Source: Escherichia coli (GTDB lineage: Bacteria > Pseudomonadota > Gammaproteobacteria > Enterobacterales > Enterobacteriaceae). From it: a stretch of DNA of 64,000 nt. The stretch is from NCBI RefSeq assembly GCF_024502345.1, contig NZ_JALDNN010000001.1; one strand, 5' to 3'. Below the pieces are notes generated by a model. It was not told the DNA's origin. It saw only the letters and a program-made list of their open reading frames with translations, and made no database searches. Made by a program: the position numbers and the translations under genes. Of this stretch, positions 1-64,000 are shown piece after piece; within the stretch, counting starts at the first letter, position 1; every line of letters starts with the position of its first letter.

Positions 1-1
1 T

Positions 2-193
2 CGTCGCAACGCTGGCGTCATCCTGAACACGCTCAACCAGAAGCGTAATGAGGCGGTTGGTAAGTACGTTCAGCAAAACGGTATCAAGCGAGTGGAAGCG
101 CCTCAGGCTTCTATAGATTACCTGAAGCAGCACCCCGAGCTGTCAATCGACTTCATTAATCGCTACGGATATCTTCCATCTTTGGGGCAGTAA
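2..193 (+). CDS. 3' end of a phage structural/ejection-type gene, truncated by the window edge
   Basis: Frame 2 is open from the window edge to a TAA at 191-193; the stop abuts the next gene's ATG (TAAATG), suggesting translational coupling. No family assignment possible from 63 aa. Confidence 0.35.
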   Translation, partial: RRNAGVILNTLNQKRNEAVGKYVQQNGIKRVEAPQASIDYLKQHPELSIDFINRYGYLPSLGQ

Positions 194-649
194 ATGGCTA
201 ATTACCGTGATTTGTTAGAGCAGGCTGGCGCACGTTACGGTGTGCCAGAAGGGTTGATGACTGCACTGGGTGCCAAGGAGTCTTCTTACAACCCTGCCGC
301 AGTAAGCTCCGCCGGGGCTGTAGGATTGACTCAGGTCATGCCTGGGACATGGCGTGATATGGGTTATACCGATGAGCAAATGCAAAACCCCGAATATCAA
401 GCTGACGCTGGCGCGCGCTATCTGGCAAAGATGTACCAGCAGTTTGGTAACTGGCGTGACGCTCTTCAGGCTTATCACGACGGTCCCGGCAACGTTATGA
501 AGGCAAAGCGTGGTGAATATACGCCAGGACCTGAAGGCCGCGGTTACGTTGATGATCGCTTTGCTCAATGGGCGGGTGACCCGGTGACAGACTCAACAGT
601 CGAACAGCGCGCCACCTCTGCAAAGGTACCTTTGCTGATTGTTATCTGA
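194..649 (+). CDS. Phage lytic transglycosylase (SLT-domain) protein, probably virion/ejection-associated
   Basis: 151-aa ORF with the SLT signature (GAKESSYNPAAVSSAGAVGLTQVMP, catalytic Glu-Ser context); sits in the prophage late region upstream of the mnt/tailspike module. Confidence 0.7.
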   Translation: MANYRDLLEQAGARYGVPEGLMTALGAKESSYNPAAVSSAGAVGLTQVMPGTWRDMGYTDEQMQNPEYQADAGARYLAKMYQQFGNWRDALQAYHDGPGNVMKAKRGEYTPGPEGRGYVDDRFAQWAGDPVTDSTVEQRATSAKVPLLIVI

Positions 650-1163
650 TGTTACTGCTACTGTTGCATGTTACCGTGTTTCCAAATCCTGAATTGCAGT
701 TTGTATATGTGTCAACGCGTGTTGGGTAAGGTTGAGTTATAACAGGCTGGCGCGCTTTTTGCTCGATCGCTTGCATTGTGTTTACAGCCTGATAATTCAA
801 TAAAGCCTGCTGGAATGCTTGGCTTTGTGCTATTTGTTGGGCTTGTTCTTGGCTTTGTAATTGAACATAAAGATTCTGAAGCTCAAGTCTTGCCTGTGCG
901 TCACTTATCTTGCCTTCATCGACACCTTGCCCGAGCATCTTTGCAGCAAGGACATACAGCTTAGGTGTTGGTGCTGATGCCATGCGTGAGTCGTTCTTCA
1001 CACTGGCATCAAGGCAATTAGCCATATCGCTAAGCTTTTGATAGCGTTGTTCGCAACTTGCTTGATAGTCACTTACTTTTGCGCATCCAACCAGCAGAAG
1101 CGGGATAATTAACAGTGATTTTTTCATATGGTTAACTCTCCTTAGTTTTTCACAGGATATCAT
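642..1163 (-). CDS. Prophage-encoded lipoprotein, candidate superinfection-exclusion or moron protein
   Basis: 173-aa ORF with an N-terminal signal peptide and lipobox (MKKSLLIIPLLLVG-C), followed by a Gln-rich, coiled-coil-like segment; RBS-like GGAGAG upstream; lies where sieA sits in P22 (next to mnt). Confidence 0.6.
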   Translation of the reverse strand: MISCEKLRRVNHMKKSLLIIPLLLVGCAKVSDYQASCEQRYQKLSDMANCLDASVKNDSRMASAPTPKLYVLAAKMLGQGVDEGKISDAQARLELQNLYVQLQSQEQAQQIAQSQAFQQALLNYQAVNTMQAIEQKARQPVITQPYPTRVDTYTNCNSGFGNTVTCNSSSNIR

Positions 1164-1197
1164 GAAGGCTATGCCATTTTAGCCGGAAACTAGATTT

Positions 1198-1497
1198 CTA
1201 TGTTTCCTTTTTATTATTGCTATACATGGTCTTAAGCGTTTCAAATACCATTTTCTTAACCATATCAGATTGTTGTTCTGCCATACGCTCTGCATCATCA
1301 ATGTAAACGGATGCAGAGCTTTGTTTAGCCAACGATTCTTCAATCGCTGCAATTATCTCTGAGTTCAGAGATCTGTTATTCATCTTCGCACGCTGCTTAA
1401 TTTTCGCGTGGAGTTCATGCGGAAGTCTCAAGTGAAACTGCGCCTCATCGTATTTGCTGTACATCCTTGATGCCTCACCAGTTGGGTGGAATGGCAT
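1198..1497 (-). CDS. mnt: Mnt-like ribbon-helix-helix repressor (Arc/MetJ superfamily)
   Basis: C-terminal segment [26 protein letters not shown] closely parallels P22 Mnt as I recall it, and the N-terminal RHH motif ([28 protein letters not shown]) is present. The true start may be the internal Met (MYSKYDE, ~1464). Divergent from the tailspike gene. Confidence 0.7.
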
Positions 1498-1584
1498 CGT
1501 AACCTACTGGATAAATACTCAATAGTACCATTTCGGTATGCAATCACATCATGGTTGCATCATATCATCGTCTGGAGCAATGAA

Positions 1585-1725
1585 ATGTCAGATATCACCG
1601 CAAATGTTGTGGTAAGCATGCCTTCGCAACTCTTCACTATGGCGCGTTCTTTTAAAGCGGTTGCCAATGGTAAAATTTATATCGGTAAAATTGACACTGA
1701 CCCGGTAAATCCTGAAAACCAGATT
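1585..1725 (+). pseudogene. P22-type tailspike gene, 5' fragment (head-binding domain), cut off by an IS insertion
   Basis: [47 protein letters not shown] matches the P22 gp9 N-terminus almost residue for residue; the frame then runs into IS-end sequence and stops. Confidence 0.8.
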
Positions 1726-1761
1726 GATCTTGACCCTCCATCTCCGAACAGCTTTTGTATC

Positions 1762-2643
1762 TTAAGTTAACGATGTCCGCTGCCGCCGGTATTCCCTCGG
1801 GGAGTGATATCCCAGCGCGCTGTGCGGGTGGTTTTCATTGTAATGCGTGAACGCTACTGCAAGGTTTCGCAGTGCTGTTCTCACATCCGGTTTTGGCATG
1901 AACGCGATATAGTCTTCTTTCATCGTTTTCACGAACCGTTCGGCCATGCCATTACTCTGCGGGCTGCTCACCGCTGTTGTGCAGGGCTCCAGATTCAGCT
2001 CTCTCGCGAACCTCCGCGTTTCATACGCGGTATACGCTGAACCGTTATCCGTCAGCCACTGCACCGCTGTGTCGGGCAACCTGTCGCCGAAGCGCTTTTC
2101 CACCGACCTCAGCATCACATCCTGCACGGTCGAACTGTCATAGCCTCCCGTGCTTGCTGCCCAGTCTATGGCCTCACGGTCGCAGCAGTCCAGCGCGAAC
2201 GTTACCCGCAGTTTTTCGCCGTTGTCGCAGCCGAACTCGAAGCCATCTGAACACCAGCGCATATCGCTTTCTGCCACCGCTATCTTGCCCTTATGTTCAC
2301 GCTTCGGTCGCTCTGGTTTGTGATGCAACAACAACAGGTTATGCTCGCTCATTATCCTGTAAAGCCGTTTGGCATTCACAGGTGGCTGTCCCTCTGTGCG
2401 ACGTTGCTTGCGCAGGATGCCCCACACGCGTCGATAACCATAACTCGGCATATCGCTGATAATGTTGAGGATAGCCGACAGTATTTCTGCGTCTGCTTCT
2501 TCATTACGCCGGTTACAGCGCCTGTCCTGCCAGTCGGCAGAACGGTTAATCCGCAGTGACAGTTGCGCACGCGACACGCCCATGGTCCGGCTGACCATGG
2601 CTATTCCCCGTCCTTTGGCAACAAGGGCGCGTGCGCTATCCAT
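1762..2643 (-). CDS. IS transposase OrfB (DDE integrase-like catalytic domain), IS2 InsD homologue
   Basis: 293 aa; motifs shared with IS2 InsD ([55 protein letters not shown]). Confidence 0.85.
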
Positions 2644-2996
2644 TTTCGCGACTGACCGTACTCCACGGCTTCTTTCAGGATCTCAACTTCCATCGTTTTC
2701 TTGCCCAGAAGGCGCTGAAGCTCCCGGACCTGCTTCAGAGCAGCAGTAAGCTCAGAAGCAGGAACGACTTCCTCTCCAGCCGCAACGGCGGTGAGGCTGC
2801 CTTCCTGATATTGCTTCTTCCACTTAAACAGCAGGCTGGGCTGGATACCATGCAGGCGGGCGACATGGGAGACATTCATACCCGGCTCCATCGTCTGCTG
2901 GATAATGGCGATCTTCTCCTGAGGAGTTTTACGTTTACGGACTTCTTGCCCTAACAGGATCCCGGTCATCTCAAAATTGGCGTTAGTGTTAGACAT
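2601..2996 (-). CDS. IS transposase OrfA (HTH DNA-binding), IS2 InsC homologue
   Basis: 131 aa; [61 protein letters not shown] closely parallels IS2 InsC; overlaps OrfB in the -1 frame. Confidence 0.85.
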
Positions 2997-3060
2997 ATAT
3001 TCAAGCCTATCTCTTATCTGGAGATACAGCTACTGTCCGGTGTTTCAGGGGGCTACATCA

Positions 3061-5026
3061 TCCTGAAAACCAGATTCAGGTTTATGTGGAGAATGAGGAT
3101 GGTTCTCACGTTCCTGTTTCGCAGCCAATCATCATTAACGCCGCTGGTTATCCTGTATATAACGGACAGATTGCCAAGTTCGTAACTGTGCAAGGCCACT
3201 CTATGGCTGTTTATGATGCATATGGTGCGCAGCAGTTTTATTTCCCTAATGTGCTGAAATACGACCCTGATCAGTTAAGGAAGGAAATTACATCCACAGG
3301 GAAAGGAAAAGGTGCGGATATGATCCCCCTTCAGCAGGGTGGAACAGTTCAAAGTGCTATATATTATGTTACGCCATCATCGGCAGGAATAACTGGTGAT
3401 GGGACAGATGAAGGAGAAAAATTAATCTATTTGCTAAATAGATATGATGGGTATGTTATCGACCTGTCTGGAATGACAATTAAAACAAGCGAGATGATTA
3501 GTGTTGTTTTCAACAAAAAAACAACAATAAGAAATGGAACTATTATCTATACTGGAGCAGTAAGTCCATTTGTTTTAAAAATAACGTGCTCATCCGTTCT
3601 TTCCATAGAGGATATTGCCATTGACGGCAAGAACAATGCTGCAAAGCTACTCTATGCGCTTTCATCCGATAACAACGCAAAAATATCTATTTCAGGCTAT
3701 TCTGGAAGAAACGCTAGGGAAGCAATTGACACAGGATTATCAACTGCTGCATATATTACGGCAGGCTCATTGTTTAGATGGAAAGAGATTAGGCTGTCAG
3801 ATTCCTCAGCTTATGATATTTCAAGCTCAGGTGGTTCTAATGTTGGTCGCGGGTTTATGGTTCAAAACTTTGAATATTGCTATGTTAGGAATATTTCAGT
3901 ATTCCGAGTTGGACCATATCAGGATGCGGATGGGATATATGCATCATCCCCTAACTATTTATCAGCAGTATTTGATATTAGTGATTCGTATTTTGAAGAC
4001 TGCCAGAAGAGATCAGTCAAATCACAGATAATGAACTCTCGGGTGAGCAATATTGTAGAGCGGCGCACACAGGCCTTTGCTGTTGCTGCTGGGCAGTCAG
4101 CAGTAGACTTGCAGGCAGGAGGTTCTCTAGACGGACTTAGTTGCTTCTATGCTGACGGAGCAGCCCCACAGTCAATCGTTTCAGGTGGTCTTGTCAGTGG
4201 AGCACCGACATTTCGAGGTATTTCTTTGCGAAATATTGACGTCAACTGCGAAGATCCGTCAGATATTATCTCTCGTCTGGTATCATTTTATAATAACTCG
4301 CCGAATACATATGATGGTTACATTGCTGAAAATATAAAATGTAATGCCATAATAGAGAATGTTGGATTTCTGTATAGCAATACAGGAAACACAAATTTTA
4401 ATGTATATCTCTTCAAAGAGGTTATCTTCAGAAACATTCAGTCGTCAGGAATGGCAGGAACGGTGCCAACTGCTGTAATTCAAATAAGCAGAGGTTCCTC
4501 TGCGTATGTGAAGGCTATAGTACGGGTGCAAAACCTCAATCTTGGCGATGGAAATATCGCACCATTGTATTATCTTGACCCATTGCCAGGGGTTACAACT
4601 TTTCTTGATGTTTTATTTCGTCAAGTAAGTAATTGCAGAGGGTTTGATACGCTAACTAACGTAAATTCCGATACATCTCAACGCATCTATGCAGTAACTG
4701 CAGACGTAGCTGAAAATGAATCTACAACACTTTTAATACCAATAAAGACAACAAATGGAAAAACGGCAGTAAAAATATCTGTAATGTATAACTCAAACAG
4801 GGATGAGCATGCAGCAAAGCTATTCACAGAAGGATACTGGTTCTTCGGGTTATCATTGCCATATTATATAGAATCAGTCGCTGGAGTAAAAACACAAACA
4901 AACGTTGGATCTATCGTGGTCACAGTTGCTGAAAACAATTTAGTTGTAAAAAAAATCGCTGGAACCACCGCTGCAAGCGGGCGGATGACAGTGATTATTG
5001 AGCATATATCATGCGTGAATATGTAG
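3061..5026 (+). pseudogene. P22-type tailspike gene, 3' portion (rest of head-binding domain plus a divergent beta-helix receptor-binding domain)
   Basis: Resumes …(PENQI)[50 protein letters not shown]… matching P22 gp9 residues ~45-110, then diverges; the six-frame ORF (3086..5026) starts at an internal Met. AT-rich relative to the flanks. Confidence 0.75.
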
Positions 5027-5160
5027 GTTAATCTGATAAATTGGGAATGGATTGGTTGCAGAATGGCGCCCTCTGTGAGACATCTGCTGCATTAGGAGTG
5101 ATAACATACATCATCAACGATGCGATGTGAGTTTGATTATTGCACGGTTTATAGGTGGCG

Positions 5161-6318
5161 CTATGCCACCCTCTCATCAATCCAGTCCGCCCACCACTGC
5201 ATCATTTCTCTGCGCTTATCGAGATACTGAGCATGGTTGTAAATCCCACGCACAGATCCGCCGTTGGCATGTGCCAGTTGCACTTCAATAGCGTCAGCAG
5301 GCCATTCGTGCTCGTTCATAATCGTGCTGAATTCATGTCTGAATCCGTGACCGCTATCCAGACCCTCATAGCCGATTTGTTTGATCACAAGTAGCACCGC
5401 GTTCTCGCAGATTGGCTTCTTCTTATCGTTGCGCCCGGCAAAAACAAATTCTGATACTGGTTTGGTGATGGAGCTTAACGTAGTGAGAAGTTCAACCACC
5501 TGGTCTGACATCGGGACCACATGAATTTTGCGTCCTTTCATCACACTGGCGTCGATGGTGATAATCCTGTTTTCAAAATCGACGTTCTTCCATAGCATAG
5601 AACGAAGCTCTTTCGTTCTTAGGGCTGTGTAGCGTAAAACTTTGGTCGCAATGAGCGATACAATACTTCCTGAAAATGTTGCCAGTGCTTTGTTGAATGC
5701 CGGGATCTGGTCTGCAGGAAGAAACGGGAAGTTCTTCTTGCGGTATCCCTTCATGGCGTCAGCAAGGTCAGGTGCCGGGTTATATTTAGCCCTACCAGTA
5801 ACAATAGCGTAACGGAAAACCTCGCCGCATCTTCTGCGGGCTTTGTTGGCTCTCTCCATTGCGCCGCGATCTTCAAATCTGCGGATTACTTCCAGCAGTT
5901 GCATCGGCTCAATATCCTGAATTTCAAGGCCGCCGATGATGGGTAAAATGTCGTCATCAAACATTTTGGCAAGTTCAGTTGCATAGCCTACTGACCAGAC
6001 TTGCTTCTTGTGCTCGTACCACTCCTTGTAAATCGCACTAAATGAATTGTTGTTAGACGAAGCCTTTTTCGCCTTTACCGGATCGATGCCAACCGAGATG
6101 TCTTTCCTCGCAGTCCATGCCTTATCCCTTGCTTCCTGCAAAGTCATAAGCGGATATTTTCCGACGGTCAGGATTTTCTCCTTACCGTCAATCTTGTAGC
6201 GAAGCTGCCATACCTTTTTCCCGGATACAGGAACATAAAGGTACAGGCCATTACCATCGAGAAGGCGGTATGGTTTTTCTTTCGGCTTTGCTGCTTCAAT
6301 CTGCTTAACGGTGAGCAT
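5161..6318 (-). CDS. intS: Prophage integrase, tyrosine recombinase (IntS / CPS-53 type)
   Basis: Near-identical by eye to E. coli IntS as I recall it (MLTVKQIEAAKPKEKPYRLLDGNGLYLYVPVSGKKVWQLRYKIDGKEK…HGFRHEF…); next to the tRNA. An in-frame upstream ATG at 6354 would give 397 aa; the annotated start is probably the MLTVKQ Met. Confidence 0.9.
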   Translation of the reverse strand: MLTVKQIEAAKPKEKPYRLLDGNGLYLYVPVSGKKVWQLRYKIDGKEKILTVGKYPLMTLQEARDKAWTARKDISVGIDPVKAKKASSNNNSFSAIYKEWYEHKKQVWSVGYATELAKMFDDDILPIIGGLEIQDIEPMQLLEVIRRFEDRGAMERANKARRRCGEVFRYAIVTGRAKYNPAPDLADAMKGYRKKNFPFLPADQIPAFNKALATFSGSIVSLIATKVLRYTALRTKELRSMLWKNVDFENRIITIDASVMKGRKIHVVPMSDQVVELLTTLSSITKPVSEFVFAGRNDKKKPICENAVLLVIKQIGYEGLDSGHGFRHEFSTIMNEHEWPADAIEVQLAHANGGSVRGIYNHAQYLDKRREMMQWWADWIDERVA

Positions 6319-6479
6319 GGGTAAAAATCCGGTGGGTAAAATTATTTTATCCACTTTTTACCCGTCATGGAGTGCGGCTGTCAACGATCTGAAGCGAACC
6401 ATGACGAACTGTTAGTTTCCGGGAGGCTTGATATTCTGGGGATTTTACGGACTGGTACGGATGGGAGCGAACTGATAAA

Positions 6480-6554
6480 TGGTGTCCCCTGCAGGAATCG
6501 AACCTGCAATTAGCCCTTAGGAGGGGCTCGTTATATCCATTTAACTAAGAGGAC
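6480..6554 (-). tRNA. argW: tRNA-Arg (anticodon CCU); prophage attachment site
   Basis: Reverse complement reads GTCCTCTTAGTTAAATGGATATAACGAGCCCCTCCTAAGGGCTAATTGCAGGTTCGATTCCTGCAGGGGACACCA, with a CCT anticodon in the loop, T-arm GGTTCGATTCC and 3' CCA. Confidence 0.9.
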
Positions 6555-6629
6555 AATGCGGCATGAGTATACCCGCTAATGGACTGCGGGGTAAGTACGC
6601 TGCCGCTCGATTGCTTAAACCCTCGCCAT

Positions 6630-7562
6630 TTATGCCGGGTTTTTATCATTTTTCTTAATGTTTTCCGCACGTTCTGCTTTTTGGCGTGCTTCTGCTTTGC
6701 GCTTGTTGCTCATGTCGTTACGGATCTGTGCATGACTCATTAACGCGAAGATAAAGGTGCCGCCGCAGATGTTCCCCGCTAAAGTAGGTAGTGCGAAGGG
6801 CCAGATGAAATCGCTCCAGTGCAGCGTACCGTTAAACACCAGATAGAGGATTTCAACAGAACCGACAACGATGTGAGTGGTGTCACCCAGGGCAATAAGC
6901 CAAGTCATCAATATAATCACCACAATCTTTGCCGCACCCGCTGCAGGAAACATCCATACCATAGTGGCGATCAGCCAGCCGGAAATGATCGCGTTGGCAA
7001 ACATCTCGCTGGGGGTGTTCTTCATCACATCCATGCCGATTTTGACAAATGCATCGCGAGTTTCTTCATTGAAGATTGGCATATATTCAAATGCCCACGC
7101 CGCAATACCTGTCCCGAGAATATTACCCAGCAGCACGACGCCCCATAACCGCATAAGTAAGCCAACGTTGCTCATTGTCGGTTTTTGCATGACGGGTAGT
7201 ACCGCAGTTACGGTGTTTTCGGTAAATAATTGCTGGCGGGCCATAATGACGATAATAAAACCAAAGGTATAACCGAGATTCTCCAGCAAGAAGCTGCCCG
7301 GCACACCTTCCAGTTCGACATGAAATATCCCTTTTGCCAGTAATGAAGCGCCCATCGACAGACCCGCCGCAATGGCTGACCACAGTAGTGCCATTGCGTC
7401 GCGTTCCAGCTCTTTTTCACCATCCTGGCGGATATGCTCATGAATTGCCATCGCCCGGGAGGGGAGTCGATCTTCATCTATTTCTATTTTTTTGCCACGC
7501 TCTTTTTCTTCGCTCTCAACTTCAATTTCGTCGCTGTGTTGATCAATTTTGTCGTTGTCCAT
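6630..7562 (-). CDS. yfdC: Formate/nitrite transporter (FNT) family inner-membrane protein
   Basis: 310-aa ORF, multi-pass membrane protein with an acidic N-terminus; conserved position between argW and mlaA. Confidence 0.85.
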   Translation of the reverse strand: MDNDKIDQHSDEIEVESEEKERGKKIEIDEDRLPSRAMAIHEHIRQDGEKELERDAMALLWSAIAAGLSMGASLLAKGIFHVELEGVPGSFLLENLGYTFGFIIVIMARQQLFTENTVTAVLPVMQKPTMSNVGLLMRLWGVVLLGNILGTGIAAWAFEYMPIFNEETRDAFVKIGMDVMKNTPSEMFANAIISGWLIATMVWMFPAAGAAKIVVIILMTWLIALGDTTHIVVGSVEILYLVFNGTLHWSDFIWPFALPTLAGNICGGTFIFALMSHAQIRNDMSNKRKAEARQKAERAENIKKNDKNPA

Positions 7563-7855
7563 GGTCTCTTCTCTTGAATTAGCACGTATAGCTAAAGCGT
7601 AGCGGCTTTTTTGCTCGCAACTGGCGGGAGTTACTCTGAAAATGAAGAAAAGGCCGCGATTGCCTTTTTCTGTTTCTATAGAATCAAGTAGCCTACAGGG
7701 CGGCGATTACCAGGCTATGATCAAATCAGCAAATCAGGGCGTCTGGACATCAGTTGACGTGCTGTTACAATCGCCCACACCTAAACAGGCGGATACGGTA
7801 TCGTTCCGTCATGGATGGCAAACTGCATAAGCCATAAAAAAACAGGGAGACATTT

Positions 7856-8611
7856 ATGAAGCTTCGCCTGTCGGCGCTTGCTCTGGGAACTACGCTTCTG
7901 GTGGGGTGTGCGAGTTCCGGTACAGATCAGCAAGGGCGTTCTGACCCGTTAGAAGGGTTCAACCGCACCATGTACAACTTCAACTTCAACGTACTAGACC
8001 CGTATATTGTTCGACCGGTCGCTGTCGCCTGGCGTGATTATGTTCCGCAACCGGCGCGTAACGGTTTGAGCAACTTTACCGGCAACCTTGAAGAACCCGC
8101 GGTGATGGTGAACTACTTCTTGCAGGGCGACCCTTATCAGGGGATGGTCCACTTTACCCGCTTTTTCCTGAACACCATTTTGGGGATGGGTGGTTTTATT
8201 GATGTTGCAGGGATGGCGAACCCGAAACTGCAACGGACTGAACCTCACCGCTTCGGTAGTACGCTTGGTCATTATGGCGTGGGTTATGGGCCTTACGTCC
8301 AGTTACCGTTCTACGGTAGCTTCACGCTGCGTGATGACGGTGGTGATATGGCGGATGGTCTTTACCCGGTTCTTTCCTGGCTGACCTGGCCGATGTCTGT
8401 GGGTAAATGGACGCTTGAAGGGATAGAAACTCGTGCGCAGTTGTTGGATTCCGACGGTCTGCTGCGTCAGTCGTCCGATCCTTATATTATGGTGCGCGAA
8501 GCGTACTTCCAGCGTCATGATTTCATCGCTAATGGCGGCGAACTCAAACCGCAGGAAAATCCGAACGCGCAAGCGATTCAGGATGATTTAAAAGATATCG
8601 ATTCTGAATAA
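7856..8611 (+). CDS. mlaA: Outer-membrane lipoprotein MlaA (VacJ), phospholipid asymmetry maintenance
   Basis: 251 aa; signal peptide with lipobox (LLVG-C); RBS AGGGAGA upstream. Confidence 0.9.
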   Translation: MKLRLSALALGTTLLVGCASSGTDQQGRSDPLEGFNRTMYNFNFNVLDPYIVRPVAVAWRDYVPQPARNGLSNFTGNLEEPAVMVNYFLQGDPYQGMVHFTRFFLNTILGMGGFIDVAGMANPKLQRTEPHRFGSTLGHYGVGYGPYVQLPFYGSFTLRDDGGDMADGLYPVLSWLTWPMSVGKWTLEGIETRAQLLDSDGLLRQSSDPYIMVREAYFQRHDFIANGGELKPQENPNAQAIQDDLKDIDSE

Positions 8612-8626
8612 GAAACAAATAAAAAA

Positions 8627-8655
8627 GGTGAGTCGCAATACTCACCTTTTTTGTT
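8627..8655. terminator. Rho-independent terminator between convergent mlaA and the yfdF-like gene
   Basis: Hairpin GGTGAGT-cgcaata-CTCACC flanked by an A-tract upstream and a T-tract downstream. Confidence 0.5.
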
Positions 8656-8822
8656 GTTATCCCTCAATTACCACAAGTAAAAGGAGATAAACCGACAATG
8701 ACCCGGACGTAATTATGTAAAAATACTGATGTTCGTCACTGACTATTTCCGATATTCAGCTGTTGAAAAATCAAAAAACTGGAAAAATAATTTTAAATAT
8801 CATCAAAATTAACACCTAGCGC

Positions 8823-18003: not shown

Positions 18004-20655
18004 ATGGATACGTGTATGCCTGACCATTCTCTTTTCCGACTGCGGGTGCTTCCCTGCTGCATTGCGCTGGCAATGTCAGGGTGTTATGTCAATGCCTGGG
18101 TTGAAGATGAAATTCAGTTTGATTCCCGTTTTCTGGAGTTAAAAGGCGACACAAAAATCGATCTGAAGCGATTTTCCAGCCAGGGATATGTCGAACCTGG
18201 TAAATACAATTTACAGGTTCAACTAAATAAACAGCCGCTGGCGGAAGAATACGATATTTACTGGTACGCCTCTGAGAACGATGCCAGTAAAACCTATGCC
18301 TGCCTGACGCCTGAACTGGTCGCGCAGTTTGGCTTAAAAGAGGATGTGGCAAAAAACCTGCAATGGATCCACGACGGCAAATGCCTGAAACCCGGTCAAC
18401 TGGAAGGCATTGATATTAAAGCTGACCTGAGTCAGTCAGCGTTAGTCATTTCATTACCCCAGGCTTACCTTGAATATACCGACATCAACTGGGATCCACC
18501 TTCACGCTGGGATGACGGTATTTCTGGTTTAATTGCTGACTACAGTATTACCGCCCAGACACGACATGAAGAAAATGGCGGGGATGACAGCAATGAAATC
18601 AGCGGCAACGGAACAGTTGGGGTTAACCTCGGCGCATGGCGTCTGCGAGCCGACTGGCAGACTGACTACCAGCACAGCAAAAGCAATGATGACGATGTTA
18701 TCAACGGTGATGACACGCAAAAAAACTGGGAGTGGAGCCGCTACTACGCCTGGCGGGCCTTACCGTCGCTAAAAGCCAAACTTGGCCTTGGCGAAGACTA
18801 CCTTAATTCTGATATTTTCGACGGCTTTAACTACGTGGGTGGCAGTATCAGCACCGACGATCAAATGTTGCCGCCGAATCTGCGCGGCTATGCGCCGGAT
18901 ATCTCCGGCGTGGCGCACACCACCGCGAAAGTGACCGTCAGCCAGATGGGCCGCGTGATTTACGAAACGCAGGTTCCGGCGGGGCCGTTCCGCATCCAGG
19001 ATCTTGGCGATTCTGTCTCCGGTACACTGCACATCCGCATTGAAGAACAGAACGGCCAGGTGCAGGAATATGACATCAACACCGCCTCGATGCCGTTCCT
19101 GACCCGCCCCGGCCAGGTGCGCTATAAGCTGATGATGGGCCGCCCGCAGGAGTGGGGGCATCATGTTGAGGGCGGTTTCTTCTCCGGCGGCGAAGCTTCA
19201 TGGGGGATTGCCAACGGCTGGTCGCTGTACGGCGGGGCGCTGGCAGATGAACACTATCAGTCGGCGGCGCTTGGCGTCGGTCGCGACCTGTCTGTCTTTG
19301 GCGCAGTCGCCTTTGATATCACCCACTCGCATACCCGCCTGGATAAAGAGACCGCCTACGGTAAAGGTTCACTGGACGGTAACTCGTTTCGCGTGAGCTA
19401 TTCCAAAGACTTCGATGAACTGAACAGCCGCGTCACTTTTGCCGGATACCGCTTCTCGGAAGAGAACTTCATGACCATGAGCGAGTATCTCGATGCCAGC
19501 GACAGCGAAATGGTGCGCACCGGCAACGACAAAGAGATGTACACCGCCACCTATAACCAGAACTTCAGGGATGCCGGTGTGTCTGTTTATCTCAACTACA
19601 CCCGCCATACCTACTGGGATCGCGACGAACAGACCAACTACAACGTCATGCTCTCGCACTACTTCAACCTGGGCAGTATCCGCAATATGAGCATTTCCAT
19701 GACCGGATACCGCTACGAGTATGATAACCAGGCCGATAAAGGTGTGTACATATCGCTCAGTATGCCGTGGGGTGACAGCAGCACCATCAGCTATAACGGC
19801 AACTACGGCAGCGGTTCGGACAGCAGCCAGGTGGGGTATTTCAGCCGTGTCGATGACGCAACTCACTACCAGCTGAACGTGGGGACCAGTGACAAACACT
19901 CCAGCGTTGACGGCTATTACAGCCACGATGGCTCGCTGGCGCAGGTGGACCTCAGCGCCAACTACCATGAAGGACAGTACACCTCGGCAGGTATTTCCTT
20001 ACAGGGCGGCGCGACGCTGACCGCGCAGGGTGGCGCGCTCCACCGTACCCAGAATATGGGCGGTACGCGCCTGCTGATTGATGCCGATGGCGTGGCTGGT
20101 GTTCCGGTGGAAGGAAATGGCGCGGCGGTTTACACCAATATGTTCGGTAAGACCGTGGTGGCAGACGTCAACAACTACTACCGCAATCAGGCCTATATCG
20201 ACCTTAACAACCTGCCGGAAAACGCCGAAGCCACCCAGTCCGTGGTGCAGGCGACGCTTACCGAAGGAGCCATTGGCTACCGTAAGTTTTCGGTTATCAG
20301 CGGGCAAAAAGCGATGGCGGTATTGCGCCTGCAAGATGGCAGTCATCCGCCGTTTGGCGCGGAAGTGAAAAATGACAACGCGCAGAACGTCGGTCTGGTT
20401 GATGATGACGGCAACGTCTACCTCGCGGGTGTCAAACCTGGCGAGCATATGATCGTTTCATGGGGCGGTGTGGCCCACTGTGATATTCATCTGCCGGACC
20501 CACTGCCAGCCGATCTGTTCAATGGCCTGTTACTACCATGTCAACAAACAGGGGCGATATCTCCTTCGATGCCTCATCAAATTAAGCCGGTGATCCAGGA
20601 GCAGACCCAGCAGGTGATGCCAACGGAAGCGCCGGTATCGGTATCCGCCAATTAA
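18004..20655 (+). CDS. yfcU: Fimbrial usher outer-membrane protein, apparently intact
   Basis: Uninterrupted 883-aa ORF of usher size and composition (Gly/Tyr/Asn-rich beta-barrel). Confidence 0.85.
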   Translation: MDTCMPDHSLFRLRVLPCCIALAMSGCYVNAWVEDEIQFDSRFLELKGDTKIDLKRFSSQGYVEPGKYNLQVQLNKQPLAEEYDIYWYASENDASKTYACLTPELVAQFGLKEDVAKNLQWIHDGKCLKPGQLEGIDIKADLSQSALVISLPQAYLEYTDINWDPPSRWDDGISGLIADYSITAQTRHEENGGDDSNEISGNGTVGVNLGAWRLRADWQTDYQHSKSNDDDVINGDDTQKNWEWSRYYAWRALPSLKAKLGLGEDYLNSDIFDGFNYVGGSISTDDQMLPPNLRGYAPDISGVAHTTAKVTVSQMGRVIYETQVPAGPFRIQDLGDSVSGTLHIRIEEQNGQVQEYDINTASMPFLTRPGQVRYKLMMGRPQEWGHHVEGGFFSGGEASWGIANGWSLYGGALADEHYQSAALGVGRDLSVFGAVAFDITHSHTRLDKETAYGKGSLDGNSFRVSYSKDFDELNSRVTFAGYRFSEENFMTMSEYLDASDSEMVRTGNDKEMYTATYNQNFRDAGVSVYLNYTRHTYWDRDEQTNYNVMLSHYFNLGSIRNMSISMTGYRYEYDNQADKGVYISLSMPWGDSSTISYNGNYGSGSDSSQVGYFSRVDDATHYQLNVGTSDKHSSVDGYYSHDGSLAQVDLSANYHEGQYTSAGISLQGGATLTAQGGALHRTQNMGGTRLLIDADGVAGVPVEGNGAAVYTNMFGKTVVADVNNYYRNQAYIDLNNLPENAEATQSVVQATLTEGAIGYRKFSVISGQKAMAVLRLQDGSHPPFGAEVKNDNAQNVGLVDDDGNVYLAGVKPGEHMIVSWGGVAHCDIHLPDPLPADLFNGLLLPCQQTGAISPSMPHQIKPVIQEQTQQVMPTEAPVSVSAN

Positions 20656-20677
20656 CAACGTGATTAAGGAATGATCC

Positions 20678-21436
20678 ATGACGAATCTATTTTGCTCTGC
20701 CAGAACGGCCGCAACGACGCTGGCGTTACTGATAACTGCCGCCAGCCTGTCAGCACAGGCCTCTGTCACGCCGGACCGTACACGCCTGATTTTTAACGAA
20801 AGTGATAAATCAATCAGCGTCACGCTGCGCAATAACGACCCGAAAATGCCGTATCTGGCACAAAGCTGGATGGAAGATGAACAGGGTAACAAGATTAGCT
20901 CGCCACTGACGGTACTGCCGCCGGTGCAGCGCATCGATTCCATGATGAACGGTCAGGTGAAGGTACAGGGCATGCCGGATATCAACAAGCTGCCTGCCGA
21001 CCGCGAGAGCGTGTTCTATTTCAACGTGCGTGAGATCCCGCCGAAATCGAACAAACCCAACACGTTACAGATTGCGCTGCAAACGCGCATCAAGCTGTTC
21101 TGGCGACCAAAGGCGCTGGAAAACGTCAGCATGAAAAATCCGTGGCAGCATAAGGTGACCTTAACCCGCAGCGGCCAGGAGTTTACAGTCAATAACCCGA
21201 CGCCGTACTTCGTGGTTATCAGTAACGCCAGTGCGCAGAAAAATGGTAATCCGGCAGCGGGATTTTCCCCGCTGGTGATATCGCCAAAAACCTCCGTACC
21301 GTTAAAGGTCAAAATGGATAGCGTCCCGGTGCTGACCTACGTCAACGACTATGGCGCGCGGATGCCGCTGTTCTTCACCTGTACGGGAAACACCTGCCAG
21401 GTGGATGAAAAGCAAAACAGCCAGGGCCAGGGATAG
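20678..21436 (+). CDS. yfcS: Periplasmic fimbrial chaperone (PapD-like)
   Basis: 252 aa with signal peptide and chaperone motifs (RLIFNESDKSISVTLRN, FYFNVREIPP). Confidence 0.85.
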   Translation: MTNLFCSARTAATTLALLITAASLSAQASVTPDRTRLIFNESDKSISVTLRNNDPKMPYLAQSWMEDEQGNKISSPLTVLPPVQRIDSMMNGQVKVQGMPDINKLPADRESVFYFNVREIPPKSNKPNTLQIALQTRIKLFWRPKALENVSMKNPWQHKVTLTRSGQEFTVNNPTPYFVVISNASAQKNGNPAAGFSPLVISPKTSVPLKVKMDSVPVLTYVNDYGARMPLFFTCTGNTCQVDEKQNSQGQG

Positions 21437-21446
21437 GAGCACTAAT

Positions 21447-21947
21447 ATGAAAGGATCTTATTCGGCTTGGGTGTGGTTATTGCTATGTAGTATTGTGAGC
21501 ACGCCTGTAATGGCGGGTAGCAAATCGGTTGCGATGGTCTTGCGGGTGCTCGTTGATGCCCCGCCGCCCTGTACGGTAACTGGTGCGAGCGTGGAGTTCG
21601 GTAATGTATTTATTTCTAAGATCGATGGGGTAAGTTACAAACGCCCCATTGACTACTCGCTTGTGTGCAACAATCTGGCAATGGACGACCTGCGCTTAAA
21701 TATGCAGGCAACTACAACCGTGATTAACGGAGAAACGGTAATCGATACGGGTATTGCCGGTTTTGGAATTCGGATTCAAAAAGCCAGCGATCACTCCATT
21801 CTGGATTTAACGCCTGGCACATGGTTACCGTTTAACTTTTCATCGGGCGCACCGGCACTGGAAGCGGTTCCTGTCGTGCAGAGCGGTGTAACTCTAACGG
21901 CGGCGGAATTTAGCGCCAGTGCCACTATTGTGGTGGATTATCAATGA
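21447..21947 (+). CDS. yfcR: Fimbrial minor subunit
   Basis: Start chosen at MKGSYSAWVWLLLCSIVSTPVMA (signal peptide, RBS GGAGCA); the longer ORF from 21351 overlaps yfcS and is unlikely. Confidence 0.75.
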   Translation: MKGSYSAWVWLLLCSIVSTPVMAGSKSVAMVLRVLVDAPPPCTVTGASVEFGNVFISKIDGVSYKRPIDYSLVCNNLAMDDLRLNMQATTTVINGETVIDTGIAGFGIRIQKASDHSILDLTPGTWLPFNFSSGAPALEAVPVVQSGVTLTAAEFSASATIVVDYQ

Positions 21948-22414
21948 AACGGATTTCTCTCTTAATGTTGTGGGGCATTAGCTCTATGGCGCTCTCGAAT
22001 ATTTCTTTTCATGGTTATTTAGTGCAGCCACCGAATTGCACAATTAGTAATGGAGAAAATATAGAGTTGACGTTTCGGGACGTGAATATTGATGACATTA
22101 ACGGCAGCAATTATGAGCAGTTTGTGCCATATGCCATTACCTGTGATACCACTGTTCGTGACCCTCAAATGGAAATGACATTGACCTGGAGTGGCACACA
22201 GAGTGACTTTGATGATGCGGCTGTAACCACCGATATCAATGGATTAGCAATACATCTTAAACAAGCCGGAAGCGATTTTAAGCTGAATACCCCCTTAGTG
22301 GTGAATGAAACAGCCCTTCCTGTGATAACAGCCGTTCCCGTAAAAAAGAGTGGTGTCGATTTACCAGAGGCGGACTTTGAGGCGTGGGCTACGCTACAGG
22401 TGGATTACCAATGA
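21944..22414 (+). CDS. yfcQ: Fimbrial minor subunit
   Basis: 156 aa with signal peptide; pilin-like C-terminus (ATLQVDYQ). Confidence 0.75.
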   Translation: MKRISLLMLWGISSMALSNISFHGYLVQPPNCTISNGENIELTFRDVNIDDINGSNYEQFVPYAITCDTTVRDPQMEMTLTWSGTQSDFDDAAVTTDINGLAIHLKQAGSDFKLNTPLVVNETALPVITAVPVKKSGVDLPEADFEAWATLQVDYQ

Positions 22415-22932
22415 AGAAAAACAGTGTGTTGGTGCTTATTTGTAGTCTGCTGTTATTTAGTGGGATAGTCTCCGCTGCCGATAATCTGCATTTTACCGGT
22501 AATTTGTTTGGGAAATCCTGTACTCCTGTAATCAATGGCAACTTACTTGCGGAAATCCATTTCCCCACAATTGCGGCCAGCGATTTAATGCTACGTGGTC
22601 AGTCAGAGCGTGTGCCATTAGTCTTTCAGTTGAAAGATTGCAAAAGTGCCACGGCGTTTAATGTCAAGGTGACCTTGACGGGGACAGAAGACACCGACTT
22701 ACCTGGATTTCTGTCGATTGATTCATCATCTTCTGCAACGGGTGTTGGGATTGGCATTGAAACTGCCGGAGGGGCGGCTGTACCTATTAACAGCAACACA
22801 GGTGCCACATTCCCGTTAAATCAGGGAAATAACAGTGTCAATTTTAATACGTGGTTACAGGCCGTAAATGGACGAGATGTTACGTCCGGAGATTTCACCG
22901 CCACGATGACGGTAACTTTTGAGTATTTTTGA
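22411..22932 (+). CDS. yfcP: Fimbrial minor subunit
   Basis: Start chosen at MKKNSVLVLICSLLLFSGIVSA; pilin-like C-terminus (TMTVTFEYF). Confidence 0.75.
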   Translation: MKKNSVLVLICSLLLFSGIVSAADNLHFTGNLFGKSCTPVINGNLLAEIHFPTIAASDLMLRGQSERVPLVFQLKDCKSATAFNVKVTLTGTEDTDLPGFLSIDSSSSATGVGIGIETAGGAAVPINSNTGATFPLNQGNNSVNFNTWLQAVNGRDVTSGDFTATMTVTFEYF

Positions 22933-23777
22933 ATATGAAAAAATGGACATTTTTTTTAGCGGCGCTTCTGTTACTTATAGTAAATGTGGGAACATCAAAG
23001 AGCTATGCTGGTAGTAAGCTCATGAGTTCAACTTTTAAAAGTACTGAGATTTATTATGGGATGAATAGAATATCGCCTGTGGGTGATTTGTTTTTTTATG
23101 TCACGGTGCTGACACCAGGAGAGGTAAGTTATGGTCAATATAATTCGGACGCTCGGCGTGGCGACATACTCCCGGTGATTTCCTGGACCGGTTCCGGGCC
23201 TGCACCACAGTTGAAATTGACCGACTATGGTCGGACTGATACCTCGAATTGTCCAGGTATAAATACGAAGAATTTTTACTGTGCATATATGACGTTTGAT
23301 GTCACTGTCGAGTCTGATAATTATGGTTGCCCATGGCAGGCGTCATTTTATTCAGTTTCAGAACAGGTAGGATTTGGTGTTTATACCAGTCCAACGGTAC
23401 ATGATTCCGCTTGCCCCACGATTCCGGTTGCTTCTTTTGATATATCATGGAGTGAGAATTACGTTAGCCATAATAAAGCGTTGCGGTTGCAATCCGATGG
23501 TTCGACTATCACGACTACGCTTTCGACCTACCTGATGGAAAGCGGCAAACTCTGTGATGGCAGTGTTTTTGATTCCAGAGGGGCATATTGTCGTGCTGTT
23601 TCGGACTTATTAACCTTTACCTCGTATGGTTGTGATAATGCAAAGGTGACAGTCACCCCCTCACGTCAACCGGTGACGGACAAAAAGCTACACGACATTG
23701 TGGTACAGGTGAATACCAGTAGCCGTGCGCCAATTGATTCTACATGCCGTTTCCAGTATGTACTGAATGAACTATAG
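22929..23777 (+). CDS. yfcO: Fimbrial operon distal protein (DUF2544), possible tip adhesin
   Basis: 282 aa with signal peptide, Cys-rich; last gene of the yfc cluster. Confidence 0.7.
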   Translation: MNMKKWTFFLAALLLLIVNVGTSKSYAGSKLMSSTFKSTEIYYGMNRISPVGDLFFYVTVLTPGEVSYGQYNSDARRGDILPVISWTGSGPAPQLKLTDYGRTDTSNCPGINTKNFYCAYMTFDVTVESDNYGCPWQASFYSVSEQVGFGVYTSPTVHDSACPTIPVASFDISWSENYVSHNKALRLQSDGSTITTTLSTYLMESGKLCDGSVFDSRGAYCRAVSDLLTFTSYGCDNAKVTVTPSRQPVTDKKLHDIVVQVNTSSRAPIDSTCRFQYVLNEL

Positions 23778-23781
23778 TTGT

Positions 23782-23922
23782 GCGCTGATGCCTGATGCGA
23801 CGTGAACGTCTTATCAGGCCTACAATTGAATCACAATCTATTGAATTTGCACACTTTGTAGGCCGGATAAGGCGTTCACGCCGCATCCGGCATTCGGTGC
23901 CAGTGCCACATCCGGCACTTAA
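23782..23922. repeat. REP/BIME palindromic elements
   Basis: GCCTGATGCGACG…CTTATCAGGCCTAC and GGATAAGGCGTTCACGCCGCATCCGGCA motifs. Confidence 0.6.
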
Positions 23923-23925
23923 TAT

Positions 23926-24477
23926 TCACGGCAATTCCGGCGGCAGCCACTCTTCCACTTCAATCAACACCAGCAACGCCGCATCACCACCGTACTCTTT
24001 CGGCGCCTGGTGAAATGCCATCACATGTGGATGTTGCGCCAGCCACAGCGGCGTTTGCTGTTTCAAAATATGCTTACCATGCCCATGCATCACACAGGCA
24101 CAAAACACATGTTCACGGCGGCAGGCGGCAATCAACGCCCCCAGTTCCTGCTTGGCCTGTAGCTGCGTCAGACCGTGTAAATCCAAAAACAATTCCGGCG
24201 AATAATCACCGCGTCGCAACTTCTTCGCTTCAAAATGACTCACATCCGGGCGGACATATTTCACTGGGCCTTCGGTATTCAGTAACGGCTGAAACTCATC
24301 TGAGAAATAATGGCTGGCATCAGCCTGCTCCTGGATCAAGCGTTTCACCGGCACTTCGCTGATTTTCTTACGCTGCGGTCGGTGGACAATTGTGTCCTGC
24401 TTAATCTTGCGAGTCCCCGCCATCAACTGGCGAAACAGAGCCTGGTCCTCCTCGCTAAGTGTTGTTTTCTTTTTCAT
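23926..24477 (-). CDS. smrB: Smr-domain ribosome-rescue endonuclease
   Basis: 183 aa; Smr domain ([44 protein letters not shown]). Confidence 0.9.
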
Positions 24478-24642
24478 TTATCTGTCTCTATTTCTAATTT
24501 TCCTACAGTTTACCCGACTCGTAGCGCAATCGATCGTTTTAAACGTATTTTTCCTCACTCACCGCGCGTGAATGCTGATTTATCGTCATCTTCATGGCAA
24601 ACTAGCCGCCGAAATTATTGCGATCATGCCCTGGAGGAATAC

Positions 24643-25575
24643 GTGGATAAAATTTTCGTTGATGAAGCAGTAAATGAGCTGCAAACCATTCAGGACATGT
24701 TGCGCTGGTCGGTAAGCCGCTTCAGCGCGGCAAATATCTGGTACGGTCACGGCACCGATAACCCGTGGGATGAAGCCGTGCAGCTGGTATTGCCGTCGCT
24801 CTACCTGCCGCTGGATATTCCGGAAGATATGCGCACCGCGCGTCTGACCTCCAGCGAAAAACACCGTATTGTTGAACGCGTGATCCGCCGCGTCAACGAA
24901 CGCATTCCGGTTGCTTACCTGACCAACAAAGCGTGGTTCTGCGGCCATGAATTTTACGTCGATGAACGTGTGCTGGTGCCGCGCTCGCCGATTGGTGAAC
25001 TGATCAACAATAAATTTGCCGGACTTATCAGCAAGCAACCGCAGCATATTTTAGATATGTGTACCGGTAGCGGCTGCATCGCCATTGCCTGTGCTTATGC
25101 CTTCCCGGATGCGGAAGTCGACGCGGTGGATATCTCTCCCGACGCGCTGGCGGTTGCCGAACAGAACATCGAAGAACACGGTCTGATCCACAACGTCATT
25201 CCGATTCGTTCCGATCTGTTCCGTGATTTGCCGAAAGTGCAGTACGACCTGATCGTCACTAACCCGCCGTATGTCGATGCGGAAGATATGTCCGACCTGC
25301 CAAACGAATACCGTCACGAGCCGGAACTGGGCCTGGCATCTGGCACCGACGGCCTGAAACTGACGCGTCGCATTCTCGGTAACGCGGCAGATTATCTTGC
25401 TGATGATGGCGTACTGATTTGTGAAGTCGGTAACAGCATGGTACATCTTATGGAACAATATCCGGATGTTCCGTTCACCTGGCTGGAGTTTGATAACGGC
25501 GGCGATGGTGTGTTTATGCTCACCAAAGAGCAGCTGCTGGCGGCCCGTGAACATTTCGCGATTTATAAAGATTAA
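24643..25575 (+). CDS. prmB: Ribosomal protein uL3 glutamine N5-methyltransferase
   Basis: GTG start with RBS GGAGGA ([14 protein letters not shown]…); NPPY motif (IVTNPPYV); the 421-aa upstream extension overlaps smrB and is rejected. Confidence 0.9.
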
Positions 25576-25609
25576 GTAAACACGCAAACACAACAATAAC
25601 GGAGCCGTG

Positions 25610-26695
25610 ATGGCTGGAAACACAATTGGACAACTCTTTCGCGTAACCACCTTCGGCGAATCGCACGGGCTGGCGCTCGGCTGCATCGTCGATGGTGTTC
25701 CGCCAGGCATTCCGCTGACGGAAGCGGACCTGCAACATGACCTCGACCGTCGTCGCCCTGGGACATCGCGCTATACCACCCAGCGTCGTGAGCCAGATCA
25801 GGTCAAAATTCTCTCCGGTGTTTTTGAAGGTGTTACTACCGGCACCAGCATTGGTTTGTTGATCGAAAATACCGATCAGCGTTCTCAGGATTATAGTGCG
25901 ATTAAGGACGTTTTCCGTCCTGGCCATGCCGATTACACCTACGAACAAAAATACGGTCTGCGCGATTATCGCGGCGGTGGACGTTCTTCCGCCCGCGAAA
26001 CCGCCATGCGCGTGGCGGCAGGGGCGATTGCCAAAAAATATCTCGCCGAGACATTTGGTATTGAAATCCGCGGCTGCCTGACCCAGATGGGCGACATTCC
26101 GCTGGAAATCAAAGACTGGTCGCAGGTTGAACAAAATCCGTTCTTCTGCCCGGACCCGGACAAAATCGACGCGTTAGATGAACTGATGCGCGCGCTGAAA
26201 AAAGAGGGCGACTCCATCGGCGCGAAAGTCACCGTTGTAGCCAGTGGTGTCCCCGCCGGACTTGGCGAGCCGGTCTTTGACCGCCTGGATGCCGACATCG
26301 CCCATGCGCTGATGAGCATCAACGCGGTGAAAGGCGTGGAAATTGGCGACGGTTTTGACGTAGTGGCGCTGCGCGGCAGCCAGAATCGCGACGAAATCAC
26401 CAAAGACGGTTTCCAGAGCAACCATGCGGGCGGCATTCTTGGCGGTATCAGCAGCGGGCAGCAAATCATTGCCCATATGGCGCTGAAACCGACCTCCAGC
26501 ATTACCGTGCCGGGGCGCACCATTAACCGCTTTGGCGAAGAAGTTGAGATGATCACCAAAGGCCGTCACGATCCTTGTGTCGGGATCCGCGCGGTGCCGA
26601 TCGCTGAAGCGATGCTGGCGATCGTATTAATGGATCACCTGTTACGGCAGCGGGCGCAAAATGCCGATGTGAAGACTGATATTCCACGCTGGTAA
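25610..26695 (+). CDS. aroC: Chorismate synthase
   Basis: [20 protein letters not shown]… (361 aa). Confidence 0.95.
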
Positions 26696-26698
26696 AAA

Positions 26699-27523
26699 AT
26701 GAACAAAACCGCGATTGCGCTGCTGGCCCTGCTTGCCAGTAGCGTCAGCCTGGCAGCGACGCCGTGGCAAAAAATAACCCAACCTGTGCCGGGTAGCGCA
26801 CAATCGATAGGCAGTTTTTCTAATGGCTGTATCGTCGGCGCTGATACGCTGCCGATACAGTCCGAACATTATCAGGTCATGCGTACCGATCAGCGTCGCT
26901 ATTTCGGTCACCCGGACCTGGTGATGTTTATCCAGCGTCTGAGTAGCCAGGTGAGCAATCTGGGCATGGGTACGGTGCTGATTGGCGATATGGGGATGCC
27001 CGCTGGTGGGCGTTTCAACGGCGGTCATGCCAGCCACCAGACCGGACTGGATGTCGATATCTTTCTGCAACTGCCGAAAACTCGCTGGACCTCCGCGCAG
27101 CTCTTGCGCCCGCAAGCACTGGACTTAGTTTCCCGCGACGGTAAACACGTTGTCTCCACGCTGTGGAAGCCAGAAATTTTCAGCTTGATCAAACTCGCCG
27201 CCCAGGACAAAGACGTCACGCGCATTTTTGTTAATCCGGCGATTAAACAACAACTTTGCCTTGATGCGGGCACCGATCGCGACTGGTTGCGCAAAGTGCG
27301 ACCCTGGTTCCAGCATCGCGCGCATATGCATGTACGATTACGTTGCCCTGCCGATAGTCTGGAGTGTGAAGATCAACCTTTACCGCCACCAGGCGATGGT
27401 TGCGGGGCAGAACTGCAAAGCTGGTTTGAACCTCCAAAACCGGGAACAACAAAGCCTGAGAAGAAGACACCGCCTCCGTTGCCGCCTTCCTGCCAGGCGC
27501 TACTGGATGAGCACGTGATCTAA
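26699..27523 (+). CDS. mepA: Penicillin-insensitive murein DD-endopeptidase
   Basis: 274 aa, signal peptide, metallopeptidase His motifs ([17 protein letters not shown]). Confidence 0.9.
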
Positions 27524-28332
27524 TGGAAACGTTTAATAGCCTGTTTATGGTTTCCCCGCTGTTGCTGGGAGTTCTCTTTTTTGTCGCCATGCTGGCGGGA
27601 TTTATCGACTCGATTGCCGGTGGTGGTGGGTTACTCACGATTCCGGCATTGATGGCGGCAGGGATGTCTCCCGCTAATGCGCTGGCAACCAATAAACTGC
27701 AAGCTTGCGGCGGCTCTATTTCCGCCACTATCTACTTTATTCGCCGCAAAGTGGTTAGTTTAAGCGATCAGAAACTCAATATCGCCATGACCTTTATCGG
27801 CTCAATGAGCGGCGCACTGCTGGTGCAATACGTTCAGGCTGATGTCTTACGGCAGATTTTGCCCATTCTGGTGATTTGTATCGGCCTCTATTTCTTGCTG
27901 ATGCCAAAGCTGGGTGAAGAAGATCGCCAGTGCCGGATGTACGGTTTACCCTTCGCGTTAATTGCCGGTGGCTGCATCGGTTTTTATGACGGATTCTTTG
28001 GTCCGGCAGCCGGATCGTTTTACGCGCTGGCCTTTGTTACGCTGTGCGGATTCAACCTCGCCAAAGCCACGGCTCACGCCAAATTACTCAACGCAACGTC
28101 AAATATCGGCGGTTTACTGCTGTTTATTCTCGGCGGCAAAGTGATTTGGGCGACGGGCTTTGTGATGCTGGTGGGGCAGTTCCTCGGCGCGCGCATGGGT
28201 TCACGACTGGTGTTGAGCAAAGGACAAAAGCTGATCCGCCCGATGATTGTTATCGTCTCCGCGGTGATGAGTGCCAAATTACTTTACGATAGCCACGGAC
28301 AGGAGATCCTCCACTGGTTGGGGATGAACTAA
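27523..28332 (+). CDS. yfcA: TauE/SafE-family inner-membrane protein
   Basis: 269-aa polytopic membrane protein; overlapping stop/start with mepA. Confidence 0.85.
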   Translation: METFNSLFMVSPLLLGVLFFVAMLAGFIDSIAGGGGLLTIPALMAAGMSPANALATNKLQACGGSISATIYFIRRKVVSLSDQKLNIAMTFIGSMSGALLVQYVQADVLRQILPILVICIGLYFLLMPKLGEEDRQCRMYGLPFALIAGGCIGFYDGFFGPAAGSFYALAFVTLCGFNLAKATAHAKLLNATSNIGGLLLFILGGKVIWATGFVMLVGQFLGARMGSRLVLSKGQKLIRPMIVIVSAVMSAKLLYDSHGQEILHWLGMN

Positions 28333-28880
28333 TGAACAGTACACACCACTATGAGCAGTTGATTGAAATTTTTAATAGCTGCTTTGCCGATGATTTTAAT
28401 ACCCGTCTGATTAAAGGCGACGACGAACCGATCTATCTTCCTGCTGATGCGGAAGTACCGTATAACCGAATCGTCTTTGCTCATGGCTTTTATGCCAGCG
28501 CAATTCATGAGATTTCGCACTGGTGTATTGCCGGGAAAGCGCGCCGCGAGCAGGTTGATTTCGGCTACTGGTATTGCCCGGACGGTCGCGATGCCCAAAC
28601 GCAAAGCCAGTTTGAAGATGTTGAAGTGAAGCCGCAGGCGCTCGACTGGTTGTTCTGCGTGGCGGCGGGATACCCGTTTAACGTCAGTTGCGACAATCTG
28701 GAAGGCGACTTCGAACCGGACCGCGTGGTGTTTCAACGGCGAGTACATGCGCAGGTGATGGATTATCTGACAAATGGCATTCCCGAGCGTCCGGCACGCT
28801 TCATTAAAGCACTACAAAATTATTATCACACGCCGGAACTTACGGCGGAACAGTTCCCGTGGCCGGAAGCGCTCAACTGA
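28332..28880 (+). CDS. epmC: Elongation factor P hydroxylase
   Basis: 182 aa; HEISHW motif; conserved position. Confidence 0.85.
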   Translation: MNSTHHYEQLIEIFNSCFADDFNTRLIKGDDEPIYLPADAEVPYNRIVFAHGFYASAIHEISHWCIAGKARREQVDFGYWYCPDGRDAQTQSQFEDVEVKPQALDWLFCVAAGYPFNVSCDNLEGDFEPDRVVFQRRVHAQVMDYLTNGIPERPARFIKALQNYYHTPELTAEQFPWPEALN

Positions 28881-28913
28881 AGCCGGTGCCACGTTTTACA
28901 ATGAGGAAAGAAG

Positions 28914-29192
28914 ATGATCGCGGAGTTTGAATCACGCATTCTGGCATTAATCGACGGTATGGTTGACCATGCCAGTGATGATGAGTTGTTTGCCAGTGGG
29001 TATTTGCGTGGCCACCTGACATTAGCCATCGCAGAACTGGAAAGTGGTGATGACCACTCCGCTCAGGCGGTGCATACGACCGTTAGCCAGAGTCTGGAAA
29101 AAGCCATTGGTGCTGGTGAATTGTCGCCGCGTGACCAGGCGCTGGTGACCGATATGTGGGAAAACCTGTTTCAGCAGGCGTCACAGCAGTAA
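28914..29192 (+). CDS. yfcL: Small conserved protein YfcL
   Basis: 92-aa ORF, acidic; conserved position. Confidence 0.8.
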
Positions 29193-29198
29193 GTTGCG

Positions 29199-29300
<102 letters not shown>

Positions 29301-29312
29301 TGCGAGAGCAGA

Positions 29313-31385
<2,073 letters not shown>

Positions 31386-31393
31386 CTATTAAT

Positions 31394-31430
31394 TGGCTGA
31401 TCGGACTTGTTCGGCGTACAAGTGTACGCT
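31394..31430. promoter_or_regulatory. fabB promoter operators: FadR site next to a FabR palindrome
   Basis: TGGCTGATCGGACTTGTTC (FadR-like) followed directly by GGCGTACAAGTGTACGCT (near-perfect FabR-type palindrome). Confidence 0.55.
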
Positions 31431-31477
31431 ATTGTGCATTCGAAACTTACTCTATGTGCGACTTACAGAGGTATTGA

Positions 31478-32698
31478 ATGAAACGTGCAGTGATTACTGG
31501 CCTGGGCATTGTTTCCAGCATCGGTAATAACCAGCAGGAAGTCCTGGCATCTCTGCGTGAAGGACGTTCAGGGATCACTTTCTCTCAGGAGCTGAAGGAT
31601 TCCGGCATGCGTAGCCACGTCTGGGGCAACGTAAAACTGGATACCACTGGCCTCATTGACCGCAAAGTTGTGCGCTTTATGAGCGACGCATCCATTTATG
31701 CATTCCTTTCTATGGAGCAGGCAATCGCAGATGCGGGCCTCTCTCCGGAAGCTTACCAGAATAATCCGCGCGTTGGCCTGATTGCAGGTTCTGGCGGCGG
31801 TTCCCCGCGTTTCCAGGTGTTCGGCGCTGACGCAATGCGCGGCCCGCGCGGCCTGAAAGCGGTTGGCCCGTATGTGGTCACCAAAGCGATGGCATCCGGC
31901 GTTTCTGCCTGCCTCGCCACCCCGTTTAAAATTCATGGCGTTAACTACTCCATCAGCTCCGCGTGTGCGACTTCCGCACACTGTATCGGTAACGCAGTAG
32001 AGCAGATCCAACTGGGCAAACAGGACATCGTGTTTGCTGGCGGCGGCGAAGAGCTGTGCTGGGAAATGGCTTGCGAATTCGACGCAATGGGTGCGCTGTC
32101 TACTAAATACAACGACACCCCGGAAAAAGCCTCCCGTACTTACGATGCTCACCGTGACGGTTTCGTTATCGCTGGCGGCGGCGGTATGGTGGTGGTTGAA
32201 GAGCTGGAACACGCGCTGGCGCGTGGTGCTCACATCTATGCTGAAATCGTTGGCTACGGCGCAACGTCTGATGGCGCAGACATGGTTGCTCCGTCTGGCG
32301 AAGGCGCAGTACGCTGCATGAAGATGGCGATGCATGGCGTTGATACCCCAATCGATTACCTGAACTCCCACGGTACTTCGACTCCGGTTGGCGACGTGAA
32401 AGAGCTGGCAGCTATCCGTGAAGTGTTCGGCGATAAGAGCCCGGCGATTTCTGCAACCAAAGCCATGACCGGTCACTCTCTGGGCGCTGCTGGCGTACAG
32501 GAAGCTATCTACTCTCTGCTGATGCTGGAACACGGCTTTATCGCCCCGAGCATCAACATTGAAGAGCTGGACGAGCAGGCGGCGGGTCTGAACATCGTGA
32601 CCGAAACGACCGATCGCGAACTGACCACTGTTATGTCTAACAGCTTCGGCTTCGGCGGCACCAACGCCACGCTGGTAATGCGCAAGCTGAAAGATTAA
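31478..32698 (+). CDS. fabB: 3-oxoacyl-ACP synthase I (KAS I)
   Basis: [22 protein letters not shown]…; active-site Cys context ([12 protein letters not shown]); 406 aa. Confidence 0.95.
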
Positions 32699-32818
32699 TT
32701 CGCAGTAGGTCGGAGTAGTCGGAGTAGGTCGGATAAGACGCGCCAGCGTCGCATCCGACATTACGCGCCAGCGTCGCATCCGACGTTACGCGCCAATGCG
32801 GCCTCCTGCACTAACGCC
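32699..32818. repeat. REP/BIME palindromic elements
   Basis: Repeated GTAGGTCGGA…GACGCGCCAGCGTCGCATCCGAC units. Confidence 0.6.
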
Positions 32819-33003
32819 AAAGGGAACCCGATGGTTCCCTTTTTCACATCATTGACAATCGCCGCCTGTTCCAGGCAAACTTCCCGCTTTGTCGATTTCC
32901 TTCTGAAAAGACGTACGCGTTAATTCCTGCCAACGCACCGTAACCCTGAAACCAGAGAGATGAGACGGGGATACTCCTCGCCTTGCGCTGCATTCTGGAG
33001 TAA

Positions 33004-35177
<2,174 letters not shown>

Positions 35178-35275
35178 TACGTATCCTTATACCTGAAATC
35201 TTCGCAAGTATGCCTGGCCGCGAGATTATGGCACACTTGTCCGGTTAACTCTCGTCTCATACAGGTAACACAAAC

Positions 35276-36412
35276 GTGAAAATCCTTGTTGATGAAAATA
35301 TGCCTTATGCCCGCGACTTATTTAGCCGTTTGGGTGAGGTGATCGCGGTTCCCGGGCGTCCAATCCCCGTCGCTCAACTGGCAGACGCGGATGCGCTGAT
35401 GGTGCGTTCGGTCACGAAAGTGAATGAATCTTTGCTGGCAGGAAAACCCATTAAATTTGTTGGCACTGCCACTGCGGGGACCGACCATGTCGATGAAGCA
35501 TGGTTGAAGCAGGCGGGAATTGGTTTTTCCGCTGCACCTGGCTGTAATGCGATTGCGGTGGTGGAATATGTTTTCTCCTCCCTGCTGATGCTTGCCGAAC
35601 GCGATGGATTTTCACTGCACGAGCGTACCGTGGGGATCGTGGGCGTTGGTAACGTTGGTCGGCGTTTACAGGCACGACTGGAAGCGTTAGGGATTAAAAC
35701 CTTACTTTGCGATCCGCCTCGCGCTGACCGTGGGGATGAGGGTGATTTCCGCTCGCTGGATGAGTTAGTCCAGCGCGCGGATATTCTGACTTTCCATACG
35801 CCACTCTTTAAAGATGGTCCGTACAAAACGCTACATCTGGCGGATGAAAAACTGATCCGTAGCCTGAAGCCCGGAGCGATTCTGATTAACGCCTGCCGTG
35901 GCGCAGTCGTCGATAATACCGCGCTGCTGACCTGCCTGAATGAAGGCCAGAAGTTAAGCGTGGTGCTGGATGTCTGGGAAGGCGAGCCGGAACTTAACGT
36001 GGAGTTGCTGACAAAAGTGGATATCGGCACGCCGCATATTGCAGGCTATACCCTGGAAGGTAAAGCACGCGGTACTACGCAAGTGTTTGAAGCCTATAGC
36101 AAGTTTATTGGGCATGAACAGCACGTTGCGCTGGATACATTACTGCCCGCGCCAGAGTTTGGTCGCATTACGTTGCATGGCCCGCTCGATCAACCGACGC
36201 TGAAAAGGCTGGTGCATTTGGTGTATGATGTGCGCCGCGATGACGCACCGCTGCGTAAAGTCGCCGGGATACCGGGTGAGTTCGATAAACTGCGCAAAAA
36301 CTATCTTGAGCGCCGTGAATGGTCATCTCTGTATGTAATTTGTGATGACGCCAGTGCGGCATCATTGCTGTGTAAACTGGGTTTTAACGCCGTTCATCAT
36401 CCGGCACGTTAA
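35276..36412 (+). CDS. pdxB: Erythronate-4-phosphate dehydrogenase
   Basis: GTG start; D-2-hydroxyacid dehydrogenase NAD fold ([12 protein letters not shown]). Confidence 0.9.
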
Positions 36413-36477
36413 TCTCTTCTTCATGCTCTCTGCTGTAACATTGGCAGGGAGCTTTGCTATTTCTGGAGTAAACCACC

Positions 36478-37491
36478 ATGTCTGAAGGCTGGAACATTGC
36501 CGTCCTGGGCGCAACTGGCGCTGTGGGCGAAGCCCTGCTTGAAACGCTGGCTGAACGTCAGTTCCCGGTTGGGGAAATTTATGCACTGGCACGTAACGAA
36601 AGCGCAGGCGAACAACTGCGCTTTGGTGGTAAGACAATCACCGTGCAGGATGCTGCTGAATTCGACTGGACGCAGGCGCAGCTGGCATTTTTTGTCGCAG
36701 GCAAAGAAGCTACCGCAGCCTGGGTTGAAGAAGCGACCAACTCAGGTTGCCTGGTGATCGACAGCAGCGGATTGTTTGCTCTCGAACCCGACGTACCGCT
36801 GGTGGTGCCGGAAGTAAACCCGTTTGTACTGACCGATTACCGCAACCGGAATGTCATCGCCGTACCAGACAGTCTGACCAGCCAGCTGCTGGCGGCACTG
36901 AAACCGTTAATCGATCAGGGCGGTTTGTCGCGTATCAGTGTTACCAGCCTGATTTCAGCCTCCGCCCAGGGCAAAAAAGCGGTCGATGCGTTAGCGGGGC
37001 AGAGTGCGAAATTGCTCAACGGCATTCCGATTGACGAAGAAGATTTCTTCGGGCGTCAGCTGGCGTTCAACATGCTGCCGTTACTGCCGGATAGCGAAGG
37101 TAGCGTGCGTGAAGAACGTCGTATCGTTGACGAAGTACGCAAAATCCTGCAGGACGAAGGGCTGATGATTTCGGCAAGCGTCGTCCAGGCACCGGTATTC
37201 TACGGTCATGCCCAGATGGTCAACTTTGAAGCACTGCGTCCGCTGGCGGCAGAAGAAGCGCGTGATGCGTTTTCTCAGGGCGAAGATATTGTGCTCTCTG
37301 AAGAGAACGAATTCCCGACTCAGGTAGGGGATGCTTCGGGTACGCCGCATCTTTCTGTTGGCTGTGTGCGTAATGACTACGGTATGCCGGAGCAAGTCCA
37401 GTTCTGGTCGGTGGCAGATAACGTTCGCTTTGGCGGCGCGCTGATGGCAGTAAAAATCGCCGAGAAACTGGTGCAGGAGTATCTGTACTAA
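36478..37491 (+). CDS. usg: Aspartate-semialdehyde dehydrogenase homologue
   Basis: 337 aa; N-terminal NAD motif ([18 protein letters not shown]). Confidence 0.85.
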
Positions 37492-38303
37492 TGTCCGACC
37501 AGCAACAACCTCCAGTTTATAAAATTGCGCTGGGCATTGAGTACGACGGCAGTAGGTATTACGGCTGGCAACGGCAGAATGAAGTCCGCAGTGTGCAGGA
37601 GAAGCTGGAAAAGGCGCTCTCCCAGGTGGCGAACGAACCGATCACCGTCTTCTGCGCCGGGCGTACTGACGCAGGGGTACACGGTACCGGGCAGGTGGTG
37701 CATTTCGAAACAACCGCGCAGCGCAAAGACGCTGCGTGGACGTTGGGCGTAAATGCGAATTTACCTGGTGACATCGCCGTGCGTTGGGTTAAAGCTGTAC
37801 CTGATGATTTTCATGCCCGATTTAGCGCCACGGCTCGCCGTTATCGCTACATCATCTACAATCATCGGCTGCGCCCGGCGGTACTGAGTAAAGGGGTAAC
37901 CCATTTTTACGAACCGCTGGACGCTGAACGGATGCATCGGGCTGCGCAATGCTTGCTGGGCGAGAATGATTTCACCTCGTTCCGTGCGGTGCAGTGCCAG
38001 TCCCGAACCCCGTGGCGCAACGTTATGCATATTAATGTCACGCGTCACGGTCCTTATGTGGTGGTTGATATCAAAGCGAATGCCTTTGTACATCATATGG
38101 TCAGGAATATTGTCGGCAGCCTGATGGAAGTCGGTGCCCACAACCAGCCGGAGAGCTGGATAGCAGAGTTGCTGGCGGCAAAGGACAGAACGCTGGCGGC
38201 AGCAACGGCAAAAGCGGAAGGGCTGTATCTGGTCGCGGTGGATTACCCTGACCGGTATGATCTTCCAAAACCGCCAATGGGCCCGCTATTTCTGGCGGAC
38301 TAA
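37491..38303 (+). CDS. truA: tRNA pseudouridine(38-40) synthase
   Basis: 270 aa; catalytic Asp context ([12 protein letters not shown]). Confidence 0.9.
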
Positions 38304-38385
38304 CGAGAATAATGCTCGGAACATTTCAGGCTGTAGCCAACGTAGTTACAGCCTGAAAGATGACGAGTACAAGGCATAGGCAAAT

Positions 38386-39045
38386 ATGGACCTGATTTAT
38401 TTCCTCATCGATTTTATCCTGCACATTGACGTGCATCTGGCAGAGCTGGTCGCGGAGTACGGCGTCTGGGTTTATGCCATTTTGTTCTTAATTTTGTTCT
38501 GTGAAACCGGTCTGGTGGTAACGCCGTTTTTACCGGGTGATTCATTGCTGTTTGTTGCCGGAGCGTTGGCATCACTGGAAACCAACGATCTCAACGTCCA
38601 TATGATGGTGGTGCTGATGCTGATCGCCGCGATTGTGGGTGACGCGGTCAATTACACTATCGGGCGGTTGTTCGGTGAAAAGTTATTCAGTAATCCCAAT
38701 TCGAAAATTTTCCGTCGCAGTTATCTCGACAAAACCCATCAGTTTTATGAGAAACATGGCGGCAAAACGATTATTCTCGCCCGTTTTGTGCCGATCGTCA
38801 GAACGTTCGCCCCGTTTGTTGCGGGAATGGGCCACATGTCGTACCGTCATTTCGCTGCTTATAACGTGATCGGCGCACTGTTGTGGGTACTGCTTTTTAC
38901 CTACGCAGGCTATTTCTTCGGTACAATCCCGATGGTTCAGGATAACCTTAAGCTGCTGATCGTCGGGATTATTGTGGTTTCTATTTTGCCGGGCGTCATC
39001 GAAATAATCCGTCACAAACGCGCTGCGGCACGCGCCGCAAAATAA
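38386..39045 (+). CDS. dedA: DedA-family inner-membrane protein
   Basis: 219-aa membrane protein. Confidence 0.85.
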
Positions 39046-39200
39046 AAAGTAACTCCGCGGTTCGACCACTTTTTTATCCAAAGTTTCGGGCTGTTATGTT
39101 TTAATGTGCAACATTCATGGTCTGTTGGGGGCAAAAATGGCATTATGCGTCCCCAAAGATAAAACTGGCATCGAACCAGGTTCAGACAGAAAGGTCCCTA

Positions 39201-40115
39201 ATGAGCTGGATTGAACGAATTAAAAGCAACATTACTCCCACCCGCAAGGCGAGCATTCCTGAAGGGGTGTGGACTAAGTGTGATAGCTGCGGTCAGGTTT
39301 TATACCGCGCTGAGCTGGAACGTAATCTTGAGGTCTGTCCGAAGTGTGACCATCACATGCGTATGACAGCGCGTAATCGCCTGCATAGCCTGTTAGATGA
39401 AGGAAGCCTTGTGGAGCTGGGTAGCGAGCTTGAGCCGAAAGATGTGCTGAAGTTTCGTGACTCCAAGAAGTATAAAGACCGTCTGGCATCTGCGCAGAAA
39501 GAAACCGGCGAAAAAGATGCGCTGGTGGTGATGAAAGGCACTCTGTATGGAATGCCGGTTGTCGCTGCGGCATTCGAGTTCGCCTTTATGGGCGGTTCAA
39601 TGGGGTCTGTTGTGGGTGCGCGTTTCGTGCGTGCCGTTGAGCAGGCGCTGGAAGATAACTGCCCGCTGATCTGCTTCTCCGCCTCTGGTGGCGCACGTAT
39701 GCAGGAAGCACTGATGTCGCTGATGCAGATGGCGAAAACCTCTGCGGCACTGGCAAAAATGCAGGAGCGCGGCTTGCCGTACATCTCCGTGCTGACCGAC
39801 CCGACGATGGGCGGTGTTTCTGCAAGTTTCGCCATGCTGGGCGATCTCAACATCGCTGAACCGAAAGCGTTAATCGGCTTTGCCGGTCCGCGAGTTATCG
39901 AACAGACCGTTCGCGAAAAACTGCCGCCAGGATTCCAGCGCAGTGAATTCCTGATCGAGAAAGGCGCGATCGACATGATCGTCCGTCGTCCGGAAATGCG
40001 CCTGAAACTGGCGAGCATTCTGGCGAAGTTGATGAATCTGCCAGCGCCGAATCCTGAAGCGCCGCGTGAAGGCGTAGTGGTACCCCCGGTACCGGATCAG
40101 GAACCTGAGGCCTGA
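39201..40115 (+). CDS. accD: Acetyl-CoA carboxylase carboxyltransferase beta subunit
   Basis: MSWIERIK…; Zn-ribbon CDSCGQVLY…CPKCDHH; 304 aa; upstream ORF extension rejected. Confidence 0.9.
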
Positions 40116-40123
40116 TAACTGAT

Positions 40124-40153
40124 AAGGGCAGGGCCACTGGCTCTGCCCTTTTG
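40124..40153 (+). terminator. Possible rho-independent terminator after accD
   Basis: AAGGGCAGGGCC-actg-GCTCTGCCCTT followed by TTG; imperfect stem and weak U-tract. Confidence 0.4.
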
Positions 40154-40184
40154 CTATTCTCACCGTAACGAATCAGCGGATACC

Positions 40185-41453
40185 ATGATTATCAAACGCA
40201 CTCCTCAAGCCGCGTCGCCTCTGGCTTCGTGGCTTTCTTATCTGGAAAACCTGCACAGTAAAACTATCGATCTCGGCCTTGAGCGCGTGAGCCAGGTCGC
40301 GGCGCGTCTTGGCGTCCTGAAACCAGCGCCATTTGTATTTACCGTTGCGGGTACGAATGGCAAAGGCACCACCTGCCGTACGCTGGAGTCGATTCTGATG
40401 GCGGCAGGGTACAAAGTGGGCGTCTACAGTTCGCCGCATCTGGTGCGTTATACCGAGCGCGTACGTGTGCAGGGTCAGGAATTGCCGGAATCGGCCCACA
40501 CCGCCTCTTTTGCGGAGATTGAATCGGCACGCGGTGATATTTCCCTGACCTATTTCGAGTACGGTACGCTGTCGGCGTTGTGGCTGTTCAAACAGGCACA
40601 ACTTGACGTGGTGATTCTGGAAGTAGGGCTGGGCGGTCGTCTGGACGCAACCAATATTGTCGACGCCGATATCGCGGTAGTAACCAGTATTGCGCTGGAT
40701 CATACCGACTGGCTGGGGCCAGATCGCGAAAGTATTGGTCGCGAGAAAGCAGGCATCTTTCGCAGCGAAAAACCGGCAATTGTCGGTGAGCCGGAAATGC
40801 CTTCTACCATTGCTGATGTGGCGCAGGAAAAAGGTGCACTGTTACAACGTCGGGGCGTTGAGTGGAACTATTCCGTCACCGATCATGACTGGGCGTTTAG
40901 CGATGCTCACGGCACGCTGGAAAACCTGCCGTTGCCGCTTGTCCCGCAACCGAATGCCGCAACGGCGCTGGCGGCACTGCGTGCCAGCGGGCTGGAGGTC
41001 AGTGAAAATGCCATTCGTGACGGGATTGCCAGCGCAATTTTGCCGGGACGTTTCCAGATTGTGAGCGAGTCGCCACGCGTTATTTTTGATGTCGCGCATA
41101 ATCCACATGCGGCGGAATATCTCACCGGGCGTATGAAAGCGCTACCGAAAAACGGGCGCGTGCTGGCGGTTATCGGTATGCTACATGATAAAGATATTGC
41201 CGGAACTCTGGCCTGGTTGAAAAGCGTGGTTGATGACTGGTATTGTGCGCCACTGGAAGGGCCGCGCGGTGCTACGGCAGAACAACTGCTTGAGCATTTG
41301 GGTAACGGCAAATCATTAGATAGCGTTGCGCAGGCATGGGATGCCGCAATGGCGGACGCTAAAGCGGAAGATACCGTGCTGGTGTGTGGTTCTTTCCACA
41401 CGGTCGCACATGTCATGGAAGTGATTGACGCGAGGAGAAGCGGTGGCAAGTAA
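40185..41453 (+). CDS. folC: Dihydrofolate synthase / folylpolyglutamate synthase
   Basis: 422 aa; P-loop (VAGTNGKGTT). Confidence 0.9.
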   Translation: MIIKRTPQAASPLASWLSYLENLHSKTIDLGLERVSQVAARLGVLKPAPFVFTVAGTNGKGTTCRTLESILMAAGYKVGVYSSPHLVRYTERVRVQGQELPESAHTASFAEIESARGDISLTYFEYGTLSALWLFKQAQLDVVILEVGLGGRLDATNIVDADIAVVTSIALDHTDWLGPDRESIGREKAGIFRSEKPAIVGEPEMPSTIADVAQEKGALLQRRGVEWNYSVTDHDWAFSDAHGTLENLPLPLVPQPNAATALAALRASGLEVSENAIRDGIASAILPGRFQIVSESPRVIFDVAHNPHAAEYLTGRMKALPKNGRVLAVIGMLHDKDIAGTLAWLKSVVDDWYCAPLEGPRGATAEQLLEHLGNGKSLDSVAQAWDAAMADAKAEDTVLVCGSFHTVAHVMEVIDARRSGGK

Positions 41454-42105
41454 GTTTCAGAATCGGTTAGTGGGCACGATCGTGCTGGTGGCGCTGGGGG
41501 TGATTGTACTTCCAGGGCTGCTGGACGGGCAGAAAAAACATTATCAGGATGAGTTTGCGGCTATCCCGCTGGTTCCAAAAGCGGGCGATCGCGATGAGCC
41601 TGATATGATGCCAGCCGCCACCCAGGCGTTGCCGACGCAGCCGCCGGAAGGCGCAGCGGAAGAGGTGCGGGCAGGTGATGCCGCAGCACCGTCGCTCGAT
41701 CCGGCCACTATTGCAGCCAATAACACCGAGTTTGAACCGGAACCTGCACCGGTCGCCCCACCGAAGCCGAAACCGGTGGAGCCGCCTAAGCCGAAGGTTG
41801 AAGCACCACCTGCGCCGAAGCCAGAACCGAAGCCGGTCGTGGAAGAAAAAGCAGCGCCAACGGGTAAAGCCTATGTTGTGCAACTGGGCGCGCTGAAAAA
41901 TGCCGATAAAGTGAATGAGATTGTCGGTAAGCTGCGCGGTGCCGGTTATCGGGTTTATACGTCGCCATCCACGCCAGTGCAGGGTAAAATTACCCGTATT
42001 CTGGTTGGGCCAGATGCCTCGAAAGATAAGCTGAAAGGTTCGCTTGGCGAACTGAAGCAGATCTCTGGTTTGAGCGGCGTGGTGATGGGCTACACGCCGA
42101 ATTAA
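41443..42105 (+). CDS. dedD: Cell-division protein DedD (SPOR domain)
   Basis: GTG start (VASKFQNRLVGTIVLVALGVIVL…); Pro/Ala/Lys/Glu-rich linker; C-terminal SPOR-like domain. Confidence 0.85.
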   Translation: MASKFQNRLVGTIVLVALGVIVLPGLLDGQKKHYQDEFAAIPLVPKAGDRDEPDMMPAATQALPTQPPEGAAEEVRAGDAAAPSLDPATIAANNTEFEPEPAPVAPPKPKPVEPPKPKVEAPPAPKPEPKPVVEEKAAPTGKAYVVQLGALKNADKVNEIVGKLRGAGYRVYTSPSTPVQGKITRILVGPDASKDKLKGSLGELKQISGLSGVVMGYTPN

Positions 42106-42114
42106 TACGGTTTT

Positions 42115-42478
<364 letters not shown>

Positions 42479-42564
42479 GCACGATGCCGCAAAGGCATAA
42501 AAAGTCGATGGCGTTGAATATTTTTTCAGCGCCATTTTTATTGATGCGCGGGAAGGAAATCCCT

Positions 42565-42580
42565 ACGCAAACGTTTTCTT
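42565..42580. promoter_or_regulatory. PurR operator (pur box) of the cvpA-purF promoter
   Basis: ACGCAAACGTTTTCTT matches the PurR consensus ACGCAAACGTTTGCGT; a TAGAAT -10-like hexamer lies just downstream (42588-42593). Confidence 0.6.
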
Positions 42581-42636
42581 TTTCTGTTAGAATGCGCCCC
42601 GAACAGGATGACAGGGCGTAAAATCGTGGGACACAT

Positions 42637-43125
42637 ATGGTCTGGATTGATTACGCCATAATCGCGGTGATTGCTTTTTCCTCTCTGGTTAGCCTGATCC
42701 GCGGCTTTGTTCGTGAAGCGTTATCGCTGGTGACATGGGGGTGTGCTTTCTTTGTTGCCAGTCATTACTACACTTACCTGTCAGTCTGGTTTACGGGCTT
42801 TGAAGACGAACTGGTTCGAAATGGGATTGCCATCGCGGTACTATTTATCGCTACCCTGATCGTTGGTGCTATCGTGAACTTCGTGATAGGCCAGCTGGTG
42901 GAGAAAACGGGGTTGTCAGGCACCGATCGGGTGCTGGGCGTCTGTTTCGGTGCGTTGCGCGGTGTGTTGATTGTTGCTGCCATTCTCTTCTTTCTCGACT
43001 CCTTTACCGGGGTGTCGAAAAGCGAAGACTGGAGCAAATCACAGCTGATCCCGCAGTTCAGTTTTATCATCAGATGGTTTTTTGATTATCTGCAAAGCTC
43101 GTCAAGTTTCTTGCCCAGAGCGTAA
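42637..43125 (+). CDS. cvpA: Colicin V production membrane protein
   Basis: 162-aa membrane protein immediately upstream of purF. Confidence 0.9.
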   Translation: MVWIDYAIIAVIAFSSLVSLIRGFVREALSLVTWGCAFFVASHYYTYLSVWFTGFEDELVRNGIAIAVLFIATLIVGAIVNFVIGQLVEKTGLSGTDRVLGVCFGALRGVLIVAAILFFLDSFTGVSKSEDWSKSQLIPQFSFIIRWFFDYLQSSSSFLPRA

Positions 43126-43161
43126 GTGCTCTGAGATGTGGCTTAACGAGGAAAAAGACGT

Positions 43162-44679
43162 ATGTGCGGTATTGTCGGTATCGCCGGTGTTATGCCGGTT
43201 AACCAGTCGATTTATGATGCCTTAACGGTGCTTCAGCATCGCGGTCAGGATGCCGCCGGCATCATCACCATAGATGCCAATAACTGCTTCCGATTGCGTA
43301 AAGCGAACGGGCTGGTGAGCGATGTATTTGAAGCTCGCCATATGCAGCGTTTGCAGGGCAATATGGGCATTGGTCATGTGCGTTACCCTACGGCTGGCAG
43401 CTCCAGCGCCTCTGAAGCGCAGCCGTTTTACGTTAACTCCCCGTATGGCATTACGCTTGCCCACAACGGCAATCTGACCAACGCTCACGAGTTGCGTAAA
43501 AAACTGTTTGAAGAAAAACGCCGCCACATCAACACCACTTCCGACTCGGAAATTCTGCTTAATATCTTCGCCAGCGAGCTGGACAATTTCCGCCACTACC
43601 CGCTGGAAGCCGACAATATTTTCGCTGCCATTGCTGCCACAAACCGCTTAATCCGCGGCGCGTATGCCTGTGTGGCGATGATTATCGGCCACGGTATGGT
43701 TGCTTTCCGCGATCCAAACGGGATTCGTCCGCTGGTACTGGGAAAACGTGATATTGACGAGAACCGTACAGAATATATGGTCGCTTCCGAAAGCGTAGCG
43801 CTCGATACGCTGGGCTTTGATTTTCTGCGTGACGTCGCGCCGGGCGAAGCGATTTACATCACTGAAGAAGGGCAGTTGTTTACCCGTCAATGTGCTGACA
43901 ATCCGGTCAGCAATCCGTGCCTGTTTGAGTATGTATACTTTGCCCGCCCGGACTCGTTTATCGACAAAATTTCCGTTTACAGCGCGCGTGTGAATATGGG
44001 CACGAAACTGGGTGAGAAAATTGCCCGCGAATGGGAAGATCTGGATATCGACGTGGTGATCCCGATCCCGGAAACCTCGTGTGATATCGCGCTGGAAATT
44101 GCTCGTATTCTGGGCAAGCCGTACCGCCAGGGCTTCGTTAAAAACCGCTATGTTGGCCGCACCTTCATCATGCCGGGCCAGCAGCTGCGTCGTAAGTCCG
44201 TGCGCCGTAAACTGAACGCCAACCGCGCCGAGTTCCGCGATAAAAACGTCCTGCTGGTCGACGACTCCATCGTCCGTGGCACCACTTCTGAGCAGATTAT
44301 CGAGATGGCACGCGAAGCCGGAGCGAAGAAAGTGTACCTCGCTTCTGCGGCACCGGAAATTCGCTTCCCGAACGTTTATGGTATTGATATGCCGAGCGCC
44401 ACGGAGCTTATCGCTCACGGTCGCGAAGTTGATGAAATTCGCCAGATCATCGGTGCTGACGGGTTGATTTTCCAGGATCTGAACGATCTGATCGACGCCG
44501 TTCGCGCTGAAAATCCGGATATCCAGCAGTTTGAATGCTCGGTGTTCAACGGCGTCTACGTCACCAAAGATGTTGATCAGGGCTACCTCGATTTCCTCGA
44601 TACGTTACGTAATGATGACGCCAAAGCAGTGCAACGTCAGAACGAAGTGGAAAATCTCGAAATGCATAACGAAGGATGA
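43162..44679 (+). CDS. purF: Amidophosphoribosyltransferase
   Basis: MCGIVGI… (Ntn catalytic Cys after Met); 505 aa. Confidence 0.95.
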
Positions 44680-44773
44680 TGCCTTCGCTGAGGGTGCCGG
44701 TCTGGCACCCTGACTTGCAACTCCCGCCGAAATCCTGCAAAGTCTGCCTGCAAGTCTGACAGGGCAACTATTT

Positions 44774-45343
44774 ATGAAACGACTCATTGTAGGCATCAGC
44801 GGTGCCAGCGGCGCGATTTATGGCGTGCGCTTATTACAGGTTCTGCGCGATGTCACAGATATCGAAACGCATCTGGTGATGAGCCAGGCAGCGCGCCAGA
44901 CCTTATCCCTCGAAACGGATTTTTCTCTGCGCGAAGTGCAGGCATTAGCCGATGTCACGCACGATGCGCGCGATATTGCCGCCAGCATCTCTTCCGGTTC
45001 TTTCCAGACGCTGGGGATGGTGATTTTACCCTGTTCAATCAAAACCCTTTCCGGCATTGTCCATAGCTATACTGATGGCTTACTGACCCGTGCGGCAGAT
45101 GTGGTGCTGAAAGAGCGTCGCCCGTTGGTGCTCTGCGTGCGTGAAACACCATTGCACTTAGGCCATCTGCGTTTAATGACTCAGGCGGCAGAAATCGGTG
45201 CGGTGATTATGCCTCCCGTTCCGGCGTTTTATCATCGCCCGCAATCCCTTGATGATGTGATAAATCAGACGGTTAATCGTGTTCTTGACCAGTTTGCAAT
45301 AACCCTTCCTGAAGATCTCTTTGCCCGCTGGCAGGGCGCATAA
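44774..45343 (+). CDS. ubiX: Flavin prenyltransferase UbiX
   Basis: MKRLIVGISGASGAIYGVRLL…; 189 aa. Confidence 0.9.
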   Translation: MKRLIVGISGASGAIYGVRLLQVLRDVTDIETHLVMSQAARQTLSLETDFSLREVQALADVTHDARDIAASISSGSFQTLGMVILPCSIKTLSGIVHSYTDGLLTRAADVVLKERRPLVLCVRETPLHLGHLRLMTQAAEIGAVIMPPVPAFYHRPQSLDDVINQTVNRVLDQFAITLPEDLFARWQGA

Positions 45344-45524
45344 CTCCGCTGTTGCCCTGTTTCAGGGCAATTTTGCAACCGCGATCAAATCCTCGACATT
45401 TTGTTTCTGCCATTCAATCGAAACGCTGCGATTCAACCGCTATACCTGCTATCTTCAACTTCAGGACAATAATGCAACGTCTTATTAACATATTTAACGT
45501 TGAATGTTACTGTTGTCGTCAAGA

Positions 45525-45540
45525 TGGCATAAGACCTGCA
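45525..45540 (+). promoter_or_regulatory. Putative sigma-54 (-24/-12) promoter for argT
   Basis: TGGCAT-aagac-CTGCA has the GG…GC dinucleotides at the canonical spacing; argT is known to be nitrogen-regulated. Confidence 0.45.
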
Positions 45541-45608
45541 TGAAAGAGCCTGCAAACACACAACACAATACACAACATAAAAAAGCCATTTTCACTTGAG
45601 GGTTATGT

Positions 45609-46391
45609 ATGAAGAAGTCGATTCTCGCTCTGTCTTTGTTAGTCGGTCTCTCCGCAGCGGCTTCCAGCTATGCGGCGCTACCGGAGACGGTACGTATCGG
45701 AACCGATACCACCTATGCGCCGTTCTCGTCGAAAGATGCTAAAGGTGATTTTGTTGGCTTTGATATCGATCTCGGTAACGAGATGTGCAAACGGATGCAG
45801 GTGAAATGTACCTGGGTTGCCAGTGACTTTGACGCGCTGATCCCCTCACTGAAAGCGAAAAAAATCGACGCCATTATTTCGTCGCTTTCCATTACCGATA
45901 AACGTCAGCAGGAGATTGCCTTCTCCGACAAGCTGTACGCCGCAGATTCTCGTTTGATTGCTGCCAAAGGTTCACCGATTCAGCCAACGCTGGATTCACT
46001 GAAAGGTAAACATGTTGGTGTGCTGCAGGGATCAACCCAGGAAGCTTACGCTAACGAGACCTGGCGTAGCAAAGGCGTGGATGTGGTGGCCTATGCCAAC
46101 CAGGATTTGGTCTATTCCGATCTGGCTGCAGGACGTCTGGATGCTGCGTTACAAGATGAAGTTGCTGCCAGCGAAGGATTCCTCAAGCAACCTGCTGGTA
46201 AAGATTTCGCCTTTGCTGGCTCATCAGTAAAAGACAAAAAATACTTCGGTGATGGCACCGGTGTAGGGCTACGTAAAGATGATGCTGAACTGACGGCTGC
46301 CTTCAATAAGGCGCTTGGCGAGCTGCGTCAGGACGGCACCTACGACAAGATGGCGAAAAAGTATTTCGACTTTAATGTCTACGGTGACTGA
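45609..46391 (+). CDS. argT: Lysine/arginine/ornithine periplasmic binding protein
   Basis: 260 aa, signal peptide; paralogue of the downstream hisJ. Confidence 0.9.
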
Positions 46392-46611
46392 TACGTCGCT
46401 GGGAAGTTGTACCTGATGGAATGATCATCATGGTGCACGCCAGGTTTGTTGCACTATCGTGGTGCATTGAAATGCATACTTAAGCATTTTTAATGAAAAA
46501 TAATACGTCTAACGGGGCGGGATATTTTGCCTTGATGGTCAATTTTATGGCACGATAAGTGTAACAAACCTGTAAATATTCCCTATAAAAAGACTGTCAG
46601 TTGAGGACATT

Positions 46612-47394
46612 ATGAAAAAACTGGTGCTATCGCTCTCTCTGGTTCTGGCCTTCTCCAGCGCAACTGCGGCGTTTGCTGCGATTCCGCAAAACATCCGCAT
46701 CGGTACCGACCCGACCTATGCGCCATTTGAATCAAAAAATTCACAAGGCGAACTGGTTGGCTTCGATATCGATCTGGCAAAGGAATTATGCAAACGCATC
46801 AATACGCAATGTACGTTTGTCGAAAATCCGCTGGATGCGTTAATCCCGTCCTTAAAAGCGAAGAAGATTGACGCCATCATGTCATCGCTTTCCATTACGG
46901 AAAAACGTCAGCAAGAAATAGCCTTCACCGACAAACTGTACGCTGCCGATTCTCGTTTGGTGGTGGCGAAAAATTCTGACATTCAGCCGACAGTCGAGTC
47001 GCTGAAAGGCAAACGGGTAGGCGTATTGCAGGGCACCACCCAGGAGACGTTCGGTAATGAACATTGGGCACCAAAAGGCATTGAAATCGTCTCGTATCAG
47101 GGGCAGGACAACATTTATTCTGACCTGACTGCCGGACGTATTGATGCCGCGTTCCAGGATGAGGTCGCTGCCAGCGAAGGTTTCCTCAAACAACCTGTCG
47201 GTAAAGATTACAAATTCGGTGGCCCGTCTGTTAAAGATGAAAAACTGTTTGGCGTAGGGACCGGCATGGGCCTGCGTAAAGAAGATAACGAACTGCGCGA
47301 AGCACTGAACAAAGCCTTTGCCGAAATGCGCGCTGACGGTACTTACGAGAAATTAGCGAAAAAGTACTTCGATTTTGATGTTTATGGTGGCTAA
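46612..47394 (+). CDS. hisJ: Histidine periplasmic binding protein
   Basis: 260 aa, signal peptide; roughly 70% identical to argT by eye. Confidence 0.9.
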
Positions 47395-47483
47395 TCGCCA
47401 TCGGTGAAAGAAAGCCCGCTCCCTTCGGGTAACCGGAGGGAGACAAGAGGCGGTAATTCACCACACACGACAGGACAGGCAGC

Positions 47484-48170
47484 ATGTTGTATGGGTTTTC
47501 AGGTGTTATTTTACAGGGTGCGCTCGTCACGCTGGAGCTGGCTATCAGCTCTGTAGTGCTCGCTGTAATCATCGGTTTAATTGGCGCTGGCGGTAAGCTC
47601 TCGCAAAATCGGCTTTCGGGGCTGATTTTCGAAGGGTACACCACGCTGATTCGTGGCGTGCCGGACTTAGTGTTGATGCTGCTGATTTTCTACGGTTTGC
47701 AGATTGCGCTAAACACGGTGACGGAGGCGATGGGCGTCGGGCAGATTGATATCGATCCGATGGTCGCTGGTATTATCACTCTCGGTTTTATCTACGGTGC
47801 TTATTTTACCGAAACGTTCCGTGGTGCTTTTATGGCAGTGCCGAAAGGACATATAGAGGCGGCGACGGCGTTCGGTTTTACTCGTGGGCAAGTGTTTCGG
47901 CGGATCATGTTTCCGGCGATGATGCGTTACGCCCTGCCAGGCATTGGCAACAACTGGCAGGTGATCCTCAAATCTACCGCACTGGTTTCGTTACTCGGCC
48001 TGGAAGATGTGGTCAAAGCCACCCAACTGGCAGGCAAAAGTACCTGGGAACCGTTCTATTTCGCCATCGTCTGTGGCGTGATTTACCTGGTTTTCACCAC
48101 TGTTTCCAATGGTGTGCTGCTGTTCCTTGAGCGCCGCTACTCCGTGGGTGTGAAGAGGGCTGACCTGTGA
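47484..48170 (+). CDS. hisQ: Histidine ABC transporter permease
   Basis: 228-aa permease. Confidence 0.9.
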   Translation: MLYGFSGVILQGALVTLELAISSVVLAVIIGLIGAGGKLSQNRLSGLIFEGYTTLIRGVPDLVLMLLIFYGLQIALNTVTEAMGVGQIDIDPMVAGIITLGFIYGAYFTETFRGAFMAVPKGHIEAATAFGFTRGQVFRRIMFPAMMRYALPGIGNNWQVILKSTALVSLLGLEDVVKATQLAGKSTWEPFYFAIVCGVIYLVFTTVSNGVLLFLERRYSVGVKRADL

Positions 48171-48883
48171 TCGAAATCTTACATGAATACTGGAAACCGC
48201 TGCTGTGGACCGACGGTTATCGCTTTACTGGTGTGGCGATCACTCTGTGGCTGCTTATTTTGTCGGTAGTGATAGGCGGAGTCCTGGCGCTGTTTCTGGC
48301 GATTGGTCGTGTCTCCAGTAATAAATACATCCAGTTTCCAATCTGGTTATTTACCTATATTTTTCGCGGTACGCCGCTGTATGTTCAGTTGCTGGTGTTC
48401 TATTCCGGCATGTACACGCTTGAGATTGTTAAGGGAACCGAATTCCTTAACGCTTTCTTCCGCAGTGGCCTGAACTGTACCGTGCTGGCGCTGACGCTTA
48501 ACACCTGCGCTTACACTACCGAGATTTTTGCTGGGGCAATCCGTTCGGTTCCGCATGGGGAAATTGAAGCCGCCAGAGCCTATGGCTTCTCGACTTTTAA
48601 AATGTATCGTTGCATTATTTTGCCTTCTGCGCTGCGTATTGCGTTACCGGCATACAGCAACGAAGTGATCCTGATGCTGCACTCTACTGCGCTGGCGTTT
48701 ACGGCCACTGTGCCGGATCTGCTGAAAATAGCCCGCGATATTAACGCCGCCACGTATCAACCTTTTACCGCCTTCGGCATTGCCGCGGTGCTCTATTTAA
48801 TCATCTCTTATGTCCTGATCAGCCTCTTTCGCAGAGCGGAAAAACGCTGGTTGCAGCATGTGAAACCTTCTTCAACGCACTGA
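48167..48883 (+). CDS. hisM: Histidine ABC transporter permease
   Basis: 238-aa permease; 4-bp overlap with hisQ. Confidence 0.9.
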
Positions 48884-48890
48884 GAATACG

Positions 48891-49664
48891 ATGTCCGAGA
48901 ATAAATTAAACGTTATCGATTTGCACAAACGCTACGGCGAACACGAAGTGCTGAAAGGGGTCTCACTACAAGCGAATGCCGGAGATGTAATAAGCATCAT
49001 CGGATCGTCGGGCTCGGGAAAAAGTACCTTTCTGCGCTGCATTAACTTCCTCGAAAAACCGAGCGAAGGATCGATCGTGGTCAATGGCCAGACGATCAAT
49101 CTGGTGCGCGACAAAGACGGTCAACTCAAAGTCGCCGATAAAAATCAACTGCGCTTACTGCGCACACGCCTGACGATGGTATTCCAGCACTTCAATCTCT
49201 GGAGCCATATGACGGTGCTGGAAAACGTCATGGAAGCGCCGATTCAGGTGTTGGGCCTGAGCAAGCAGGAAGCGCGCGAGCGGGCGGTGAAGTATCTGGC
49301 AAAAGTCGGGATAGACGAACGTGCACAGGGGAAATATCCGGTGCATCTTTCCGGCGGTCAGCAACAGCGTGTTTCTATCGCGCGGGCGCTGGCGATGGAA
49401 CCGGAAGTTTTACTGTTTGATGAACCTACCTCGGCGCTCGATCCTGAACTGGTAGGCGAAGTGCTGCGCATTATGCAGCAGCTGGCGGAAGAGGGAAAAA
49501 CCATGGTGGTAGTGACTCACGAAATGGGCTTTGCTCGTCATGTTTCTACTCACGTCATTTTCCTCCATCAGGGGAAAATAGAGGAAGAAGGCGCGCCGGA
49601 GCAGTTATTTGGCAACCCGCAAAGCCCTCGTCTGCAACAGTTCCTTAAAGGTTCGCTGAAATAA
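48891..49664 (+). CDS. hisP: Histidine ABC transporter ATP-binding protein
   Basis: Walker A (GSSGSGKST), ABC signature (LSGGQQQR), Walker B ([11 protein letters not shown]). Confidence 0.9.
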
Positions 49665-49668
49665 TTGC

Positions 49669-49700
49669 CTCTCCGGTGGCTAACGCCGCCGGAGTATTTT
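49669..49700 (+). terminator. Rho-independent terminator after hisP
   Basis: CTCCGGTGGC-taac-GCCGCCGGAG followed by TATTTT. Confidence 0.6.
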
Positions 49701-49860
49701 CAAGGGGAATTTGCGAGTCAGCTTCCGCTGAAATGTAAAAGTTGCAGTCCGCTAAAAATAGTTCTGAATTCGCTGTCCAAAGATAAAAACTGCCTGCTGC
49801 ATTGGGTGTTAATCGTGGTTATTGTCGCGTCATCTTAAATTTGAGGGGTGACGGAACGCC

Positions 49861-50751
49861 ATGACAATATCGACAACTTCCACGCCGCATGATGCGGTAT
49901 TTAAATCTTTTTTACGCCATCCAGACACCGCGCGGGATTTTATTGATATTCATCTTCCCGCGCCGCTGCGCAAACTGTGTGATTTAACGACGCTTAAACT
50001 GGAACCAAACAGTTTTATTGATGACGACCTGCGGCAATATTATTCCGACCTCTTGTGGTCTGTGAAAACGCAGGAGGGAGTGGGTTATATTTATGTAGTG
50101 ATAGAGCACCAAAGTAAGCCGGAAGAATTAATGGCTTTTCGCATGATGCGTTATTCCATTGCGGCAATGCAAAACCATCTTGATGCGGGCTATAAAGAGC
50201 TTCCATTGGTGATCCCGATGCTGTTTTATCATGGTTGCAGAAGTCCTTATCCTTATTCACTCTGCTGGCTTGATGAATTTGCCGAGCCTGCTATAGCCCG
50301 CAAAATATATTCATCAGCGTTTCCGTTGGTGGATATTACCGTGGTGCCGGATGACGAGATTATGCAACACCGCAAAATGGCGCTGTTGGAGTTAATTCAG
50401 AAACATATTCGTCAGCGCGATCTGTTGGGATTAGTCGACCAAATTGTTTCGCTGCTAGTTACAGGGAACACTAATGACAGACAGCTAAAAGCCCTGTTTA
50501 ATTACGTATTACAAACAGGGGATGCCCAGCGTTTTCGTGCATTTATTGGTGAGATAGCGGAACGCGCACCACAAGAAAAGGAGAAACTGATGACCATTGC
50601 TGACAGATTACGTGAAGAAGGCGCAATGCAGGGCAAACACGAAGAAGCCCTGCGTATTGCTCAGGAGATGCTGGATAGAGGTTTAGACAGAGAGTTAGTT
50701 ATGATGGTGACCCGACTTTCACCAGACGATCTTATCGCGCAAAGCCACTAA
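49861..50751 (+). CDS. rpnB: Rpn-family recombination-promoting nuclease (PD-(D/E)XK, transposase_31-like)
   Basis: 296 aa; N-terminal [11 protein letters not shown]… typical of Rpn/YhgA-like proteins; K-12 yfcI position. Confidence 0.85.
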
Positions 50752-50798
50752 TCCTGTAACACCGGGAGTTAACTGGCGGATGTTTGCTGTAAACCACA

Positions 50799-51692
50799 TC
50801 AGCGAACGACATCCGCCAGCGCCTCTTCTAAATCGTACCAGCGAAACGCAAAACCCGCTTCTTCCAGCCGTTTAGGCAGCGCGCGTTGTCCACCTAATAC
50901 CAGTACTGAAGATTCGCCCATTAACAGTCGAATGGCGGTCGCGGGGACGCGCAAAATGGCCGGGCGATGCAGCGCATGACCGAGCGCATGGGCAAATTGT
51001 TCATTGCGTACCGGGTAGGGCGAAACCATATTAAATGGCCCGCGCAGCTCGTTATCCAGCAGCCAGAGAATACCGTTGACCATATCATCAATATGAATCC
51101 AGGCCAGATACTGCCGACCAGAGCCAATCGGCCCGCCCAGGCCAAGACGAAACGGCGGCAGCATTTTACCGAGAATACCGCCATCCGGTGCCAGCACTAC
51201 ACCGGTACGCAGCAGGCACACTCGCGTTTTGTCACTTTGCGCCCGGCAGGCAATTTCTTCCCAGCGGGCGCAGAGTTTATGGGTAAATTCGTTATGCGGC
51301 GGTTCCTCTTCGGTAACCACCACTTCACCTAAGTCGCCATAATAGCCCGTTGCCGAGCCGGAAATGAGTACCGACGGTGGCGTGTCGCTGGCATTAATCA
51401 AATCGACCAGTTTTTGCGTGATATTCCAGCGGCTTTGGCAGAGACGCTCTTTTTGCTCGTGAGTCCAGCGTTTATCAGCAATCGGTTCTCCGGCCAGGTT
51501 GATTACCGCATCAACGCCGTTGAGGTTGCTTTGATCGGCAAGCCCTTGCCATAGTGTCACCCGAGGGCCGAGAACGGAACTGGCTTTCTGCGGGTTACGC
51601 GTCACTACCGTGATTTGATGGCCCAACTCCAGCAAACGCGGGATTAAATGGCGACCAATTAATCCTGTCCCTCCGGTGATCACTATATTCAT
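50799..51692 (-). CDS. yfcH: NAD-dependent epimerase/dehydratase-family protein
   Basis: [16 protein letters not shown]… Rossmann motif; 297 aa. Confidence 0.85.
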
Positions 51693-51712
51693 GCAGCCTC
51701 CCGATATGGCGG

Positions 51713-52075
51713 TTAACGCTGCCAGCTCAAGGTCATGGATACCGAATCGGCGTAGCGCAGCGCGTGTAGTTTATCGATCTCCACTTCAGCATACGTCACC
51801 CAGTGATGTTCACGTGCGATATCGAGCACATCCTGAGTTAATTTTTCCAGCAAAGAGAAACGGTTATTCTCTACATGCTGAATAATGTTTTTCGTTACGG
51901 TGCGATAATTCAGCGCATCGTTGATATCTTCGCTAGTGCGCGCTTTATCGGCGGGGTAGTGGATCGTCACATTGATAACAATATCCTGACGGTTGTTAAT
52001 TTCTTCTTCCTTAATTCCGATAAACGTACGCAAACGAAGGTTCTTTATACGAATAATAGCGGCAGGTTGTGCCAT
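51713..52075 (-). CDS. folX: Dihydroneopterin triphosphate 2'-epimerase
   Basis: 120 aa ([25 protein letters not shown]…). Confidence 0.9.
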
Positions 52076-52131
52076 TGCAGGTTCTCCGTTGTTTTACTTA
52101 GGATGAAATAATACACGAGAACCTGTTTCTG

Positions 52132-53608
<1,477 letters not shown>

Positions 53609-53611
53609 TGA

Positions 53612-54166
53612 GTGATGAAACTGATGTTTGCATCGGACATTCATGGGTCGTTACCGGCGACGGAACGTGTTCTGGAGTTGTTTGCCCAAAGCGGTGCCCA
53701 GTGGCTGGTGATCCTTGGCGACGTGTTGAATCACGGCCCGCGTAATGCTTTACCGGAGGGTTACGCGCCAGCCAAAGTCGCTGAACGGCTTAATGAAGTG
53801 GCACATAAGGTTATCGCTGTGCGCGGCAACTGCGACAGCGAAGTGGATCAAATGCTGCTGCATTTCCCGATAACCGCGCCGTGGCAACAGGTATTACTGG
53901 AAAAACAACGTCTGTTTTTGACGCATGGTCATCTTTTTGGCCCGGAAAATCTACCTGCTTTAAACCAGAACGATGTGCTGGTGTACGGTCATACCCATCT
54001 GCCAGTGGCAGAACAGCGGGGGGAGATTTTCCACTTCAACCCCGGCTCGGTGAGTATTCCGAAAGGCGGTAATCCGGCGAGTTATGGCATGCTGGATAAT
54101 GACGTACTTAGTGTAATCGCACTCAATGATCAAAGTATCATTGCGCAGGTCGCGATTAATCCGTAA
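53612..54166 (+). CDS. yfcE: Mn-dependent phosphodiesterase (calcineurin-like)
   Basis: 184 aa metallophosphoesterase motifs (ASDIHGS, GDVLNHGPRN, THGH). Confidence 0.85.
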   Translation: MMKLMFASDIHGSLPATERVLELFAQSGAQWLVILGDVLNHGPRNALPEGYAPAKVAERLNEVAHKVIAVRGNCDSEVDQMLLHFPITAPWQQVLLEKQRLFLTHGHLFGPENLPALNQNDVLVYGHTHLPVAEQRGEIFHFNPGSVSIPKGGNPASYGMLDNDVLSVIALNDQSIIAQVAINP

Positions 54167-54223
54167 TTTACCCACAACTCAAAATGCGCCGTAAGAGCGC
54201 CAGAAAAAGAAGGTTTCCTGATA

Positions 54224-54766
54224 ATGGAACAGCGTCGTTTGGCAAGTACTGAATGGGTGGATATTGTCAATGAAGAGAACGAAGTCATTGCACAAGCCAG
54301 CCGGGAACAAATGCGGGCACAGTGTCTGCGTCATCGTGCAACTTACATCGTCGTGCATGATGGCATGGGCAAAATTCTGGTCCAGCGTCGTACCGAGACA
54401 AAAGACTTTTTACCCGGCATGTTAGATGCGACCGCAGGCGGTGTGGTTCAGGCCGATGAGCAACTGCTGGAATCCGCGCGTCGCGAAGCGGAAGAAGAGT
54501 TGGGCATTGCCGGTGTCCCCTTTGCCGAGCACGGGCAGTTCTATTTCGAAGATAAAAATTGCCGTGTCTGGGGCGCGTTGTTCAGCTGCGTCTCTCACGG
54601 TCCCTTCGCCCTACAGGAAGATGAAGTCAGTGAAGTTTGCTGGCTGACGCCGGAAGAAATCACCGCACGCTGCGATGAGTTCACTCCAGACTCGCTGAAA
54701 GCGCTGGCGTTGTGGATGAAGCGCAATGCCAAAAATGAAGCCGTAGAGACTGAAACGGCAGAATGA
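54224..54766 (+). CDS. yfcD: Nudix hydrolase
   Basis: 180 aa; Nudix box (REAEEELGI). Confidence 0.8.
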
Positions 54767-54800
54767 AAAAAGAGCCGCAATTGCGGCTCTTAACATTTTT
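54766..54800. terminator. Bidirectional rho-independent terminator between convergent yfcD and yfcC
   Basis: AAAAAA-GAGCCGCAA-TTGCGGCTC-TTAACATTTTT. Confidence 0.55.
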
Positions 54801-56319
54801 AGTGGTAGCCCATCAACTGAGCGCCGATCACTACGACGCTGGACATAATAAACAGCAGTCCAAGTAGGGTCGCGCCCACCTTCAGCCAGTTACGGAAGTC
54901 CACCCTGCACACACCGAGAGTTGCCATTAACGAAGCTGAGGTTGGGTAAATGATGTGACTGAAGCCATCACCAAACTGGAATGCCAGCACGGTAACCTGA
55001 CGGTTAACACCGACCAGATCGCCAAGCGGTGCCAGTAACGGCATGGTTAACGCCGCCTGACCAGAACCGGACGTCACGAAGAAATTAAATACCGCCTGGA
55101 AGAGCAACATAAACCAGGCCGCGACCGCGTTGTCCAGACCGCTAATGGCATTGGCAATGCTGTTGAGGATGGTATTTAACACGCTGGCATCACCCGCTTC
55201 ACCATTACCGACCAGCAGCAAAATCCCTTTGGCGAAACCCACCAGCAGGGCAGGGGCGATCATCATTCGCGCCCCTTCGGTAAAGGATGAAGCCATGGTA
55301 TTAACCGTCATGCCGTTAAGGCGGAAAACAACGCCGATGATGCCAATCACCAGACCCATGGTGAAGAACTGGCTGGCAATTTCTGGAATAAACCAGGCAT
55401 TAACGATCACGCCCCAAATCACCCAGACCATTACGGCGGTCAGGACAATCAATACCAGCCAGTCACCAAAGGTAAACGGACGTTGTTCAACATCCGCCTG
55501 CTTTTCACGAAAGAAGCGGTCGGACTCATGCACGCGTGACAGAAGAGGATTCTTTTTCACTCGTGAGGCGTACACCATGGTAAAGATCAGGCCAATCATA
55601 GTGGCGATAACCCACACCACGATGCGCAACCCGGAGCCAGAAAGCACCGGAACGCCGGCAATCCCCTGAGCAACGACCACACAAAACGGGTTCATCCACG
55701 AACTGGCAAAACCGATTTGCGTGGCAATATAGGTCACCAGGACGGTGGTAATACTGTCATAGCCCAGCCGGACCATTAGCGGTGCGATGATAATGGCAAA
55801 GGCGACGGCCTCTTCTCCCATACCAAATACCGCGCCGCCAAGTGAAAACAGAATAAACAGCGCAGGAATAAAGAGAATTTCATTCCCGCGGGTATGGCGA
55901 ATAAGCGCCAGGATACCGTTATCAATGGTTCCTGTACGCATCACAATGCCAAACGCGCCGCCAATCACCAGCATAAACATGATGATGCCAACAGCTGTCC
56001 CGTATTTCGATCCTGAGGTTAACCCTTCAAACGGGAAGTTCATCAGGCCCGGGCGTTCATCGCCCGTCGTGAACAGCTGTACGCGGTGATACTCAGGTTC
56101 GCCTGCTTCGTTAGTCAGAATGCGAAATGAGTGTGGATCTACGACTTTGCGTGTTTTTGTTTGACCATCAACCTGATACTGCACTTCCTGACTGTCAAAC
56201 ATCCCCACCGGAACTACCCAGGTGGCAAGGCTGGTTAAAATAGCAACAAAAAAGATAATCACCAACGTATCGGGCATTGCCCATCTTCTGGTTGGTTTAG
56301 ATTCAGTGATTGCGGACAT
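54799..56319 (-). CDS. yfcC: Inner-membrane transporter-like protein (YfcC/C4-dicarboxylate anaerobic carrier family)
   Basis: Polytopic membrane protein; start taken at MSAITESKPTRRW (506 aa); the ORF extends to 56340. Confidence 0.85.
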   Translation of the reverse strand: MSAITESKPTRRWAMPDTLVIIFFVAILTSLATWVVPVGMFDSQEVQYQVDGQTKTRKVVDPHSFRILTNEAGEPEYHRVQLFTTGDERPGLMNFPFEGLTSGSKYGTAVGIIMFMLVIGGAFGIVMRTGTIDNGILALIRHTRGNEILFIPALFILFSLGGAVFGMGEEAVAFAIIIAPLMVRLGYDSITTVLVTYIATQIGFASSWMNPFCVVVAQGIAGVPVLSGSGLRIVVWVIATMIGLIFTMVYASRVKKNPLLSRVHESDRFFREKQADVEQRPFTFGDWLVLIVLTAVMVWVIWGVIVNAWFIPEIASQFFTMGLVIGIIGVVFRLNGMTVNTMASSFTEGARMMIAPALLVGFAKGILLLVGNGEAGDASVLNTILNSIANAISGLDNAVAAWFMLLFQAVFNFFVTSGSGQAALTMPLLAPLGDLVGVNRQVTVLAFQFGDGFSHIIYPTSASLMATLGVCRVDFRNWLKVGATLLGLLFIMSSVVVIGAQLMGYH

Positions 56320-56435
56320 AGCGCAAATATTCCCTTGCACAAAACAAAGTGGTAAGTATGCAAAGTGAGATGGCGCAATTCATTGATGCAGCGCAGTTAA
56401 GCAAGATAATCAGAAAGGATTAATGCAGATTAAGA

Positions 56436-56470
56436 GAATAAAAAACCGGAAATAGTGATTATTTCCGGTT
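56436..56470 (-). terminator. Rho-independent terminator downstream of pta
   Basis: AACCGGAAAT-agtgatt-ATTTCCGGTT with a U-tract on the minus-strand side. Confidence 0.5.
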
Positions 56471-56508
56471 CAGATATCCGCAGCGCAAAGCTGCGGATGA
56501 TGACGAGA

Positions 56509-58653
56509 TTACTGCTGCTGTGCAGACTGAATCGCAGTCAGCGCGATGGTGTAGACGATATCGTCAACCAGTGCGCCACGGGACAGGTCGTTAACCGGCT
56601 TGCGCATACCCTGCAGCATCGGCCCGATGGAGATCAGGTCGGCAGAACGCTGTACCGCTTTGTAGGTGGTGTTACCGGTGTTCAGATCCGGGAAGATGAA
56701 CACGGTAGCGCGACCTGCAACCGGAGAGTTCGGCGCTTTGGATTTCGCAACGTCAGCCATTACCGCAGCGTCGTACTGCAGCGGACCGTCGATCATCAGG
56801 TCAGGACGTTTTTCCTGCGCCAGACGAGTTGCTTCGCGAACTTTTTCTACGTCGCTACCTGCACCAGAAGTACCGGTGGAGTAGGAGAGCATAGCAACGC
56901 GCGGTTCGATACCGAAGGCCGCAGCGGAATCAGCGGACTGAATCGCGATTTCTGCCAGCTGTTCAGCGGTCGGATCCGGGTTGATCGCACAGTCACCGTA
57001 AACGTAAACCTGTTCCGGCAGCAGCATGAAGAACACGGAAGATACCAGGGAGCTGCCCGGTGCAGTTTTGATCAGCTGCAGCGCCGGACGGATGGTGTTT
57101 GCGGTAGTGTGAACAGCACCGGAAACCAGACCATCAACTTCATCCTGTTCCAGCATCAGCGTACCGAGCACCACGTTGTCTTCCAGCTGTTCGCGGGCAA
57201 CGGTTTCGGTCATGCCTTTGTTCTTACGCAGTTCGACCAGACGACCAACATAGCTTTCGCGAACCACTTCTGGATCAACGATTTCAATCCCTGCACCCAG
57301 TTCTACACCCTGAGACGCTGCAACACGGTTGATCTCTGCCGGATTACCCAGCAGTACGCAAGTTGCGATACCACGTTCAGCACAGATAGCGGCTGCTTTA
57401 ACGGTACGCGGTTCGTCACCTTCCGGCAGTACGATACGTTTGCCCGCTTTGCGCGCAAGTTCAGTCAGCTGATAACGGAACGCAGGCGGAGACAGACGAC
57501 GGCTGCGCTCAGAAGTGGCAGTCAGAGATTCGATCCAGTCAGCGTTGATGTAGTTAGCAACGTATTCCTGAACTTTCTCGATACGTTCGTGATCGTCAAC
57601 CGGAACTTCCAGGTTGAAGCTCTGCAGGCTCAGAGAGGTCTGCCAGGTGTTGGTGTTCACCATAAATACCGGCAGGCCGGTAGCGAAAGCACGTTCGCAC
57701 AGTTTAGAAATGCGCGCGTCCATTTCGTAGCCGCCAGTCAGCAGCAGGGCACCGATTTCTACGCCGTTCATGGCTGCCAGGCAAGCGGCCACCAGCACGT
57801 CAGGACGGTCTGCGGAAGTCACCAGCAGAGAACCGGCACGGAAGTGCTCCAGCATGTGCGGAATGCTGCGTGCGCAGAAAGTGACGGATTTAACGCGGCG
57901 AGTATTGATGTCGCCTTCGTTGATGATGGTCGCATTCAGGTGGCGAGCCATATCGATCGCACGAGTCGCGATCAGGTCAAAGCTCCACGGCACAGCGCCG
58001 AGAACCGGCAGCGGGCTGGATTCTTGCAGCTTCGCCGGATCAACATTGTTTACTTTAGCTTTGGAAGAGTCGTCGAAAATCTCGGACAGATCCGGGCGAG
58101 TACGACCCTGTTCATCAACCGGTGCGTTCAGTTTGTTAACGATAACGCCGGTGATGTTGGTGTTTTTGGCACCGCCGAAGCTGTTGCGGGTCAGTTCGAT
58201 ACGCTCTTTCAGCTGTTCCGGGGTGTCAGTGCCCTGAGACATAACGAAGACGATTTCCGCATTCAGCGTTTTAGCGATTTCGTAGTTCAGAGACTGGGCA
58301 AACTGGTGCTTACGTGTCGGGACCAGACCTTCAACCAGAACGACTTCAGCGTCTTTGGTGTTAGCGTGGTAGTTTGCGACGATCTCTTCCATCAGCACAT
58401 CTTTCTGATTGCTGGAAAGCAGACCTTCAACGTAGCTCATTTTCAGCGGTTCAGCGGCCGTCGTGGTGGAAGAGTTCGCACGCACGATAGTCGTAGTCTG
58501 ATCGGGCGCATCGCCACCGGTACGCGGCTGAGCGATAGGTTTGAAAACGCTCAGACGAACGCCTTTGCGTTCCATTGCACGGATCACGCCAAGGCTGACG
58601 CTGGTCAGACCGACGCTGGTTCCGGTAGGGATCAGCATAATAATACGGGACAC
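56509..58653 (-). CDS. pta: Phosphate acetyltransferase
   Basis: 714 aa ([43 protein letters not shown]…). Confidence 0.95.
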
Positions 58654-58727
58654 GGTTTATCCTCTTTCGTTACCGCCGATTTGGCGGGTTACAAAACAGC
58701 ACCGCCAGCTGAGCTGGCGGTGTGAAA

Positions 58728-59930
58728 TCAGGCAGTCAGGCGGCTCGCGTCTTGCGCGATAACCAGTTCTTCGTTGGTTGGGATAACCACCGCAGGACGG
58801 GTACCTTCTTTGTTGATGAAACCAGATTTGCCGAAACGTGCAGCCAGGTTGCGTTCATGATCAACTTCAAAGCCCAGCACGCCCAGTTTGCCCAGAGACA
58901 GTTCACGAACCATCGCGGCATTTTCACCGATACCACCAGTGAATACAACAGCGTCCAGACGACCATCCATCAGCGCAGTGTAGGCACCGATGTATTTCGC
59001 CAGGCGGTGGCAGTAAACGTCCATTGCGCGCTTCGCGTCTTCTTTCGTCGCGTAGTTGTCTTCAACATAGCGGCAGTCGCTGGTCACTTCGGTCAGACCC
59101 AGCAGGCCAGACTCTTTGGTCAGCAGTTTGTTGATTGCGTCAACGCTCATGCCCAGGGTGTCGTGCAGGTGGAAGATGATCGCCGGATCGATATCACCAG
59201 AACGGGTACCCATGACCAGACCTTCCAGCGGGGTCAGGCCCATAGAGGTGTCAACGCATTTACCGTTGCGGATAGCAGAAACGGAACCACCGTTGCCCAG
59301 GTGGCAGGTGATGATGTTCAGTTCTTCTACCGGTTTGTTCAGCATTTTTGCCGCTTCCTGGGTTACATAGAAGTGGCTGGTGCCGTGCGCGCCGTAACGA
59401 CGGATGCCGTGCTCTTTGTACAGGTTGTACGGCAGGGCGTAGAGGTAAGACTCTTCCGGCATAGTCTGGTGGAACGCGGTGTCAAATACAGCAACGTTTT
59501 TGTCTTTCAGCTGTGGGAAAGATTTCAGAGCTTCTTCGATACCGATCAGGTGAGCCGGGTTGTGCAGCGGTGCAAAAGAAGCTGCATCTTTGATACCCTG
59601 AATAACAGACTCATCGATCACTACGGAGCTGGTATACTTTTCGCCGCCGTGTACGATACGGTGACCGATAGCAGTCAGCTGCGCAGACAGTTCTGGTTTT
59701 TGTGCCAGAATAGTATTAACGATAAAGTTGAGCGCTTCGCTGTGAGCGGCGCCTGCACCTAAAGCCGCTTCCTGTTTATTGCCGTCCATTTTCCATTTGA
59801 TACGTGCTTCGGGCAGGTGAAAACATTCGGCTAAACCAGAAAGGTACTCTTCACCATTTACTGCATCGATGATGGCAAATTTCAGTGAAGAACTACCGCA
59901 GTTCAGAACCAGTACTAACTTACTCGACAT
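58728..59930 (-). CDS. ackA: Acetate kinase
   Basis: 400 aa ([23 protein letters not shown]…). Confidence 0.95.
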
Positions 59931-60267
59931 GGAAGTACCTATAATTGATACGTGGCTAAAAAAACGTCAGGGAGCCATAGAGCGTAGCGCATGATGACAC
60001 CGACATTTATGATTAACATCATGCACTGCAAATTTTTTTTGCATGATGGAAGAAATATCTTGAGTCTATGCCATTTTGCGTAATTTTCAGCCAATGGCAT
60101 AATGTATATGAATTTGACGACTCAATGAATATGTACTACTTAGGCCTTCAGGCTGCTAAAGGATACCTGATAGTGGGTATGGAAGACAAAATGTTTTGAA
60201 CGTTGTCCCGCTGAGTTGTGAATTTGCACAAATTTTTGAATCTTTATATGTGAAGTTGAGGTGAAGC

Positions 60268-60723
60268 ATGTCAACGCCGGATAATCGTTCTGTTAATTTT
60301 TTTAGCTTGTTTCGCCGGGGACAGCATTACTCAAAGACGTGGCCGCTGGAAAAACGCCTTGCCCCGGTCTTTGTCGAAAATCGCGTTATCAAGATGACGC
60401 GTTATGCGATCCGTTTTATGCCGCCGATCGCCGTATTTACTCTCTGCTGGCAGATTGCCCTGGGCGGTCAGCTTGGGCCGGCAGTTGCCACTGCGCTGTT
60501 CGCCTTAAGTTTACCCATGCAGGGATTATGGTGGCTGGGCAAGCGTTCTGTAACGCCATTACCCCCTGCTATCCTCAACTGGTTTTATGAAGTTCGCGGT
60601 AAATTGCAGGAGTCTGGACAGGTGTTGGCACCCGTTGAAGGCAAGCCTGATTACCAGGCATTAGCTGACACGCTTAAGCGCGCCTTCAAACAACTGGATA
60701 AAACTTTCCTTGATGATTTGTAA
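60268..60723 (+). CDS. yfbV: UPF0208-family inner-membrane protein
   Basis: 151-aa ORF divergent from ackA. Confidence 0.85.
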
Positions 60724-60727
60724 TTGA

Positions 60728-61300
<573 letters not shown>

Positions 61301-61310
61301 GGAGGCCCGC

Positions 61311-64000: not shown

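Follow-up and report, generated by a model that had tools for sequence, protein, structure and literature searches.

The Yfc fimbrial operon of E. coli, a pi-class system, has relatives in Pap and in the Stf fimbriae of Salmonella (stfACDEFG). Among ushers of solved structure, PapC (PDB 7lhg, 2vqi, 3fip) is the closest to the usher described here, with an E value of 9.5e-221 versus 2e-76 for FimD. Knowledge established for PapC and FimD provides a scheme for the assembly of Yfc. Subunits would be exported by Sec, captured in the periplasm by a PapD-like chaperone (20678-21436), and handed to the N-terminal domain of the usher. The plug would leave the 24-stranded usher barrel, and donor-strand exchange would polymerise the subunits, which would be extruded. 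The putative adhesin YfcO would leave first, followed by the minor pilins (at the YfcP, YfcQ and YfcR positions) and then by many copies of YfcV.

The yfcU pseudogene of K-12, the locus and its allelic variation have all been described previously. Yfc has been classified as a "core-associated" fimbrial type and reported to be intact in each of the 36 genomes surveyed; the type is defined by usher phylogeny together with locus position (PMC3559732). A comparison of E. coli W with K-12 noted allelic replacement at the yfc site (PMC3032704). In the K-12 reference, NC_000913.3, the usher gene yfcU (b4661) is listed as "pseudogene", as a preliminary description of the present DNA had stated, and the TG1 copy carries the PGAP flag "internal stop".

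The window analysed is a stretch of 64,000 nucleotides of E. coli DNA. In it, an operon with the order yfcV-U-S-R-Q-P-O lies between sixA (16242-16727) and smrB (23926-24477). All seven genes are uninterrupted, as had been proposed. The open reading frame that starts at 18004 or, probably, at 18016 and ends at 20655 is almost certainly the intact usher of a complete Yfc operon at the sixA-smrB site, in an O157:H7-like allele with a rare tip module; the K-12 copy is broken by one TAG, and the intact state is ordinary. The features of the locus are as follows.

16728..17370, no strand assigned: sixA-yfcV intergenic region, presumed regulatory/promoter region; 643 bp, 27.7% GC, several sigma-70-like matches
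17371..17934, + strand: yfcV, major fimbrial subunit, 187 aa; Pfam Fimbrial E 7e-17; named yfcV in a near-identical strain
17942..17965, + strand: hairpin and T-run directly after the yfcV stop; 10-bp stem with 6 G-C pairs, then TTTTTAAATG
18004..20655, + strand: yfcU-type outer-membrane usher, likely start 18016; from Pfam, PapC 7lhg_C and NF011812
19747..19749, + strand: TAC (Tyr) codon where K-12 yfcU has TAG; from pairwise alignment
20678..21436, + strand: yfcS-type periplasmic chaperone, 252 aa; PapD_N E 7e-37, PapD_C E 1e-11
21447..21947, + strand: yfcR-position minor fimbrial subunit, 166 aa; Pfam Fimbrial E 1.5e-13; C-terminus ...VVDYQ
21944..22414, + strand: yfcQ-position minor fimbrial subunit, 156 aa; Pfam Fimbrial E 8e-12
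22411..22932, + strand: yfcP-position minor fimbrial subunit, 173 aa; Pfam Fimbrial E 9e-21
22935..23777, + strand: yfcO-type putative tip adhesin, 280 aa; Pfam DUF2544 E 2e-73; PGAP "StfH/YfcO family fimbrial adhesin"
23786..23900, no strand assigned: palindromic repeats of REP/BIME type between yfcO and smrB, read from the sequence; right end of the variable segment

The same synteny, sixA / yfcV-U-S-R-Q-P-O / smrB (yfcN), is present in TG1, MG1655, O157:H7, NU14 and VCSW8. Thus the position between sixA and smrB (yfcN), as in MG1655, is that by which the Yfc type is recognized. As in Pap, the gene for the usher comes before that for the chaperone, and several minor tip subunits and a terminal protein, here a putative adhesin, follow. 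Unlike Pap, the operon has no upstream genes for papI/papB-type regulators and no PapG homologue; its terminal protein is of the DUF2544/StfH-YfcO family. The likeness to Stf is seen in the last gene, which PGAP places in the StfH/YfcO family, and in the best NCBIfam models for the chaperone (StfD, 337 bits) and the major pilin (StfA, 102 bits). Since these scores fall below the equivalog cut-offs (447 and 267 bits, respectively), the two proteins are related to those of Stf and are not Stf orthologues by NCBI criteria. YfcV ends in ...QITYL, the C-terminal strand with penultimate Tyr that is typical of pilins. By analogy with other fimbrial operons, the hairpin that follows its gene is possibly a partial terminator or attenuator that sets the ratio of major subunit to usher.

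The usher reading frame extends from 18004 to 20655 on the + strand as 883 codons with an ATG start and no internal stop, according to both the ORF listing and the alignment, and it is a real coding sequence rather than a chance ORF. The single unbroken frame of 883 aa given previously is therefore correct as a frame. The protein itself, however, is likely to be 879 aa, starting at the second ATG (18016), because three sources concur. First, this ATG is the annotated start in strain C 236-04A, whose usher is 100% identical (WP_001613532.1, 879 aa). Second, in the pairwise alignment it is the counterpart of the annotated K-12 yfcU start. Third, from this start residues 1-879 align with positions 1-880 of the 881 in NCBIfam NF011812, the model for the YfcU/StfC usher subfamily.

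The protein contains, in order, PapC_N (residues 38-183, E 2e-36), Usher (residues 202-762, E 1e-187, profile positions 3-549 of 549) and PapC_C (residues 773-829, E 3e-14), so that the N-terminal periplasmic domain, the beta-barrel with its plug, and the C-terminal domains expected of the usher family are all present in one polypeptide. The next gene downstream encodes a PapD-like chaperone (PapD_N and PapD_C), and the operon contains four genes for Pfam Fimbrial subunits, which is the gene company that ushers of the family keep. Against PapC (7lhg_C) the usher aligns in a single stretch over residues 2-806 of 809. The C-terminal CTD2 is covered as well (3l48/2kt6 match usher residues 757-843), and the usher extends about 36 C-terminal residues beyond the PapC alignment. 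Because PapC is aligned at full length in one stretch, there is no hidden frameshift relative to a functional usher, a defect that would have undercut the preliminary description. The NF011812 score is 1864.5 bits, end to end, against a cut-off of 972, and is nearly equal to that of an intact K-12-class YfcU (VCSW8, 1887.1 bits). Judged by its sequence, 18016-20655 is a full-length, PapC-type fimbrial usher of the YfcU subfamily, and membership with YfcU itself is very likely, given 90.6% protein identity with K-12, 78.5% with the usher at the same locus in the B2 strain NU14, and the shared NCBIfam subfamily. For annotation, this means that an usher whose identical copy has only a generic PGAP name, not "YfcU", can be assigned to the YfcU subfamily and to a complete operon.

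An open frame could still encode a non-functional protein, through a missense change or the loss of a partner, as in a cluster at an early stage of becoming a pseudogene. This is very improbable here. Both the family profile and PapC are matched end to end with no notable indels, all partner genes are intact, and the protein is 98.5% identical (96% in DNA) to the usher of O157:H7. Values of dN/dS for the usher, 0.04 versus O157:H7 and 0.05 versus K-12, show purifying selection on the sequence. Moreover, the gene has 100% DNA identity with that of C 236-04A, which encodes the identical protein, and the usher allele is present at 99% identity or more in 30 genomes.

Pairwise alignment with K-12 yfcU reveals that the sole lesion of the K-12 gene is a TAG at codon 579, without any frameshift, where the present gene has TAC. 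Thus, the K-12 copy is not intact, and a single TAC-to-TAG change accounts for its status as a pseudogene. In laboratory strains with supE44, among them TG1 and JM109, partial readthrough of UAG takes place. The ushers of O157:H7 and VCSW8 also have TAC at this position, and those of O157:H7, NU14 and VCSW8 are annotated as intact. Of 5426 complete E. coli genomes, 363 contain a K-12 63-mer that spans the TAG, and 1320 contain its counterpart with TAC (these counts stand in for a census of pseudogene flags across the 4215 matching genomes). Eight of the rows with the TAG 63-mer were sampled: six were K-12 or laboratory strains and two were recorded from Homo sapiens, one of these being JM109. 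The change at codon 579 is a single, lineage-restricted one. In E. coli, yfcU is normally intact and K-12 is the exception; consequently, to find the usher intact here is correct but ordinary. K-12 is an atypical reference at yfc, and "intact relative to K-12" is by itself unremarkable.

The operon is not the K-12 allele in repaired form. A K-12 allele with its stop codon reverted was considered and rejected, because the entire operon is a different, divergent allele. By sequence it is an O157:H7-like allele rather than the K-12 allele. The closest common allele is the O157:H7/O55:H7 cluster (ECs3216-ECs3222 in Sakai, per PMC3032704), in which all seven genes have the same lengths as here (for the six non-usher genes 187, 252, 166, 156, 173 and 280 aa). 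In DNA, the usher gene shares 84% identity with the K-12 class. Protein identities to O157:H7 and to K-12 are, respectively, 98.9% and 89.8% for yfcV, 96.4% and 86.5% for the yfcS chaperone, 96.4% and 46.8% for yfcR, 89.1% and 50.0% for yfcQ, 87.9% and 55.3% for yfcP, and 82.5% and 43.1% for yfcO. Identity to O157:H7 thus drops along the operon from yfcV through yfcR, yfcQ and yfcP to yfcO, a pattern that would fit a recombinant tip module.

K-12 shares with this operon the site, the order of its seven genes (yfcOPQRSUV) and the usher subfamily; it differs by the TAG, by the tip proteins, and by the upstream region, whose distal ~430 bp are unrelated. These differences might mean that a different fimbrial type has replaced yfc at the site, so that K-12 yfcU would not be orthologous to the present usher. 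The tip proteins, at 43-55% identity to K-12 and barely alignable in DNA, would fit such an exchange, as would the first ~430 bp upstream, which cannot be aligned to K-12, and the generic PGAP name of the usher. In addition, Archer et al. (PMC3032704) gave the E. coli W cluster, which is similar to ECs3216-3222, a separate name opposite K-12 yfc. However, the identity to K-12 of the usher, major pilin and chaperone, the unchanged gene order, gene number and flanks, and the unchanged NCBIfam usher subfamily with its near-equal score all argue against replacement by another type. By usher phylogeny and locus, the basis of typing in PMC3559732, the operon is very likely of the Yfc type and its tip module a variant one; moreover, all alleles have a conserved C-terminal third in YfcO. 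Replacement is accordingly improbable, though less so than a non-functional usher, and the reading as a Yfc operon with divergent tip genes is preferred.

Among the 5426 genomes, the usher has at least 99% DNA identity in the 30 already mentioned, 95-99% in 398, 80-90% in 3130 and 60-80% in 657. The tip module is at least 99% identical in 12 genomes, and the next class stands at 87.7%. The allele of the whole operon is likewise rare, with 99.7% identity or more in 12 of 5426 genomes. That the usher allele occurs in more genomes than the tip allele suggests mosaicism. Among the 12 genomes with the tip allele are ETEC O169:H41 and an O125ac:H10 strain; the present strain has the rare tip allele in common with some ETEC and other diarrhoeagenic lineages. 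Overall, the yfc locus differs strongly between alleles, chiefly in its tip and adhesin genes.

Compared over all five alleles, YfcO is hypervariable in its N-terminal ~150 aa and conserved in its C-terminal ~110 aa; differences from O157:H7 are concentrated in residues 1-120. The N-terminal half, where most of the divergence lies, is presumed to be the receptor-binding half. YfcO is a putative adhesin by virtue of its PGAP family name, terminal operon position, size and conservation pattern. Its length of 280 aa, its place as last gene, its variable N-terminal half and its conserved C-terminal third fit a two-domain tip adhesin like FimH or PapG. A sequence search of the PDB with YfcO returned no solved relative. 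The AlphaFold model, built from a 5-sequence alignment, is poor (mean pLDDT 60.7, below 50 in the C-terminal part) and has no Foldseek match in the PDB at E ≤ 0.001. All that Foldseek returned were generic proteins with two Ig domains (Fabs, TCRs), with a TM of about 0.2 and E > 0.01, and these give no usable evidence on an adhesin fold in either direction. A further, tentative proposal is that in the rare allele of the yfcR-O module (21447-23777) the YfcO N-terminus may have a receptor specificity unlike that of O157:H7, K-12 or B2, and that the locus may hold a balanced polymorphism of long standing that recombination shuffles. Besides the suggested mosaicism, signs of such a polymorphism are the saturated synonymous divergence between allele classes and a raised dS that reaches into smrB. 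We consider this proposal rather doubtful. If Yfc is expressed in the host, the rare tip allele could matter for tissue or host tropism.

The sixA-yfcV intergenic region is presumed to have promoter function. The region is 89% identical to that of O157:H7 over its full length and can be aligned to K-12 only from 17164 onward, at 79% identity. No regulator-like ORF was found in 16728..17370. Two GATC sites, at 17034 and 17267, lie 233 bp apart; these are no evidence of Pap-like control, and with no suitable ORF upstream, neither a phase-variation switch nor a papI/papB-like regulator is supported. The GC content falls to 25% in 16800-17199. Upstream regions as AT-rich as this (25-28% GC) are typically silenced by H-NS. 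The preliminary description had suggested that the strain may carry a functional Yfc system, but intact ORFs do not by themselves demonstrate that fimbriae are produced. The operon might be intact and yet cryptic, silenced at the level of transcription (for example, by H-NS), so that no fimbriae would normally be made and the phenotype would differ little from that of K-12. Besides the low GC, a passage in Wurpel et al. (PMC3559732), citing Korea et al. 2010, calls yad, yeh and yfc "functional but cryptic surface organelles". Under most conditions, therefore, the operon may be silent. On the other hand, dN/dS is 0.04-0.20 for all seven genes versus O157:H7; such sustained purifying selection implies a use for the operon in some natural niche, and the near-universal occurrence of an intact locus argues likewise. 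We regard a cryptic state as evenly balanced between true and false.

Elsewhere in the window, an IS3-family element lies at 1100-3400; a search for inverted repeats that would mark its ends gave none at the settings used. At the downstream border of the operon, the REP/BIME-type repeats explain why the whole-operon search gave ~35 additional matches per genome, and beyond them the alignment to K-12 picks up again at 23926 with 97% identity.

The yfc operon of the window (yfcV-U-S-R-Q-P-O) encodes chaperone-usher fimbriae and lies between sixA and smrB. Names and domains were assigned from Pfam and from the annotation of a near-identical strain:

16242-16727, sixA, left flank of the operon
17371-17934, yfcV, major pilin
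18004/18016-20655, yfcU type, usher
20678-21436, yfcS type, PapD-like chaperone
21447-21947, yfcR position, minor pilin
21944-22414, yfcQ position, minor pilin
22411-22932, yfcP position, minor pilin
22935-23777, yfcO type, DUF2544 / "StfH/YfcO family fimbrial adhesin"
23926-24477, - strand, smrB, right flank of the operon

None of the seven yfc genes is interrupted, and their lengths exactly equal those of the O157:H7 counterparts, in keeping with the preliminary description, which had suggested that all seven are intact. The same gene arrangement is seen by synteny in K-12 TG1, K-12 MG1655, O157:H7 DEC4E, the B2 strain NU14, and VCSW8, and the sixA/smrB position of the usher locus matches the Yfc type. 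The best-scoring NCBIfam models for the chaperone and the major pilin are Salmonella StfD and StfA, yet both matches fall below the equivalog cut-offs.

The usher ORF (18004..20655, + strand) begins with ATG, encodes 883 aa in the window ORF listing, and translates with zero internal stops. Pfam places PapC_N (38-183, E 2e-36), Usher (202-762, E 1e-187, profile positions 3-549 of 549), and PapC_C (773-829, E 3e-14) in the canonical order. Of the solved structures, PapC is matched over its full length in one unbroken alignment (7lhg_C residues 2-806 of 809, E 9.5e-221), with FimD a weaker match (E about 2e-76); therefore, there is no hidden frameshift relative to functional ushers. The single uninterrupted ORF of the preliminary description thus stands, although translation probably starts at the second ATG, 18016, to give 879 aa. 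This ATG is the PGAP-annotated start in the 100% identical usher gene of the O125ac:H10 strain C 236-04A and aligns with the annotated start of K-12 yfcU. From it, residues 1-879 cover positions 1-880 of the 881 in NCBIfam NF011812, and the usher passes the YfcU/StfC subfamily cut-off (1864.5 bits vs 972). Gene content, domain content, and integrity of the operon are read directly from these data.

The preliminary description gave K-12 yfcU as a disrupted pseudogene, and this is correct: the gene (b4661) is a pseudogene in the NC_000913.3 listing, and the TG1 copy carries the PGAP flag "internal stop". In translation, the K-12 gene (3357-6002 of the K-12 locus) is free of frameshifts and is interrupted by a single in-frame TAG, codon 579. 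At the corresponding codon the window reads TAC (Tyr, 19747-19749), as do O157:H7 and VCSW8.

An intact usher is not unusual in E. coli. Among 5426 complete genomes, a K-12-type 63-mer spanning the TAG has exact matches in 363, and its TAC version is found in 1320. Six of eight sampled TAG carriers (ER1709, MG1655, a Dam/Dcm strain, KMS2001, JM109, TP6-1, TUM22766, and M24FEP-TDT) are K-12 or laboratory strains, judged by name or source field; the source of JM109 and TP6-1 is recorded as Homo sapiens, and JM109 is a K-12 derivative. Annotation gives an intact usher CDS in O157:H7, NU14, and VCSW8. Some other genomes carry a disrupted usher: of the sampled rows, one has an IS903B insertion and another a deletion of nearly the whole gene. 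In the UPEC strain NU14, the usher and five other yfc genes are intact; the major pilin gene at the yfcV position (3388-3951 of the NU14 locus) is flagged by PGAP as partial, "missing C-terminus", and its translation reaches the end of the annotated span without a stop codon.

Yfc has been classed as a "core-associated" fimbrial type and reported as the sole such cluster intact in all 36 genomes examined, MG1655 included; with reference to Korea et al. 2010, the K-12 system is termed "functional but cryptic" [Wurpel et al. 2013, PMC3559732]. The intactness statement evidently disregarded the TAG of K-12. Both descriptions contrast with the pseudogene annotation of MG1655 yfcU and its in-frame TAG; K-12 Yfc function may depend on read-through of the stop, on a shortened usher, or on a different one. 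Replacement of one allele by another at this site is already on record: in E. coli W, the sixA-yfcN cluster was described as similar to O157:H7 ECs3216-3222 and was named separately from K-12 yfc [PMC3032704].

The usher of the window is not the K-12 allele. Across the collection, ushers separate into discrete classes by DNA identity.

Usher DNA identity to the window, number of genomes, and example
At least 99%: 30; C 236-04A
95-99%: 398; O157:H7, 96.1%
80-90%: 3130; K-12 class, about 84%, PGAP name yfcU
60-80%: 657; B2 strains such as NU14, about 77%

The flanks match K-12 DNA at 97-98% identity, whereas from ~16750 to 23926 identity is 83% over yfcV-yfcS, and yfcR-yfcO is essentially unalignable.

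Protein identity of the window genes to K-12 and to O157:H7
V: 89.8%, 98.9%
U: 90.6%, 98.5%
S: 86.5%, 96.4%
R: 46.8%, 96.4%
Q: 50.0%, 89.1%
P: 55.3%, 87.9%
O: 43.1%, 82.5%

Because identity to O157:H7 drops along the operon, and because the usher allele occurs in 30 genomes and the tip module (yfcR-O, 21447-23777) at 99% or more in only 12 (next class, 87.7%), the operon may be mosaic. The whole-operon allele is at least 99.7% identical in 12 genomes, including ETEC O169:H41 strains, C 236-04A, and poultry isolates; the best match beyond these reaches 93%.

Compared with K-12, synonymous sites of the operon are close to saturation or past it: dS is 0.8-1.1 in V, U, and S, and in R, Q, and O it could not be computed. 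The low dN/dS of the yfc genes (0.04-0.20) indicates purifying selection and speaks for a system in use, not one in decay. In smrB, which adjoins the adhesin gene, dS is 0.40 vs K-12 and 0.75 vs O157:H7 with hardly any amino-acid change (dN 0-0.017); on the sixA side, raised dS is absent (0.05-0.11). Recombination or old polymorphism at the locus thus seems to spill past its right boundary into smrB.

YfcO differs from that of O157:H7 mostly in its N-terminal half (identity is 60-65% at residues 1-80 and 92-98% at 161-280). In all five alleles, the last ~110 residues are conserved, with hypervariability over the first ~150, as expected if the pilin domain of a putative adhesin were conserved and its receptor-binding domain variable. 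Structural confirmation of this two-domain architecture, sought among solved relatives and through a predicted model and a fold search, was not obtained.

By homology with PapC/PapD and FimD/FimC, the chaperone would capture Sec-exported subunits through donor-strand complementation, and the N-terminal domain of the usher would recruit the chaperone-subunit complexes. The plug would be displaced from the barrel, through which the subunits, polymerising by donor-strand exchange, would leave; we infer the order adhesin, minor pilins, YfcV rod. The C-termini of the four pilins, with a penultimate Tyr (...ITYL, ...VDYQ, ...VDYQ, ...FEYF), fit this scheme. A hairpin with a T-run immediately 3' of the yfcV stop (17942-17965) may act as an attenuator, and the AT-rich 643-bp region upstream of yfcV (27.7% GC) may be silenced by H-NS. 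The sixA-yfcV intergenic region contains two GATC sites (17034 and 17267). Its distal ~430 bp (16750-17164, 25% GC) has no detectable similarity to the upstream regions of K-12 or VCSW8 but is 89% identical to O157:H7; therefore, the presumed regulatory region is also allele-specific.

The intact usher is confirmed and its interpretation supported; nevertheless, the finding is ordinary. Earlier work already covers the pseudogene of K-12, the conservation of the Yfc locus, and its variety of alleles, and RefSeq already contains an identical usher protein. What remains mildly interesting is the rare tip/adhesin allele, along with the traces that long-standing allelic diversity and, apparently, recombination have left at the locus.

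Elsewhere, a P22-like prophage inserted at argW has its right end at 1-6554. This and other features are:

194-649, SLT-domain protein, prophage end
1762-2643, - strand, IS3-family transposase, just upstream of the tailspike ORF
3086-5026, tailspike ORF
5161-6354, - strand, IntS-type integrase, prophage end
6480-6554, tRNA-Arg(CCT), prophage end
8823-10043, - strand, intact 406-aa ORF adjoining fadL, no Pfam match
10408-11754, - strand, fadL, 448 aa, intact, full Toluene_X match
42113-42472, tandem array of four 91-bp REP-type units between dedD and cvpA

The Head_binding match (Pfam) of the tailspike starts at profile position 51; therefore, its N-terminus appears cut off. In the complete E. 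coli genomes of the collection, at most 44% of the prophage-end 5 kb occurs in one place, and C 236-04A, the closest genome, has a different prophage end there. In C 236-04A, otherwise 99.96% identical, fadL and the adjoining ORF are truncated by an IS1 insertion with deletion; that strain is therefore not the source of the window. The REP-type array is a known element, three of its four units matching Rfam naRNA4 (RF02564) at 73-80 bits (gathering score 59.5); smaller repeats lie at 32700-32795 and 41748-41795.

Follow-up and report, generated by a model that had tools for sequence, protein, structure and literature searches.

Analysis of a 64,000-nucleotide stretch of Escherichia coli DNA (hereafter the window) showed that positions 31,394–31,430 almost certainly form the core regulatory region of the fabB promoter in E. 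coli, in which a FadR operator and a FabR operator lie side by side. Activation by FadR and repression by FabR of fabB set the ratio of unsaturated to saturated fatty acids in the textbook account, and the feature is a known one: the observation recorded in the initial annotation of this DNA is confirmed and its interpretation is supported. The two sites are identical to the published operators, lie at the corresponding distances from fabB and from its published transcription start, share their layout with the paralogous fabA promoter and are strongly conserved between species. The identification thus rests on specific sequence, position and conservation, and not on palindromy alone.

Location and genomic context

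The gene downstream of the two sites (31,478–32,698, + strand) encodes a predicted protein of 406 amino acids that matched the NCBIfam equivalog model for beta-ketoacyl-ACP synthase I (NF005935) with 804.9 bits (E 1e-242; cut-off 630), in agreement with the fabB annotation in E. coli genomes. It is followed by a gene for a yfcJ-type MFS transporter. The divergent neighbour is mnmC (29,313–31,319, − strand; 949 bits against NCBIfam MnmC), whose start was taken from the K-12 annotation mapped onto the window. The longest mnmC open reading frame (29,313–31,379, −) begins with a TTG at 31,379 and has 688 amino acids; the K-12-annotated start at about 31,319 gives 668. The MnmC family profile aligned from residue 27 of the long reading frame, and this argues for the shorter version in the K-12 annotation and, with it, for a mnmC–fabB intergenic region of 158 bp.

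The letters of the window around the sites are ...TTAATTGGCTGATCGGACTTGTTCGGCGTACAAGTGTACGCTATTGTGCATTC.... The FadR-like string TGGCTGATCGGACTTGTTC occurs in a single copy in the window (31,394–31,412, +), as does GGCGTACAAGTGTACGCT (31,413–31,430, +), and the two strings abut. A FadR-like site followed by a palindrome, as the initial annotation had described, was accordingly found at exactly these positions. Both operators are situated 48–84 nt upstream of fabB.

A 501-bp query around the site matched 5,425 of 5,426 complete E. coli genomes, with features annotated as fabB and mnmC. Alignment with K-12 MG1655 over 161 bases, made up of the DNA between mnmC and fabB together with the start codon of fabB, revealed a single mismatch: position 31,393, T in the window and A in K-12, belongs to neither site and precedes the 17-bp FadR site by two positions. 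This base is variable between species (T in 55, A in 32, C in 6 and G in 3 of 96 distinct aligned sequences), and the A of K-12 is also present in the published fabB probes. Taken together, the K-12 alignment and the gene matches indicate that the window is part of a non-K-12 E. coli chromosome and that its fabB promoter is the canonical one. The K-12 RefSeq record has no annotated binding-site features; on NC_000913.3, the counterparts of 31,395–31,411 (FadR) and 31,413–31,430 (FabR) are 2,441,672–2,441,688 and 2,441,653–2,441,670.

The FadR and FabR operators

The FadR operator is the 17-bp sequence GGCTGATCGGACTTGTT at 31,395–31,411 (+), about −46 to −30 from the published transcription start, and it agrees letter for letter with the FadR portion of the EMSA probe published for fabB. 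The FadR string of the initial annotation consists of this canonical 17-mer and one further base on each side (T31394 and C31412). The description of the two sites as adjacent holds for the strings, which abut, but the canonical FadR site ends one base, C31412, before the FabR 18-mer. The FadR operator core pattern CTGRTCNGACNTGTT had its sole exact match in the window at this site. In addition, a weight matrix trained only on operators of fad genes (fadL ×2, fadD ×2 and fadBA, from published probe sequences), with fabA and fabB left out, ranked 31,395–31,411 sixth of 127,968 positions, with a score of 10.3 bits; when fabA was added, the site ranked third of 127,968, behind the two fadL operators. 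The moderate score with the fad-only matrix follows from the difference between the fab-type core (CTGATCGG) and the fad-type core (CTGGTC). The fabB site shares 15 identical nucleotides (CTGATCGGACTTGTT) with the fabA FadR site, and positions 31,397–31,411 are invariant or nearly so among the 96 distinct sequences that passed 30/36, almost all of them from Enterobacterales.

The two top matrix matches in the window were the published fadL operators AGCTGGTCCGACCTATA and CACTGGTCTGATTTCTA (11,834–11,850 and 11,858–11,874, −), which belong to the training set, scored 18–22 bits and are located upstream of the fadL reading frame (10,408–11,754, −). The FadR-like site AAGTGGTCTGACCTGAT (12,542–12,558, −), on which the matrix was not trained, scored 13.7 bits and ranked fourth or fifth. 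It lies 27–43 nt upstream of the fadI reading frame (12,585–13,895), which is followed by fadJ (13,895–16,039), and is probably the fadIJ operator. Recovery of the fadL sites and of the untrained site upstream of fadI indicates that the matrix scan finds real fad-regulon sites in the window. One further match, CGCTGGTACGATTTAGA (50,827–50,843, −; 13–15 bits), falls within the 3′ end of a reading frame at 50,799–51,692 (−) and is probably a chance match.

Binding itself, the effects of ligands and the direction of regulation are taken from the literature. The 56-bp fabB EMSA probe TCTATTAAATGGCTGATCGGACTTGTTCGGCGTACAAGTGTACGCTATTGTGCATTC, which contains the site, was shifted by wild-type E. coli FadR and not by the W60G mutant (PMC4259882), and FadR also shifted this probe in PMC4537474. 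Since the window has the K-12 sequence over the FadR site, it is identical there to DNA shown to bind FadR; the probe carries the FabR site too, and the exact FadR contacts rest on the bold marking in PMC4537474 and on the primary papers. Expression of fabB-lacZ was 2- to 2.5-fold lower in a fadR W60G strain (PMC4259882). Reviews and recent work describe FadR as an activator of fabA and fabB that is released by long-chain acyl-CoA.

The FabR operator is the 18-bp imperfect palindrome GGCGTACAAGTGTACGCT at 31,413–31,430 (+), about −28 to −11, following the marking in Table 2 of PMC4537474. In this primer table, exactly these 18 letters stand between the italic markers for a “predicted FabR palindrome,” and bold letters directly upstream mark the FadR site. 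The initial annotation had called the palindrome near-perfect, which is correct for its 7-nt arms, GCGTACA (31,414–31,420) and TGTACGC (31,423–31,429), on either side of the centre AG; over the full length, however, only 14 of 18 positions are self-complementary, and the outermost bases are asymmetric. Ten perfect 7-2-7 inverted repeats were counted in the 64-kb window, so that palindromy alone is not beyond chance, and it was rejected as evidence in itself. The pattern GCKTACANNTGTAMGC had one exact match in the window, at this site, and two matches with up to two mismatches, against 0.54 expected. The site is identical at 13 of 18 positions to the E. coli FabR motif quoted as AGCGTACACGTGTTCGCT (PMC4273635).

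Variation of the FabR site between species was limited to the outer base, the centre dinucleotide and the pair 31,416/31,427. The arms are invariant except at these two mirror-related positions, 31,416 (G/T) and 31,427 (C/A), which occur among the 105 loci in the combinations GC (76), TA (11), TC (9) and GA (9), and the centre dinucleotide is free (AG in 64, AC in 37, TC in 4). Such mirror-symmetric variation with a free centre is the pattern expected of the site of a two-fold symmetric dimer. According to reviews and recent work, FabR is the main regulator of fabB and represses both fabA and fabB, more strongly with unsaturated acyl-ACP and more weakly with saturated acyl-ACP. ChIP-chip identified fabB as a direct target of FabR in vivo in Salmonella, where the gene is derepressed when fabR is mutated.

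The established dual control of fabB to which the initial annotation referred is borne out by the K-12-identical sites, the published probes and several papers in which FadR activates and FabR represses. The operators do not lie elsewhere: the published EMSA probes (PMC4259882, PMC4537474) contain the sequence, and the FabR palindrome is delimited identically. Both operators are real and experimentally characterised, and their use as a positive control is valid. The case has calibration value, as two characterised operators were spotted from raw sequence and placed within one base, which supports the ability of that first reading to recognise regulatory sites in the window.

Promoter geometry, conservation and alternative explanations

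The transcription start of fabB was mapped by RACE to 37 nt upstream of the ATG (PMC7083825), which corresponds to about 31,441 (+) in the window; the numbering was validated by the CpxR box coordinates of the same paper, which map exactly onto the window. This box, GTAAGgctgcGCAAA (31,366–31,380, +; −75 to −61 from the start), adds a third regulator site to those published for the fabB promoter. It is given as −112 to −98 from the ATG in Table 1 of PMC7083825, and the CpxR DNase I footprint reported there extends from −119 to −94, equivalent to 31,359–31,384 in the window. A GCAAATTT block at 31,376–31,383 is moderately conserved across Enterobacterales, and its distance to the FadR site is constant.

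Counted from the published start, the FadR site (−46 to −30) is in the −40 region and overlaps the −35, which is an activating position. The FabR site follows directly, in a repressing position: it overlaps the core promoter and shares T31430 with a conserved TAnnGT. A putative −35 hexamer, TTGTTC (31,407–31,412, +), is weak (3/6), invariant across species and embedded in the 3′ part of the FadR operator, 17 bp upstream of TAnnGT. Its last base is the single C between the operators (31,412, +), shared by all 96 distinct aligned sequences. The putative −10 hexamer, TATTGT (31,430–31,435, +), begins with the last base of the FabR site and lies 6 nt upstream of the published start; T31430, A31431 and T31435 are invariant in the aligned sequences, and G31434 is 90% conserved. 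A generic sigma-70 consensus scan gave no promoter above its threshold in this region, which makes both the −35 and the −10 weak, and we therefore infer the exact hexamers from conservation and the published start, with which TTGTTC–17 bp–TATTGT is compatible and in which the key bases are invariant. A weak −35 inside the FadR site is what would be expected of an activator-dependent promoter.

Together with the published binding and expression data, this geometry gives a likely mechanism. A FadR dimer (GntR family) binds 31,395–31,411, centred near −38 and over the weak −35, and activates transcription, and its release by long-chain acyl-CoA would lower fabB expression. A FabR dimer (TetR family) binds 31,413–31,430, filling the interval between −35 and −10 and touching the −10, and this placement suggests a steric mechanism in which repression occurs by occlusion of RNA polymerase. 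Unsaturated acyl-ACP/CoA would strengthen repression by FabR and saturated species would relieve it, and both sites may jointly tune the synthesis of unsaturated fatty acids.

Conservation analyses revealed that the 37-mer is present without mismatch over the aligned part in 5,425 of 5,426 complete E. coli genomes; the surrounding 501 bp had less than 99% identity in 613 E. coli genomes. The cross-species scan used one genome per species and a degenerate DNA pattern for the first 18 FabB codons, an anchor independent of the operators, and returned 120 loci, 118 of them with at least 100 nt upstream. The 36-nt composite was found at 30/36 or better in 105 of these 118 gammaproteobacterial fabB upstream regions, 77–98 nt upstream of the ATG; unrelated upstream regions reach just 14–18/36. 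The genera that carry it include Escherichia, Salmonella, Citrobacter, Klebsiella, Enterobacter, Yersinia, Serratia and Pantoea, as well as Erwinia, Pectobacterium, Proteus, Providencia, Photorhabdus, Xenorhabdus and Arsenophonus. Among the 96 distinct sequences, the information content was 1.81 bits per column for the FadR 17-mer, 2.00 for the spacer C and 1.82 for the FabR 18-mer, with an average of 0.55 for the flanks (30 nt upstream and 42 nt downstream), these figures having a mild upward bias from anchoring the sequences by their best match of at least 30/36. The composite is thus strictly conserved across Enterobacterales, a cross-species footprint that adds no new principle.

In Edwardsiella alone the two sites are one base further apart, in Rosenbergiella the FadR half has diverged while the FabR site is kept, and the endosymbiont Ca. 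Gullanella carries a decayed composite. At the Vibrio, Glaciecola, Ningiella and Ferrimonas fabB loci (Vibrionales, Alteromonadales), the composite was absent, in agreement with the report that Vibrio and Shewanella fabB have no FadR site. Another conserved block, GGAAAGCYGACCA..., was observed about 60–80 nt upstream of fabB at Vibrio loci L073, L077, L081 and L108, at Ferrimonas locus L120 and in a MAG (L066), none of which has the enterobacterial composite. It is paired with ...AAGTCAGTTATCATTA in Vibrio and is directly followed by a FabR-like AGCGTACACGTGTATGCT in L066.

The strict spacing of the composite raises the question of whether the FadR and FabR sites are interdependent, either as one extended element contested by the two proteins, with FabR requiring flanking DNA as far as the −35/FadR region, or through mutual influence on binding. 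The single-base separation is invariant, with fixed spacing in 105 species, a review considers different regulators dominant at fabB and fabA, and flanking sequence matters for the binding of ligand-free FabR (PMC4804515). The fixed spacing is, however, equally well accounted for by promoter geometry, that is, by the 17-bp spacer between −35 and −10. Conservation also falls into two separable blocks, a FadR 15-mer without symmetry and a FabR site with two-fold symmetry, and the Rosenbergiella locus indicates that a FabR site can persist alone. We therefore regard interdependence as unlikely, and it would refine the main explanation without contradicting it. It is likewise unlikely that the invariant 1-bp register (105 of 105 composite-bearing species, and fabA) means an obligatory interplay of FadR and FabR on the DNA, in which case cooperative or mutually exclusive binding would form a single ratio-sensing switch.

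Two other explanations have next to no probability. The conserved block might be merely the core promoter of an essential gene, resembling operators fortuitously, with neither regulator acting on it; it does coincide with the −35 to −10 interval, and ten 7-2-7 palindromes were counted in the window. Yet spacers are not normally conserved in sequence, and this one has an invariant two-fold symmetric pattern with a free centre. The same 34–36 nt composite is found at the unlinked fabA promoter, the Salmonella ChIP and expression data make fabB a direct FabR target, and published EMSAs show FadR binding the exact probe, so that this explanation counts as refuted. It is just as improbable that the inverted repeat bridging the two sites, ACTTGTTCG/CGTACAAGT (31,405–31,413/31,415–31,423), is a functional unit such as a hairpin, a cruciform or the site of a third dimeric protein. 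With 9-nt arms of 89% complementarity, it is the sole inverted repeat of at least 8 nt in 31,300–31,480, but its arms do not covary: 31,406 is an invariant C opposite 31,422, where 58 distinct sequences have G and 38 have C, and 31,416 and 31,413 vary opposite the invariant 31,412 and 31,415. The repeat is also weaker at fabA (ACTTGTTCAGCGTACACGT). It was rejected as a functional unit for this lack of covariation; it arises as a side effect of the FadR half-site ACTTGT standing beside the FabR half-site ACAAGT. The reading of the stretch as neighbouring FadR and FabR operators is retained.

Comparison with known systems

The closest known system is the fabB promoter of E. coli K-12, whose two operators, −10 region and 5′ UTR have the same sequence as the window. 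It drives the same gene, has the same divergent mnmC and, over the aligned intergenic region, differs only by the A at 31,393. For the K-12 sites, PMC4259882, PMC4537474 and PMC3896788 cite Campbell and Cronan (2001), Zhang, Marrakchi and Rock (2002) and Feng and Cronan (2011); the fabB footprint limits used here come from secondary sources.

The fabA promoter has a composite, AACTGATCGGACTTGTT-C-AGCGTACACGTGTTAGCT, with the same order and 1-bp separation as at fabB, and the two promoters have an identical 16-nt CTGATCGGACTTGTTC. The left arm of the fabA FabR site is GCGTACA as at fabB, whereas its right arm is degenerate (TGTTAGC versus TGTACGC) and its centre is CG instead of AG. The fabA probe, which in both PMC4259882 and PMC4537474 has the layout of the fabB probe, sits 28–83 nt upstream of fabA in E. 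coli. At this promoter, FabR acts as a repressor over the −10 and FadR as an activator over the −40 region (PMC3462791), and in a review FadR is dominant at fabA and FabR at fabB. In contrast to the fabB site compared here, fabA has additional promoters.

The operators of the fad regulon (fadL, fadD, fadBA and fadI) have the same 17-bp architecture and the same regulator, but there FadR represses. Their core is CTGGTC, compared to CTGATCGG in the fab sites, and they overlap the promoter or lie downstream of it, consistent with repression, whereas the fab sites are located in the −40 region, where FadR activates.
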